Assembly (NCBI RefSeq): GCF_032444005.1
Contig: NW_027193546.1
Span: 806,001 to 870,000 of the forward strand
Direction: 5' to 3'
DNA length: 64,000 bases
Origin: Ranitomeya imitator
Taxonomy: Eukaryota
This document shows positions 1 to 64,000 of the stretch, piece after piece. Position numbers and translations under genes: made by a program. The stretch's first letter is position 1; the number at the start of each line of letters is the position of its first letter. The notes under the pieces were generated by a model that worked only from the letters and a program-made list of their open reading frames with translations, was not told the origin of the DNA and did not search any database.

Positions 1-242
1 AGCTTCAGGCGGCTGTTGTTCTTCTCTACATCGTATCCTCCAGCAGACAGAGCCTTCTTCAGGGCGGCCAGAGACACCCCGCTGCGCTCCTTGGAGGCGG
101 ACACGGCTTTCACGATCAGCTCGGAGACGCTGGGGCCGGAGGGTTTATTGCTCTTCTTGGCAGCAGATTTCTTCGGCTGCTTCTTGGATTTGGCGGCCGG
201 TTCTGCGGGAGGGGGAGCGGCGGCTGGCGCGGTCTCTGCCAT
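1..242 (-). CDS. H1: Histone H1, 5' part (continues beyond window start)
   Basis: Reverse complement reads [80 protein letters not shown], the H1 N-tail plus the start of the globular domain. An in-frame upstream ATG at 243-245 is an alternative start. Confidence 0.96.
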
Positions 243-317
243 CATGTGCTGCTGACGCAAAATGAAAATATTTCCTGATAGGAAGGAAAACACTGAGGCC
301 GGAGCTGGAGGCGCCTG

Positions 318-408
318 TTATATGTACAGGCTTACTGCGCACTGATTGGCTGCTGAGCAGCACCGTCCTGAGCTTCTATTGGCTGACACTGGACACAGGC
401 CCCGCCCC
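318..408 (-). promoter_or_regulatory. H1 proximal promoter (TATA-like, two CCAAT boxes, GC box)
   Basis: Minus-strand CATATAA at 318-324, CCAAT at 345-349 and 378-382, GC box at ~398-408. Confidence 0.7.
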
Positions 409-1246
409 CTCCCAGCTGAGTCCGAGTGAAGCTCCGCTCTCCCCTTGTGCTTCCCTGCCCGGGATAAAAGCCCTTTACCGGCTAACACCGGACAGCAGAG
501 CGCGATTCCTCCGTCGCCTCCCCTTCTCCAACATCTCCACCGGCCATTTGTAGCCGTCACTAGCAGAGATGCCGGGAAAGAGCGGAGAGGAAATCCCGGG
601 ATCATCGCCGCCGTCCTCCCGATCTGCACCTCACTGTGTATCCGGGGAGATAAATCTGCTGCGGGAGCTCGTTCCTCCTATTCCCGGCTCCTGTCACCAT
701 CACAGGGATCTTTACTCCTATGTCTATCGCACAGGAAGCTGATTGTACGATGTGGGGACGAGCTGGAGCTGCTGACAACCCAGAAGGGTAACACAGGCGA
801 CGGCCTCCGCTGACTGCCACCTCCCTGACCTGTGGTGTCACTGTACCCCGTATGTGCAGAGGATTGGGGGGACACGTGTTCCACACCAGTAGATGATCCA
901 CATCGGTGGCTGATTGCAATCACCTGCCTGATATCGTGTCTTACCCAGTGTGAAGCTGTGACCGCTGCGGCCTGTCATGGTGCGAAGAGCTCTGATGAGG
1001 CGACAGCTGCACACTGCGACTCCCCAACCAAACACATAAACATCTCCGGGGAGAAAACTGAAATATTAATGGATTTATGTGACCCCCACTATTGTGTAAA
1101 AGGGGAATATTGGGAGAAAAGCGGAGACACAAAATCCAGCGTCTACACAGAGAACACAGCTGTACATAGTATATATAGTGCACAACATTACATCTGCACA
1201 GCCCAGATCAGCAGTGTAATAAGTGTCACTGATACTAGAGGAGAGG

Positions 1247-1455
1247 GTACAGTATATACAGCAGAGTGTACAGTATATACAGCAGAGTACACAGTATATA
1301 GAGCAGAGTGTACAGTATATACAGCAGTGTGCACAGTATATAGAGCCAGTGTGTACAGTACATACAGCAGTGTGTACAGTATATAGAGCAGTGTGTAAAG
1401 TATATACAGCAGTGTGTACAATTTATAGACCAGAGTGTACAGTATATAGAGCAGT
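1247..1455. repeat. 21-bp minisatellite (~10 copies, GTACAGTATATACAGCAGAGT-like)
   Basis: Tandem degenerate units visible directly; they produce the CTVYTAE-type ORF repeats. Confidence 0.9.
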
Positions 1456-1826
1456 CTCCCCTCTCTTCTTCTTTCTCTCTCTCTCTCCCTCTTTCTTAAT
1501 CTCTATTTCTCTCTCCTCTCTTTCATTATTTCCTTCTCTCCTTTCTCTCTTCGCTCTCCTCTCTTTCTTTCTCTCTTCTTTTTTCTCTAAATATTTCTCT
1601 CACTCTTACTCTTTCTTCCTTTCTATTTCTCTCTCCCTCTCTTTCCCTTGCTTTCTCTTTTTCTTACTTTATATCTATCTCTCTCCTTCTCTCTTTCTTT
1701 ATCTCTCTTCTCTCTCTCTCTCTTTATGTCTCTTTGTCTCTCTTTCTCTCTTTCTCCCTTTCTTTCTCTCTATCTCCTTCTTTCTCATTCTCTCTCTTTC
1801 ACTTTATCTCTCTCTTTCTCTCTCTC
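1456..1826. repeat. ~370-bp CT-rich polypyrimidine tract
   Basis: Almost purely C/T; ends in CAG at 1826-1828, like a splice acceptor. Confidence 0.92.
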
Positions 1827-1827
1827 A

Positions 1828-2831
1828 GGGAGAGATTATCAATCCTTCATGTCAGCAGTGCACCTCTCCAAAATGAGGCAGATGTACTAGATTTTCTAGG
1901 CACCGCCATCTGCACGTGGGGTGCTGCTGTAATCCCTGTCATCATCCTCGTTTTTCCTCTCCACGTTTCCATATCCAGCCAAGTGATCGCTGGGCCCAGT
2001 ATTCTCATCAGCATTGCCGATACTTCGAGCTGTAGCAAAGGAGAAGGCACAAGTGATGATAACCCGCCTCTATGTGCCCTCAAGTGTCTCCGCTGTGGTG
2101 CGGGATGATATGCTATGGAAGGTTAATAATCAATAATTGTGTCCTTCCTACAGGCTCTGGTGCCCCATGGAATGAAAGGTTTCCCCAGGAGGGCGGTGGT
2201 AAAGATGTTTAATGACTTGCTAAGGAATGGTCGCATGCAAAAACTCCAAGACTCGGACACCGTGCTGTCCCAGATTTTGGAGATGACGTGCAGTGACTTG
2301 GATTGGGAGGTGAAGGTGAACGCATTGGACCTGGCACATTCCTATATGTCCCAAACATTGGAGATGGGACCGTCCCTAACGTGCCCTTACACTATAGGGC
2401 TGCCATCTAGCAGAAGCTCAGGTTCCATCTCCGACGCTCTGGTTACATGTGAATGAGTCGGGCTTTTTCCGGCCTTATTGACTTGTCTGTGTGACTGTGA
2501 CCGGTCAGTGGCATCAAAGGCGTGTGAAATCCTTCTCGCTGTGAAGCCCAAACTGTGCAATGGGGACACTGATCCCTCCGAAGAGTATGGAAGAGACTGG
2601 CTGGAGCACACGATAAAAGAGAAGCAAATGGCAGGCGGGGACGGTGCTGGGGACCGGCAGGGTCGCCCACCAGAATGGGCCACTGGGGTCATAAAGAAGA
2701 TGGATTTGGATAACATAAAATGTTCCCTGCCGAAATACAGCGATTATGTACACGAGACTCCCCGGTCACTGCTGCAGGACGTCAAAGCCACCTTATGGGG
2801 GGAAGAAATGCACGATGCAGATTGCTACTGA
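1828..2831 (+). pseudogene. BRAT1: BRAT1-like pseudogene or partial duplicate (degenerate internal exon plus terminal exon)
   Basis: 2139-2831 is one frame broken by a single TGA (2454-2456): GFPRRAV...DLDWEVKVNALDLA...CPYTIGLP...VGLF...CDCDRSVASKACEILL...SDYVHETPRSLLQDV...DADCY*. These motifs match the BRAT1 C-terminus as I recall it (GFPRRAV, DLDWEV, DCDRPVAQKSC, SPQSLLQD, DEADCY). An LDFLGT motif near 1890 matches an internal BRAT1 exon but is frameshifted. Confidence 0.82.
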
Positions 2832-3183
2832 TGCGGAAGTTTAAGGGACTTTTCTGCTGCAGATCTCATTGCGGAAATGCCTTTTGTGCCGTGATTTGTA
2901 GTGGATCCAACCTGTTTTTTTCCTACAGTGTCCTACTGGGACCCAGAAGCCCTCCTGGCCATCCGACAGCTACTCAGGCCCCAATTTCGAAGAAGCACGT
3001 CCTGGTTATAAGAAAGCAAATGCCTTTGGCACTATAGAGGGTGATGTAGTAGGGATTATTTTTCTATTTTGGTTTGCTTCCAGTACAGTTTTCACATTAA
3101 ATCAGAACAATTAAAGAAAACAAACAAAAAAAAACACGGCACATTCCTGTAATTTTCAATTAAAGCATAACATTTTATATAAA

Positions 3184-3280
3184 TGTATTTGTCTATATTT
3201 GCCCCGTATTCACATGTAAAGCGCCATGGAATAAATGGCGCTATAAAAATGTATAATAATAATAAAATAATAATAATATA
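3184..3280 (+). mobile_element. Very short 3' end of an L2/CR1-group LINE
   Basis: CACATGTAAAGCGCCATGGAATAAATGGCGCTATA plus an (AAT)n tail, the same as the terminus at 14494-14543. It is absent from the paralogous spacer near 20050. Confidence 0.75.
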
Positions 3281-3567
3281 AACAATGCATAAAAATGTGT
3301 CTTTCTGGGTTGTGATTGGTACATGAGGTAATGGCATAAATTAACATTCAATCACCTGATGTTGATATGATGAAAAATCTCTCCTAATTTCACTTGCTGC
3401 TTTCAACCGTGTATTGGGATTAACTGTGGGGGCATCATACATTGTGGAGAGTATGATCCACTCTGATCTGGCATGGTCATGACAATAGTCGGGATACCTG
3501 CCGCTACAGGGAAGGAAATTGTATATAATAAAGAAGCTGGAAAAATAATTGCAGAAACTGTACAATT

Positions 3568-3709
3568 GGCGGGAAATTCAAACTTCCCAACAGTTCTGTG
3601 TTCAGCCAATCAGCAGAGGAAGGGAGGAGCTAATGATTCTGTAAGCCCCGCCCCGGATAGCGTCATCTCTCCAGTTCTCTCTCTGGTCCACTCTTCCTCC
3701 ATATAAAGG
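3568..3709 (+). promoter_or_regulatory. H4 promoter (E2F/CHR/MYB/CCAAT-like module, GC box, GGTCC H4 element, TATA)
   Basis: GGCGGGAAATTCAAA 3568-3582, CCAAT 3606-3610, GCCCCGCCCC ~3645, GGTCC 3685-3689 (HINFP-type site II core), CATATAAAGG 3700-3709. Confidence 0.75.
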
Positions 3710-3749
3710 AGCAGTCCCTGAGGCTCAGGAATCAGTTTTTGCTCATTGA

Positions 3750-4070
<321 letters not shown>

Positions 4071-4100
4071 TTGTGTTCTCTTCTGTCCTCACAACCCAAA

Positions 4101-4138
4101 GGCTCTTTTCAGAGCCACCCACATCTTCTAAGTGAGAG
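4101..4138 (+). terminator. Histone 3' stem-loop plus HDE of H4
   Basis: AAA GGCTCT TTTC AGAGCC ACCCA at 4098-4121; purine-rich AAGTGAGAG ~4130-4138. Confidence 0.95.
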
Positions 4139-4900
4139 GCTGCACCTGACTGCTAGGATCTGATTTCTCTGCTTTGGTGATGTCGCTGTAATGTTAGAAC
4201 ACTCATCGGTGCCAACGTTACGCTCCGAATACTGAATAGTCCCAAGGATATCCTGACGTGGAAAGACTAAACGGCTTACCCGAAGCAGATCCCTCTACAG
4301 CTCTAATCAGGGGGGTGTTCAGGGCGGTTTCCAAATGTAGGTTAATATTCTGTCTAGACATTTAATATCCTGTTCTTATTGGGCGCTGATTAGTAGATTT
4401 ATGGGGGATATATATCCGCACTGGGCCGCAGTGATAATTTCCTGATCAGATCCGTGTACAGGGAATGTGGCTGTAGGAGGCAGCTGGATAGATGGACGCC
4501 CTGTGTGTCATCACATAGGGTACGGAGACTCCTATATGATGACCACGTCCTGGACACAAATGTTTCGGGTGGATGGCGCCTCTGAAGACTATTATAACCT
4601 CCTCAGAATAATGATGGGCTGTTTGAGGTCTGATAGCCACGGCTGCGCGTTTTGAGGTCCTGTCATGTATTTATATATATCCGGTGTGTGCAGTGTATGG
4701 GGGGACACAGGTGTTGGTTCTGTTCCCTACAGCTCCTGTCCTGTATATGTATATACAAAGCGTATACATTGTGTGCAGTGTATGGGGGACACAGCGCTGC
4801 CGGGGCCTGGGGTGAAGGTGCCGCATCTGTGGATACTCTGGTAAAGAAAAGATCAGCTGGAAAACGGCACGTAAGGAGTTAAACGGGAGAGGAAAGACGT

Positions 4901-5374
4901 GCAACAAAATTAATAAAGGGGATGGGAGAACTACAATACCCAGATAGATTAGCGAAATTAGGATTATTTAGTCTAGAAAAAAGACGACTGAGGGGCGATC
5001 TAATAACCATGTATAAGTATATAAGGGGACAATACAAATATCTCGCTGAGGATCTGTTTATACCAAGGAAGGTGACGGGCACAAGGGGGCATTCTTTGCG
5101 TCTGGAGGAGAGAAGGTTTTTCCACCAACATAGAAGAGGATTCTTTACTGTTAGGGCAGTGAGAATCTGGAATTGCTTGCCTGAGGAGGTGGTGATGGCG
5201 AACTCAGTCGAGGGGTTCAAGAGAGGCCTGGATGTCTTCCTGGAGCAGAACAATATTGTATCATACAATTAGGTTCTGTAGAGGGACGTAGATCTGGGGA
5301 TTTGTTGTGATGGAGTGTGGGCTGAACTGGAAGGACAAATGTCTTTTTTCGGCCTTACTAACTATGTTACTATG
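4901..5374 (+). mobile_element. 5'-truncated CR1 LINE copy (ORF2 C-terminus, 3' UTR, TTACTATG tail)
   Basis: 4901-5270 is identical to the reverse complement of 7496-7865; ends in TTACTAACTATGTTACTATG. Confidence 0.96.
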
Positions 5375-5744
5375 TACATCACTGAAGGCTGAGCGTTACC
5401 AAGGTTTCTCGCTCATTGTCTGATCACAGAATCCGTTGGGGAATTTGAATTCCCCGCTCATAATCTCCGGAGGATTGTTACAGGTCACTGATAGCGACAA
5501 CCATCCCCCACCCCCTTACTGCGGGACCTGCTAACTACATGTAGACCTCACCGCGGAGTATCAGACACTAAGGAGGGGACATTTCCTGCGAGCTTGGCAG
5601 ACGACACTCCACCTGAGGGTCTGAGACTTCATGTGGGATTGACCCATTCATCTCCTGTTATTCTGTGGATATGTGCACCAACAATGGCGGCAATGGTGTA
5701 TGAACTATCAGCCTCATGCGAGGACCCCCGAGATAGGCGGCGCC

Positions 5745-5784
5745 GGCTCTTGTGGTGACGGTGTGGGTGGCTCTTAGAAGAGCC
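5745..5784 (-). terminator. Histone 3' stem-loop plus HDE of H2A
   Basis: Minus strand GGCTCT TCTA AGAGCC ACCCAC (stem-loop 5769-5784), downstream AAGAGCC at 5745-5751. Confidence 0.93.
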
Positions 5785-5813
5785 TTTGGTTTTGTAGAGA
5801 TTGGCGGCAGCGC

Positions 5814-6206
5814 TCACTTGCTCTTGCTCGCCTTGCTGCTCTCGGTCTTCTTGGGCAGCAGCACGGCCTGGATGTTGGGCAGGACGCCCCCCTGGGCAAT
5901 GGTCACCCCACCCAGCAGCCTGTTCAGCTCCTCGTCATTGCGCACCGCCAGCTGCAGGTGACGGGGGATGATGCGGGTCTTCTTGTTGTCCCGGGCAGCA
6001 TTGCCGGCCAATTCCAGGATCTCAGCGGTCAGATACTCCAGCACAGCGGCCAGATAGACCGGAGCGCCGGCGCCGACTCTCTCAGCGTAGTTGCCCTTGC
6101 GGAGAAGCCTGTGCACACGGCCGACTGGGAACTGCAGTCCTGCCCGGGATGAGCGGGTCTTGGCCTTAGCACGGACCTTTCCTCCTTGTTTGCCGCGTCC
6201 AGACAT
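5814..6206 (-). CDS. H2A: Histone H2A (canonical, 130 aa)
   Basis: [40 protein letters not shown]...[15 protein letters not shown]; stem-loop 29 nt after the stop. Confidence 0.99.
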
Positions 6207-7383
6207 GATGCCGATAACTAATGACGGAAAATCGTGTAGAGAAGAGTCTGTGCTATGTCGCCTTATATAGTCCGTTGCTCCGCCCTCCTCTCCTGTCGTT
6301 GGACGGATCTGAAGATGAAAATGGAGAAGAGTATTGGAGATCCACCAATGAGCTACAGAGGGCAGAGCTTATTATTGCTCCTTTCTCAAATGAGTTTCTC
6401 ACCCAATAGAAAACGTTCGCTTTGGACAGAATAGATAAGGGGTGAAAACAGATATCTGTCCTGGAGCAGAAGGAAATGCAGAAATATTCTGTTGACTTGT
6501 TGTACTTGTGTCTTCTATCAGCCATATATTGCACTGACAGTCTGGCGGGTGAGGGGTTAATTCCTGTCAGGAGGCGGCTCCTCACTCACCCGCTTATTAT
6601 CCTGTGCAGATCCCCTGTGGTGTCCGCGCTTATACTATCACAGCCTGACTGAGACAAGTCTCCTATGTTCTGCCCGGAGCCTGATGTGACGCTGCCGGGT
6701 CTCGGGTGGGGGAAGTCGCCGCTTCTGTAAAGCGAGTGTGTAGTGGGGGGTCAGCACACACGGACACTGAGGAGTTAAATGGAGGCGGATATTCCTGTAT
6801 CTGGGATTGGTCGGCGCCTGCGGATGTCTCTCGCTCATTGGCTGATTACAGATCCGTTGCTGGTTTTGAATTCCCCGCTCAGTTTCTGCTCTTTGTCCGT
6901 CGGGTTTATTACCGGCCCCTTTGCTGGAGCGGCGATCGCTGATAATAGTGTGCGGTATTTTTTCTTCTACTATTAACTTGACCACACGGTCTGTTTTACC
7001 AGCACCTCCGTGTCCTTGACCTGAGTGCACACCATTATCCTTGTTCATGCCCCCAAACACGGGCGGGGATCGGTCGCCATTATTACTCTGGGGAGGTTAT
7101 AATAACCTTCATAGGCGCCATCCATCCGAAACATTAGTGTCCGGGACGTGGTCATCACATAGGAGTCTCCGTACCCGGTACACAGGGCGTCCATCTATCC
7201 AGCTGCCTCAGACAGCCACATTCCCTGTGAATATTCGCTGCCCTATTCACCCCACACGGATCTGATCAGGAGAATATTACTGTACAGCCCATTTCCCTGT
7301 AATTCCGTGTTCTATTTATTTTATATATCAATAAGAAGAAACCGCATTTGTGCTGTGATGGGAGTCACCAGTACTTGGGGCAT
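6053..7383. repeat. Left copy of the 1,331-bp direct duplication flanking the full-length CR1
   Basis: Matches 12102-13432 (offset 6,049); I found one mismatch (6364 A vs 12413 G). Confidence 0.96.
6263..6407 (-). promoter_or_regulatory. H2A promoter (TATA plus CCAAT boxes)
   Basis: Minus-strand CTATATAA at 6263-6270; CCAAT/ATTGG at 6333-6337, 6345-6349 and 6403-6407. Confidence 0.75.
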
Positions 7384-7490
7384 AGTAACATAGTAACATA
7401 GTTAGTAAGGCCGAAAAAAGACATTTGTCCATCCAGTTCAGCCTATATTCCATCATAATAAATACCCAGATCTACGTCCTTCTACAGAAC

Positions 7491-10271
7491 CTAATAATTG
7501 TATGATACAATATTGTTCTGCTCCAGGAAGACATCCAGGCCTCTCTTGAACCCCTCGACTGAGTTCGCCATCACCACCTCCTCAGGCAAGCAATTCCAGA
7601 TTCTCACTGCCCTAACAGTAAAGAATCCTCTTCTATGTTGGTGGAAAAACCTTCTCTCCTCCAGACGCAAAGAATGCCCCCTTGTGCCCGTCACCTTCCT
7701 TGGTATAAACAGATCCTCAGCGAGATATTTGTATTGTCCCCTTATATACTTATACATGGTTATTAGATCGCCCCTCAGTCGTCTTTTTTCTAGACTAAAT
7801 AATCCTAATTTCGCTAATCTATCTGGGTATTGTAGTTCTCCCATCCCCTTTATTAATTTTGTTGCCCTCCTTTGTACTCTCTCTAGTTCCATTATATCCT
7901 TCCTGAGCACCGGTGCCCAAAACTGGACACAGTACTCCATGTGCGGTCTAACTAGGGATTTGTACAGAGGCAGTAGAATGCTCTCATCATGTGTATCCAG
8001 ACCTCTTTTAATGCACCCCATGATCCTGTTTGCCTTGGCAGCTGCTGCCTGGCACTGGCTGCTCCAGGTAAGTTTATCATTAACTAGGATCCCCAAGTCC
8101 TTCTCCCTGTCAGATTTACCCAGTGGTTTCCCGTTCAGTGTGTAATGGTGATATTGATTCCCTCTTCCCATGTGTATAACCTTACATTTATCATTGTTAA
8201 ACCTCATCTGCCACCTTTCAGCCCAAGTTTCCAACTTATCCAGATCCATCTGTAGCAGAATACTATCTTCTCTTGTATTAACTGCTTTACATAGTTTTGT
8301 ATCATCTGCAAATATCGATATTTTACTGTGTAAACCTTCTACCAGATCATTAATGAATATGTTGAAGAGAACAGGTCCCAATACTGACCCCTGCGGTACC
8401 CCACTGGTCACAGCGACCCAGTTAGAGACTATACCATTTATAACCACCCTCTGCTTTCTATCACTAAGCCAGTTACTAACCCATTTACACACATTTTCCC
8501 CCAGACCAAGCATTCTCATTTTGTGTACCAACCTCTTGTGCGGCACGGTATCAAACGCTTTGGAAAAATCGAGATATACCACGTCCAATGACTCACCGTG
8601 GTCCAGTCTATAGCTTACCTCTTCATAAAAACTGATTAGATTGGTTTGACAGGAGCGATTTCTCATAAACCCATGCTGATATGGAGTTAAACAGTTATTC
8701 TCATTGAGATAATCCAGAATAACATCCCTCAGAAACCCTTCAAATATTTTACCAACAATAGAGGTTAGACTTACTGGCCTATAATTTCCAGGTTCACTTT
8801 TAGAGCCCTTTTTGAATATTGGCACCACATTTGCTATGCGCCAGTCCTGCGGAACAGACCCTGTCGCTATAGAGTCACTAAAAATAAGAAATAATGGTTT
8901 ATCTATTACATTACTTAGTTCTCTTAGTACTCGTGGGTGTATGCCATCCGGACCCGGAGATTTATCTATTTTAATCTTATTTAGCCGGTTTCGCACCTCT
9001 TCTTGGGTTAGATTGGTGACCCTTAATATAGGGTTTTCATTGTTTCTTGGGATTTCACCTAGCATTTCATTTTCCACCGTGAATACCGTGGAGAAGAAGG
9101 TGTTTAATATGTTAGCTTTTTCCTCGTCATCTACAACCATTCTTTCCTCACTATTTTTTAAGGGGCCTACATTTTCAGTTTTTATTCTTTTACTATTGAT
9201 ATAGTTGAAGAACAGTTTGGGATTAGTTTTACTCTCCTTAGCAATGTGCTTCTCTGTTTCCTTTTTGGCAGCTTTAATTAGTTTTTTAGATAAAGTATTT
9301 TTCTCCCTATAGTTTTGTAGAGCTTCAATGGTGCCATCCTGCTTTAGTAGTGCAAATGCTTTCTTTTTACTGTTAATTGCCTGTCTTACTTCTTTGTTTA
9401 GCCACATTGGGTTTTTCCTATTTCTAGTCCTTTTATTCCCACAAGGTATAAACCGCTTACACTGCCTATTTAGGATGTTCTTAAACATTTCCCATTTATT
9501 ATCTGTATTCTCATTTCTGAGGATATTGTCCCAGTCTACCAGATTAAGGGCATCTCTAAGCTGTTCAAACTTTGCCTTCCTAAAGTTCAATGTTTTTGTG
9601 ACTCCCTGACAAGTCCCCCTAGTGAAAGACAGGTGAAACTGCACAATATTGTGGTCGCTATTTCCTAAATGCCCAACCACCTGCAGATTTGTTATTCTGT
9701 CAGGTCTATTAGATAGTATTAGGTCTAAAAGTGCTGCTCCTCTGGTTGGATTCTGCACCAATTGTGAAAGATAATTTTTCTTGGTTATTAGCAGAAACCT
9801 GTTGCCTTTATGGGTTTCACAGGTTTCTGTTTCCCAGTTAATATCCGGGTAGTTAAAGTCCCCCATAACCAGGACCTCATTATGAGTTGCAGCTTCATCT
9901 ATCTGCTTTAGAAGTAGACTTTCCATGCTTTCTGTTATATTTGGGGGTTTGTAACAGACCCCAATGAGAATTTTGTTACCATTTTTCCCTCCATGAATTT
10001 CAACCCATATGGACTCGACATCCTCATTCCCTTCGCTAATATCCTCCCTTAAAGTGGACTTTAGACAAGACTTTACATAGAGACAAACCCCTCCTCCTCT
10101 CCGATTTTTACGATCCTTTCTAAACAGACTGTAACCCTGTAAGTTAACTGCCCAGTCATAGCTTTCATCTAACCATGTCTCGGTTATTCCCACTATGTCA
10201 AAGTTACCTGTAGATATTTCTGCTTCTAGTTCTTCCATCTTGTTTGTCAGGCTTCTGGCGTTTGCGAGCAT
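7491..10271 (-). CDS. CR1 ORF2: AP-endonuclease plus reverse transcriptase (926 aa from the first Met; frame is open further upstream)
   Basis: NARSL, GITETW, GDFNYP and SDHN endonuclease motifs; PGPDG, YRPVSLTS, QHGF, YLDFSKAFD, GVPQGSVLGP and FADD RT motifs; no stops. Confidence 0.97.
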   Translation of the reverse strand: MLANARSLTNKMEELEAEISTGNFDIVGITETWLDESYDWAVNLQGYSLFRKDRKNRRGGGVCLYVKSCLKSTLREDISEGNEDVESIWVEIHGGKNGNKILIGVCYKPPNITESMESLLLKQIDEAATHNEVLVMGDFNYPDINWETETCETHKGNRFLLITKKNYLSQLVQNPTRGAALLDLILSNRPDRITNLQVVGHLGNSDHNIVQFHLSFTRGTCQGVTKTLNFRKAKFEQLRDALNLVDWDNILRNENTDNKWEMFKNILNRQCKRFIPCGNKRTRNRKNPMWLNKEVRQAINSKKKAFALLKQDGTIEALQNYREKNTLSKKLIKAAKKETEKHIAKESKTNPKLFFNYINSKRIKTENVGPLKNSEERMVVDDEEKANILNTFFSTVFTVENEMLGEIPRNNENPILRVTNLTQEEVRNRLNKIKIDKSPGPDGIHPRVLRELSNVIDKPLFLIFSDSIATGSVPQDWRIANVVPIFKKGSKSEPGNYRPVSLTSIVGKIFEGFLRDVILDYLNENNCLTPYQHGFMRNRSCQTNLISFYEEVSYRLDHGESLDVVYLDFSKAFDTVPHKRLVHKMRMLGLGENVCKWVSNWLSDRKQRVVINGIVSNWVAVTSGVPQGSVLGPVLFNIFINDLVEGLHSKISIFADDTKLCKAVNTREDSILLQMDLDKLETWAERWQMRFNNDKCKVIHMGRGNQYHHYTLNGKPLGKSDREKDLGILVNDKLTWSSQCQAAAAKANRIMGCIKRGLDTHDESILLPLYKSLVRPHMEYCVQFWAPVLRKDIMELERVQRRATKLIKGMGELQYPDRLAKLGLFSLEKRRLRGDLITMYKYIRGQYKYLAEDLFIPRKVTGTRGHSLRLEERRFFHQHRRGFFTVRAVRIWNCLPEEVVMANSVEGFKRGLDVFLEQNNIVSYNY

Positions 10272-10408
10272 GCAGTTTAGAGGATTTTGTTTTGTTCCAA
10301 TCTCCTCACTGTGGATTGTTTTAGAAATGTTCTTACCTCCCTTCTGAGTATGTTTTCCTGGGTCGTCTTTGTTCGAGTCTAATGTTTTTCTTCCCGTCCC
10401 CTCTTCTT

Positions 10409-11362
10409 CTAGTTTAACGCCCTCCTGATGAGTGTAGCGAGTCTTCTGGCGAATGTGTGTTTCCCAGGTTTGTTGAGGTGTAGTCCGTCTCTGGCAAGGA
10501 GTCCATCATACCAGTAATTCACACCGTGGTCCAGGAATCCAAATCCTTGTTGTCTGCACCATCGTCTTAGCCAGTTGTTTGCATCAAGGATCCTGTTCCA
10601 TCTCCTGGTGCCATGCCCGTCTACTGGAAGGATAGAAGAAAAAACTACCTGTGCATCCAGTTCCTTTACTTTCTTCCCCAACTCTTCAAAGTCCTTGCAG
10701 ATTGTCGGTAGGTCCTTCCTTGCCGTGTCATTGGTGCCAACATGTATCAGAAGAAATGGGTGGACGTCCTTGGAGCTGAAGAGCTTTGGTATCCTATCGG
10801 TCACATCCTTGATCATCGCACCTGGAAGGCAGCATACTTCTCTTGCAGTTATGTCCGGTCTGCAGATGGCTGCTTCGGTGCCTCTCAGTAGTGAGTCTCC
10901 CACCACCACCACTCTTCGTTGCTTCTTGGCTGTACTTTTTGCTGTCACTTGTTGCTGTGTGCCCTTTTCTTTTTTGCTTGCTGGTATTGCTTCATTCTTA
11001 GGTGTGCCATCTTCATCCTCTACAAAGATTTGATATCGGTTCTTCAGTTGTGTGGTTGGTGATTTCTCCATGGTCTTCTTGCTTCTTTTGGTCACATGCT
11101 TCCACTCATCTGCTTTTGGAGGTTCTCTGACACTTTTTGCACCTTCTGTGACCAGTAGAGATGCTTCTGTTCTGTCTAGAAAGTCTTCATTCTCTTTGAT
11201 GAGTTTCAAAGTTGCTATTCTTTCTTCCAGACCCCGCACCTTTTCTTCTAAAAGGGCCACTAGTCTACACTTCTGACAGGTGAAATTGGATTCTTCTTCT
11301 GGTCGATCTGTGAACATGTAGCACATGCTGCAGCTCACCATGTAGGTTGTCACATCTGCCAT
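10409..11362 (-). CDS. CR1 ORF1: CxxC..CxxC zinc finger, coiled coil, SGNH/GDSL esterase (317 aa)
   Basis: CSMC...CQKC; SGNH blocks VGDSLLRG, LPGA, HVGTND and DGLH are intact. Confidence 0.93.
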   Translation of the reverse strand: MADVTTYMVSCSMCYMFTDRPEEESNFTCQKCRLVALLEEKVRGLEERIATLKLIKENEDFLDRTEASLLVTEGAKSVREPPKADEWKHVTKRSKKTMEKSPTTQLKNRYQIFVEDEDGTPKNEAIPASKKEKGTQQQVTAKSTAKKQRRVVVVGDSLLRGTEAAICRPDITAREVCCLPGAMIKDVTDRIPKLFSSKDVHPFLLIHVGTNDTARKDLPTICKDFEELGKKVKELDAQVVFSSILPVDGHGTRRWNRILDANNWLRRWCRQQGFGFLDHGVNYWYDGLLARDGLHLNKPGKHTFARRLATLIRRALN

Positions 11363-11463
11363 GTTGCTCCTAGATCCTGCTGACTTGCTGTGTGTTTTCC
11401 TTCTTGTGTAATCTACTCAGCCAAGCTCTCTTGCAATAATGTCCTACAGGCAAAAATTCGCGC

Positions 11464-12097
11464 GGTTTGGTGATGCTTTCGAAGCAGCTGGTCCCGGCTG
11501 TACCCAACGATCTTCTAGCTTAGGGAGACTTCGCTTCTCCCAGAAGGCACCTGGAATATGCAAATTAGCCTCCTGAAGCTTGAATCCCTGGTTTGGTGAT
11601 GCTTTCGAAGCAGCTGGTCCCGGCTGTACCCAACGATCTTCTAGCTTAGGGAGACTTCGCTTCTCCCAGAAGGCACCTGGAATATTCAAATTAGCCTCCT
11701 GAAGCTTGAATCCCTGGTTTGGTGATGCTTTCGAAGCAGCTGGTCCCGGCTGTACCCAACGATCTTCTAGCTTAGGGAGACTTCGCTTCTCCCAGAAGGC
11801 ACCTGGAATATGCAAATTAGCCTCCTGAAGCTTGAATCCCTGGTTTGGTGATGCTTTCGAAGCAGCTGGTCCCGGCTGTACCCAACGATCTTCTAGCTTA
11901 GGGAGACTTCGCTTCTCCCAGAAGGCACCTGGAATATGCAAATTAGCCTCCTGAAGCTTGAATCCCTGGTTTGGTGATGCTTTCGAAGCAGCTGGTCCCG
12001 GCTGTACCCAACGATCTTCTAGCTTAGGGAGACTTCGCTTCTCCCAGAAGGCACCTGGAATATGCAAATTAGCCTCCTGAAGCTTGAATCCCTGGTT
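11464..12097 (-). repeat. Five 126-bp tandem monomers forming the CR1 5' UTR
   Basis: Units start at 11464, 11590, 11716, 11842 and 11968 (4-nt stub at 12094); one substitution seen, in unit 2. Confidence 0.96.
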
Positions 12098-12255
12098 CAA
12101 GGATAGACCGGAGCGCCGGCGCCGACTCTCTCAGCGTAGTTGCCCTTGCGGAGAAGCCTGTGCACACGGCCGACTGGGAACTGCAGTCCTGCCCGGGATG
12201 AGCGGGTCTTGGCCTTAGCACGGACCTTTCCTCCTTGTTTGCCGCGTCCAGACAT
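12097..12255 (-). pseudogene. H2A: Truncated H2A (51 H2A codons plus Pro, then TGA) fused to the CR1 5' end
   Basis: MSGRGKQ...GAGAPVYP*; identical to the H2A 5' end as far as 12102, with the stop codon supplied by the junction. Confidence 0.93.
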
Positions 12256-13432
12256 GATGCCGATAACTAATGACGGAAAATCGTGTAGAGAAGAGTCTGT
12301 GCTATGTCGCCTTATATAGTCCGTTGCTCCGCCCTCCTCTCCTGTCGTTGGACGGATCTGAAGATGAAAATGGAGAAGAGTATTGGAGATCCACCAATGA
12401 GCTACAGAGGGCGGAGCTTATTATTGCTCCTTTCTCAAATGAGTTTCTCACCCAATAGAAAACGTTCGCTTTGGACAGAATAGATAAGGGGTGAAAACAG
12501 ATATCTGTCCTGGAGCAGAAGGAAATGCAGAAATATTCTGTTGACTTGTTGTACTTGTGTCTTCTATCAGCCATATATTGCACTGACAGTCTGGCGGGTG
12601 AGGGGTTAATTCCTGTCAGGAGGCGGCTCCTCACTCACCCGCTTATTATCCTGTGCAGATCCCCTGTGGTGTCCGCGCTTATACTATCACAGCCTGACTG
12701 AGACAAGTCTCCTATGTTCTGCCCGGAGCCTGATGTGACGCTGCCGGGTCTCGGGTGGGGGAAGTCGCCGCTTCTGTAAAGCGAGTGTGTAGTGGGGGGT
12801 CAGCACACACGGACACTGAGGAGTTAAATGGAGGCGGATATTCCTGTATCTGGGATTGGTCGGCGCCTGCGGATGTCTCTCGCTCATTGGCTGATTACAG
12901 ATCCGTTGCTGGTTTTGAATTCCCCGCTCAGTTTCTGCTCTTTGTCCGTCGGGTTTATTACCGGCCCCTTTGCTGGAGCGGCGATCGCTGATAATAGTGT
13001 GCGGTATTTTTTCTTCTACTATTAACTTGACCACACGGTCTGTTTTACCAGCACCTCCGTGTCCTTGACCTGAGTGCACACCATTATCCTTGTTCATGCC
13101 CCCAAACACGGGCGGGGATCGGTCGCCATTATTACTCTGGGGAGGTTATAATAACCTTCATAGGCGCCATCCATCCGAAACATTAGTGTCCGGGACGTGG
13201 TCATCACATAGGAGTCTCCGTACCCGGTACACAGGGCGTCCATCTATCCAGCTGCCTCAGACAGCCACATTCCCTGTGAATATTCGCTGCCCTATTCACC
13301 CCACACGGATCTGATCAGGAGAATATTACTGTACAGCCCATTTCCCTGTAATTCCGTGTTCTATTTATTTTATATATCAATAAGAAGAAACCGCATTTGT
13401 GCTGTGATGGGAGTCACCAGTACTTGGGGCAT
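12102..13432. repeat. Right copy of the 1,331-bp direct duplication (H2A 5' end, promoter and upstream spacer)
   Basis: Matches 6053-7383. Confidence 0.96.
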
Positions 13433-13599
13433 CTTACAGTCAGACTTGTGATCGGATCTCTCTGCACTGCAGTGGTTTTATCTCACGTCATATTAACCCT
13501 ATGAGATCTATGGCATTCGTTTTACATTATTACATCTAGTGCTAGAGGATCCTATCCTGCAATTGTATTGGGATATTTCTCCCATGATTCGTTGTTCCC

Positions 13600-14543
13600 C
13601 TCCACATTCTCGGAACTTCTACATGTGGGCAAAACAGAATTCATTGTCTTTCCCACATCACACGCAACCCCCCAACGAACCTATCCATTACAGGAAACGG
13701 CTGCCCACTCTCCTCAGTCCAAGTTCGCTGCCTCGGGGTAATCCTTGACACTCATCTCTCCTTCAAACCTCATATCCAAGCCCTTTCCACTTCCTGCCGC
13801 CTTCAACTCAAAATATTTCAAGGATCTATAGATTTCTAAACCAAGAATCTGCAAAAACCCTAGTCTATGCCCTCATCATCTCCCGCCTGGACTACTGTAA
13901 CCTCCTGCTCTGTGGCCTCCCCTCTAACACTCTCGCACCCCTCCTATCTATTCTAAACTCTCCTGCCCGACTAACCAACCTGTCCCCCGCTATTCCCCGG
14001 CCTCTCCCCTCTGTCAATCCCTTCACTGGCTCCCCATTACCCAGAGACTCCAGTACAAAAGCCTAACCATGACATACAAAGCCATCCACAAAATGTCTCC
14101 TTTATACATCTGTGACCTCCTCTCCCGGTACTTTCCTGCAACCTCCGATCCTCACAAGATCTCCTTCTCTACTCCCCTCTTATCTCCTCTTCCCACAATC
14201 GCATACAAGATTTATCTTGCGCATCACCCCTACTCTGGAACCCTCTACCACAACACATCAGACTCTCACCTACCATGGAAACCTTCAAAAAGAGCCTAAA
14301 GACCCACCTCTTCCGACAAGCCTACAACCTGCAGTAACCACCACTGATCGACCAGCTCTACCTTCACCTACTGTATCCTCATCCATCCATTGTAGATTGC
14401 GAGCCCTCGTGGGCAGGGTCCTCTCTCCTCCTGTACCAGTTATGACTTGTATTGTTCAAGATCATTGTACCTGTTATTATGTATACACCTCCTCACATGT
14501 AAAGCGCCATGGAATAAATGGCGCTATAATAATAAATAATAAT
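13600..14543 (+). mobile_element. Degenerate 5'-truncated L2/CR1-group LINE (RT C-terminal region plus 3' UTR)
   Basis: Broken frames read KTEFIVFP..VRCLGVILD..LSFKPHI..ALIISRLDYCNLLLCGLP..LHWLPITQR. Ends in the hairpin AGCGCCAT-ggaataa-ATGGCGCT (14503-14525) plus (AAT)n. The 5' boundary is approximate. Confidence 0.85.
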
Positions 14544-15548
14544 ATTGCCCGAGAGCCGCCAGTCCTGACACTAGATGAAGCGGGGGAAGAAAAGTGATAG
14601 AACAGAAGGACGATCAGTAACTGAGCAGGGATCCTGTGAGGAGGATGTGACGGCCGATAATGTAACTGCCTGACCTGTGAGATCCTGACACCACAGGGTA
14701 ATGTTCTGAGCAGGGACACTCCGCAATCTTCTACACATGATCCTACATTTCCCATCACAGACCTCCTGCCTGCAGCCGTAGGACTGATCTGTAATGGGGA
14801 GACATGGTGGGATCTGCTGGGAAGGGCAGAATTGGTCTTCCCTGAAATGTCTCTTGTAGGATATGTCCCTGACCAGTATATCGTCTCCACAATACGGATT
14901 GTGACGGGAAAGGGACGATCTGATCGTCTCCAGGTCAGACACACGGGAACATCACAGCATGTGGAGAACACGAATCATTCTCTATATCCATGAGAGGAAA
15001 CCGGAGCGGATACAGCGCCGCTAACCTGGAAATCTGCAGATTCCTGTGTGGGATGTAAGAGACCAATGATCGCTCAACACAAGCAGATTTCCCGATATCG
15101 GTCCTGGGACCAGGTGTTATATGAAGACAAAAGACGGAAAAAAGCGGGAACCGTAAACGTGTTACCATTGGAAACATTAGCTCCTCCCTCTGCTGATTGG
15201 CTGAACACAGGACGGTTGGGGGTTTGAATTTCCCGCCGCTTCTAAATGTAATGACGTCACTTACACTGTAAAAAGAATCCAGATTAGGCTCTAGATCAAC
15301 TCCACCACAAATGGCTCCTGTTACCTGAGAAATGAGAGTAATGAACTAATAAACGAGACCCCAGAATGCCGAGATCTGTGCAGCAAGGAGTTAAATAAGA
15401 AGTCCCTGAATACACATCAACTCGCTGAGCAATGCCCAGATTATTCCTGAGATTTTCTCACCATCTCCCTCGTCACCAGGCGCAGAGCCCCGGGCGGAGC
15501 GAGCAGACACCTCGGGAAGACGGGAGAGGACACCGGAGCAGTGTGGGT

Positions 15549-15588
15549 GGCTCTTGTAGTGAGGGTGTGGGTGGCTCTTAGAAGAGCC
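15549..15588 (-). terminator. Histone 3' stem-loop plus HDE of H2B
   Basis: Minus strand GGCTCT TCTA AGAGCC ACCCAC (15573-15588); second AAGAGCC at 15549-15555. Confidence 0.93.
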
Positions 15589-15618
15589 TTTGGGGTGAGG
15601 AGCGGAGCACGGANNNNN

Positions 15619-16017
<399 letters not shown>

Positions 16018-16067
16018 TCAGTACAAGTGAGAAGAATAATGATCCTGCGTCTCCAAGAGCGGCGGAA

Positions 16068-16120
16068 TTTATAGCCCGGCCATGCAGATGAGCACTGCTG
16101 TCAGACCGCCGTTCTATTGG
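16068..16120 (-). promoter_or_regulatory. H2B promoter: TATA, variant octamer, CCAAT
   Basis: Minus-strand CTATAAA at 16068-16074; CTC-ATCTGCAT at 16082-16089 in the H2B-box position (one mismatch to ATTTGCAT); CCAAT at 16116-16120. Confidence 0.75.
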
Positions 16121-16786
16121 GTGATGAAGTCATGTGACCAACGAGAACGTTAGACGCTCCGCCCACTGCAGCCGATTGGTGGTTTCCCAAATCATTGCTT
16201 CATCTTTGCAGCGGGGATGCTGTATAGCGATGTAAAACCCTGTATAATGCTCTATACATCTAAATAGTGCTGTGAAGCTCCATATACCGCAGTGCACCCT
16301 CATATAGCGCTGTATGTGTTCATGTTCTATTTACCCTTCATAGTGCTGTTATTCATCTGAATAGTGCAGAGTACCCCCATATACTGCAACCTACTGACAA
16401 ATGACTGTGCCACATTATGCAGGCAGTTACAGTACAGCGCCCGACATGTTACACTCCGTATAGTGCAGTAATATCTCCAGATGGTGCTGGAAACCCCAGC
16501 TAGTCAGCTGTGCCAGGACTGCAAACCCTGTGAATTCAGTGAGATGTTTCGGTAGTAGCCGCACCCAGTTTTCTAGGAAGAGCCGGCTTCCCTCAGGAGC
16601 TGTGTCCCCTGTATAAACTGCACTTATCCCTCCTGTGTGTGATCTCAGTAACATGAAGCCGGATCAGTCACTTCAGCCACGAATCTCTGCTCTGTGGTGA
16701 CCGCAGTACAGTGGAGCACGGATCGTGTATAGTGACCTCTATATACCGCCTGGTGCAGTGTGAACCATCAGTGTGATCAGCGGTGC

Positions 16787-16910
16787 GGCTCTTAGGAGGA
16801 GGATGTGGGGGCTCTTAGAAGAGCCTTTGAGTGTGTGGACAGATGTGGAGGAGCGGAGTTTACAGTCCTGGCACAGCAGACTAGCCGCTTCCTGGATCTA
16901 CGAGGAAACG
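16787..16910 (-). pseudogene. Orphan histone 3' end (stem-loop plus HDE) with a possible decayed H2B-like remnant
   Basis: GGCTCT TCTA AGAGCC at 16810-16825 and AAGAGCC at 16787-16793. The upstream UTR shares CTCCGCTCCTC with the H2B 3' UTR. No intact histone ORF lies upstream. Confidence 0.6.
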
Positions 16911-18412
16911 GCCATTATCTGTCCCAATCACTGCACAAAGTCCTCCTTCAATAAGGGCTAATTTCCAGCTATCTGCAGATTATTCCGAGGCTGAGTTCTG
17001 CGAGCGACACTCAATTTGCACTGACAGTCTGGCGGGTGAGGGGTCAATCCCTGTCAGTGTTTCTCCTCCGCTCCATCTGCACAGGAGGCGGCTCTTCACT
17101 CACCCGCGTATTATCCTGTGCAGATCCCCTGTGGTGTCCGCGCTGATCCTATCACAGCCTGACTGAGACAAGTCTCCTATGTTCTGCCCGGAGCCTGATG
17201 TGACGCTGCCGGGTCTCGGGTGGGGGAAGTCGCCGCTTCTATAAAGCGAGTGAGTAGTGGGGGTCAGCACACAAGGACACTAAGGAGTTAATGGGGGCGG
17301 ATGTTCCTGTATCTGGGATTGGTCGGCGCCTGTGGATGTCTCTCGCTCATTGGCTGATTACAGATCCGTTGCTGGTTTTGAATTTCCCGCTCAATCGCTT
17401 TTCTTTGTCCGTCGGATTATTACCGGCCCCTCTGCTGGAGCGGCGATCGCTGTGTATACCGGTGGGAGCAGCTCTACCCCGCTGATAATACCGGGTCCTG
17501 TCCTCCCAGCTGTCTGCCCCCGAACACGGGGATCAGTCGCCATTATTATTCTGAGGAGGTTATAATAGTCTTCAGAGGCGACATCCATCCGACACATTAG
17601 TGTCCAGGACTTGGTCATCACACAGGAGCCTCCGTACCCGGTACACAGGGCGTCCATCTATCCAGCTGCCTCTTACAGCCACATTCCCTGTACACGGATC
17701 TGATCAGGAAATTATCACTGCGGCCCAGTGCGGATATATATCCCCCATGAATCCATGTTATCTTTGTAGGTCAATGAGAAGAAACCGCATCACCCGAAGT
17801 CCGCGGTGAAAGACGGGGGAGCAGACACGGCCCCAGTATGTCAGGACCCGGGAGCATACAACTAGCACGTCCCAGGCTGAGGCCGGTACTACAGGCAGCC
17901 GCACAGGGGATATTTTGCCCTGCAGAGACGCTGAGCCGGATACTAATCAATCAGCGCCCAATAAGAACAGGATCTTAAATGTCTAGACAGAATATTAACC
18001 TACATTTGGAAACCGCCCGGAACACCCCCTGATTAGAGCTGTAGAGAGATCTGCTTCCAATAAGCCTTTCCACGTCAGGATATCCTTCGGAAACTGAATG
18101 TGTGGGAATATGGTTAAAGAGACCCTACTCCCAGATCATACACACACGGAATCCGTCGGGTACAAAACAGGATTTGCAAATAGGTCTCACAACCAAAAGC
18201 AGCGACAGAACCATCCGCCCAAAAACGGCATCAGAGGACGTTACCGAACTGCGGATCAGGGTCAGAATTACCATTCCCCACAATTATTTGGCCGATGGTA
18301 GTTTTCGACTATTCAGTATTCGGAGCGTAAATTCGGCACCGATGAGTGTTCTACTAACATTACAGCGACATCACCACAGCAGAGAAATGAGATCCTAGCA
18401 GTCAGGTGCAGC

Positions 18413-18450
18413 CTCTCACTTAGAAGATGTGGGTGGCTCTGAAAAGAGCC
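18413..18450 (-). terminator. Histone 3' stem-loop plus HDE of the second H4
   Basis: Minus strand GGCTCT TTTC AGAGCC ACCCA (18435-18450), then AAGTGAGAG. Confidence 0.95.
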
Positions 18451-18480
18451 TTTGGGTTGTGAAGACAGAAGAGAACACAA

Positions 18481-18801
<321 letters not shown>

Positions 18802-18843
18802 TTAATGAGCAAAAACTGATTCCTGAGCCTCAGGGACTGCACC

Positions 18844-18986
18844 TTTATATGGAGGGAGAATGGACCAGAGAGAGAACTGCAGAGATGACGCACTTCCGGG
18901 AGGGGGCTTACAGAATCTACATTAGCTCCTCCCTTTCTCTGCTGATTGGCTAAATACTAAACTGTAGGGAAGTTTGATTTTCCCGC
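18844..18986 (-). promoter_or_regulatory. Second H4 promoter
   Basis: ATATAAA at 18844-18850, GGTCC at 18862-18866, CCAAT at 18945-18949, degenerate CHR/E2F-like module at 18973-18986. Confidence 0.7.
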
Positions 18987-19124
18987 TCATTGCTCAGTTT
19001 CTGCAATTATCTTTCCAGCTTCTATTATGTGTAATTTCCTTCCCTTATGATTGAGGGTATCCTAAATATTGTCATTACTGTTCCAGATCATGGTGGATCA
19101 TATCTTCCACAACAGATGATGCCC

Positions 19125-19300
19125 CCAGTTACCCTCCACACAGTATGATGCCTCCTACACAGTAAGATACCCACACAGCAGGATGTCCCCACAGTTACTG
19201 TGTGGGGGTATAATACCCCCAGTAACTCCCCAAACAGTATGATGCCCTAAGTCCCCCCCCCACACACACACACACACACTTTGATGCACCCACAGTTATC
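19125..19300. repeat. Degenerate CACAGTATGATGCCCC-type minisatellite plus (CA)n microsatellite
   Basis: Repeated cagtatgatgcc-like units; CA run at 19260-19279. Confidence 0.6.
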
Positions 19301-19311
19301 CCCTATACAAT

Positions 19312-19826
19312 GTAACATAGTAACATAGTTAGTAAGGCCGAAAAAATACATTTGTCCTTCCAGTTCAGCCTATATTCCATCATAATAAATCCCCAGATCT
19401 ACGTCCTTCTACAGAACCTAATAATTGTATGATACAATATTGTTCTGCTCCAGGAAGACATCCAGGCCTCTCTTGAACCCCTCGACTGAGTTCGCCATCA
19501 CCACCTCCTCAGGCAAGCAATTCCAGATTCTCACTGCCCTAACAGTAAAGAATCCTCTTCTATGTTGGTGGAAAAACCTTCTCTCTTCCAGACGCAAAGA
19601 ATGCCCCCTTGTGCCCGTCACCTTCCTTGGTATAAACAGATCCTCAGCGAGATATTTGTATTGTCCCCTTATATACTTATACATGGTTATTAGATCGCCC
19701 CGTCTTTTTTCTAGACTAAATAATCCTAATTTCGCTAACCTATCTGGGTATTGTAGTTCTCCCATTCCCTTTATTAATTTTGTTGGCCTCCTTTGTACTC
19801 TCTCTAGTTCCATTATATCCTTCCTG
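19312..19826 (-). mobile_element. Third, 5'-truncated CR1 copy
   Basis: Same ORF2 C-terminus, 3' UTR and tail as the full-length element, with a 6-nt deletion (EKRRG vs EKRRLRG) and a few substitutions. Confidence 0.95.
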
Positions 19827-20249
19827 TGGATGTGATACCCCCAGAGCGTCCCAACCTCAGCGTAATGCAATGATAGACATTTGTTCATTTTCTGATGAAG
19901 AACTTCCATAAATGGAGATTTGGAAGGACGAAAGAAGCAAGTGAAATTAGAAGAGATTTCCCATCATTTAATCACCAGATGATGGTACTTCATTTATGCC
20001 GTTACCTCATGTACCAATTACAACCCAGAAAGACATTTTTATGCATTTTTTTTTATATAAAATATCATGCTTTAATGCAAAATTACAGGAACCTGCTCAT
20101 AATTGTAAAGTACAAATTAGTTTGTTGGTGTTTTTTTTTAATTCATTGCTTTAATGTAAAAACTGTACAGGCAGCAAGAGGGTTAAACACCAGTGTAACT
20201 GAAAAATAATCCTTACTACATCGCCCTCTATAGTGCCAGAGGCATTTAC

Positions 20250-20650
20250 CTTATACATTCGAGTATAATCTGAGATTTGCAGCCATTTTTTTTAGGCTGA
20301 AAGTGCCCCTCTCGTCTTATACTGGAGTCATTGTACCAGGGGGTCGGCGGCTGGCACATCATACTCACCTCATACTGGCGCGGTCTCTGCTTCTCAGATA
20401 GTCTCTGGCGCCTGCATCTCTTCCTGTAATGAGTGGTACCACGTGACCACTAAACAAAGTAATGAATACATACGTGGCTCCACTCCCACAGGCGTGGAGC
20501 GCATATTCATTACTTTAATGAGCGGTACCATGACGAACACAGGAACAAGTTGCCGGCACCAGAGACCTTCGGAGAAGCAGGGACTTGCAGAGACGCTGCC
20601 AGGAGGGTGAGTATGACGGGGGAGGGTGAGCCATGCATATTCACCTGTTC
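20250..20650. mobile_element. Probable non-autonomous DNA transposon (MITE) remnant with internal palindromes
   Basis: TATACATTCGAGTATAA...CTTATACTGGAGT terminal-like motif; TCATACTCACC (~20360) and GGTGAGTATGA (~20605) inverted pair; 13-bp perfect inverted repeat at 20456-20468 and 20504-20516. Family not identified. Confidence 0.45.
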
Positions 20651-21408
20651 CGACGCGTATCCGGGGGAGATTGCTAGTAGAAATTTTGCAATTAGCTCCT
20701 ATCTCCTCCCTTTCGTCTGATTGGTTGAGCACAGAACGGTTGGAGATTTTGAATTTTCCACTTATTGTGCTCTTCTTTTCCCGCTTCTCTATTCTTCTCA
20801 TCTCAGCGTCGCTTAGATCTGTTGGTTATTTTGATTTTTACTTCCATTGTAGTTTCGGTTGTTATTTTCCAGCTTGTTATAAAGTAGAATAAAAAATACA
20901 TTTTAAGGACACTGATCTACAGATAACTCATCTGATCCCCGGCAGTCACTCATCATTACACGTGGTGCCCGACTGGTGGCCATTACCGGTCACTGCAGAG
21001 CAGGGAGCTGTATGTAACCAGACCCCCGGCGGCACCAGCCACAGATAAGATGAGAAAACTCAAATATATGATAATTACAACCTAAAGCCGCAAGACTGCA
21101 GAGGCGGCACTAGGACCCCATTTACGTCTGCGCTGTACAGAAACCGCGCCTCCACCACCAAAGACCCGGGCTGTGCACAGCGCACACTTTACCCTGTCCT
21201 TATAAAACGTCAGTCATGTAATTGATGTCGCACTTTTGGACTTGGTGAGAATAAAGGATGCGCGGAGTGGTAACTGGAATATCGCGGATCACCTACAATA
21301 TCGGACACAGCAGCCGGCTATTACCTTTCCTGACCGCGCTCCGTATATGGAGAATACGCGCAGAAGAGAGACCGTTCAGGACTCGGCTCATTTGTGGGAG
21401 GATTTGGT

Positions 21409-21424
21409 GGCTCTGAAAAGAGCC
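21409..21424 (-). terminator. Histone 3' stem-loop of H3
   Basis: Minus strand GGCTCT TTTC AGAGCC ACCAA. Confidence 0.95.
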
Positions 21425-21453
21425 TTTGTGTTGTGGTCGCAGCCGGGGCAGAT

Positions 21454-22200
<747 letters not shown>

Positions 22201-22271
22201 TCACACAAACCCCCCATCCTGAGACTGCGCCCAGCATCAGTTATATTAAAAACATTACAAGTAGGAAAACC

Positions 22272-25200
22272 GATCATACAGCTCTGCGGGGAAGAGGTGG
22301 TGGCACTGATCATACAGCTCTGCGGGGGAGAAGGTGGTGGCACTGATCATACAGCTCTGCGGGGTGGAGGTGATTTCTCTGATCATACAGCTCTGCAGGG
22401 AGGAGTAGGTGGTGGCACTGATGATACAGCTCTGCGGGGAGGAGGTGGTGGCACTGATCATACAGCTCTGCGGGGAGGAGGAGGTGGCACTGATCATACA
22501 GCTCTGCGGGGAGGAGGTGGTGGCACTGATCATACAGCTCTGCGGGGAGGAGGTGGTGGCACTGATCATACAGCTCTGCGGGGAGGAGGTGGTGGCACTG
22601 ATCATACAGCTCTGCGGGGAGGAGGTGATGGCACTGATCGTACAGCTCTGCGGGGAGGAGGTGGTGGCACTGATCATACAGCTCTGCAGGGAGGAGGTGG
22701 TGGCACTGATCATACAGCTCTGCGGGGAGAAGGTGTTGGCACTGATCATACAGCTCTCCGGGGAGGAGGTGATTTCTCTGATCATACAGCTCTGCAGGGA
22801 GGAGGAGGTTATGGCTCTGATCATACAGGTCTGAGGGGAGTAGGTGGTGGCTCTGATCATACAGCTCTGCGGGGAGAGGGTGGTGGCACTGATCATACAG
22901 CTCTGCGGGGAGGAGGTGATGGCTCTGATCCTACAGCTCTGCGGGGAGAATGTGGTGGCTCTGATCATACAGCTCTGCAGGGAGGAGGTGGTGGCACTGA
23001 TCATACAGCTCTGCGGGGAGGAGGTGGTGGCACTGATCATACAGCTCTGCGGGGAGGAGGTGGTGGCACTGATCATACAGCTCTGCGGGGAGGAGGTGGT
23101 GGTACTGATCATACAGCTGTGCGGGGAGGAGGTGATTTCTCTGATCATACAGCTCTGCAGGGAGGAGGTGGTGGCTCTGATCATACAGCTCTGCGGGGAG
23201 AAGGTGGTGGCTCTGATCATACAGCTCTGCGGGGAGGAGGAGGTGGCACTGATCATACAGCTCTGCGGGGAGGAGGTGGTGGCACTGATCATACAGCTCT
23301 GCGGGGAGGAGGTGGTGGCACTGATCATACAGCTCTGCGGGGAGGAGGTGGTGGCACTGATCATACAGCTCTGCGGGGAGGAGGAGGTGGCTCTGATCAT
23401 ACAGCTCTGCGGGGAGGAGGAGGTGGCACTGATCATACAGCTCTGCGGGGAGGAGGTGGTGGCACTGATCATACAGCTCTGCGGGGAGGAGGTGGTGGCA
23501 CTGATCATACAGCTCTGCGGGGAGGAGGTGGTGGCACTGATTATACAGCTCTGCGGGGAGAGGGTGGTGGCTCTGATCATACAGCTCTGCGGGGAGGAGG
23601 TGGTGGCTCTGATCATACAGCTCTGCGGGGTGGAGGTGATTTCTCTGATCATACAGCTCTGCAGGGAGGAGTAGGTGGTGGCACTGATGATACAGCTCTG
23701 CGGGGAGGAGGTGGTGGCACTGATCATACAGCTCTGCGGGGTGGAGGTGATTTCTCTGATCATACAGCTCTGCGGGGAGGAGGAGGTGGCACTGATCATA
23801 CAGCTCTGCGGGGAGGAGGTGGTGGCACTGATCATACAGCTCTGCGGGGAGGAGGTGGTGGCTCTGATCATGCTGCTCTGCGGGGAGGAGGTGGTGGTAC
23901 TGATCATACAGCTGTGCGGGGAGGAGGTGATTTCTCTGATCATACAGCTCTGCAGGGAGGAGGTGGTGGCTCTGATCATACAGCTCTGCGGGGAGGAGGT
24001 GGTGGCACTGATCATACAGCTCTGCGGGGAGGAGGTGGTGGCACTGATCATACAGCTCTGCGGGGAGGAGGTGGTGGCACTGATTATACAGCTCTGCGGG
24101 GAGAGGGTGGTGGCTCTGATCATACAGCTCTGCGGGGAGGAGGTGGTGGCTCTGGTCATACAGCTCTGCGGGGTGGAGGTGATTTCTCTGATCATACAGC
24201 TCTGCGGGGTGGAGGTGGTGGCACTGATTATACAGCTCTGCGGGGAGGAAGTGGTGGCTCTGATCATACAGCTCTGCGGGGGAGAAGGTGGTGGCACTGA
24301 TCATACAGCTCTGCGGGGTGGAGGTGATTTCTCTGATCATACAGCTCTGCAGGGAGGAGTAGGTGGTGGCACTGATGATACAGCTCTGCGGGGAGGAGGT
24401 GGTGGCACTGATCATACAGCTCTGCGGGGTGGAGGTGATTTCTCTGATCATACAGCTCTGCGGGGAGGAGGAGGTGGCACTGATCATACAGCTCTGCGGG
24501 GAGGAGGTGGTGGCACTGATCATACAGCTCTGCGGGGAGGAGGTGGTGGCACTGATCATACAGCTCTGCGGGGAGGAGGTGGTGGCACTGATTATACAGC
24601 TCTGCGGGGAGAGGGTGGTGGCTCTGATCATACAGCTCTGCGGGGAGGAGGTGGTGGCTCTGATCATACAGCTCTGCGGGGTGGAGGTGATTTCTCTGAT
24701 CATACAGCTCTGCGGGGTGGAGGTGGTGGCACTGATTATACAGCTCTGCGGGGAGGAAGTGGTGGCTCTGATCATACAGCTCTGCGGGGGAGAAGGTGGT
24801 GGCACTGATCATACAGCTCTGCGGGGTGGAGGTGGTGGCACTGATCATACAGCTCTGCGGGGAGGAGGTGATTTCTCTGATCATACAGCTCTGCAGGGAG
24901 GAGTAGGTGGTGGCACTGATGATACAGCTCTGCGGGGAGGAGGTGGTGGCACTGATCATACAGCTCTGCGGGGTGGAGGTGATTTCTCTGATCATACAGC
25001 TCTGCAGGGAGGAGTAGGTGGTGGCACTGATGATACAGCTCTGCGGGGAGGAGGTGGTGGCACTGATCATACAGCTCTGCGGGGAGGAGGTGGTGGCACT
25101 GATCATACAGCTCTGCGGGGAGGAGGAGGTGGCACTGATCATACAGCTCTGCGGGGAGGAGGTGGTGGCACTGATCATACAGCTGTGCGGGGAGGAGGTG

Positions 25201-28200
25201 ATTTCTCTGATCATACAGCTCTGCAGGGAGGAGGTGGTGGCACTGATCATACAGCTCTGCGGGGAGGAGGTGGTGGCACTGATCATACAGCTCTGCGGGG
25301 AGGAGGTGGTGGCACTGATCATACAGCTCTGCGGGGAGGAGGTGATTTCTCTGATCATACAGCTCTGCAGGGAGGAGGTGGTGGCTCTGATCATACATCT
25401 CTGCGGGGAGGAGGTGGTGGCACTGATCATACAGCTCTGCGGGGAGGAGGAGGTGGCACTGATCATACAGCTCTGCGGGGAGGAGGTGGTGGCACTGATC
25501 ATACAGCTCTGCGGGGAGGAGATGGTGGCACTGATCATACAGCTCTGCGGGGAGGAGGAGGTGGCACTGATCATACAGCTCTGCGGGGAGGAGGTGGTGG
25601 CACTGATCATACAGCTCTGCGGGGAGGAGGTGGTGGCACTGATCATACAGCTCTGCGGGGAGGAGGAGGTGACACTGATCATACAGCTCTGCGGGGAGGA
25701 GGTGGTGGCACTGATCATACAGCTCTGCGGGGAGGAGGTGGTGGCACTGATCATACAGCTCTGCGGGGAGAAGGTGGTGGCACTGATCATACAGCTCTGC
25801 GGGGACGAGGTGGTGGCACTGATCGTACAGCTCTGCGGGGAGGAGGTGGTGGCACTGATCATACAGCTCTGCAGGGAGGAGGTGGTGGCACTGATCATAC
25901 AGCTCTGCGGGGAGAAGGTGTTGGCACTGATCATACAGCTCTCCGGGGAGGAGGTGATTTCTCTGATCATACAGCTCTGCAGGGAGGAGGAGGTTATGGC
26001 TCTGATCATACAGGTCTGAGGGGAGTAGGTGGTGGCTCTGATCATACAGCTCTGCGGGGAGAGGGTGGTGGCACTGATCATACAGCTCTGCGGGGAGGAG
26101 GTGATGGCTCTCATCCTACAGCTCTGCGGGGAGAATGTGGTGGCTCTGATCATACAGCTCTGCGGGGAGAAGGTGGTGGCACTGATCAAACGGCTCTCCG
26201 GGGAGGAGGTGATTTCTCTGATCATACAGCTCTGCAGGGAGGAGGTGGTGGCTCTGATCATACAGCTCTGCGGAGAGGAGGTGGTGGCTCTGATCATGCA
26301 GCTCTGCGGGGAGGAGGTGGTGGCACTGATCATACAGCTCTGCGGGGAGGAGGTGGTGGTACTGATCATACAGCTCTGCGGGGAGGAGGTGGTGGCTCTG
26401 ATCATACAGCTCTGCGGGGAGGAGGTGGTGGTACTGATCATACAGCTGTGCGGGGAGGAGGTGATTTCTCTGATCATACAGCTCTGCAGGGAGGAGGTGG
26501 TGTCTCTGATCATACAGCTCTGCGGGGAGGAGGTGGTGGCTCTGATCATACAGCTCTGCGGGGAGGAGGAGGTGGCACTGATCATACAGCTCTGCGGGGA
26601 GGAGGTGGTGGTACTGATCATACAGCTCTGCGGGGAGGAGGTGGTGGCACTGATCATACAGCTCTGCGGGGAGGAGGAGGTGGCTCTGATCATACAGCTC
26701 TGCGGGGAGGAGGTGGTGGCACTGATCATACAGCTCTGCGGGGAGGAGGTGGTGGCACTGATCATACAGCTCTGCAGGGAGGAGGTGGTGGCACTGATCA
26801 TACAGCTCTGCGGGGAGAAGGTGTTGGCACTGATCATACAGCTCTCCGGGGAGGAGGTGATTTCTCTGATCATACAGCTCTGCAGGGAGGAGGAGGTTGT
26901 GGCTCTGATCATACAGGTCTGAGGGGAGTAGGTGGTGGCTCTGATCATACAGCTCTGCGGGGAGAGGGTGGTGGCACTGATCATACAGCTCTGCGGGGAG
27001 GAGGTGATGGCTCTGATCCTACAGCTCTGCGGGGAGAATGTGGTGGCTCTGATCATACAGCTCTGCGGGGAGAAGGTGGTGGCACTGATCATACGGCTCT
27101 CCGGGGAGGAGGTGATTTCTCTGATCATACAGCTCTGCAGGGAGGAGGTGGTGGCTCTGATCATACAGCTCTGCGGAGAGGAGGTGGTGGCTCTGATCAT
27201 GCAGCTCTGCGGGGAGGAGGTGGTGGCACTGATCATACAGCTCTGCGGGGAGGAGGTGGTGGTACTGATCATACAGCTCTGCGGGGAGGAGGTGGTGGCT
27301 CTGATCATACAGCTCTGCGGGGAGGAGGTGGTGGTACTGATCATACAGCTGTGCGGGGAGGAGGTGATTTCTCTGATCATACAGCTCTGCGGGGAGGAGG
27401 AGGTGGCACTGATCATACAGCTCTGCGGGGAGGAGGTGGTGGCACTGATCATACAGCTCTGCGGGGAGGAGGTGGTGGCACTGATCATACAGCTCTGCGG
27501 GGAGGAGGTGGTGGCACTGATCATACAGCTCTGCGGGGAGGAGGTGGTGGCACTGATCATACAGCTCTGCGGGGAGGAGGTGGTGGCTCTGATCATACAG
27601 CTCTGCCGGGAGGAGAAGGTGTTGGCACTGATCATACAGCTGTGCGGGGAGGAGGTGATTTCTCTGATCATACAGCTCTGCAGGGAGGAGGTGATGGTAC
27701 TGATCATACAGCTGTGCGGGGAGGAGGTGATTTCTCTGATCATACAGCTCTGCAGGGAGGAGGTGGTGGCACTGATCATACAGCTCTGCGGGGAGGAGGT
27801 GGTGGCACTGATCATACAGCTCTGCGGGGAGGAGGTGGTGGCACTGATCATACAGCTCTGCGGGGAGGAGGTGGTGGCTCTGATCATACAGCTCTGCCGG
27901 GAGGAGAAGGTGTTGGCACTGATCATACAGCTGTGCGGGGAGGAGGTGATTTCTCTGATCATACAGCTCTGCAGGGAGGAGGTGGTGGCTCTGATCATAC
28001 AGCTCTGCGGGGAGGAGGTGGTGGCTCTGATCATGCAGCTCTGCGGGAGAGGGTGGTGGCACTGATCATACAGCTCTGCGGGGAGTGGTGGTGGCACTGA
28101 TTATACAGCTCTGCGGGGAGAGGGTGGTGGCTCTGATCATACAGCTCTGCGGGGTGGAGGTGATATTTCTGATCATACAGCTCTGCGGGGTGGAGGTGGT

Positions 28201-31200
28201 GGCACTGATTATATAGCTCTGCGGGGAGGAAGTGGTGGCTCTGATCATACAGCTCTGCGGGGGAGAAGGTGGTGGCACTGATCATACAGCTCTGCGGGGT
28301 GGAGGTGATTTCTCTGATCATACAGCTCTGCAGGGAGGAGTAGGTGGTGGCACTGATGATACAGCTCTGCGGGGAGGAGGTGGTGGCACTGATCATACAG
28401 CTCTGCGGGAGAGGGTGGTGGCACTGATCATACAGCTCTGCGGGGAGTGGTGGTGGCACTGATCATACAGCTCTGCGGGGAGAAGGTGGTGGCTCTGATC
28501 ATACGGCTCTGCGCGGAGGAGGTGATTTATCTGATCATACAGCTCTGCAGGGAGGAGGAGGTGGTGGCTCTGATCATACAGCTCTGCGGGGAGAAGGTGG
28601 TGGCTCTGATCATACAGCTCTGCAGGGAGGAGGAGGTGGTGGCACTGATGATACAGCTCTGCGGGGAGGAGGTAGTGGCTTTGATCATACAGCTCTGCGG
28701 GGAGGAGGTGGTGGCACTGGTCATACAGCTCTGCGGGGAGAGGGTGGTGGTACTGATCATACAGTTCTGCGTGGAGGAGGAGGTGGCACTGATCATACAG
28801 CTCTGCGGGGAGAAAGTGGTGGCACTGATCATACAGCTCTGCAGGGAGAGGGTGGTGGCACTGATCATACAGCTCTGCGGGGAGAGGTGGTGGCACTGAT
28901 CATACAGCTCTGCGGGAGAGGATGGTGGCACTGATCATACAGCTCTGCGGGAGAGGGTGGTGGCACTGATCATACAGCTCTGCGGGGAGTGGTGGTGGCA
29001 CTGATTATACAGCTCTGCGGGGAGAGGGTGGTGGCTCTGATCATACAGCTCTGCGGGGTGGAGGTGATATTTCTGATCATACAGCTCTGCGGGGTGGAGG
29101 TGGTGGCACTGATTATATAGCTCTGCGGGGAGGAAGTGGTGGCTCTGATCATACAGCTCTGCGGGGGAGAAGGTGGTGGCACTGATCATACAGCTCTGCA
29201 GGGAGGAGGTGGTGGCACTGATCATACAGCTCTGCGGGGAGAAGGTGTTGGCACTGATCATACAGCTCTCCGGGGAGGAGGTGATTTCTCTGATCATACA
29301 GCTCTGCGAGGAGGAGATGATTTCTCTGATCATACAGCTCTGCGGGGTGGACGTGGTGGCACTGATTATATAGCTCTGCGGGGAGGAAGTGGTGGCTCTG
29401 ATCATACAGCTCTGCGGGGGAGAAGGTGGTGGCACTGATCATACAGCTCTGCGGGGTGGAGGTGATTTCTCTGATCATACAGCTCTGCAGGGAGGAGTAG
29501 GTGGTGGCACTGATGATACAGCTCTGCGGGGAGGAGGTGGTGGCACTGATCATACAGCTCTGCGGGAGAGGGTGGTGGCACTGATCATACAGCTCTGCGG
29601 GGAGTGGTGGTGGCACTGATCATACAGCTCTGCGGGGAGAAGGTGGTGGCTCTGATCATACGGCTCTGCGCGGAGGAGGTGATTTCTCTGATCATACAGC
29701 TCTGCAGGGAGGAGGAGGTGGTGGCTCTGATCATACAGCTCTGCGGGGAGAAGGTGGTGGCTCTGATCATACAGCTCTGCAGGGAGGAGGAGGTGGTGGC
29801 ACTGATGATACAGCTCTGCGTGGAGGAGGAGGTGGCACTGATCATACAGCTCTGCGGGGAGAAAGTGGTGGCACTGATCATACAGCTCTGCAGGGAGAGG
29901 GTGGTGGCACTGATCATACAGCTCTGCGGGGAGAGGTGGTGGCACTGATCATACAGCTCTGCGGGGAGTGGTGGTGTCACTGATCATACAGCTCTGCGGG
30001 GAGAAGGTGGTGGCTCTGATCATACGGCTCTGCGCGGAGGAGGTGATTTCTCTGATCATACAGCTCTGCAGGGAGGAGGAGGTGGTGGCTCTGATCATAC
30101 AGCTCTGCGGGGAGAAGGTGGTGGCTCTGATCATACAGCTCTGCGGGGAGGAGAAGGTGGTGGCACTGATCGTACAGCTCTGCGGGGAGGAGGTGGTGGC
30201 ACTGATCATACAGCTCTGCAGGGAGGAGGTGGTGGCACTGATCATACAGCTCTGCGGGGAGAAGGTGTTGGCACTGATCATACAGCTCTCCGGGGAGGAG
30301 GTGATTTCTCTGATCATACAGCTCTGCGGGGAGAATGTGGTGGCACTGATCATACAGCTCTGCGGGGAGGAGGTGATGGCTCTGATCCTACAGCTCTGCG
30401 GGGAGAATGTGGTGGCACTGATCATACAGCTCTGCGGGGAGGAGGTGGTGGCACTGATCATACAGCTCTGCGGGGAGAAGGTTTTGGCACTGATCATACA
30501 GCTCTGCGGGGAGAAGGTGGTGGCACTGACCATACGGCTGTGCGCGGAGGAGATGATTTCTCTGATCATACAGCTCTGCAGGGAGGAGGAGGTGGTGGCA
30601 CTGATCATACAGCTCTGCAGGGAGGAGATGGTGGCACTGATCATACAGCTCTGCGGGGAGAAGGTGTTGGCACTGATCATACAGCTCTGGGGGGAGAAGG
30701 TGGTGGCACTGATCATACAGCTCTGCGGGGAGGAGGTGGTGGCAATGATCATACAGCTCTGCGGGGAGAAGGTGGTGGCTCTGATCATACAGCTCTGCGG
30801 GGAGGAGAAGGTGTTGGCACTGATCATACAGCTCTGCGGGGAGAAGGTGGTGGCTCTGATCATACGGCTCTGCGCGGAGGAGGTGATTTCTCTGATCATA
30901 CAGCTCTGCAGGGAGGAGGAGGTGGTGGCTCTGATCATACAGCTCTGCGGGGAGAAGGTGGTGGCTCTGATCATACAGCTCTGCGGGGACGAGAAGGTGG
31001 TGGCACTGATCGTACAGCTCTGCGGGGAGGAGGTGGTGGCACTGATCATACAGCTCTGCGGGGAGGAGGTGGTGGCTCTGATCATACAGCTCTGCGGGGA
31101 GTAGGTGGTGGCACTGATCATACAGCTGTGCGGGGAGGAGGTGATTTCTCTGATCATACGGCTCTGCGCGGAGGAGGTGATTTCTCTGATCATACAGCTC

Positions 31201-34200
31201 TGCAGGGAGGAGGAGGTTATGGCTCTGATCATACAGCTCTGAGGGGAGTAGGTGGTGGCTCTGATCATACAGCTCTGCGGGGAGAGGGTGGTGGCACTGA
31301 TCATACAGCTCTGCGGGGAGGAGGTGATGGCTCTGATCCTACAGCTCTGCGGGGAGAATGTGGTGGCTCTGATCATACAGCTCTGCGGGGAGAAGGTGGT
31401 GGCACTGATCATACAGCTCTCCGGGGAGGAGGTGATTTCTCTGATCATACAGCTCTGCAGGGAGGAGGTGGTGGCTCTGATCATACAGCTCTGCGGGGAG
31501 GAGGTGGTGGCTCTGATCATGCAGCTCTGCGGGGAGGAGGTGGTGGCACTGATCATACAGCTGTGCGGGGAGGAGGTGGTGGCACTGATCATACAGCTCT
31601 GCGGGGAGGAGGTGGTGGCACTGATCATACAGCTCTGCGGGGAGGAGGTGGTGGCACTGATCATACAGCTCTGCGGGGAGGAGGAGGTGGCACTGATCAT
31701 ACAGCTCTGCGGGGAGGAGGTGGTGGCACTGATCATACAGCTCTGCGGGGAGGAGGTGGTGGCACTGATCATACAGCTCTGCGGGGAGAGGGTGGTGGTA
31801 CTGATCATACAGTTCTGCGTGGAGGAGGAGGTGGCACTGATCATACAGCTCTGAGGGGAGAAAGTGGTGGCACTGATCATACAGCTCTGCAGGGAGAGGG
31901 TGGTGGCACTGATCATACAGCTCTGCGGGGAGAGGTGGTGGCACTGATCATACAGCTCTGCGGGAGAGGGTGGTGGCACTGATCATACAGCTCTGCGGGG
32001 AGAGGGTGGTGGCTCTGATCATACAGCTCTGCGGGGAGGAGGTGGTGGCTCTGATCATACAGCTCTGCAGGGTGGAGGTGATTTTTCTGATCATACAGCT
32101 CTGCGGGGTGGAGGTGGTGTCACTGATTATATAGCTCTGCGGGGAGGAGGTGGTGGCTCTGATCATACAGCTCTGCGGGGGAGAAGGTGGTGGCACTGAT
32201 CATACAGCTCTGCGGGGTGGAGGTGATTTCTCTGATCATACAGCTCTGCAGGGAGGAGTAGGTGGTGGCACTGATGATACAGCTCTGCGGGGAGGAGGTG
32301 GTGGCACTGATCATACAGCTCTGCGGGAGAGAGTGGTGGCACTGATCATACAGCTCTGCGGGGAGTGGTGGTGGCACTGATCATACAGCTCTGCGGGGAG
32401 AAGGTGGTGGCTCTGATCATACGGCTCTGCGCGGAGGAGGTGATTTCTCTGATCATACAGCTCTGCAGGGAGGAGGAGGTGGTGGCTCTGATCATACAGC
32501 TCTGCGGGGAGAAGGTGGTGGCTCTGATCATACAGCTCTGCGGGGAGGAGAAGGTGGTGGCACTGATCGTACAGCTCTGCGGGGAGGAGGTGGTGGCACT
32601 GATCATACAGCTCTGCAGGGAGGAGGTGGTGGCACTGATCATACAGCTCTGCGGGGAGAAGGTGGTGGCACTGATCATACAGCTCTGCGGGGTGGAGGTG
32701 ATTTCTCTGATCATACAGCTCTGCAGGGAGGAGTAGGTGGTGGCACTGATGATACAGCTCTGCGGGGAGGAGGTGGTGGCACTGATCATACAGCTCTGCG
32801 GGAGAGGGTGGTGGCACTGATCATACAGCTCTGCGGGGAGTGGTGGTGGCACTGATCATACAGCTCTGCGGGGAGAAGGTGGTGGCTCTGATCATACGGC
32901 TCTGCGCGGAGGAGGTGATTTCTCTGATCATACAGCTCTGCGGGGTGGAGGTGATTTCTCTGATCATACAGCTCTGCGGGGAGGAGGTGGTGGCACTGAT
33001 CATACAGCTCTGCGGGAGAGGGTGGTGGCACTGATCATACAGCTCTGCGGGAGAGGGTGGTGGCACTGATCATACAGCTCTGCGGGGAGAGGGTGGTGGC
33101 TCTGATCATACAGCTCTGCGGGGAGGAGGTGGTGGCTCTGATCATACAGCTCTGCGGGGTGGAGGTGATTTCTCTGATCATACAGCTCTGCGGGGTGGAG
33201 GTGGTGTCACTGATTATATAGCTCTGCGGGGAGGAAGTGGTGGCTCTGATCATACAGCTCTGCGGGGGAGAAGGTGGTGGCACTGATCATACAGCTCTGC
33301 GGGGTGGAGGTGATTTCTCTGATCATACAGCTCTGCAGGGAGGAGTAGGTGGTGGCACTGATGATACAGCTCTGCGGGGAGGAGGTGGTGGCACTGATCA
33401 TACAGCTCTGCGGGAGAGGGTGGTGGCACTGATCATACAGCTCTGCGGGGAGTGGTGGTGGCACTGATCATACAGCTCTGCGGGGAGAAGGTGGTGGCTC
33501 TGATCATACAGCTCTGCAGGGAGGAGGTGGTGGCACTGATCATACAGCTCTGCGGGGAGAAGGTGTTGGCACTGATCATACAGCTCTCCGGGGAGGAGGT
33601 GATTTCTCTGATCATACAGCTCTGCGGGGAGAATGTGGTGGCACTGATCATACAGCTCTGCGGGGAGGAGGTGATGGCTCTGATCCTACAGCTCTGCGGG
33701 GAGAATGTGGTGGCACTGATCATACAGCTCTGCGGGGAGGAGGTGGTGGCACTGATCATACAGCTCTGCGGGGAGAAGGTTTTGGCACTGATCATACAGC
33801 TCTGCGGGGAGAAGGTGGTGGCACTGACCATACGGCTGTGCGCGGAGGAGATGATTTCTCTGATCATACAGCTCTGCAGGGAGGAGGAGGTGGTGGCACT
33901 GATCATACAGCTCTGCAGGGAGGAGATGGTGGCACTGATCATACAGCTCTGGGGGGAGAAGGTGGTGGCACTGATCATACAGCTCTGCGGGGAGGAGGTG
34001 GTGGCAATGATCATACAGCTCTGCGGGGAGAAGGTGGTGGCTCTGATCATACAGCTCTGCGGGGAGGAGAAGGTGTTGGCACTGATCATACAGCTCTGCG
34101 GGGAGAAGGTGGTGGCTCTGATCATACGGCTCTGCGCGGAGGAGGTGATTTCTCTGATCATACAGCTCTGCAGGGAGGAGGAGGTGGTGGCTCTGATCAT

Positions 34201-37200
34201 ACAGCTCTGCGGGGAGAAGGTGGTGGCTCTGATCATACAGCTCTGCGGGGACGAGAAGGTGGTGGCACTGATCGTACAGCTCTGCGGGGAGGAGGTGGTG
34301 GCACTGATCATACAGCTCTGCGGGGAGGAGGTGGTGGCTCTGATCATACAGCTCTGCGGGGAGTAGGTGGTGGCACTGATCATACAGCTGTGCGGGGAGG
34401 AGGTGATTTCTCTGATCATACGGCTCTGCGCGGAGGAGGTGATTTCTCTGATCATACAGCTCTGCAGGGAGGAGGAGGTTATGGCTCTGATCATACAGCT
34501 CTGAGGGGAGTAGGTGGTGGCTCTGATCATACAGCTCTGCGGGGAGAGGGTGGTGGCACTGATCATACAGCTCTGCGGGGAGGAGGTGATGGCTCTGATC
34601 CTACAGCTCTGCGGGGAGAATGTGGTGGCTCTGATCATACAGCTCTGCGGGGAGAAGGTGGTGGCACTGATCATACAGCTCTCCGGGGAGGAGGTGATTT
34701 CTCTGATCATACAGCTCTGCAGGGAGGAGGTGGTGGCTCTGATCATACAGCTCTGCGGGGAGGAGGTGGTGGCTCTGATCATGCAGCTCTGCGGGGAGGA
34801 GGTGGTGGCACTGATCATACAGCTGTGCGGGGAGGAGGTGGTGGCACTGATCATACAGCTCTGCGGGGAGGAGGTGGTGGCACTGATCATACAGCTCTGC
34901 GGGGAGGAGGTGGTGGCACTGATCATACAGCTCTGCGGGGAGGAGGAGGTGGCACTGATCATACAGGTCTGCGGGGATGAGGTGGTGGCACTGATCATAC
35001 AGCTCTGCGGGGAGGAGGTGGTGGCACTGATCATACAGCTCTGCGGGGAGAGGGTGGTGGTACTGATCATACAGTTCTGCGTGGAGGAGGAGGTGGCACT
35101 GATCATACAGCTCTGAGGGGAGAAAGTGGTGGCACTGATCATACAGCTCTGCAGGGAGAGGGTGGTGGCACTGATCATACAGCTCTGCGGGGAGAGGTGG
35201 TGGCACTGATCATACAGCTCTGCGGGAGAGGGTGGTGGCACTGATCATACAGCTCTGCGGGGAGAGGGTGGTGGCTCTGATCATACAGCTCTGCGGGGAG
35301 GAGGTGGTGGCTCTGATCATACAGCTCTGCAGGGTGGAGGTGATTTCTCTGATCATACAGCTCTGCGGGGTGGAGGTGGTGTCACTGATTATATAGCTCT
35401 GCGGGGAGGAGGTGGTGGCTCTGATCATACAGCTCTGCGGGGGAGAAGGTGGTGGCACTGATCATACAGCTCTGCGGGGTGGAGGTGATTTCTCTGATCA
35501 TACAGCTCTGCAGGGAGGAGTAGGTGGTGGCACTGATGATACAGCTCTGCGGGGAGGAGGTGGTGGCACTGATCATACAGCTCTGCGGGAGAGGGTGGTG
35601 GCACTGATCATACAGCTCTGCGGGGAGTGGTGGTGGCACTGATCATACAGCTCTGCGGGGAGAAGGTGGTGGCTCTGATCATACGGCTCTGCGCGGAGGA
35701 GGTGATTTCTCTGATCATACAGCTCTGCAGGGAGGAGGAGGTGGTGGCTCTGATCATACAGCTCTGCGGGGAGAAGGTGGTGGCTCTGATCATACAGCTC
35801 TGCGGGGAGGAGAAGGTGGTGGCACTGATCGTACAGCTCTGCGGGGAGGAGGTGGTGGCACTGATCATACAGCTCTGCAGGGAGGAGGTGGTGGCACTGA
35901 TCATACAGCTCTGCGGGGAGAAGGTGGTGGCACTGATCATACAGCTCTGCGGGGTGGAGGTGATTTCTCTGATCATACAGCTCTGCAGGGAGGAGTAGGT
36001 GGTGGCACTGATGATACAGCTCTGCGGGGAGGAGGTGGTGGCACTGATCATACAGCTCTGCGGGAGAGGGTGGTGGCACTGATCATACAGCTCTGCGGGG
36101 AGTGGTGGTGGCACTGATCATACAGCTCTGCGGGGAGAAGGTGGTGGCTCTGATCATACGGCTCTGCGCGGAGGAGGTGATTTCTCTGATCATACAGCTC
36201 TGCGGGGTGGAGGTGATTTCTCTGATCATACAGCTCTGCGGGGAGGAGGTGGTGGCACTGATCATACAGCTCTGCGGGAGAGGGTGGTGGCACTGATCAT
36301 ACAGCTCTGCGGGAGAGGGTGGTGGCACTGATCATACAGCTCTGCGGGGAGAGGGTGGTGGCTCTGATCATACAGCTCTGCGGGGAGGAGGTGGTGGCTC
36401 TGATCATACAGCTCTGCGGGGTGGAGGTGATTTCTCTGATCATACAGCTCTGCGGTGTGGAGGTGGTGTCACTGATTATATAGCTCTGCGGGGAGGAAGT
36501 GGTGGCTCTGATCATACAGCTCTGCGGGGGAGAAGGTGGTGGCACTGATCATACAGCTCTGCGGGGTGGAGGTGATTTCTCTGATCATACAGCTCTGCAG
36601 GGAGGAGTAGGTGGTGGCACTGATGATACAGCTCTGCGGGGAGGAGGTGGTGGCACTGATCATACAGCTCTGCGGGAGAGGGTGGTGGCACTGATCATAC
36701 AGCTCTGCGGGGAGTGGTGGTGGCACTGATCATACAGCTCTGCGGGGAGAAGGTGGTGGCTCTGATCATACGGCTCTGCGCGGAGGAGGTGATTTCTCTG
36801 ATCATACAGCTCTGCAGGGAGGAGGAGGTGGTGGCTCTGAACATACAGCTCTGCGGGGAGAAGGTGGTGGCTCTGATCATACAGCTCTGCGGGGAGGAGA
36901 AGGTGGTGGCACTGATCGTACAGCTCTGCGGGGAGGAGGTGGTGGCACTGATCATACAGCTCTGCAGGGAGGAGGTGGTGGCACTGATCATACAGCTCTG
37001 CGGGGAGAAGGTGGTGGCTCTGATCATACAGCTCTGCGGGGAGGAGAAGGTGGTGGCACTGATCGTACAGCTCTGCGGGGAGGAGGTGGTGGCACTGATC
37101 ATACAGCTCTGCAGGGAGGAGGTGGTGGCACTGATCATACAGCTCTGCGGGGAGAAGGTGTTGGCACTGATCATACAGCTCTCCGGGGAGGAGGTGATTT

Positions 37201-40200
37201 CTCTGATCATACAGCTCTGCAAGGAGGAGGTGGTGGCTCTGATCCTACAGCTCTGCGGGGAGAATGTGGTGGCACTGATCATACAGCTCTGCGGGGAGGA
37301 GGTGGTGGCACTGATCATACAGCTCTGCGGGGAGAAGGTTTTGGCACTGATCATACAGCTCTGCGGGGAGAAGGTGGTGGCACTGATCATACGGCTGTGC
37401 GCGGAGGAGATGATTTCTCTGATCAAACAGCTCTGCAGGGAGGAGGAGGTGGTGGCACTGATCATACAGCTCTGCAGGGAGGAGATGGTGGCACTGATCA
37501 TACAGCTCTGCGGGGAGAAGGTGTTGGCACTGATCATACAGCTCTGGTGGGAGAAGGTGGTGGCACTGATCATACAGCTCTGCGGGGAGGAGGTGGTGGC
37601 AATGATCATACAGCTCTGCGGGGAGGAGAAGGTGTTGGCACTGATCATACAGCTCTGCGGGGAGAAGGTGGTGGCTCTGATCATACGGCTCTGCGCGGAG
37701 GAGGTGATTTCTCTGATCATACAGCTCTGCAGGGAGGAGGATTTGGTGGCTCTGATCATACAGCTCTGCGGAGAGAAGGTGGTGGCTCTGATCATACAGC
37801 TCTGCGGGGAGGAGAAGGTGGTGGCACTGATCGTACAGCTCTGCGGGGAGGAGGTGGTGGCACTGATCATACAGCTCTGCGGGGAGGAGGTGGTGGCTCT
37901 GATCATACAGCTCTGCGGGGAGGAGGTGGTGGCACTGATCATACAGCTGTGCGGGGAGGAGGTGATTTCTCTGATCATACGGCTCTGCGCGGAGGAGGTG
38001 ATTTATCTGATCATACAGCTCTGCAGGGAGGAGGAGGTTATGGCTCTGATCATACAGCTCTGAGGGGAGTAGGTGGTGGCTCTGATCATACAGCTCTGCG
38101 GGGAGAGGATGGTGGCACTGATCATACAGCTCTGCGGGGAGGAGGTGATGGCTCTGATCCTACAGCTCTGCGGGGAGAATGTGGTGGCTCTGATCATACA
38201 GCTCTGCGGGGAGAAGGTGGTGGCACTGATCATACAGCTCTCCGGGGAGGAGGTGATTTCTCTGATCATACAGCTCTGCAGGGAGGAGGTGGTGGCTCTG
38301 ATCATACAGCTCTGCGGGGAGGAGGTGGTGGCTCTGATCATGCAGCTCTGCGGGGAGGAGGTGGTGGCACTGATCATACAGCTGTGCGGGGAGGAGGTGG
38401 TGGCACTGATCATACAGCTCTGCGGGAGAGGGTGGTGGCACTGATCATACAGCTCTGCGGGAGAGGGTGGTGGCACTGATCATACAGCTCTGCGGGGAGA
38501 GGGTGGTGGCTCTGATCATACAGCTCTGCGGGGAGGAGGTGGTGGCTCTGATCATACAGCTCTGCGGGGTGGAGGTGATTTCTCTGATCATACAGCTCTG
38601 CGGGGTGGAGGTGGTGTCACTGATTATATAGCTCTGCGGGGAGGAAGTGGTGGCTCTGATCATACAGCTCTGCGGGGGAGAAGGTGGTGGCACTGATCAT
38701 ACAGCTCTGCGGGGTGGAGGTGATTTCTCTGATCATACAGCTCTGCAGGGAGGAGTAGGTGGTGGCACTGATGATACAGCTCTGCGGGGAGGAGGTGGTG
38801 GCACTGATCATACAGCTCTGCGGGAGAGGGTGGTGGCACTGATCATACAGCTCTGCGGGGAGTGGTGGTGGCACTGATCATACAGCTCTGCGGGGAGAAG
38901 GTGGTGGCTCTGATCATACGGCTCTGCGCGGAGGAGGTGATTTCTCTGATCATACAGCTCTGCAGGGAGGAGGAGGTGGTGGCTCTGATCATACAGCTCT
39001 GCGGGGAGAAGGTGGTGGCTCTGATCATACAGCTCTGCGGGGAGGAGAAGGTGGTGGCACTGATCGTACAGCTCTGCGGGGAGGAGGTGGTGGCACTGAT
39101 CATACAGCTCTGCAGGGAGGAGGTGGTGGCACTGATCATACAGCTCTGCGGGGAGAAGGTGGTGGCTCTGATCATACAGCTCTGCGGGGAGGAGAAGGTG
39201 GTGGCACTGATCGTACAGCTCTGCGGGGAGGAGGTGGTGGCACTGATCATACAGCTCTGCAGGGAGGTGGTGGTGGCACTGATCATACAGCTCTGCGGGG
39301 AGAAGGTGTTGGCACTGATCATACAGCTCTCCGGGGAGGAGGTGATTTCTCTGATCATACAGCTCTGCAAGGAGGAGGTGGTGGCTCTGATCATACAGCT
39401 CTGCGGGGAGAGGGTGGTGGCACTGATCATACAGCTCTGCGGGGAGGAGGTGATGGCTCTGATCCTACAGCTCTGCGGGGAGAATGTGGTGGCACTGATC
39501 ATACAGCTCTGCGGGGAGGAGGTGGTGGCACTGATCATACAGCTCTGCGGGGAGAAGGTTTTGGCACTGATCATACAGCTCTGCGGGGAGAAGGTGGTGG
39601 CACTGATCATACGGCTGTGCGCGGAGGAGATGATTTCTCTGATCAAACAGCTCTGCAGGGAGGAGGAGGTGGTGGCACTGATCATACAGCTCTGCAGGGA
39701 GGAGATGGTGGCACTGATCATACAGCTCTGCGGGGAGAAGGTGTTGGCACTGATCATACAGCTCTGGGGGGAGAAGGTGGTGGCACTGATCATACAGCTC
39801 TGCGGGGAGGAGGTGGTGGCAATGATCATACAGCTCTGCGGGGAGAAGGTGGTGGCTCTGATCATACAGCTCTGCGGGGAGGAGAAGGTGTTGGCACTGA
39901 TCATACAGCTCTGCGGGGAGAAGGTGGTGGCTCTGATCATACGGCTCTGCGCGGAGGAGGTGATTTCTCTGATCATACAGCTCTGCAGGGAGGAGGATTT
40001 GGTGGCTCTGATCATACAGCTCTGCGGAGAGAAGGTGGTGGCACTGATCATACAGCTCTGCGGGGAGGAGAAGGTGGTGGCACTGATCGTACAGCTCTGC
40101 GGAGAGGAGGTGGTGGCACTGATCATACAGCTCTGCGGGGAGGAGGTGGTGGCTCTGATCATACAGCTCTGCGGGGAGGAGGTGGTGGCACTGATCATAC

Positions 40201-43200
40201 AGCTGTGCGGGGAGGAGGTGATTTCTCTGATCATACGGCTCTGCGCGGAGGAGGTGATTTCTCTGATCATACAGCTCTGCAGGGAGGAGGAGGTTATGGC
40301 TCTGATCATACAGCTCTGAGGGGAGTAGGTGGTGGCTCTGATCATACAGCTCTGCGGGGAGAGGCTGGTGGCACTGATCATACAGCTCTGCGGGGAGGAG
40401 GTGATGGCTCTGATCCTACAGCTCTGCGGGGAGAATGTGGTGGCTCTGATCATACAGCTCTGCGGGGAGAAGGTGGTGGCACTGATCATACAGCTCTCCG
40501 GGGAGGAGGTGATTTCTCTGATCATACAGCTCTGCAGGGAGGAGGTGGTGGCTCTGATCATACAGCTCTGCGGGGAGGAGGTGGTGGCTCTGATCATGCA
40601 GCTCTGCGGGGAGGAGGTGGTGGCACTGATCATACAGCTGTGCGGGGAGGAGGTGGTGGCACTGATCATACAGCTCTGCGGGGAGGAGGTGGTGGCTCTG
40701 ATCATACAGCTCTGCGGGTAGGAGGTGGTGGCTCTGATCATACAGCTCTGCGGGGAGAGGGTGGTGGCACTGATCATACAGCTCTGCGGGGAGGAGGTGG
40801 TGGCACTGATCATACAGCTCTGCGGGGAGGAGGTGGTGGCACTGATCATACAGCTCTGCGGGGAGAGGGTGGTGGTACTGATCATACAGTTCTGCGTGGA
40901 GGAGGAGGTGGCACTGATCATACAGCTCTGCGGGGAGAAAGTGGTGGCACTGATCATACAGCTCTGCAGGGAGAGGGTGGTGGCACTGATCATACAGCTC
41001 TGCGGGGAGAGGTGGTGGCACTGATCATACAGCTCTGCGGGAGAGGGTGGTGGCACTGATCATACAGCTCTGCGGGGAGAGGGTGGTGGCTCTGATCATA
41101 CAGCTCTGCGGGGAGGAAGTGGTGGCTCTGATCATACAGCTCTGCGGGGTGGAGGTGATTTATCTGATCATACAGCTCTGCGGGGTGGAGGTGCTGGCAC
41201 TGATTATATAGCTCTGCGGGGAGGAAGTGGTGGCTCTGATCATACAGCTCTGCGGGGGAGAAGGTGGTGGCACTGATCATACAGCTCTGCGGGGTGGAGG
41301 TGATTTCTCTGATCATACAGCTCTGCAGGGAGGAGTAGGTGGTGGCACTGATGATACAGCTCTGCGGGGAGGAGGTGGTGGCACTGATCATACAGCTCTG
41401 CGGGAGAGGGTGGTGGCACTGATCATACAGCTCTGCGGGGAGTGGTGGTGGCACTGATCATACAGCTCTGCGGGGAGAAGGTGGTGGCTCTGATCATACG
41501 GCTCTGCGCGGAGGAGGTGATTTCTCAGATCATACAGCTCTGCAGGGAGGAGGAGGTGGTGGCTCTGATCATACAGCTCTGCGGGGAGAAGGTGGTGGCT
41601 CTGATCATACAGCTCTGCGGGGAGGAGAAGGTGGTGGCACTGATCGTACAGCTCTGCGGGGAGGAGGTGGTGGCACTGATCATACAGCTCTGCAGGGAGG
41701 AGGTGGTGGCACTGATCATACAGCTCTGCGGGGAGAAGGTGTTGGCACTGATCATACAGCTCTCCGGGGAGGAGGTGATTTCTCTGATCATACAGCTCTG
41801 CGAGGAGGAGATGATTTCTCTGATCATACAGCTCTGCAGGGAGGAGGAGGTGGTGGCACTGATCATACAGCTCTGCAGGGAGGAGATGGTGGCACTGATC
41901 ATACAGCTCTGCGGGGAGAAGGTGTTGGCACTGATCATACAGCTCTGCGGGGAGAAGGTGGTGGCACTGATCATACAGCTCTGCGGGGAGGAGGTGGTGG
42001 CAATGATCATACAGCTCTGCGGGGAGAAGGTGGTGGCTCTGATCATACAGCTCTGCGGGGAGGAGAAGGTGTTGGCACTGATCATACAGCTGTGCGGGGA
42101 GGAGGTGATTTCTCTGATCATACAGCTCTGCAGGGAGGAGGTGGTGGCTCTGATCATACAGCTCTGCGGGGAGGAGGTGGTGGCTCTGATCATGCAGCTC
42201 TGCGGGAGAGGGTGGTGGCACTGATCATACAGCTCTGCGGGGAGTGGTGGTGGCACTGATTATACAGCTCTGCGGGGAGAGGGTGGTGGCTCTGATCATA
42301 CAGCTCTGCGGGGTGGAGGTGATATTTCTGATCATACAGCTCTGCGGGGTGGAGGTGGTGGCACTGATTATATAGCTCTGCGGGGAGGAAGTGGTGGCTC
42401 TGATCATACAGCTCTGCGGGGTGGAGGTGATTTCTCTGATCATACAGCTCTGCAGGGAGGAGTAGGTGGTGGCACTGATGATACAGCTCTGCGGGGAGGA
42501 GGTGGTGGCACTGATCATACAGCTCTGCGGGAGAGGGTGGTGGCACTGATCATACAGCTCTGCGGGGAGTGGTGGTGGCACTGATCATACAGCTCTGCGG
42601 GGAGAAGGTGGTGGCTCTGATCATACGGCTCTGCGCGGAGGAGGTGATTTATCTGATCATACAGCTCTGCAGGGAGGAGGAGGTGGTGGCTCTGATCATA
42701 CAGCTCTGCGGGGAGGAGGTAGTGGCTTTGATCATACAGCTCTGCGGGGAGGAGGTGGTGGCACTGGTCATACAGCTCTGCGGGGAGAGGGTGGTGGTAC
42801 TGATCATACAGTTCTGCGTGGAGGAGGAGGTGGCACTGATCATACAGCTCTGCGGGGAGAAAGTGGTGGCACTGATCATACAGCTCTGCAGGGAGAGGGT
42901 GGTGGCACTGATCATACAGCTCTGCGGGGAGAGGTGGTGGCACTGATCATACAGCTCTGCGGGAGAGGATGGTGGCACTGATCATACAGCTCTGCGGGAG
43001 AGGGTGGTGGCACTGATCATACAGCTCTGCGGGGAGTGGTGGTGGCACTGATTATACAGCTCTGCGGGGAGAGGGTGGTGGCTCTGATCATACAGCTCTG
43101 CGGGGAGGAGGTGGTGGCACTGATCATACAGCTGTGCGGGGAGGAGGTGGTGGCACTGATCATACAGCTCTGCGGGGAGGAGGTGGTGGCACTGATCATA

Positions 43201-46200
43201 CAGCTCTGCGGGGAGGAGGTGGTGGCACTGATCATACAGCTCTGCGGGGAGGAGGAGGTGTCACTGATCATACAGCTCTGCGGGGAGGAGGTGGTGGCAC
43301 TGATCATACAGCTCTGCGGGGAGGAGGTGGTGGCACTGATCATACAGCTCTGCGGGGAGAGGGTGGTGGTACTGATCATACAGTTCTGCGTGGAGGAGGA
43401 GGTGGCACTGATCATACAGCTCTGAGGGGAGAAAGTGGTGGCACTGATCATACAGCTCTGCAGGGAGAGGGTGGTGGCACTGATCATACAGCTCTGCGGG
43501 GAGAGGTGGTGGCACTGATCATACAGCTCTGCGGGAGAGGGTGGTGGCACTGATCATACAGCTCTGCGGGGAGAGGGTGGTGGCTCTGATCATACAGCTC
43601 TGCGGGGAGGAGGTGGTGGCTCTGATCATACAGCTCTGCGGGGTGGAGGTGATTTCTCTGATCATACAGCTCTGCGGGGTGGAGGTGGTGTCACTGATTA
43701 TATAGCTCTGCGGGGAGGAGGTGGTGGCTCTGATCATACAGCTCTGCGGGGGAGAAGGTGGTGGCACTGATCATACAGCTCTGCGGGGTGGAGGTGATTT
43801 CTCTGATCATACAGCTCTGCAGGGAGGAGTAGGTGGTGGCACTGATGATACAGCTCTGCGGGGAGGAGGTGGTGGCACTGATCATACAGCTCTGCGGGAG
43901 AGGGTGGTGGCACTGATCATACAGCTCTGCGGGGAGTGGTGGTGGCACTGATCATACAGCTCTGCGGGGAGAAGGTGGTGGCTCTGATCATACGGCTCTG
44001 CGCGGAGGAGGTGATTTCTCTGATCATACAGCTCTGCAGGGAGGAGGAGGTGGTGGCTCTGATCATACAGCTCTGCGGGGAGAAGGTGGTGGCTCTGATC
44101 ATACAGCTCTGCGGGGAGGAGAAGGTGGTGGCACTGATCGTACAGCTCTGCGGGGAGGAGGTGGTGGCACTGATCATACAGCTCTGCAGGGAGGAGGTGG
44201 TGGCACTGATCATACAGCTCTGCGGGGAGAAGGTGGTGGCACTGATCATACAGCTCTGCGGGGAGTGGTGGTGGCACTGATCATACAGCTCTGCGGGGAG
44301 AAGGTGGTGGCTTTGATCATACGGCTCTGCGCGGAGGAGGTGATTTCTCTGATCATACAGCTCTGCGGGGTGGAGGTGATTTCTCTGATCATACAGCTCT
44401 GCGGGGAGGAGGTGGTGGCACTGATCATACAGCTCTGCGGGAGAGGGTGGTGGCACTGATCATACAGCTCTGCGGGAGAGGGTGGTGGCACTGATCATAC
44501 AGCTCTGCGGGGAGAGGGTGGTGGCTCTGATCATACAGCTCTGCGGGGAGGAGGTGGTGGCTCTGATCATACAGCTCTGCGGGGTGGAGGTGATTTCTCT
44601 GATCATACAGCTCTGCGGGGTGGAGGTGGTGTCACTGATTATATAGCTCTGCGGGGAGGAAGTGGTGGCTCTGATCATACAGCTCTGCGGGGGAGAAGGT
44701 GGTGGCACTGATCATACAGCTCTGCGGGGTGGAGGTGATTTCTCTGATCATACAGCTCTGCAGGGAGGAGTAGGTGGTGGCACTGATGATACAGCTCTGC
44801 GGGGAGGAGGTGGTGGCACTGATCATACAGCTCTGCGGGAGAGGGTGGTGGCACTGATCATACAGCTCTGCGGGGAGTGGTGGTGGCACTGATCATACAG
44901 CTCTGCGGGGAGAAGGTGGTGGCTCTGATCATACGGCTCTGCGCGGAGGAGGTGATTTCTCTGATCATACAGCTCTGCAGGGAGGAGGAGGTGGTGGCTC
45001 TGATCATACAGCTCTGCGGGGAGAAGGTGGTGGCTCTGATCATACAGCTCTGCGGGGAGGAGAAGGTGGTGGCACTGATCGTACAGCTCTGCGGGGAGGA
45101 GGTGGTGGCACTGATCATACAGCTCTGCAGGGAGGAGGTGGTGGCACTGGTCATACAGCTCTGCGGGGAGAGGGTGGTGGTACTGATCATACAGTTCTGC
45201 GTGGAGGAGGAGGTGGCACTGATCATACAGCTCTGCGGGGAGAAAGTGGTGGCACTGATCATACAGCTCTGCAGGGAGAGGGTGGTGGCACTGATCATAC
45301 AGCTCTGCGGGGAGAGGTGGTGGCACTGATCATACAGCTCTGCGGGAGAGGATGGTGGCACTGATCATACAGCTCTGCGGGAGAGGGTGGTGGCACTGAT
45401 CATACAGCTCTGCGGGGAGTGGTGGTGGCACTGATTATACAGCTCTGCGGGGAGAGGGTGGTGGCTCTGATCATACAGCTCTGCGGGGTGGAGGTGATTT
45501 CTCTGATCATACAGCTCTGCAGGGAGGAGTAGGTGGTGGCACTGATGATACAGCTCTGCGGGGAGGAGGTGGTGGCACTGATCATACAGCTCTGCGGGAG
45601 AGGGTGGTGGCACTGATCATACAGCTCTGCGGGGAGTGGTGGTGGCACTGATCATACAGCTCTGCGGGGAGAAGGTGGTGGCTCTGATCATACGGCTCTG
45701 CGCGGAGGAGGTGATTTCTCTGATCATACAGCTCTGCAGGGAGGAGGAGGTGGTGGCTCTGATCATACAGCTCTGCGGGGAGAAGGTGGTGGCTCTGATC
45801 ATACAGCTCTGCGGGGAGGAGAAGGTGGTGGCACTGATCGTACAGCTCTGCGGGGAGGAGGTGGTGGCACTGATCATACAGCTCTGCAGGGAGGAGGTGG
45901 TGGCACTGATCATACAGCTCTGCGGGGAGAAGGTGGTGGCTCTGATCATACAGCTCTGCGGGGAGGAGAAGGTGGTGGCACTGATCGTACAGCTCTGCGG
46001 GGAGGAGGTGGTGGCACTGATCATACAGCTCTGCAGGGAGGAGGTGGTGGCACTGATCATACAGCTCTGCGGGGAGAAGGTGTTGGCACTGATCATACAG
46101 CTCTCCGGGGAGGAGGTGATTTCTCTGATCATACAGCTCTGCAAGGAGGAGGTGGTGGCTCTGATCATACAGCTCTGCGGGGAGAGGGTGGTGGCACTGA

Positions 46201-49200
46201 TCATACAGCTCTGCGGGGAGGAGGTGATGGCTCTGATCCTACAGCTCTGCGGGGAGAATGTGGTGGCACTGATCATACAGCTCTGCGGGGAGGAGGTGGT
46301 GGCACTGATCATACAGCTCTGCGGGGAGAAGGTTTTGGCACTGATCATACAGCTCTGCGGGGAGAAGGTGGTGGCACTGATCATACGGCTGTGCGCGGAG
46401 GAGATGATTTCTCTGATCAAACAGCTCTGCAGGGAGGAGGAGGTGGTGGCACTGATCATACAGCTCTGCAGGGAGGAGATGGTGGCACTGATCATACAGC
46501 TCTGCGGGGAGAAGGTGTTGGCACTGATCATACAGCTCTGGGGGGAGAAGGTGGTGGCACTGATCATACAGCTCTGCGGGGAGGAGGTGGTGGCAATGAT
46601 CATACAGCTCTGCGGGGAGAAGGTGGTGGCTCTGATCATACAGCTCTGCGGGGAGGAGAAGGTGTTGGCACTGATCATACAGCTCTGCGGGGAGAAGGTG
46701 GTGGCTCTGATCATACGGCTCTGCGCGGAGGAGGTGATTTCTCTGATCATACAGCTCTGCAGGGAGGAGGATTTGGTGGCTCTGATCATACAGCTCTGCG
46801 GAGAGAAGGTGGTGGCTCTGATCATACAGCTCTGCGGGGAGGAGAAGGTGGTGGCACTGATCGTACAGCTCTGCGGGGAGGAGGTGGTGGCACTGATCAT
46901 ACAGCTCTGCGGGGAGGAGGTGGTGGCTCTGATCATACAGCTCTGCGGGGAGGAGGTGGTGGCACTGATCATACAGCTGTGCGGGGAGGAGGTGATTTCT
47001 CTGATCATACGGCTCTGCGCGGAGGAGGTGATTTCTCTGATCATACAGCTCTGCAGGGAGGAGGAGGTTATGGCTCTGATCATACAGCTCTGAGGGGAGT
47101 AGGTGGTGGCTCTGATCATACAGCTCTGCGGGGAGAGGATGGTGGCACTGATCATACAGCTCTGCGGGGAGGAGGTGATGGCTCTGATCCTACAGCTCTG
47201 CGGGGAGAATGTGGTGGCTCTGATCATACAGCTCTGCGGGGAGAAGGTGGTGGCACTGATCATACAGCTCTCCGGGGAGGAGGTGATTTCTCTGATCATA
47301 CAGCTCTGCAGGGAGGAGGTGGTGGCTCTGATCATACAGCTCTGCGGGGAGGAGGTGGTGGCTCTGATCATGCAGCTCTGCGGGGAGGAGGTGGTGGCAC
47401 TGATCATACAGCTGTGCGGGGAGGAGGTGGTGGCACTGATCATACAGCTCTGCGGGGAGGAGGTGGTGGCTCTGATCATACAGCTCTGCGGGTAGGAGGT
47501 GGTGGCTCTGATCATACAGCTCTGCGGGGAGAGGGTGGTGGCACTGATCATACAGCTCTGCGGGGAGGAGGTGATTTCTCTGATCATACAGCTCTGCAGG
47601 GAGCAGGTGGTGGCTCTGATCATACAGCTCTGCGGGGAGGAGGTGGTGGCTCTGATCATACAGCTCTGCGGGGAGGAGGAGGTGGCACTGATCATACAGC
47701 TCTGCGGGGAGGAGGTGGTGGCACTGATCATACAGCTCTGCGGGGAGGAGGTGGTGGCACTGATCATACAGCTCTGCGGGGAGGAGGTGGTGGCACTGAT
47801 CATACAGCTCTGCGGGGAGGAGGAGGTGGCACTGATCATACAGCTCTGCGGGGAGGAGGTGGTGGCACTGATCATACAGCTCTGCGGGGAGGAGGTGGTG
47901 GCACTGATCATACAGCTCTGCGGGGAGAGGGTGGTGGTACTGATCATACAGTTCTGCGTGGAGGAGGAGGTGGCACTGATCATACAGCTCTGCGGGGAGA
48001 AAGTGGTGGCACTGATCATACAGCTCTGCAGGGAGAGGGTGGTGGCACTGATCATACAGCTCTGCGGGGAGAGGTGGTGGCACTGATCATACAGCTCTGC
48101 GGGAGAGGGTGGTGGCACTGATCATACAGCTCTGCGGGGAGAGGGTGGTGGCTCTGATCATACAGCTCTGCGGGGAGGAAGTGGTGGCTCTGATCATACA
48201 GCTCTGCGGGGTGGAGGTGATTTCTCTGATCATACAGCTCTGCGGGGTGGAGGTGCTGGCACTGATTATATAGCTCTGCGGGGAGGAAGTGGTGGCTCTG
48301 ATCATACAGCTCTGCGGGGGAGAAGGTGGTGGCACTGATCATACAGCTCTGCGGGGTGGAGGTGATTTCTCTGATCATACAGCTCTGCAGGGAGGAGTAG
48401 GTGGTGGCACTGATGATACAGCTCTGCGGGGAGGAGGTGGTGGCACTGATCATACAGCTCTGCGGGAGAGGGTGGTGGCACTGATCATACAGCTCTGCGG
48501 GGAGTGGTGGTGGCACTGATCATACAGCTCTGCGGGGAGAAGGTGGTGGCTCTGATCATACGGCTCTGCGCGGAGGAGGTGATTTCTCAGATCATACAGC
48601 TCTTCAGGGAGGAGGAGGTGGTGGCTCTGATCATACAGCTCTGCGGGGAGAAGGTGGTGGCTCTGATCATACAGCTCTGCGGGGAGGAGAAGGTGGTGGC
48701 ACTGATCGTACAGCTCTGCGGGGAGAAGGTGGTGGCACTGATCATACAGCTCTGCAGGGAGGAGGTGGTGGCACTGATCATACAGCTCTGCGGGGAGAAG
48801 GTGTTGGCACTGATCATACAGCTCTGCGGGGAGTGGTGGTGGCACTGATCATACAGCTCTGCGGGGAGAGGGTGGTGGCTCTGATCATACAGCTCTGCGG
48901 GGAGGAAGTGGTGGCTCTGATCATACAGCTCTGCGGGGTGGAGGTGATTTCTCTGATCATACAGCTCTGCGGGGTGGAGGTGCTGGCACTGATTATATAG
49001 CTCTGCGGGGAGGAAGTGGTGGCTCTGATCATACAGCTCTGCGGGGGAGAAGGTGGTGGCACTGATCATACAGCTCTGCGGGGTGGAGGTGATTTCTCTG
49101 ATCATACAGCTCTGCAGGGAGGAGTAGGTGGTGGCACTGATGATACAGCTCTGCGGGGAGGAGGTGGTGGCACTGATCATACAGCTCTGCGGGAGAGGGT

Positions 49201-52200
49201 GGTGGCACTGATCATACAGCTCTGCGGGGAGTGGTGGTGGCACTGATCATACAGCTCTGCGGGGAGAAGGTGGTGGCTCTGATCATACGGCTCTGCGCGG
49301 AGGAGGTGATTTCTCAGATCATACAGCTCTTCAGGGAGGAGGAGGTGGTGGCTCTGATCATACAGCTCTGCGGGGAGAAGGTGGTGGCTCTGATCATACA
49401 GCTCTGCGGGGAGGAGAAGGTGGTGGCACTGATCGTACAGCTCTGCGGGGAGAAGGTGGTGGCACTGATCATACAGCTCTGCAGGGAGGAGGTGGTGGCA
49501 CTGATCATACAGCTCTGCGGGGAGAAGGTGTTGGCACTGATCATACAGATATCCGGGTAGGAGGTGATTTCTCTGATCATACAGCTCTGCGAGCAGGAGA
49601 TGATTTCTCTGATCATACAGCTCTGCAGGGAGGAGGAGGTGGTGGCACTGATCATACAGCTCTGCGGGGAGGAGGTGGTGGCTCTGATCATACAGCTCTG
49701 CGGGTAGGAGGTGGTGGCTCTGATCATACAGCTCTGCGGGGAGAGGGTGGTGGCACTGATCATACAGCTCTGCGGGGAGGAGGTGATTTCTCTGATCATA
49801 CAGCTCTGCAGGGAGCAGGTGGTGGCTCTGATCATACAGCTCTGCGGGGAGGAGGTGGTGGCTCTGATCATACAGCTCTGCGGGGAGGAGGAGGTGGCAC
49901 TGATCATACAGCTCTGCGGGGAGGAGGTGGTGGCACTGATCATACAGCTCTGCGGGGAGGAGGTGGTGGCACTGATCATACAGCTCTGCGGGGAGGAGGT
50001 GGTGGCACTGATCATACAGCTCTGCGGGGAGGAGGAGGTGGCACTGATCATACAGCTCTGCGGGGAGGAGGTGGTGGCACTGATCATACAGCTCTGCGGG
50101 GAGGAGGTGGTGGCACTGATCATACAGCTCTGCGGGGAGAGGGTGGTGGTACTGATCATACAGTTCTGCGTGGAGGAGGAGGTGGCACTGATCATACAGC
50201 TCTGCGGGGAGAAAGTGGTGGCACTGATCATACAGCTCTGCAGGGAGAGGGTGGTGGCACTGATCATACAGCTCTGCGGGGAGAGGTGGTGGCACTGATC
50301 ATACAGCTCTGCGGGAGAGGGTGGTGGCACTGATCATACAGCTCTGCGGGGAGAGGGTGGTGGCTCTGATCATACAGCTCTGCGGGGAGGAAGTGGTGGC
50401 TCTGATCATACAGCTCTGCGGGGTGGAGGTGATTTCTCTGATCATACAGCTCTGCGGGGTGGAGGTGCTGGCACTGATTATATAGCTCTGCGGGGAGGAA
50501 GTGGTGGCTCTGATCATACAGCTCTGCGGGGGAGAAGGTGGTGGCACTGATCATACAGCTCTGCGGGGTGGAGGTGATTTCTCTGATCATACAGCTCTGC
50601 AGGGAGGAGTAGGTGGTGGCACTGATGATACAGCTCTGCGGGGAGGAGGTGGTGGCACTGATCATACAGCTCTGCGGGAGAGGGTGGTGGCACTGATCAT
50701 ACAGCTCTGCGGGGAGTGGTCGTGGCACTGATCATACAGCTCTGCGGGGAGAAGGTGGTGGCTCTGATCATACGGCTCTGCGCGGAGGAGGTGATTTCTC
50801 AGATCATACAGCTCTGCAGGGAGGAGGAGGTGGTGGCTCTGATCATACAGCTCTGCGGGGAGAAGGTGGTGGCTCTGATCATACAGCTCTGCGGGGAGGA
50901 GAAGGTGGTGGCACTGATCGTACAGCTCTGCGGGGAGGAGGTGGTGGCACTGATCATACACCTCTGCAGGGAGGAGGTGGTGGCACTGATCATACAGCTC
51001 TGCGGGGAGAAGGTGTTGGCACTGATCATACAGATATCCGGGGAGGAGGTGATTTCTCTGATCATACAGCTCTGCGAGGAGGAGATGATTTCTCTGATCA
51101 TACAGCTCTGCAGGGAGGAGGAGGTGGTGGCACTGATCATACAGCTCTGCAGGGAGGAGATGGTGGCACTGATTATACAGCTCTGCGGGGAGAAGGTGTT
51201 GGCACTGATCATACAGCTCTGCGGGGAGAAGGTGGTGGCACTAATCATACAGCTCTGCGGGGAGGAGGTGGTGGCAATGATCATACAGCTCTGCGGGGAG
51301 AAGGTGGTGGCTCTGATCATACAGCTCTGCGGGGAGGAGAAGGTGTTGGCACTGATCATACAGCTGTGCGGGGAGGAGGTGATTTCTCTGATCATACAGC
51401 TCTGCAGGGAGGAGGTGGTGGCTCTGATCATACAGCTCTGCGGGGAGGAGGTGGTGGCTTTGATCATGCAGCTCTGCGGGAGAGGGTGGTGGCACTGATC
51501 ATACAGCTCTGCGGGGAGTGGTGGTGGCACTGATTATACAGCTCTGCGGGGAGAGGGTGGTGGCTCTGATCATACAGCTCTGCGGGGTGGAGGTGATATT
51601 TCTGATCATACAGCTCTGCGGGGTGGAGGTGGTGGCACTGATTATATAGCTCTGCGGGGAGGAAGTGGTGGCTCTGATCATACAGCTCTGCGGGGGAGAA
51701 GGTGGTGGCACTGATCATACAGCTCTGCGGGGTGGAGGTGATTTCTCTGATCATACAGCTCTGCAGGGAGGAGTAGGTGGTGGCACTGATGATACAGCTC
51801 TGCGGGGAGGAGGTGGTGGCACTGATCATACAGCTCTGCGGGAGAGGGTGGTGGCACTGATCATACAGCTCTGCGGGGAGTGGTGGTGGCACTGATCATA
51901 CAGCTCTGCGGGGAGAAGGTGGTGGCTCTGATCATACGGCTCTGCGCGGAGGAGGTGATTTATCTGATCATACAGCTCTGGAGGGAGGAGGAGGTGGTGG
52001 CTCTGATCATACAGCTCTGCGGGGAGAAGGTGGTGGCTCTGATCATACAGCTCTGCAGGGAGGAGGAGGTGGTGGCACTGATGATACAGCTCTGCGGGGA
52101 TGAGGTAGTGGCTTTGATCATACAGCTCTGCGGGGAGGAGGTGGTGGCACTGGTCATACAGCTCTGCGGGGAGAGGGTGGTGGTACTGATCATACAGTTC

Positions 52201-55200
52201 TGCGTGGAGGAGGAGGTGGCACTGATCATACAGCTCTGCGGGGAGAAAGTGGTGGCACTGATCATACAGCTCTGCAGGGAGAGGGTGGTGGCACTGATCA
52301 TACAGCTCTGCGGGGAGAGGTGGTGGCACTGATCATACAGCTCTGCGGGAGAGGATGGTGGCACTGATCATACAGCTCTGCGGGAGAGGGTGGTGGCACT
52401 GATCATACAGCTCTGCCGGGAGTGGTGGTGGCACTGATTATACAGCTCTGCGGGGAGAGGGTGGTGGCTCTGATCATACAGCTCTGCGGGGTGGAGGTGA
52501 TATTTCTGATCATACAGCTCTGCGGGGTGGAGGTGGTGGCACTGATTATATAGCTCTGCGGGGAGGAAGTGGTGGCTCTGATCATACAGCTCTGCGGGGG
52601 AGAAGGTGGTGGCACTGATCATACAGCTCTGCGGGGTGGAGGTGATTTCTCTGATCATACAGCTCTGCAGGGAGGAGTAGGTGGTGGCACTGATGATACA
52701 GCTCTGCGGGGAGGAGGTGGTGGCACTGATCATACAGCTCTGCGGGAGAGGGTGGTGGCACTGATCATACAGCTCTGCGGGGAGTGGTGGTGGCACTGAT
52801 CATACAGCTCTGCGGGGAGAAGGTGGTGGCTCTGATCATACGGCTCTGCGCGGAGGAGGTGATTTCTCTGATCATACAGCTCTGCAGGGAGGAGGAGGTG
52901 GTGGCTCTGATCATACAGCTCTGCGGGGAGAAGGTGGTGGCTCTGATCACACAGCTCTGCGGGGAGGAGAAGGTGGTGGCACTGATCGTACAGCTCTGCG
53001 GGGAGGAGGTGGTGGCACTGATCATACAGCTCTGCAGGGAGGAGGTGGTGGCACTGATCATACAGCTCTGCGGGGAGGAGGTGGTGGCACTGATCATACA
53101 GCTCTGCGGGGAGGAGGTGGTGGCACTGATCATACAGCTCTGCGGGGAGGAGGTGGTGGCACTGATCATACAGCTCTGCGGGGAGGAGGAGGTGGCACTG
53201 ATCATACAGCTCTGCGGGGAGGAGGTGGTGGCACTGATCATACAGCTCTGCGGGGAGGAGGTGGTGGCACTGATCATACAGCTCTGCGGGGAGAGGGTGG
53301 TGGTACTGATCATACAGTTCTGCGTGGAGGAGGAGGTGGCACTGATCATACAGCTCTGCGGGGAGAAAGTGGTGGCACTGATCATACAGCTCTGCAGGGA
53401 GAGGGTGGTGGCACTGATCATACAGCTCTGCGGGGAGAGGTGGTGGCACTGATCATACAGCTCTGCGGGAGAGGGTGGTGGCACTGATCATACAGCTCTG
53501 CGGGGAGAGGGTGGTGGCTCTGATCATACAGCTCTGCGGGGAGGAAGTGGTGGCTCTGATCATACAGCTCTGCGGGGTGGAGGTGATTTCTCTGATCATA
53601 CAGCTCTGCGGGGTGGAGGTGCTGGCACTGATTATATAGCTCTGCGGGGAGGAAGTGGTGGCTCTGATCATACAGCTCTGCGGGGGAGAAGGTGGTGGCA
53701 CTGATCATACAGCTCTGCGGGGTGGAGGTGATTTCTCTGATCATACAGCTCTGCAGGGAGGAGTAGGTGGTGGCACTGATGATACAGCTCTGCGGGGAGG
53801 AGGTGGTGGCACTGATCATACAGCTCTGCGGGAGAGGGTGGTGGCACTGATCATACAGCTCTGCGGGGAGTGGTGGTGGCACTGATCATACAGCTCTGCG
53901 GGGAGAAGGTGGTGGCTCTGATCATACGGCTCTGCGCGGAGGAGGTGATTTCTCAGATCATACAGCTCTTCAGGGAGGAGGAGGTGGTGGCTCTGATCAT
54001 ACAGCTCTGCGGGGAGAAGGTGGTGGCTCTGATCATACAGCTCTGCGGGGAGGAGAAGGTGGTGGCACTGATCGTACAGCTCTGCGGGGAGAAGGTGGTG
54101 GCACTGATCATACAGCTCTGCAGGGAGGAGGTGGTGGCACTGATCATACAGCTCTGCGGGGAGAAGGTGTTGGCACTGATCATACAGCTCTGCGGGGAGT
54201 GGTGGTGGCACTGATCATACAGCTCTGCGGGGAGAGGGTGGTGGCTCTGATCATACAGCTCTGCGGGGAGGAAGTGGTGGCTCTGATCATACAGCTCTGC
54301 GGGGTGGAGGTGATTTCTCTGATCATACAGCTCTGCGGGGTGGAGGTGCTGGCACTGATTATATAGCTCTGCGGGGAGGAAGTGGTGGCTCTGATCATAC
54401 AGCTCTGCGGGGGAGAAGGTGGTGGCACTGATCATACAGCTCTGCGGGGTGGAGGTGATTTCTCTGATCATACAGCTCTGCAGGGAGGAGTAGGTGGTGG
54501 CACTGATGATACAGCTCTGCGGGGAGGAGGTGGTGGCACTGATCATACAGCTCTGCGGGAGAGGGTGGTGGCACTGATCATACAGCTCTGCGGGGAGTGG
54601 TGGTGGCACTGATCATACAGCTCTGCGGGGAGAAGGTGGTGGCTCTGATCATACGGCTCTGCGCGGAGGAGGTGATTTCTCAGATCATACAGCTCTTCAG
54701 GGAGGAGGAGGTGGTGGCTCTGATCATACAGCTCTGCGGGGAGAAGGTGGTGGCTCTGATCATACAGCTCTGCGGGGAGGAGAAGGTGGTGGCACTGATC
54801 GTACAGCTCTGCGGGGAGAAGGTGGTGGCACTGATCATACAGCTCTGCAGGGAGGAGGTGGTGGCACTGATCATACAGCTCTGCGGGGAGAAGGTGTTGG
54901 CACTGATCATACAGATATCCGGGTAGGAGGTGATTTCTCTGATCATACAGCTCTGCGAGCAGGAGATGATTTCTCTGATCATACAGCTCTGCAGGGAGGA
55001 GGAGGTGGTGGCACTGATCATACAGCTCTGCGGGGAGGAGGTGGTGGCTCTGATCATACAGCTCTGCGGGTAGGAGGTGGTGGCTCTGATCATACAGCTC
55101 TGCGGGGAGAGGGTGGTGGCACTGATCATACAGCTCTGCGGGGAGGAGGTGATTTCTCTGATCATACAGCTCTGCAGGGAGCAGGTGGTGGCTCTGATCA

Positions 55201-58200
55201 TACAGCTCTGCGGGGAGGAGGTGGTGGCTCTGATCATACAGCTCTGCGGGGAGGAGGAGGTGGCACTGATCATACAGCTCTGCGGGGAGGAGGTGGTGGC
55301 ACTGATCATACAGCTCTGCGGGGAGGAGGTGGTGGCACTGATCATACAGCTCTGCGGGGAGGAGGTGGTGGCACTGATCATACAGCTCTGCGGGGAGGAG
55401 GAGGTGGCACTGATCATACAGCTCTGCGGGGAGGAGGTGGTGGCACTGATCATACAGCTCTGCGGGGAGGAGGTGGTGGCACTGATCATACAGCTCTGCG
55501 GGGAGAGGGTGGTGGTACTGATCATACAGTTCTGCGTGGAGGAGGAGGTGGCACTGATCATACAGCTCTGCGGGGAGAAAGTGGTGGCACTGATCATACA
55601 GCTCTGCAGGGAGAGGGTGGTGGCACTGATCATACAGCTCTGCGGGGAGAGGTGGTGGCACTGATCATACAGCTCTGCGGGAGAGGGTGGTGGCACTGAT
55701 CATACAGCTCTGCGGGGAGAGGGTGGTGGCTCTGATCATACAGCTCTGCGGGGAGGAAGTGGTGGCTCTGATCATACAGCTCTGCGGGGTGGAGGTGATT
55801 TCTCTGATCATACAGCTCTGCGGGGTGGAGGTGCTGGCACTGATTATATAGCTCTGCGGGGAGGAAGTGGTGGCTCTGATCATACAGCTCTGCGGGGGAG
55901 AAGGTGGTGGCACTGATCATACAGCTCTGCGGGGTGGAGGTGATTTCTCTGATCATACAGCTCTGCAGGGAGGAGTAGGTGGTGGCACTGATGATACAGC
56001 TCTGCGGGGAGGAGGTGGTGGCACTGATCATACAGCTCTGCGGGAGAGGGTGGTGGCACTGATCATACAGCTCTGCGGGGAGTGGTCGTGGCACTGATCA
56101 TACAGCTCTGCGGGGAGAAGGTGGTGGCTCTGATCATACGGCTCTGCGCGGAGGAGGTGATTTCTCAGATCATACAGCTCTGCAGGGAGGAGGAGGTGGT
56201 GGCTCTGATCATACAGCTCTGCGGGGAGAAGGTGGTGGCTCTGATCATACAGCTCTGCGGGGAGGAGAAGGTGGTGGCACTGATCGTACAGCTCTGCGGG
56301 GAGGAGGTGGTGGCACTGATCATACACCTCTGCAGGGAGGAGGTGGTGGCACTGATCATACAGCTCTGCGGGGAGAAGGTGTTGGCACTGATCATACAGA
56401 TATCCGGGGAGGAGGTGATTTCTCTGATCATACAGCTCTGCGAGGAGGAGATGATTTCTCTGATCATACAGCTCTGCAGGGAGGAGGAGGTGGTGGCACT
56501 GATCATACAGCTCTGCAGGGAGGAGATGGTGGCACTGATCATACAGCTCTGCGGGGAGAAGGTGTTGGCACTGATCATACAGCTCTGCGGGGAGAAGGTG
56601 GTGGCACTAATCATACAGCTCTGCGGGGAGGAGGTGGTGGCAATGATCATACAGCTCTGCGGGGAGAAGGTGGTGGCTCTGATCATACAGCTCTGCGGGG
56701 AGGAGAAGGTGTTGGCACTGATCATACAGCTGTGCGGGGAGGAGGTGATTTCTCTGATCATACAGCTCTGCAGGGAGGAGGTGGTGGCTCTGATCATACA
56801 GCTCTGCGGGGAGGAGGTGGTGGCTTTGATCATGCAGCTCTGCGGGAGAGGGTGGTGGCACTGATCATACAGCTCTGCGGGGAGTGGTGGTGGCACTGAT
56901 TATACAGCTCTGCGGGGAGAGGGTGGTGGCTCTGATCATACAGCTCTGCGGGGTGGAGGTGATATTTCTGATCATACAGCTCTGCGGGGTGGAGGTGGTG
57001 GCACTGATTATATAGCTCTGCGGGGAGGAAGTGGTGGCTCTGATCATACAGCTCTGCGGGGGAGAAGGTGGTGGCACTGATCATACAGCTCTGCGGGGTG
57101 GAGGTGATTTCTCTGATCATACAGCTCTGCAGGGAGGAGTAGGTGGTGGCACTGATGATACAGCTCTGCGGGGAGGAGGTGGTGGCACTGATCATACAGC
57201 TCTGCGGGAGAGGGTGGTGGCACTGATCATACAGCTCTGCGGGGAGTGGTGGTGGCACTGATCATACAGCTCTGCGGGGAGAAGGTGGTGGCTCTGATCA
57301 TACAGCTCTGCGGGGAGGAGAAGGTGTTGGCACTGATCATACAGCTCTGCGGGGAGAAGGTGGTGGCTCTGATCATACGGCTCTGCGCGGAGGAGGTGAT
57401 TTCTCTGATCATACAGCTCTGCAGGGAGGAGGATTTGGTGGCTCTGATCATACAGCTCTGCGGAGAGAAGGTGGTGGCACTGATCATACAGCTCTGCGGG
57501 GAGGAGAAGGTGGTGGCACTGATCGTACAGCTCTGCGGAGAGGAGGTGGTGGCACTGATCATACAGCTCTGCGGGGAGGAGGTGGTGGCTCTGATCATAC
57601 AGCTCTGCGGGGAGGAGGTGGTGGCACTGATCATACAGCTGTGCGGGGAGGAGGTGATTTCTCTGATCATACGGCTCTGCGCGGAGGAGGTGATTTCTCT
57701 GATCATACAGCTCTGCAGGGAGGAGGAGGTTATGGCTCTGATCATACAGCTCTGAGGGGAGTAGGTGGTGGCTCTGATCATACAGCTCTGCGGGGAGAGG
57801 CTGGTGGCACTGATCATACAGCTCTGCGGGGAGGAGGTGATGGCTCTGATCCTACAGCTCTGCGGGGAGAATGTGGTGGCTCTGATCATACAGCTCTGCG
57901 GGGAGAAGGTGGTGGCACTGATCATACAGCTCTCCGGGGAGGAGGTGATTTCTCTGATCATACAGCTCTGCAGGGAGGAGGTGGTGGCTCTGATCATACA
58001 GCTCTGCGGGGAGGAGGTGGTGGCTCTGATCATGCAGCTCTGCGGGGAGGAGGTGGTGGCACTGATCATACAGCTGTGCGGGGAGGAGGTGGTGGCACTG
58101 ATCATACAGCTCTGCGGGGAGGAGGTGGTGGCTCTGATCATACAGCTCTGCGGGTAGGAGGTGGTGGCTCTGATCATACAGCTCTGCGGGGAGAGGGTGG

Positions 58201-61200
58201 TGGCACTGATCATACAGCTCTGCGGGGAGGAGGTGGTGGCACTGATCATACAGCTCTGCGGGGAGGAGGTGGTGGCACTGATCATACAGCTCTGCGGGGA
58301 GAGGGTGGTGGTACTGATCATACAGTTCTGCGTGGAGGAGGAGGTGGCACTGATCATACAGCTCTGCGGGGAGAAAGTGGTGGCACTGATCATACAGCTC
58401 TGCAGGGAGAGGGTGGTGGCACTGATCATACAGCTCTGCGGGGAGAGGTGGTGGCACTGATCATACAGCTCTGCGGGAGAGGGTGGTGGCACTGATCATA
58501 CAGCTCTGCGGGGAGAGGGTGGTGGCTCTGATCATACAGCTCTGCGGGGAGGAAGTGGTGGCTCTGATCATACAGCTCTGCGGGGTGGAGGTGATTTCTC
58601 TGATCATACAGCTCTGCGGGGTGGAGGTGCTGGCACTGATTATATAGCTCTGCGGGGAGGAAGTGGTGGCTCTGATCATACAGCTCTGCGGGGGAGAAGG
58701 TGGTGGCACTGATCATACAGCTCTGCGGGGTGGAGGTGATTTCTCTGATCATACAGCTCTGCAGGGAGGAGTAGGTGGTGGCACTGATGATACAGCTCTG
58801 CGGGGAGGAGGTGGTGGCACTGATCATACAGCTCTGCGGGAGAGGGTGGTGGCACTGATCATACAGCTCTGCGGGGAGTGGTGGTGGCACTGATCATACA
58901 GCTCTGCGGGGAGAAGGTGGTGGCTCTGATCATACGGCTCTGCGCGGAGGAGGTGATTTCTCAGATCATACAGCTCTGCAGGGAGGAGGAGGTGGTGGCT
59001 CTGATCATACAGCTCTGCGGGGAGAAGGTGGTGGCTCTGATCATACAGCTCTGCGGGGAGGAGAAGGTGGTGGCACTGATCGTACAGCTCTGCGGGGAGG
59101 AGGTGGTGGCACTGATCATACAGCTCTGCAGGGAGGAGGTGGTGGCACTGATCATACAGCTCTGCGGGGAGAAGGTGTTGGCACTGATCATACAGCTCTC
59201 CGGGGAGGAGGTGATTTCTCTGATCATACAGCTCTGCGAGGAGGAGATGATTTCTCTGATCATACAGCTCTGCAGGGAGGAGGAGGTGGTGGCACTGATC
59301 ATACAGCTCTGCAGGGAGGAGATGGTGGCACTGATCATACAGCTCTGCGGGGAGAAGGTGTTGGCACTGATCATACAGCTCTGCGGGGAGAAGGTGGTGG
59401 CACTGATCATACAGCTCTGCGGGGAGGAGGTGGTGGCAATGATCATACAGCTCTGCGGGGAGAAGGTGGTGGCTCTGATCATACAGCTCTGCGGGGAGGA
59501 GAAGGTGTTGGCACTGATCATACAGCTGTGCGGGGAGGAGGTGATTTCTCTGATCATACAGCTCTGCAGGGAGGAGGTGGTGGCTCTGATCATACAGCTC
59601 TGCGGGGAGGAGGTGGTGGCTCTGATCATGCAGCTCTGCGGGAGAGGGTGGTGGCACTGATCATACAGCTCTGCGGGGAGTGGTGGTGGCACTGATTATA
59701 CAGCTCTGCGGGGAGAGGGTGGTGGCTCTGATCATACAGCTCTGCGGGGTGGAGGTGATATTTCTGATCATACAGCTCTGCGGGGTGGAGGTGGTGGCAC
59801 TGATTATATAGCTCTGCGGGGAGGAAGTGGTGGCTCTGATCATACAGCTCTGCGGGGTGGAGGTGATTTCTCTGATCATACAGCTCTGCAGGGAGGAGTA
59901 GGTGGTGGCACTGATGATACAGCTCTGCGGGGAGGAGGTGGTGGCACTGATCATACAGCTCTGCGGGAGAGGGTGGTGGCACTGATCATACAGCTCTGCG
60001 GGGAGTGGTGGTGGCACTGATCATACAGCTCTGCGGGGAGAAGGTGGTGGCTCTGATCATACGGCTCTGCGCGGAGGAGGTGATTTATCTGATCATACAG
60101 CTCTGCAGGGAGGAGGAGGTGGTGGCTCTGATCATACAGCTCTGCGGGGAGGAGGTAGTGGCTTTGATCATACAGCTCTGCGGGGAGGAGGTGGTGGCAC
60201 TGGTCATACAGCTCTGCGGGGAGAGGGTGGTGGTACTGATCATACAGTTCTGCGTGGAGGAGGAGGTGGCACTGATCATACAGCTCTGCGGGGAGAAAGT
60301 GGTGGCACTGATCATACAGCTCTGCAGGGAGAGGGTGGTGGCACTGATCATACAGCTCTGCGGGGAGAGGTGGTGGCACTGATCATACAGCTCTGCGGGA
60401 GAGGATGGTGGCACTGATCATACAGCTCTGCGGGAGAGGGTGGTGGCACTGATCATACAGCTCTGCGGGGAGTGGTGGTGGCACTGATTATACAGCTCTG
60501 CGGGGAGAGGGTGGTGGCTCTGATCATACAGCTCTGCGGGGAGGAGGTGGTGGCACTGATCATACAGCTGTGCGGGGAGGAGGTGGTGGCACTGATCATA
60601 CAGCTCTGCGGGGAGGAGGTGGTGGCACTGATCATACAGCTCTGCGGGGAGGAGGTGGTGGCACTGATCATACAGCTCTGCGGGGAGGAGGAGGTGTCAC
60701 TGATCATACAGCTCTGCGGGGAGGAGGTGGTGGCACTGATCATACAGCTCTGCGGGGAGGAGGTGGTGGCACTGATCATACAGCTCTGCGGGGAGAGGGT
60801 GGTGGTACTGATCATACAGTTCTGCGTGGAGGAGGAGGTGGCACTGATCATACAGCTCTGAGGGGAGAAAGTGGTGGCACTGATCATACAGCTCTGCAGG
60901 GAGAGGGTGGTGGCACTGATCATACAGCTCTGCGGGGAGAGGTGGTGGCACTGATCATACAGCTCTGCGGGAGAGGGTGGTGGCACTGATCATACAGCTC
61001 TGCGGGGAGAGGGTGGTGGCTCTGATCATACAGCTCTGCGGGGAGGAGGTGGTGGCTCTGATCATACAGCTCTGCGGGGTGGAGGTGATTTCTCTGATCA
61101 TACAGCTCTGCGGGGTGGAGGTGGTGTCACTGATTATATAGCTCTGCGGGGAGGAGGTGGTGGCTCTGATCATACAGCTCTGCGGGGGAGAAGGTGGTGG

Positions 61201-64000
61201 CACTGATCATACAGCTCTGCGGGGTGGAGGTGATTTCTCTGATCATACAGCTCTGCAGGGAGGAGTAGGTGGTGGCACTGATGATACAGCTCTGCGGGGA
61301 GGAGGTGGTGGCACTGATCATACAGCTCTGCGGGAGAGGGTGGTGGCACTGATCATACAGCTCTGCGGGGAGTGGTGGTGGCACTGATCATACAGCTCTG
61401 CGGGGAGAAGGTGGTGGCTCTGATCATACGGCTCTGCGCGGAGGAGGTGATTTCTCTGATCATACAGCTCTGCAGGGAGGAGGAGGTGGTGGCTCTGATC
61501 ATACAGCTCTGCGGGGAGAAGGTGGTGGCTCTGATCATACAGCTCTGCGGGGAGGAGAAGGTGGTGGCACTGATCGTACAGCTCTGCGGGGAGGAGGTGG
61601 TGGCACTGATCATACAGCTCTGCAGGGAGGAGGTGGTGGCACTGATCATACAGCTCTGCGGGGAGAAGGTGGTGGCACTGATCATACAGCTCTGCGGGGA
61701 GTGGTGGTGGCACTGATCATACAGCTCTGCGGGGAGAAGGTGGTGGCTTTGATCATACGGCTCTGCGCGGAGGAGGTGATTTCTCTGATCATACAGCTCT
61801 GCGGGGTGGAGGTGATTTCTCTGATCATACAGCTCTGCGGGGAGGAGGTGGTGGCACTGATCATACAGCTCTGCGGGAGAGGGTGGTGGCACTGATCATA
61901 CAGCTCTGCGGGAGAGGGTGGTGGCACTGATCATACAGCTCTGCGGGGAGAGGGTGGTGGCTCTGATCATACAGCTCTGCGGGGAGGAGGTGGTGGCTCT
62001 GATCATACAGCTCTGCGGGGTGGAGGTGATTTCTCTGATCATACAGCTCTGCGGGGTGGAGGTGGTGTCACTGATTATATAGCTCTGCGGGGAGGAAGTG
62101 GTGGCTCTGATCATACAGCTCTGCGGGGGAGAAGGTGGTGGCACTGATCATACAGCTCTGCGGGGTGGAGGTGATTTCTCTGATCATACAGCTCTGCAGG
62201 GAGGAGTAGGTGGTGGCACTGATGATACAGCTCTGCGGGGAGGAGGTGGTGGCACTGATCATACAGCTCTGCGGGAGAGGGTGGTGGCACTGATCATACA
62301 GCTCTGCGGGGAGTGGTGGTGGCACTGATCATACAGCTCTGCGGGGAGAAGGTGGTGGCTCTGATCATACGGCTCTGCGCGGAGGAGGTGATTTCTCTGA
62401 TCATACAGCTCTGCAGGGAGGAGGAGGTGGTGGCTCTGATCATACAGCTCTGCGGGGAGAAGGTGGTGGCTCTGATCATACAGCTCTGCGGGGAGGAGAA
62501 GGTGGTGGCACTGATCGTACAGCTCTGCGGGGAGGAGGTGGTGGCACTGATCATACAGCTCTGCAGGGAGGAGGTGGTGGCACTGGTCATACAGCTCTGC
62601 GGGGAGAGGGTGGTGGTACTGATCATACAGTTCTGCGTGGAGGAGGAGGTGGCACTGATCATACAGCTCTGCGGGGAGAAAGTGGTGGCACTGATCATAC
62701 AGCTCTGCAGGGAGAGGGTGGTGGCACTGATCATACAGCTCTGCGGGGAGAGGTGGTGGCACTGATCATACAGCTCTGCGGGAGAGGATGGTGGCACTGA
62801 TCATACAGCTCTGCGGGAGAGGGTGGTGGCACTGATCATACAGCTCTGCGGGGAGTGGTGGTGGCACTGATTATACAGCTCTGCGGGGAGAGGGTGGTGG
62901 CTCTGATCATACAGCTCTGCGGGGTGGAGGTGATTTCTCTGATCATACAGCTCTGCAGGGAGGAGTAGGTGGTGGCACTGATGATACAGCTCTGCGGGGA
63001 GGAGGTGGTGGCACTGATCATACAGCTCTGCGGGAGAGGGTGGTGGCACTGATCATACAGCTCTGCGGGGAGTGGTGGTGGCACTGATCATACAGCTCTG
63101 CGGGGAGAAGGTGGTGGCTCTGATCATACGGCTCTGCGCGGAGGAGGTGATTTCTCTGATCATACAGCTCTGCAGGGAGGAGGAGGTGGTGGCTCTGATC
63201 ATACAGCTCTGCGGGGAGAAGGTGGTGGCTCTGATCATACAGCTCTGCGGGGAGGAGAAGGTGGTGGCACTGATCGTACAGCTCTGCGGGGAGGAGGTGG
63301 TGGCACTGATCATACAGCTCTGCAGGGAGGAGGTGGTGGCACTGATCATACAGCTCTGCGGGGAGAAGGTGGTGGCTCTGATCATACAGCTCTGCGGGGA
63401 GGAGAAGGTGGTGGCACTGATCGTACAGCTCTGCGGGGAGGAGGTGGTGGCACTGATCATACAGCTCTGCAGGGAGGAGGTGGTGGCACTGATCATACAG
63501 CTCTGCGGGGAGAAGGTGTTGGCACTGATCATACAGCTCTCCGGGGAGGAGGTGATTTCTCTGATCATACAGCTCTGCAAGGAGGAGGTGGTGGCTCTGA
63601 TCATACAGCTCTGCGGGGAGAGGGTGGTGGCACTGATCATACAGCTCTGCGGGGAGGAGGTGATGGCTCTGATCCTACAGCTCTGCGGGGAGAATGTGGT
63701 GGCACTGATCATACAGCTCTGCGGGGAGGAGGTGGTGGCACTGATCATACAGCTCTGCGGGGAGAAGGTTTTGGCACTGATCATACAGCTCTGCGGGGAG
63801 AAGGTGGTGGCACTGATCATACGGCTGTGCGCGGAGGAGATGATTTCTCTGATCAAACAGCTCTGCAGGGAGGAGGAGGTGGTGGCACTGATCATACAGC
63901 TCTGCAGGGAGGAGATGGTGGCACTGATCATACAGCTCTGCGGGGAGAAGGTGTTGGCACTGATCATACAGCTCTGGGGGGAGAAGGTGGTGGCACTGAT
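22272..64000. repeat. 36-bp G-rich tandem array (CACTGATCATACAGCTCTGCGGGGAGGAGGTGGTGG; 35/37/39-bp variants), ~1,150 units, running off the window end
   Basis: Continuous tandem units with no unique spacers; TGATCA in most units; the consensus has 15 G versus 7 C on the + strand. Confidence 0.99.

What the first reader, a model, noticed from the sequence alone, without database searches (positions are those of the whole stretch)
5270..5330. Probable fossil of ADAR (A-to-I) editing written into the genome by retrotransposition
The other two CR1 copies agree on A at six positions where this copy has G on the element's sense strand: 5283, 5304, 5307, 5315, 5317 and 5319, all within 37 nt of the 3' UTR. 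The adjacent ~370 nt of ORF2 shows no difference from the full-length copy. All six As have a 5' U or A neighbour and none a 5' G, matching the known ADAR preference. At two other diagnostic UTR sites this copy matches the 19312-19826 copy, so a close parent is available for comparison. Inference: the template RNA was edited in the UTR region that ORF2 must recognise, and it was still reverse-transcribed. A 3-nt deletion near the stop is also present.
Basis: partly seen in the sequence, partly recalled or inferred. Interest (0 to 1): 0.75.

Follow-up and report, generated by a model that had tools for sequence, protein, structure and literature searches.

The report
A-to-G burst in frog CR1 tail
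One short, recently inserted copy of a frog jumping gene differs from its two neighbours only by six A-to-G changes packed into 37 bases (plus a 3-base loss), a pattern best explained by RNA editing of the element's transcript before it was copied back into DNA, but the checks that would settle this could not be run.

Summary
The 5'-truncated CR1 copy at 4902-5375 (+) matches the consensus of the two other copies in the window, except for six A>G changes at 5283, 5304, 5307, 5315, 5317 and 5319 and a 3-nt deletion before the stop codon.

Six random positions fall within 37 nt about once in 100,000 trials. All six follow A or T: 6 of 7 such adenines in the span changed, and 0 of 5 that follow G. 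So this was one event, not gradual decay. A-to-I editing of CR1 RNA, fixed by reverse transcription, fits best.

It is not proven:
- No read data and no other genome copies could be obtained. Whether the Gs are private or shared by a subfamily, the direction of change, and read support are all untested.
- No double-stranded partner for the segment is predicted within the element.

The scan's first readers noted two more such clusters in CR1 3' UTRs of this genome (s1-271920, s1-295475). Both are unchecked. This is a new example of a known kind of footprint.

The parts
4902..5375 (+). Copy A: 5'-truncated CR1 insertion (last ~122 codons of ORF2, the stop codon and a 103-nt 3' UTR). It lies between a histone H4 ORF and an H2A ORF.
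   Evidence: blastn of the window against itself; alignment A1; Pfam hits on the neighbouring ORFs.
5283..5319 (+). Cluster of six A>G differences on the sense strand (5283, 5304, 5307, 5315, 5317, 5319). This is 6 of the 12 adenines in the span, all preceded by A or T.
5267..5268 (+). Site of the 3-nt deletion (ATT of a tandem ATTATT). It removes one Tyr codon just before the stop. It is derived in copy A, because copies B and C and the metagenome relative L001 all keep the codon.
5270..5272 (+). ORF2 stop codon (TAG) of copy A
   Evidence: (ORF 4922..5272)
5319..5355 (+). Predicted 3' stem-loop, conserved in all three copies (GGCUGAA...UUCGGCC with an inner stem). It is the likely counterpart of the 3' recognition hairpin of stringent-type LINEs. 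Only the closing pair (5319, A-U to G-U) is touched.
   Evidence: folds of copies A, B and C
5356..5375 (+). 3' tail with 8-nt repeat units (ACTATGTT-type), unchanged in copy A
7388..7873 (-). 3' end of copy B, the intact full-length CR1 (ORF2 7491-10271, ORF1 10409-11362). It has A at all six sites, plus two private UTR changes.
19310..19785 (-). Copy C: a second 5'-truncated CR1. It has A at all six sites and several private changes of mixed type, including a 6-nt deletion.

Best explanation
A CR1 sense transcript was hyper-edited by an ADAR-type adenosine deaminase over a short double-stranded stretch of its 3' UTR, between the ORF2 stop codon and the 3' hairpin. This was either the RNA that gave rise to copy A or the RNA of a recent ancestor. 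The duplex most likely formed with an antisense CR1 3'-end transcript. The CR1 reverse transcriptase read each inosine as G during target-primed reverse transcription, so the edits became permanent A>G changes in the new DNA copy.

Shown: the single-event, strand-specific, 5'-G-avoiding A/G cluster in an otherwise consensus-identical young copy.

Inferred: the direction of change (A to G), the enzyme, the duplex partner, and that the event happened at this copy's own birth. The 3-nt deletion in a tandem ATTATT 15 nt upstream is taken as a separate slippage, possibly made by the same reverse-transcription event.
For: 1. Six of six private substitutions are A>G on the element's sense strand, with no other substitution in 474 nt.
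2. All six lie within 37 nt (P about 1e-5 for random adenines).
3. 6 of 7 adenines after A/T changed, against 0 of 5 after G/C (P = 0.0076). This matches the ADAR motif of G depleted one base upstream (PMC4365171; PMC2873906, which includes Xenopus tropicalis).
4. Half of all adenines in the span changed. That is the density reported for ADAR-type hypermutation of avian retroviruses, 'nearly 50% of the adenosines' (review PMC12925331).
5. The family is young and active: copy B is intact and copy A has zero background divergence. Retrotransposition of an edited RNA is therefore timely.
6. The adjacent deletion is derived on copy A's lineage, which favours placing the substitutions there too.
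7. Established knowledge, not tested here: dsRNA adenosine deaminase activity was first found in Xenopus eggs and embryos. Those are the cells in which heritable insertions arise.
Against: 1. No double-stranded partner is predicted within the element. The UTR fold is not better than shuffles (z -0.5). Four of the six sites are mostly unpaired in folds of the 3'-terminal 150-600 nt, and predictions change with the length folded. The segment's best duplex with the rest of the CR1 RNA is weaker than average (z +0.5 to +0.9). The duplex therefore has to be assumed.
2. A long sense-antisense duplex should also have edited the ORF2 part (0 of 64 A/T-preceded adenines changed) and the last 56 nt (0 of 10).
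3. Two UAG adenines, in the triplet ADAR favours most (5280 just upstream of the span and 5290 inside it), are unchanged.
4. There is no 3'-G enrichment (2 of 6).
5. Direction of change, privacy of the Gs and read support are untested.
6. The 3-nt deletion next to the cluster is not an ADAR product.
7. In human cell culture, ADAR1 restricts L1 without detectable editing of L1 RNA (PMC5224506).
Confidence: 0.55

Rival explanations
1. Copy A is an ordinary member of a G-type CR1 subfamily, or it received a ~50-bp patch (deletion plus six Gs) by gene conversion or template switching from such a copy. The cluster would then not be this copy's own event. The founder of that subfamily could still have been an edited RNA.
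For: The 3-nt deletion sits 15 nt from the cluster in a copy with no other change, as expected for one imported patch. Two other first-reader notes report A>G clusters in CR1 3' UTRs of the same genome (s1-271920, s1-295475). One of them is also 61 letters long. If the sites are the same, this could be one shared haplotype.
Against: Ordinary subfamily-diagnostic differences are a mix of types. Six of six A>G, all after A/T, is not expected from gradual divergence. Outside the patch, copy A is identical to the master-like copy B over 366 nt. No G-type copy exists in the window.
Confidence: 0.17
2. The direction is reversed. G is ancestral, and the common ancestor of copies B and C acquired six G>A changes, for example by cytidine deamination of the first-strand cDNA (AID/APOBEC-like).
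For: With three copies and no UTR outgroup, the tree is unrooted and the cluster sits on the branch between A and (B, C). Read as G>A, the changes are still context-biased: 6 of 10 W-preceded Gs changed against 0 of 7 S-preceded (P = 0.017).
Against: The base after the changed G is T (four times) or G (twice), never A. This does not match the common GA or GG contexts of APOBEC3-type editing, and only one site fits the AID WRC hotspot (established knowledge). The discriminating neighbour is the 5' base, which is the ADAR position. The adjacent deletion is derived on copy A's side. Both the intact element and a second, older copy carry A.
Confidence: 0.1
3. A polymerase error burst rather than RNA editing. 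One option is the CR1 reverse transcriptase misinserting dC opposite rA, for example under a skewed dNTP pool. The other is an error-prone DNA polymerase (Pol eta type, WA>WG) filling a short patch on the sense strand during or after insertion.
For: WA>WG on one strand is also the Pol eta signature (established knowledge). Error-prone synthesis could produce the neighbouring 3-nt slippage deletion in the same patch. No dsRNA partner is needed, which fits the negative folds.
Against: 6 of 7 WA sites changed in 37 nt. This is far denser than a per-site misinsertion rate of a few percent would give (my estimate of the rate from general knowledge; not tested here). A dNTP-pool effect should spread along the whole cDNA, yet 0 of 74 other WA adenines changed.
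Confidence: 0.12
4. Assembly or consensus artefact: the six Gs are not in the animal's DNA.
For: Raw reads could not be examined. The region is a multi-copy repeat in a very repetitive genome.
Against: Mis-polishing in repeats pulls a copy towards the family consensus, not away from it. I know of no sequencing error mode that gives six A>G changes on one strand in 37 nt with clean flanks.
Confidence: 0.04

Closest known systems
ADAR-type A-to-G hypermutation of retroviruses fixed in proviral DNA (Rous-associated virus / avian leukosis virus; Felder et al. 1994, Hajjar & Linial 1995, as summarised in PMC12925331)
   Same: Clustered A>G changes of one type on the sense strand of a reverse-transcribed element. 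About half of the adenosines in the affected stretch changed. The stretch is a non-coding terminal region (U3 there, 3' UTR here), and the change is preserved as DNA.
   Different: [quoted passage not shown] The cluster is much shorter (37 nt, six sites). In the viral case an inverted repeat supplied the duplex; none is evident here.
Hyper-edited RNA clusters in transcripts of inverted repeats (Porath et al. 2014, PMC4365171; Zaranek et al. 2010, PMC2873906, including Xenopus tropicalis)
   Same: Dense A>G clusters with G depleted one base upstream.
   Different: Those are RNA-versus-DNA mismatches at a locus. Here the difference is between DNA copies, so the edit must have passed through reverse transcription. 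Downstream G enrichment is not seen here (2 of 6).
DNA editing footprints of APOBECs in genomic retrotransposon copies (Carmi et al. 2011; Knisbacher & Levanon 2016, PMC4866542)
   Same: Same logic and same detection method: clusters of one mismatch type between paralogous retroelement copies, with the direction set by the subfamily consensus.
   Different: Those are G>A changes from C deamination of cDNA, mostly in LTR elements. Here the change reads as A>G with an ADAR-type neighbour preference. From memory, not from a paper I could open: Knisbacher & Levanon 2015 (Ann N Y Acad Sci 1341:115) discuss RNA-edited retrotransposons re-entering mammalian genomes.
ADAR1 restriction of human LINE-1 (Orecchini et al. 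2017, PMC5224506)
   Same: ADAR meets a LINE ribonucleoprotein.
   Different: That restriction is editing-independent, and no edited site was found in more than 2.5 kb of L1 RNA. The present case would be a LINE RNA that was edited and still retrotransposed.

Membership tests
CR1-clade non-LTR retrotransposon (the element carrying the cluster) | ORF2 with an apurinic-type endonuclease domain and a reverse transcriptase domain | tested here: met
   In the full-length copy B, ORF2 (926 aa) hits Exo_endo_phos (E 5e-16) and RVT_1 (E 4e-34). Copy A is 97% identical to its last 486 nt.
CR1-clade non-LTR retrotransposon (the element carrying the cluster) | 3' end without a poly(A) tail, ending in short tandem repeats after a stem-loop, with frequent 5' truncation | tested here: met
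   The tail of 8-nt repeats and the conserved hairpin 5319-5355 are present in all three copies. Copies A and C are truncated to about 0.5 kb.
ADAR hyper-editing footprint | Only A>G changes, all on one strand, in a dense cluster | tested here: met
   Six of six private substitutions are sense-strand A>G within 37 nt. Six of the 12 adenines in the span changed.
ADAR hyper-editing footprint | G depleted at the 5' neighbour and enriched at the 3' neighbour | tested here: inconclusive
   5' neighbour: 0 of 6 are G, although 5 of 12 adenines in the span follow G/C (P = 0.0076). 3' neighbour: G at only 2 of 6, so no enrichment. The sample is small.
ADAR hyper-editing footprint | The edited segment lies in double-stranded RNA | tested here: not met
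   No significant local fold (z -0.5). Pairing of four of the six sites is low or unstable across folding contexts. The best intramolecular duplex with the rest of the CR1 RNA is weaker than average. An intermolecular antisense partner cannot be tested with these tools.
ADAR hyper-editing footprint | Direction A to G relative to the parental or consensus sequence | tested here: inconclusive
   Two of the three copies in the window have A. The neighbouring deletion is derived in copy A. No UTR outgroup or family consensus could be obtained.
ADAR hyper-editing footprint | The same sites are seen as A/G mismatches in RNA of the organism | not testable with these tools

The most novel reading that the evidence does not exclude
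The stretch of this CR1 family's 3' UTR between the stop codon and the recognition hairpin may be a recurrent ADAR target in the frog germline or early embryo. RNAs edited there would remain competent for retrotransposition. ADAR would then be a steady, directional source of new CR1 3'-UTR variants and subfamilies in this poison-frog genome. The visible clusters would be confined to this stretch because edits in ORF2 or in the hairpin and tail abolish copying. The two other clusters noted by the scan (s1-271920, s1-295475) would be independent events of the same kind.
Probability: 0.2. Interest if true: 0.6.

Novelty: new member of a known kind. Interest (0 to 1): 0.4.

Why it matters
If confirmed, this is a clean natural example of an RNA edit becoming a heritable DNA change through a LINE. 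The element is a young, active CR1 family in an amphibian.

It would show that an edited LINE RNA can still be used as a template. That contrasts with the editing-independent restriction of human L1 by ADAR1.

It would also point to a cheap genome-wide test: strand-specific A>G clusters in CR1 tails. That test would show how often RNA editing feeds mutations into the very large, repeat-rich genomes of poison frogs.

A single copy alone has no functional consequence for the host.

Tried and rejected
The two Ranitomeya imitator proteins with CR1-derived stretches (P0049, P0085) therefore could not be turned into DNA loci.
- Protein word search with the ORF2 C-terminus: the best full-coverage relatives were only 76% identical. 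No same-species copies were found.
- The search for related loci in metagenomes gave three loci. Only L001 is close (76% aa), and its contig ends just after the stop codon. It polarises the deletion but not the six sites.
- The search for related loci in viral and genome collections and a degenerate DNA pattern in genome and viral collections found nothing.
- Earlier findings searched by sequence: blank.
- Rfam scan of 4800-5500: only a chance-level mir-16 hit (E 0.91).
- The Knisbacher & Levanon 2015 paper is not held.

Explanations rejected:
- Independent point mutations after insertion: rejected on clustering and type.
- CpG decay: none of the six Gs follows a C.
- ADAR deamination of dA in the cDNA strand of the RNA:DNA hybrid (Zheng et al. 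2017, cited): it would give sense-strand T>C, not A>G.
- Intramolecular pairing of the segment with the 3' repeat tail: it appears in one minimum-energy fold but not in the centroid, and it is not significant.

Full report
**What is there**

The window holds three copies of one young CR1 family.
- Copy A: 4902-5375 (+), 5'-truncated.
- Copy B: 7388 to about 12100 (-), full length. It has an intact 926-aa ORF2 (endonuclease plus reverse transcriptase) and a 317-aa ORF1.
- Copy C: 19310-19785 (-), 5'-truncated.

Copy A lies between a histone H4 ORF and a histone H2A ORF. Earlier notes of this scan place the window in a poison-frog histone cluster. Two annotated Ranitomeya imitator proteins carry stretches 93-94% identical to the CR1 ORF2 C-terminus.

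**Check of the observation**

The alignment and a column-by-column list of differences confirm every statement of fact in the finding.
- Copy A has G where copies B and C have A at 5283, 5304, 5307, 5315, 5317 and 5319.
- It lacks 3 nt (one Tyr codon of a tandem ATTATT) just before the stop codon at 5270-5272.
- It is identical to copy B from 4902 to 5267.
- It agrees with copy C at the two positions where copy B has private changes (5299, 5332).
- It has no other private change in 474 nt.

By contrast, copy C has private changes of several types (G>A, A>G, C>A and a 6-nt deletion), and copy B has two transversions.

**Is it more than chance?**

Yes.
- Six adenines drawn at random from the copy fall within 37 nt with a probability of about 1e-5. 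All six being the same substitution type makes chance smaller still.
- The span contains 12 adenines. Six of the seven that follow A or T changed, and none of the five that follow G or C did (P = 0.0076).
- The copy shows zero background divergence, so the cluster cannot be an accumulation of ordinary mutations. It is one event, or one imported patch.

**What kind of event?**

The cluster has three features of ADAR hyper-editing.
- It has a single mismatch type, on one strand.
- About half of the adenines in the span changed.
- It avoids a 5' G (PMC4365171; PMC2873906, which shows the same motif in Xenopus tropicalis RNA).

There are precedents for such edits being preserved as DNA after reverse transcription. 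The A-to-G hypermutated avian retroviruses had 'nearly 50% of the adenosines' substituted in a terminal non-coding region (review PMC12925331). From established knowledge, dsRNA adenosine deaminase activity is high in amphibian eggs and embryos, which are the cells where heritable insertions arise.

I therefore take A-to-I editing of a CR1 sense RNA, followed by target-primed reverse transcription, as the best explanation, with a probability of about 0.55. That figure covers editing of either this copy's template RNA or a recent ancestor's RNA.

**What does not fit, or is missing**

1. No duplex is predicted within the element.
   - The UTR does not fold better than shuffled sequence (z -0.5).
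   - Four of the six sites are mostly unpaired when the 3'-terminal 150-600 nt are folded, and predictions change with the length folded.
   - The segment's best duplex with any other part of the 4.7-kb CR1 RNA is weaker than that of average 45-nt windows (z +0.5 to +0.9).
   - A partner would have to be a separate antisense CR1 3' end. That is plausible in a genome full of truncated copies in both orientations, but I could not test it.

2. The cluster is sharply bounded.
   - None of 64 A/T-preceded adenines in the ORF2 part changed, and none of 10 in the last 56 nt.
   - The boundaries coincide with the stop codon on one side and the conserved 3' hairpin (5319-5355) on the other.
   - One reading is survivorship: only edits in the dispensable part of the UTR are compatible with copying. 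This is my inference.
Only site 5319 touches the hairpin, changing its closing A-U pair to G-U.

3. The 3-nt deletion 15 nt upstream is not an ADAR product. Its closeness to the cluster, in an otherwise unchanged copy, hints at a single patch event.

4. Two UAG adenines, one just upstream of the span (5280) and one inside it (5290), are unchanged. There is also no 3'-G enrichment.

**Direction of change**

With three copies, the cluster lies on an unrooted branch.
- The only outgroup I could obtain, a metagenome contig encoding a 76%-identical ORF2 end (L001), stops right after the stop codon. It shows that the deletion is derived in copy A, but it says nothing directly about the six sites.
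- Read the other way (G>A in the ancestor of B and C), the changed Gs are followed by T four times and G twice, never by A. That does not fit the usual cytidine-deaminase contexts.
- In both readings the discriminating neighbour is the 5' base, which is the ADAR position.

I put the reversed direction at about 0.1.

**Rivals**

- **G-type subfamily or a conversion/template-switch patch (about 0.17).** This would move the event to an ancestor rather than remove it, because gradual divergence does not give six of six A>G changes after A/T. Two unchecked first-reader notes in this genome are relevant: s1-271920 (seven A>G in 56 bp of a CR1 3' UTR on another piece) and s1-295475 (a 61-letter A>G cluster 83.9 kb beyond this window). 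They are either the same haplotype, meaning a subfamily or segmental duplicate, or independent events, meaning a recurrent process. I could not see their sequences.
- **Polymerase error burst (about 0.12).** The enzyme would be either the reverse transcriptase or a Pol eta-type polymerase. This shares the WA>WG motif and could explain the deletion, but it is far too dense (6 of 7 sites).
- **Assembly artefact (about 0.04).** It cannot be excluded without reads, but mis-polishing would pull a copy towards the consensus, not away from it.

**What could not be done**

- The public collections within reach hold no further copies of this family.

**Comparison with what is known, and novelty**

Footprints of editing enzymes in genomic retroelement copies are an established idea.
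- For APOBEC G>A changes it is well documented (PMC4866542; PMC2873906).
- ADAR-type A>G hypermutants of retroviruses are known.
- For LINEs, the experimental literature I could read reports that ADAR1 restricts human L1 without editing it (PMC5224506).

A CR1 copy in a frog with an ADAR-type cluster would be a new member of a known kind. It is not a new mechanism.

**Verdict**

Interest is moderate at 0.4, and higher if a family-wide scan shows that such clusters recur in this UTR stretch.

Noticed in passing
window 6053-7383 and 12102-13432: Two 1,331-bp direct repeats, 99.9% identical, flank the intact full-length CR1 copy B. The scan already has this as a long target-site duplication in a histone H2A gene (s1-271832).
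   Followed up: no
window 22272-64000: About 41.7 kb of a 36-bp satellite runs to the end of the window. Copies are about 88-90% alike.
   Followed up: partly
window 11464-12097: 126-bp tandem monomers lie at the 5' end of the full-length CR1 and are nearly identical to each other. Others in this scan have noted them as a candidate monomer promoter.
   Followed up: no
window 10409-11362 (-): CR1 ORF1 (317 aa) carries a GDSL-lipase/esterase-like domain (Lipase_GDSL_2, E 3e-9) and a weak OSK-domain hit.
   Followed up: no
window 3427-4617 vs 17540-19127: Inverted repeats of about 1.2 kb, 90-92% identical, cover the histone H4 ORF region (3759-4070) in the first arm. Further shared modules lie at 6529-7228, 12578-13277 and 17016-17691. 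These are histone-cluster repeat units in both orientations.
   Followed up: no
window 4902-5375 (+) and 7388-7873 (-): Copy A and the 3' end of copy B are convergent inverted repeats, 97% identical and about 2 kb apart. A read-through transcript across both would form roughly 480 bp of dsRNA and would be a present-day ADAR substrate. This cannot explain a DNA difference.
   Followed up: no
window 15614-15898: A run of 285 N (assembly gap or masked stretch).
   Followed up: no

What the first reader, a model, noticed from the sequence alone, without database searches (positions are those of the whole stretch)
6053..13432. Full-length CR1 flanked by a 1,331-bp target-site-like duplication
The geometry is A - CR1 - A, where A (6053-7383 = 12102-13432) shows one mismatch. 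The 3' junction uses a 3-nt CAT microhomology between target and tail. The 5' junction has 4 extra nt (CAAG, 12098-12101) that complete a 6-bp hairpin, CTTGAA..TTCAAG, suggesting snap-back synthesis. CR1 insertions normally have short or no TSDs. The options are a giant staggered-nick TSD, or recombination between two CR1 copies inserted 1.3 kb apart in sister histone units.
Basis: partly seen in the sequence, partly recalled or inferred. Interest (0 to 1): 0.75.

Follow-up and report, generated by a model that had tools for sequence, protein, structure and literature searches.

The report
CR1 insertion with 1.3-kb target duplication
An intact CR1-type jumping gene in a poison-frog histone cluster is flanked by two almost identical 1,331-base copies of its landing site, most likely a rare "long target-site duplication" of a kind already seen for related elements in cell culture.

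Summary
Window 6053-7383 and 12102-13432 are 1,331-bp direct repeats (A) that differ at one CpG site. They abut both ends of one intact 4,718-bp CR1-group LINE on the minus strand. The 3-nt CAT overlap at the tail junction and the 4 extra nt (CAAG) at the 5' junction are also real.

The left repeat boundary lies in codon 52 of histone H2A. Copy 1 of A therefore completes an intact H2A gene. Copy 2 carries the H2A promoter and 51 codons, pointing into the CR1.

Best reading (about 0.6): one retrotransposition event whose second DNA break fell 1.3 kb from the first. This is a long target-site duplication. It is not a new kind. Zebrafish ZfL2-2 (CR1-2_DR) gave a 1,228-bp one in 1 of 25 insertions in DT40 cells, and human L1 and Chlamydomonas Dualen also give kb-scale ones.

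Main rival (about 0.15): unequal crossover between two CR1 insertions 1.3 kb apart. It is disfavoured because the two A copies are about ten times closer to each other than to other A-type sequence in public runs.

Misassembly could not be tested, because only short contigs were served.

The scan noted the same A-CR1-A geometry about 127 kb further on in this genome (s1-295474). I could not read that copy.

The parts
5814..6206 (-). Intact histone H2A gene (130 aa). The X|A boundary (6052/6053) falls inside codon 52, so repeat copy 1 supplies its first 51 codons and its promoter.
   Evidence: ORF list; Pfam Histone and Histone_H2A_C
6053..7383 (.). Repeat A, copy 1 (1,331 bp): H2A codons 1-51 plus 1,177 bp upstream of the start codon.
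   Evidence: Offset comparison and BLAST, 1 mismatch in 1,331
6364..6364 (.). The only difference between the two A copies: A here, G at 12413 (CpA vs CpG).
7381..7383 (.). CAT microhomology shared by the target end and the CR1 tail unit. This is the first-strand (priming) nick site on the + strand.
   Evidence: Copy 2 of A also ends in CAT before the right flank.
7384..7410 (-). CR1 3' tail, (TTACTATG)n on the element strand, with no poly-A. The same tail, with a different unit count, ends the two truncated copies at 5375 and 19312.
7491..10271 (-). CR1 ORF2, 926 aa, uninterrupted: APE-type endonuclease and reverse transcriptase.
   Evidence: PF03372 5e-16, PF00078 4e-34
10409..11362 (-). CR1 ORF1, 317 aa, uninterrupted, with a GDSL-esterase domain.
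   Evidence: PF13472 3e-9
11464..12097 (-). 5' end of the CR1: 5.0 tandem 126-bp monomers, with 0-1 differences between units.
12098..12101 (.). Four extra nucleotides (CAAG on +, CTTG on the element strand) at the 5' junction. They fit snap-back copying of CTTG at 12084-12087.
12102..13432 (.). Repeat A, copy 2 (1,331 bp).
12102..12255 (-). Truncated H2A (51 codons, then P and a stop). With its promoter upstream, it is oriented to transcribe into the CR1.
   Evidence: translation
13433..13628 (.). Right flank Y. The A|Y junction is present in public contigs of the best-holding sample.
   Evidence: table 8 (X1 record 4: 13331-13494; X2 record 20: 13331-13690)

Best explanation
One retrotransposition event of a young, intact CR1-group LINE produced a long target-site duplication (L-TSD).

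Inferred steps:
1. The element's endonuclease nicked the window + strand after ...GGGGCAT (7383 / 13432).
2. The CAT 3' end paired with the (UUACUAUG)n RNA tail and primed reverse transcription of the whole RNA, up to a monomer of the 5' array.
3. Four extra nucleotides were added at the cDNA end.
4. The opposite strand was not broken a few bases away. It was broken, or the cDNA end was joined, 1,331 bp away, inside the H2A coding sequence.
5. Fill-in or replication of the 1.3-kb stagger then duplicated segment A on both sides of the insert.

Shown: the geometry, the intact element and both junction features. Inferred: the single-event origin and the position of the second break.

Consequences: H2A stays intact although the 5' junction lies inside it. 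A second H2A promoter with 51 codons now points into the CR1. The two 1.3-kb repeats could recombine and delete the insert cleanly. By an earlier scan note, not verified here, the whole structure was later copied along with a histone repeat of about 127 kb.
For: - The repeats stop exactly at the two ends of one LINE copy: tail on one side, 5' monomer plus 4 nt on the other.
- X|A is ancestral continuity, because it reads through an intact H2A ORF.
- The junctions have the features reported for CR1/L2-group insertions. About 80% of zebrafish genomic ZfL2-2 copies have 3' microhomology and about 40% have 5' extra nucleotides.
- Direct precedent: 1 of 25 de novo ZfL2-2 (= CR1-2_DR) inserts in wild-type DT40 cells had a 1,228-bp TSD (PMC2666801). 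L1 TSDs reach 1.6 kb in NER-complemented (XPD+) cells and 5.3 kb in NER-deficient cells (PMC5223499). Dualen LINEs give a median of 900 bp (PMC9977147).
- The two A copies differ only at one CpG. The high-identity contigs of sample S1 differ from both copies at 12304, 12624, 12680, 12683, 13192 and other sites, about 1% over roughly 550 nt. The two copies are therefore each other's closest relatives.
- The element looks young: both ORFs are intact and the monomers are 99-100% alike.
Against: - No molecule spanning the 7.4 kb was seen.
- No contig over the 5' junction (12101/12102) or the tail junction was among the pieces listed.
- An empty allele has no diagnostic short word, so it could not be shown.
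- Solo insertions at either junction could not be searched.
- Gene conversion between repeats 6 kb apart could also keep them identical.
- The two other CR1 copies in the window show no long TSD, so the event would be exceptional for the family.
Confidence: 0.6

Rival explanations
1. Two independent CR1 insertions in the same orientation sat in two copies or alleles of the histone unit. One was full length at X|A, inside H2A. The other lay at A|Y. Unequal crossover within the shared CR1 sequence then produced X-A-CR1-A-Y, plus a reciprocal X-CR1-Y product.
For: - This model gives exactly the same junctions, so the sequence alone cannot exclude it.
- The cluster is rich in this CR1 family: three copies in 22 kb.
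- Units or alleles of this region do differ by TE insertions. A 913-bp insert at 13629-14541 has an empty-site contig in the same sample (table 5).
- Histone arrays are known to undergo unequal exchange (general knowledge).
Against: - It needs two insertions within 1.3 kb in the same orientation, one of them full length and destroying an H2A gene, followed by a misaligned exchange.
- The A copies differ at 1 of 1,331 sites, while other A-type contigs differ from both by about 1% and the paralog in the window by 11-12%. Under exchange between diverged units about 13 differences would be expected.
- The scan's notes list only two H2A|CR1 junctions in this genome. Both have the full A-CR1-A geometry. 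This is a weak point, because the notes are unchecked.
Confidence: 0.15
2. Assembly artefact. The assembler passed through a high-copy CR1 and joined two different histone units or haplotypes. On this reading the duplication of A does not exist on any one molecule.
For: - The CR1 family is very abundant and its copies are 97-99% alike.
- The histone unit is multi-copy.
- No spanning read or contig could be obtained, and the contigs are only 100-400 nt long.
- In sample S1, A-internal contigs (depth 143-159) are only 1.1-1.3 times as deep as the A|Y junction contig (126.5). This ratio does not by itself require a duplicated A.
Against: - The structure is only 7.4 kb, which is shorter than ordinary long reads.
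- Both junctions carry textbook insertion features.
- A second locus about 127 kb away is noted with the same geometry (s1-295474; not verified by me).
- A chimeric join would still need real A|CR1-tail and CR1-5'|A junctions somewhere in the genome. That reduces this rival to the two-insertion situation.
Confidence: 0.1
3. The event was coupled to replication or repair, with no second endonuclease cut. The cDNA 3' end invaded the same duplex or the sister chromatid 1.3 kb upstream, using little or no homology. DNA synthesis then re-copied A up to the original nick. This is a variant of the single-event model, with a different way of making the duplication.
For: - L1-linked small tandem duplications, attributed to processing or replication of the broken ends, are reported in experimental L1 systems (PMC11702581).
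- PMC5223499 proposes pre-existing distant nicks or DNA ends as second-strand primers.
- The 4 extra nt show that the cDNA end was processed before joining.
Against: Nothing in the sequence separates this from a distant second nick. There is no microhomology at the 5' junction beyond the extra nucleotides.
Confidence: 0.1

Closest known systems
Long TSD (L-TSD, 1,228 bp) of zebrafish ZfL2-2 / CR1-2_DR in chicken DT40 cells (Suzuki et al. 2009, PMC2666801)
   Same: It is a CR1/L2-group LINE with an esterase ORF1 lineage and a microsatellite-type tail. It shows 3' microhomology, 5' extra nucleotides and a TSD of almost the same size.
   Different: That case was a de novo event from a marked construct in cultured cells. 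This one is a natural, germline-transmitted, full-length copy in a frog histone cluster, reportedly since copied again.
Extremely large L1 TSDs in human cells (Servant et al. 2017, PMC5223499; Gilbert 2002/2005 and Symer 2002 as cited there)
   Same: The direct duplication of target DNA abuts both ends of a LINE insert. Sizes run from 100 bp to 5.3 kb. The proposed cause is a distant second nick. The paper notes that such repeats can duplicate exons and can later recombine.
   Different: L1 is a different clade with a poly-A tail, and the frequency is high only in NER-deficient cells. No DNA-repair defect is implied here.
Dualen-4b LINE duplications in Chlamydomonas mutation-accumulation lines (PMC9977147)
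   Same: TSD-like duplications with a median of 900 bp flank new LINE insertions and were observed as they arose.
   Different: Dualen has two endonucleases (RLE + APE), and long TSDs are its rule rather than an exception. It is an algal element.
R9 LINEs of rotifers (126-bp TSD; Gladyshev and Arkhipova 2009, cited in PMC9977147)
   Same: It is a natural LINE family with an unusually long TSD.
   Different: It is site-specific, has a fixed length of 126 bp, and is ten times shorter.
L1-mediated tandem duplications in cancer and experimental L1 expression (PMC11702581)
   Same: A LINE insert sits at the junction of a tandem duplication.
   Different: Those events are somatic, often tens of kb to Mb, and usually involve truncated inserts.

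Membership tests
CR1-group LINE (CR1/L2 superfamilies) | ORF2 with an APE-type endonuclease followed by a reverse transcriptase | tested here: met
   Pfam PF03372 / PF14529 and PF00078 on the 926-aa ORF
CR1-group LINE (CR1/L2 superfamilies) | Esterase-type ORF1, the only ORF1 type found in vertebrate CR1 and L2 (PMC13343379) | tested here: met
   PF13472 GDSL-like, 3.4e-9, on the 317-aa ORF; literature
CR1-group LINE (CR1/L2 superfamilies) | 3' end without poly-A, ending in short tandem repeats | tested here: met
   (TTACTATG)n tail in all three copies in the window, with varying unit number
CR1-group LINE (CR1/L2 superfamilies) | RT groups with the CR1 superfamily, rather than L2 or Rex1, in a phylogeny | not tested
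   No tree was built. Amphibian L2s mostly lack ORF1, which favours CR1 proper.
LINE long target-site duplication (single TPRT event) | Direct repeats of target DNA end exactly at the 3' tail and at the 5' end of one insert | tested here: met
LINE long target-site duplication (single TPRT event) | The repeats are identical at birth, so closer to each other than to any other copy of that sequence | tested here: met
   1 CpG difference in 1,331 bp, against about 1% to other A-type contigs and 11-12% to the window paralog
LINE long target-site duplication (single TPRT event) | A pre-insertion allele exists with one copy of the repeat and no insert | tested here: inconclusive
   X|A is continuous through an intact H2A and A|Y contigs exist. 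Both junctions also occur in the filled form, and contigs of 100-400 nt cannot link them.
LINE long target-site duplication (single TPRT event) | No solo insertion exists at only one of the two junctions | not testable with these tools
   The rest of the genome cannot be read. The one read-laying run did not include X, and it listed only the best-supported loose ends.
LINE long target-site duplication (single TPRT event) | The structure is present on single DNA molecules | not testable with these tools
   All 18 runs are served as Logan contigs.
NAHR product of two displaced CR1 insertions | Parental solo insertions or the reciprocal X-CR1-Y deletion exist in other units or haplotypes | not testable with these tools
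   The scan notes mention only A-CR1-A forms. That is a weak negative.

The most novel reading that the evidence does not exclude
The long duplication did more than mark an odd insertion. It copied a complete S-phase H2A promoter in front of an intact CR1 while leaving H2A intact, so creating a histone-promoter-driven source element. That element was then amplified with the histone array and may feed the very high CR1 activity of this genome. It would also show that kb-scale TSDs arise and become fixed in a wild vertebrate germline.
Probability: 0.1. Interest if true: 0.6.

Novelty: new member of a known kind. Interest (0 to 1): 0.35.

Why it matters
Kb-scale target duplications by LINEs are documented mostly in cultured or repair-deficient cells and in an alga. 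A clean natural example in a vertebrate germline, for a CR1-group element, would show three things:
- such events survive in the germline;
- they can duplicate promoters and exons, here an H2A promoter and 51 codons;
- they can let a LINE land inside a gene without destroying it.

The two long repeats also give a built-in route for exact loss of the insert by recombination. This matters for the assumption that LINE insertions are never precisely lost, on which their use as homoplasy-free markers rests. The mechanism itself is not new.

Tried and rejected
**Steps that led nowhere**
- Exact-protein look-ups of ORF1 and ORF2, meant to fetch other assemblies or the second locus: nothing is on record.
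- The one read-laying run (11960-14900, four runs) returned only 100-400-nt contigs. No listed piece crosses 12101/12102. Depth sums many paralogs, so copy-number reasoning is only suggestive.
- I tried to confirm A|Y continuity from paralogs inside the window. The right-hand paralog (17016-17790) follows A only up to 13396, 36 bp short of the junction. The inverted left paralog stops earlier.
- I compared the nick sites of the three CR1 copies for a common cleavage motif. The result is too weak to use.

**Models rejected**
- 5' or 3' transduction of A by a read-through CR1 RNA. The insert would have to land exactly at the boundary of the same 1,331-bp segment.
- Insertion into a pre-existing A-A tandem duplication. 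This needs the same coincidence.
- Template switch onto H2A mRNA. A runs 1,177 bp upstream of the H2A start codon, through the promoter.
- Simple tandem duplication of [A+CR1]. That would leave a second CR1.

**Not done**
- The large protein searches were not used, because the family scans already settled the proteins.
- The N run at 15614-15898 was left untouched.

Full report
**Observation**

With an offset of 6,049 bp, window 6053-7383 and 12102-13432 are identical except for one base (6364 A, 12413 G). Identity ends abruptly on both sides. The single difference is CpA versus CpG, a hypermutable site.

The 4,718 bp between the repeats are one complete LINE on the minus strand:
- a (TTACTATG)n tail at 7384-7410;
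- an uninterrupted 926-aa ORF2 with APE endonuclease and reverse transcriptase;
- an uninterrupted 317-aa ORF1 with a GDSL-esterase domain;
- five 126-bp monomers at 11464-12097 that differ at 0-1 positions.

An esterase ORF1, APE+RT and a non-poly-A repeat tail are the CR1-group layout (PMC13343379). I did not build an RT tree.

**Junctions**

*Tail side.* The target reads ...GGGGCAT and the tail continues AGTAACATAGTAA... Copy 2 of A also ends in CAT before the right flank, and the tail unit is CATAGTAA. The three bases are therefore shared by target and tail. Two 5'-truncated copies of the same family (4893-5375 on +, 19312-19826 on -, 97% identical to the main copy) end in the same tail with other unit counts. 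They have no evident TSD.

*5' side.* The monomer array stops at 12097. It is followed by CAAG, which belongs neither to the monomer nor to the target, and then by A.

The terminal TT would pair with AA at 12088-12089, and CTTG would be copied as CAAG. However, 6 of the 256 possible tetramers could be produced this way from the last 60 nt. The chance is about 2%, and the idea was chosen after seeing the sequence. I treat it as compatible, not shown.

**What is duplicated**

The left boundary (6052/6053) lies in codon 52 of an intact H2A gene (5814-6206, minus strand). A therefore holds H2A codons 1-51 plus 1,177 bp upstream of the start codon.
- Copy 1 completes the intact H2A gene.
- Copy 2 is a truncated H2A (51 codons, then P and a stop) with its promoter pointing into the CR1.

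Because A includes the promoter and a kilobase of spacer, it was not copied from H2A mRNA.

**Explanations**

Only two processes make a repeat end exactly at both ends of one LINE:
- a single insertion whose two strand breaks were 1,331 bp apart;
- an unequal crossover between two same-orientation insertions 1.3 kb apart in different copies or alleles of the unit.

Transduction models, insertion into an older A-A duplication, and plain tandem duplication each need an unlikely coincidence or predict a different product.

**Known precedents**

Kb-scale TSDs are documented.
- ZfL2-2 (CR1-2_DR), a zebrafish CR1/L2-group LINE, gave one 1,228-bp TSD among 25 de novo insertions in wild-type DT40 cells. 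About 80% of its zebrafish genomic copies have 3' microhomology and about 40% have 5' extra nucleotides (PMC2666801; PMC4245944).
- Human L1 TSDs exceed 100 bp in under 10% of HeLa events. They reach 1.6 kb in NER-complemented (XPD+) cells and 5.3 kb (median 1,495 bp) in NER-deficient cells. The authors propose a distant second nick and note that such repeats may later recombine (PMC5223499).
- Dualen LINEs in Chlamydomonas make duplications with a median of 900 bp (PMC9977147).
- Experimental L1 expression gives small tandem duplications at insertion sites (PMC11702581).

The present case matches the ZfL2-2 event in element type, junction features and size.

**Evidence from public runs**

Eighteen runs hold the stretch. 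Most hold a 0.56-0.59 share of its words, which is the CR1's share of the query. Two runs of one sample (X1 and X2, sample S1) hold 0.87-0.88. All are served as short Logan contigs, so nothing can span the structure.

Laid on 11960-14900, the runs show the following:
- Contigs of sample S1 cover the A|Y junction (X1 record 4 at 13331-13494; X2 record 20 at 13331-13690).
- A-internal contigs have depth 143-159, against 126.5 for the A|Y contig. Most A-type copies in that sample therefore continue into Y. This fits X-A-Y as the common state of the unit, with the duplicated form in a minority. The depths sum paralogs, so this is only suggestive.
- The high-identity contigs differ from both window copies at 12304, 12624, 12680, 12683, 13192 and other places, about 1% over roughly 550 nt. 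The two window copies differ from each other at one CpG. They are therefore each other's nearest relatives. A single event predicts this. A crossover between diverged sister units does not: about 13 differences would be expected.
- No listed contig crosses 12101/12102. Over 71,000 pieces and 1,200 loose ends were not shown, so this says nothing either way.

**Context from the scan's own notes (unchecked by me)**

Another note places an H2A promoter running into an intact CR1 exactly where the 5' junction of such a copy would fall (s1-295274). Both appear. If these notes are right, the whole A-CR1-A block was carried along in a duplication of the histone array of about 127 kb. That argues against a one-off misjoin, and it means the event predates that duplication. 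No note reports a solo insertion at either junction.

**Verdict**

My estimates are:

| Explanation | Probability |
|---|---|
| Single retrotransposition with a long TSD | about 0.6 |
| Replication- or repair-coupled variant of the same single event | about 0.1 |
| Unequal crossover between two insertions | about 0.15 |
| Assembly artefact | about 0.1 |

This is a new natural member of a known kind, not a new mechanism. Its interest lies in three things. It is a natural germline case for a CR1-group element. It preserves H2A while creating an H2A-promoter-CR1 fusion. It also gives the insert a built-in route for clean loss through recombination between the two repeats.

Noticed in passing
window 13629-14541: A 913-bp very high-copy repeat sits in the right flank (word depth up to 1.7 million). 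Contigs of the same sample join 13628 to 14542 with AT between them, at depth about 45 versus about 153 for the filled form. Other units or the other haplotype therefore lack this insertion.
   Followed up: partly
window 4893-5375 (+) and 7388-7873 (-): A 5'-truncated CR1 copy and the 3' end of the full-length CR1 form an inverted repeat of about 483 bp. It is 99% identical over 379 nt and 93% over the last 108 nt. The arms are 2.0 kb apart and enclose the intact H2A gene and repeat copy 1, so they are a possible substrate for inversion.
   Followed up: no
window 11444-12100 (-): The 126-bp monomer array is open in one frame (218 aa, 42 codons per unit). The frame that continues from the truncated H2A stops right after the junction (51 aa + P + stop).
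   Followed up: partly
window 12950-13150 (= 6901-7101): A short stretch inside repeat A has 20-50 times the contig depth of its surroundings. Related pieces lie at 4458-4617 (inverted) and 17515-17691. It is probably a small dispersed repeat or a conserved spacer module.
   Followed up: no
window 22272-64000: A 36-bp satellite with strong GC skew fills the remaining 42 kb or so of the window, next to the H3 gene. The scan's earlier notes derive it from a histone 3' processing signal.
   Followed up: no
window 17016-17790: A paralog of A positions 477-1295, 88-89% identical and falling to 74%, lies between H2B and H4. It shows that an older duplication of the spacer is present in the same window.
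   Followed up: partly
window 15614-15898: A run of 285 N lies inside the H2B gene (15391-15999, minus strand).
   Followed up: no

Follow-up and report, generated by a model that had tools for sequence, protein, structure and literature searches.

Nearly all documented cases of kilobase target-site duplications concern marked LINEs in cultured cells or in tumor cells. ZfL2-2, a zebrafish element of the L2 clade, gave one duplication of 1228 bp among 25 insertions in wild-type chicken DT40 cells, the proposed cause being that the second strand broke at a site far downstream of the first nick (Suzuki et al. 2009, PMC2666801). For L1, large target-site duplications (>100 bp to several kb) are credited to Gilbert 2002/2005 and Symer 2002 in the account given by PMC5223499; according to the same source, duplications of >100 bp made up <10% of the events in HeLa cells, and lengths of up to 1.6 kb were reached in complemented and of up to 5.3 kb in excision-repair-deficient cells (PMC5223499). 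L1-associated tandem duplications of 1-10 kb have been regarded as large target-site duplications as well and were ascribed to break-induced replication (10.1101/2024.12.14.628481). Large L1 duplications can copy functional sequence such as exons, with either a distant second nick or break-induced replication as the proposed origin (PMC5223499; 10.1101/2024.12.14.628481).

The locus described here lies in a window of 64 kb (the whole stretch of Ranitomeya imitator DNA that was analyzed, 64,000 nucleotides; all positions refer to it). It resembles the ZfL2-2 case in that the LINE belongs to the CR1 group, has a 3' tail other than poly(A) and is associated with a duplication of almost the same size; unlike the marked element in cultured cells, however, it concerns a natural endogenous frog CR1 that is full length and germline-fixed or segregating, and the interval duplicated here holds a gene promoter and the 5' part of a coding sequence. 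With the large L1 duplications, which are rare in repair-proficient cells, the locus shares the direct repeat at both element ends and the kilobase scale. In contrast to this natural frog CR1 insertion, the L1 duplications were observed in cultured cells or tumors; L1 carries a poly(A) tail and uses a TTTT/AA target, whereas the CR1 ends in a hairpin and an 8-mer microsatellite and shows 3 nt of microhomology at its junction. Probably, the locus records a recent insertion of a CR1 LINE of this dendrobatid frog into a histone cluster by target-primed reverse transcription (TPRT), with a 1331-bp target-site duplication made at insertion. The features on which this reading is based are as follows:

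5744-5789, minus strand: 3' signal of the intact H2A gene, composed of a stem-loop (stem 5769-5784) and the purine-rich element that follows it (Rfam RF00032)
5814-6206, minus strand: intact replication-type histone H2A gene, 130 amino acids (open reading frame, translation, Pfam Histone and Histone_H2A_C)
6053-7383, no strand: left (3'-side) repeat copy with H2A codons 1-51 and the promoter, reaching 1177 bp upstream of the ATG (identity at offset 6049, one mismatch)
7381-7443, minus strand: CR1 3' hallmark, hairpin 7443-7409 followed by the 8-nt microsatellite (ACTATGTT)n at 7408-7381 (fold and alignment)
7384-12101, minus strand: full-length CR1-type LINE, 4718 bp (exactly between the two repeat copies; domains; termini)
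7491-10271, minus strand: CR1 ORF2, 926 amino acids, endonuclease and reverse transcriptase, open and full length (Pfam)
10409-11362, minus strand: CR1 ORF1, 317 amino acids, esterase (SGNH/GDSL) type, open and full length (Pfam)
11363-12097, minus strand: CR1 5' UTR, consisting of a unique part at 11363-11467 (105 bases) and five 126-bp monomers at 11468-12097 (TRF, monomer register)
12097-12255, minus strand: truncated H2A open reading frame, 51 H2A codons plus Pro plus stop (open reading frame and translation)
12098-12101, minus strand: 4-nt filler CTTG (sense strand) at the 5' junction, matching neither the monomer consensus nor H2A
12102-13432, no strand: right (5'-side) repeat copy (same self-comparison)
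12256-12470, minus strand: duplicated H2A promoter (read from the sequence, with a motif scan)

Along the minus strand, the 1331-bp segment (13432-12102) is followed by the filler (12101-12098), the CR1 (to 7384), the same segment again (7383-6053), the rest of the H2A gene and its stem-loop. Positions 6053-7383 and 12102-13432, offset by 6049, agree at all but one of 1331 bp (A at 6364, G at 12413). This sole difference affects a CpG: the right copy reads GGGCGG, a GC box located at 12409-12414, and the left copy GGGCAG. According to the offset comparison, the sequences immediately outside the repeat limits are unrelated; a duplication of 1331 bp is far beyond chance. In the k-mer offset scan used for the self-comparison of all 64 kb, the CR1 3' ends were the only further dispersed repeats that were both long and nearly identical. 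Since the direct repeat adjoins both LINE termini to the base (its inner ends meet the CR1 at 7384 and 12101), it is regarded as a target-site duplication.

The coding parts of the element are preserved. Pfam assigned Exo_endo_phos to residues 4-207 and RVT_1 to residues 488-706 of ORF2, which thus combines an APE-type endonuclease and a reverse transcriptase in one reading frame; it is covered to 100% in comparison with relatives of 927-934 amino acids from Xenopus tropicalis and keeps every invariant column across ten full-length relatives, including SDH (205-207) and FADD (654-657). ORF1 matched Lipase_GDSL_2 (E=3.4e-9) and is hence of the esterase type by which the CR1 clade is recognized (PMC13343379). 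Its coverage is likewise 100% against a 320-amino-acid relative from Dendrobates tinctorius and turtle relatives of roughly 335 amino acids, and full-length ORF1 relatives occur in frogs, turtles, lizards and birds. The best matches of ORF2 are elements of 910-1000 amino acids from frogs, turtles, lizards and birds, in agreement with a canonical CR1. Exact-product look-ups for ORF1 and ORF2 returned no match; the best protein matches of both are 95-99% identical Ranitomeya imitator gene models. The CR1 had been described as intact beforehand; with both reading frames at full length and the catalytic motifs kept (Pfam, alignment with relatives), it is coding-competent as judged by sequence.

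The 3' end is devoid of poly(A) and consists of the hairpin and octamer microsatellite known as a CR1 hallmark (10.1101/2021.04.13.439746); the fold z-score of the hairpin is weak if taken alone (-0.9). Elsewhere in the window, at 4901-5379 (plus strand) and at 19310-19826 (minus strand), there are two further CR1 copies; these are about 97.5% identical and 5'-truncated to ~0.5 kb, and both end inside the same microsatellite, so that the 3' boundary of the element is fixed independently. The last three nucleotides of the microsatellite (ATG, 7383-7381) are common to element and target and constitute the microhomology at the 3' junction. Both truncated copies show no obvious target duplication; kilobase duplications are therefore not the norm for this CR1 family.

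At its 5' end, directly after the 4-nt filler, the element begins in register with the monomers. TRF reported the 126-bp monomers at 11464-12097 with 99% matches, and the octamer ATTTGCAT is present on the sense strand of four of the five monomers. The 739-nt 5' UTR contains no sense-strand ATG, compared with ten on the antisense strand (P about 0.017, shuffling of the non-redundant part). Tandem 5' monomers act as 5' UTR promoters in mouse L1, and the octamer-bearing monomers probably represent a putative promoter of the CR1's own. CR1-group elements with a 5' UTR of 1-5 tandem subunits of 100-500 bp have been reported among elements without ORF1 (PMC13343379); the five 126-bp units and the start of the element in unit phase agree with this pattern, but unlike the surveyed elements the frog CR1 has an esterase ORF1, and promoter activity of its monomers remains putative.

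The histone genes around the CR1 (H1, H4, H2A, H2B, H4, H3) form a cluster within about 22 kb. A protein identical to that encoded by the intact H2A gene is annotated in several large assemblies of anuran size. Its 3' processing signal was recognized as Histone3 (RF00032, 33.2 bits, E=1e-6) with a canonical stem; at the gathering score of 34 this stem-loop was missed, and it was recovered by the E-value run. From 12400 to 5600, the minus strand contains no further match to RF00032.

The H2A promoter, leader, ATG (12255) and 51 codons make up the last 370 bp of the right repeat copy on the minus strand, and promoter, ATG and codons (12102-12470) adjoin the CR1 5' end at the junction 12101/12102. 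The right promoter copy comprises a TATA box TATATAAGG (12318-12310, minus strand), a CCAAT box (12386-12382, minus strand) and two inverted CCAAT boxes (plus strand, 12394-12398 and 12452-12456). Its open reading frame of 52 codons extends from the ATG at 12255-12253 to the TGA at 12099-12097: 51 codons are identical to those of the intact H2A, and the filler together with the first monomer base supplies the Pro codon and the TGA. Renewed reading of the sequence and motifs on the minus strand confirmed the TATA box, start codon, stop, junction and stem-loop as placed in the preliminary description, together with its statements that the H2A promoter and ATG point in the sense direction into the CR1 and that a 52-codon H2A N-tail frame ending at 12097-12099 precedes the monomers, ORF1 and ORF2; the former is borne out by the layout of the sequence, the latter by the translation. 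With 51 of the 130 codons, the right-hand H2A copy falls short of a complete histone-fold coding sequence, and its 52-codon product had no match in Pfam. RF00032 is absent from the minus strand between 12255 and 5789, i.e. the right-hand copy lacks a stem-loop and downstream element of its own. As a 52-residue peptide without most of the histone fold, the product can be considered a stable “free tail peptide” by way of speculation only.

The junctions exhibit the hallmarks of TPRT, i.e. an intact 3' end, the ATG microhomology at the 3' side and the 4-nt filler at the 5' side. In the proposed course of events, the first nick would have been set ~1.18 kb upstream of H2A in the plus strand of the window, where the target, ending in ...CAT-3', could have base-paired with the CR1 microsatellite, which ends in ...AUG-3'; the second strand would have been broken 1331 bp from this nick, inside H2A codon 52, and fill-in of both single-stranded arms would have duplicated the whole interval. 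We infer this order of nicks and the mechanism of the long duplication from the ZfL2-2 and L1 events in cultured cells. A single-copy state of the 1331 bp before the insertion, which we likewise infer, is supported by the H2A coding sequence being uninterrupted across 6052/6053, the left junction of the left repeat copy. The H2A gene survived because the duplication left a complete copy, though the 5' junction falls into the coding sequence. The promoter copy facing the CR1 is an automatic by-product of the insertion, neither acquired nor selected, because it lies in the duplicated interval; the earlier idea of a “captured” promoter is thus replaced by that of one arm of a 1331-bp repeat that flanks the CR1 exactly. 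The divergence of the arms amounts to K = 1/1331 = 7.5e-4 (exact Poisson interval 1.9e-5 to 4.2e-3). At an assumed rate of 1-3e-9 substitutions per site per year, the insertion would be young (roughly 0.1-0.4 Myr, and at most a few Myr); its apparent age could have been lowered by gene conversion.

For some L1 copies, transcription begins at a cellular promoter located upstream, and 5' transduction occurs. The frog locus resembles such copies in that a cellular promoter lies upstream of a full-length LINE in sense orientation and could give rise to chimeric RNAs and 5'-tagged offspring; in those L1 cases the promoter pre-exists at the landing site, whereas here the insertion itself made the promoter copy. 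The preliminary description went further and proposed that the H2A promoter copy drives the CR1 at histone-like S-phase or oocyte levels, with a ~6.5-kb H2A-CR1-H2A RNA, possible transduction of H2A and a free H2A N-terminal peptide, a proposal that we consider unlikely. A complete promoter was copied (1177 bp in front of the ATG, with TATA box, three CCAAT boxes and a perfect GC box), which is situated inside a histone cluster and faces a coding-competent CR1 in sense; however, this arrangement arises as a by-product of the duplication and needs no selection, and the CR1 has a putative monomer promoter of its own, at which the element starts in monomer phase. Right promoter copy and intact H2A stem-loop are about 6.5 kb apart, and no histone stem-loop precedes 5744-5789 on that strand. 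The earlier statement that the stem-loop at 5769-5784 is the first histone 3'-processing signal on that strand accordingly holds (RF00032), but it is not the first 3' signal in general: the motif scan located AATAAA on the sense strand at 9500, 9437, 9186, 7854, 7320 and 6910, and ATTAAA four times. Eight of these AATAAA or ATTAAA motifs lie inside ORF2, while the AATAAA at 7320 (61 nt past the CR1 3' end) and that at 6910 precede the left H2A promoter and the stem-loop. Because the latter two come earlier, a 6.5-kb RNA ending at the stem-loop would not be the default product. In LINEs of the CR1/L2 type, reverse transcription is initiated from the hairpin and microsatellite at the element's 3' end, and for this reason a 3' transduction of H2A is not expected.

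With respect to translation, the H2A AUG would be the only upstream AUG of the chimeric RNA, the CR1 5' UTR being free of ATG. This speaks for the proposal, but the same AUG, which has an A at -3, opens a 52-codon upstream frame that ends 735 nt before ORF1. Reinitiation after an upstream frame of such length is inefficient, and the translation of ORF1 from the chimeric RNA should be depressed as the H2A AUG imposes this frame. The gene-record look-up gave no gene model with this 52-amino-acid product, and the silencing of young LINEs may spread to the adjacent promoter copy. Initiation of transcription as such is plausible: the right copy may well act as a start site, because only one base, which completes the GC box, distinguishes it from the working copy. 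The chimeric RNAs would then be expected to form a minor, poorly translated source of CR1 proteins, with normal expression coming from the monomer promoter. That an active promoter copy ties the CR1 to the histone program (S phase, oogenesis) and turns it into a disproportionate source of daughters bearing the H2A leader and 51 codons appears improbable. The two other CR1 copies in the window (~0.5 kb each) lack the 5' part at which H2A-derived ends would be seen. The 12413 G variant, suggested earlier as a tag for promoter-proximal nascent reads, fails in this respect, as it lies ~128 nt upstream of the predicted start site. Being outside the RNA, it only separates the promoter copies in DNA-based assays (methylation, chromatin), and the chimeric transcript is identifiable by reads crossing 12101/12102 only, as its H2A-derived part (about 12285-12102) does not differ from that of the intact gene.

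With regard to the origin of the two arms, the same end structure as observed would result if two tandem H2A units, near-identical and already present, had undergone a deletion between them: priming of the CR1 would have occurred at the distal segment end of one unit and its joining at codon 52 of the neighboring H2A, with loss of the intervening DNA, and the arms would be old paralogs. Histone genes are often tandemly repeated, and there are documented cases of LINEs associated with a loss of 0.3-50 kb of target DNA (PMC2666801; 10.1101/2024.12.14.628481). Nevertheless, the arms differ at one position in 1331, compared with the partial, 87-94% identical stretches that are the only paralogous matches in the 64 kb; neither a second H2A nor a copy of the arm flanks (5380-5810 and 13433-14500) occurs in the window, and the model needs an additional unseen duplication and a deletion erasing all trace of it, which makes this course of events improbable. 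A false duplication assembled from a heterozygous or repetitive region is in turn very improbable: although an N-run is located nearby (15614-15898), the genome is very repeat-rich and the arms are almost identical, the two unique junctions (H2A codon 51 fused to the CR1 5' end; CR1 microsatellite fused to DNA 1.18 kb upstream of H2A) each demand an arm, a single arm cannot hold both on a linear chromosome, the arms differ at one base, and the whole structure of 7.4 kb is well inside long-read length. Three other derivations were rejected, namely 5' transduction of the right arm (which reaches 1177 bp upstream of the H2A ATG, past the start site and into unique DNA), 3' transduction of the left arm (which continues through the remainder of H2A into the histone cluster) and a tandem duplication whose junction was later hit precisely by the CR1, an unnecessary coincidence.

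As a target-site duplication made at insertion by an intact CR1, the locus is real but mostly ordinary, in the sense that it is a natural example of an already known insertion outcome; its value is that of a clean example of a kilobase duplication in a natural vertebrate germline. It illustrates that an insertion with its 5' junction in a coding sequence can spare the gene, and that a LINE can gain a ready-made host promoter in sense orientation through the duplication of its target. If the promoter copy were active, kilobase target duplications would be a route by which LINEs obtain host promoters at the moment of insertion. The locus provides a concrete test case both for the weight of such promoter copies in LINE expression and for the cause of far-off second-strand breaks.

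For annotation, caution is advisable, since the truncated H2A is here not a decayed paralog. A 218-codon open frame through the monomers (11444-12100) was set aside as a by-product of the 126-bp (42-codon) repeat; its Pfam matches included no significant stretch. The 64-kb window also contains a 36-bp minisatellite.

The 5' UTR of the full-length CR1 element (7384-12101, minus strand) is composed largely of tandem monomers.

11363-12101, minus strand: CR1 5' UTR including the 4-nt filler, 739 nt
11468-12097, minus strand: five CR1 monomers of 126 bp

The start of the element is exactly in phase with the monomer unit, which suggests that CR1 transcription would begin at the monomer boundaries. 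On the sense strand, the octamer ATTTGCAT is found in four of the five monomers (at 12069, 11943, 11817 and 11565), its place in the fourth monomer being taken by ATTTGAAT. The 739-nt 5' UTR contains no sense-strand ATG versus 10 on the antisense strand (P of approximately 0.017 in a shuffle test run on its non-redundant part). Repeating 5' subunits have been reported in a 2026 survey for CR1-group elements without ORF1 (PMC13343379); in contrast to these, the element at 7384-12101 combines such subunits with an esterase-type ORF1.

Two further copies of the same CR1 family are present in the histone cluster, both with approximately 97.5% identity to the full-length element.

4901-5379, plus strand: 5'-truncated CR1 copy, approximately 0.5 kb
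19310-19826, minus strand: 5'-truncated CR1 copy, approximately 0.5 kb

No target duplication was evident at either truncated copy. At least three insertions of one CR1 family have entered this cluster.

The 1331-bp duplicated segment flanking the full-length CR1 consists in part of a dispersed cluster repeat, the copies of which are 87-94% identical.

6529-7228, 12578-13277, 17013-17691 and 4458-4617: dispersed histone-cluster repeat

A 30-nt CCAAT-containing motif within this repeat occurs exactly three times (6830, 12879 and 17342); a diverged copy lies near 5407.

H2A lacks a divergently transcribed H2B partner in the adjoining region (6207-6500 / 12256-12550). Past the shared CCAAT boxes, the plus strand carries a TATA-like AATAGATAAGG and no histone coding sequence; this region may be a relic of a lost H2B. 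An H2B gene is located elsewhere in the cluster.

15391-15999, minus strand: histone H2B gene, N-terminus included, broken by a 285-base N-run (15614-15898)
15549-15593, minus strand: H2B stem-loop, Rfam-supported
16800-16832, minus strand: orphan histone-type stem-loop GGCTCTTCTAAGAGCC

No coding sequence adjoins the orphan stem-loop, and the stem-loop flank is partly duplicated at 15541-15560, beside the H2B stem-loop; both look like relics of cluster rearrangement.

Just upstream of the H3 gene, a minisatellite produces spurious long ORFs on both strands.

22272 to at least 25500: 36-bp minisatellite, approximately 89 copies with 90% matches
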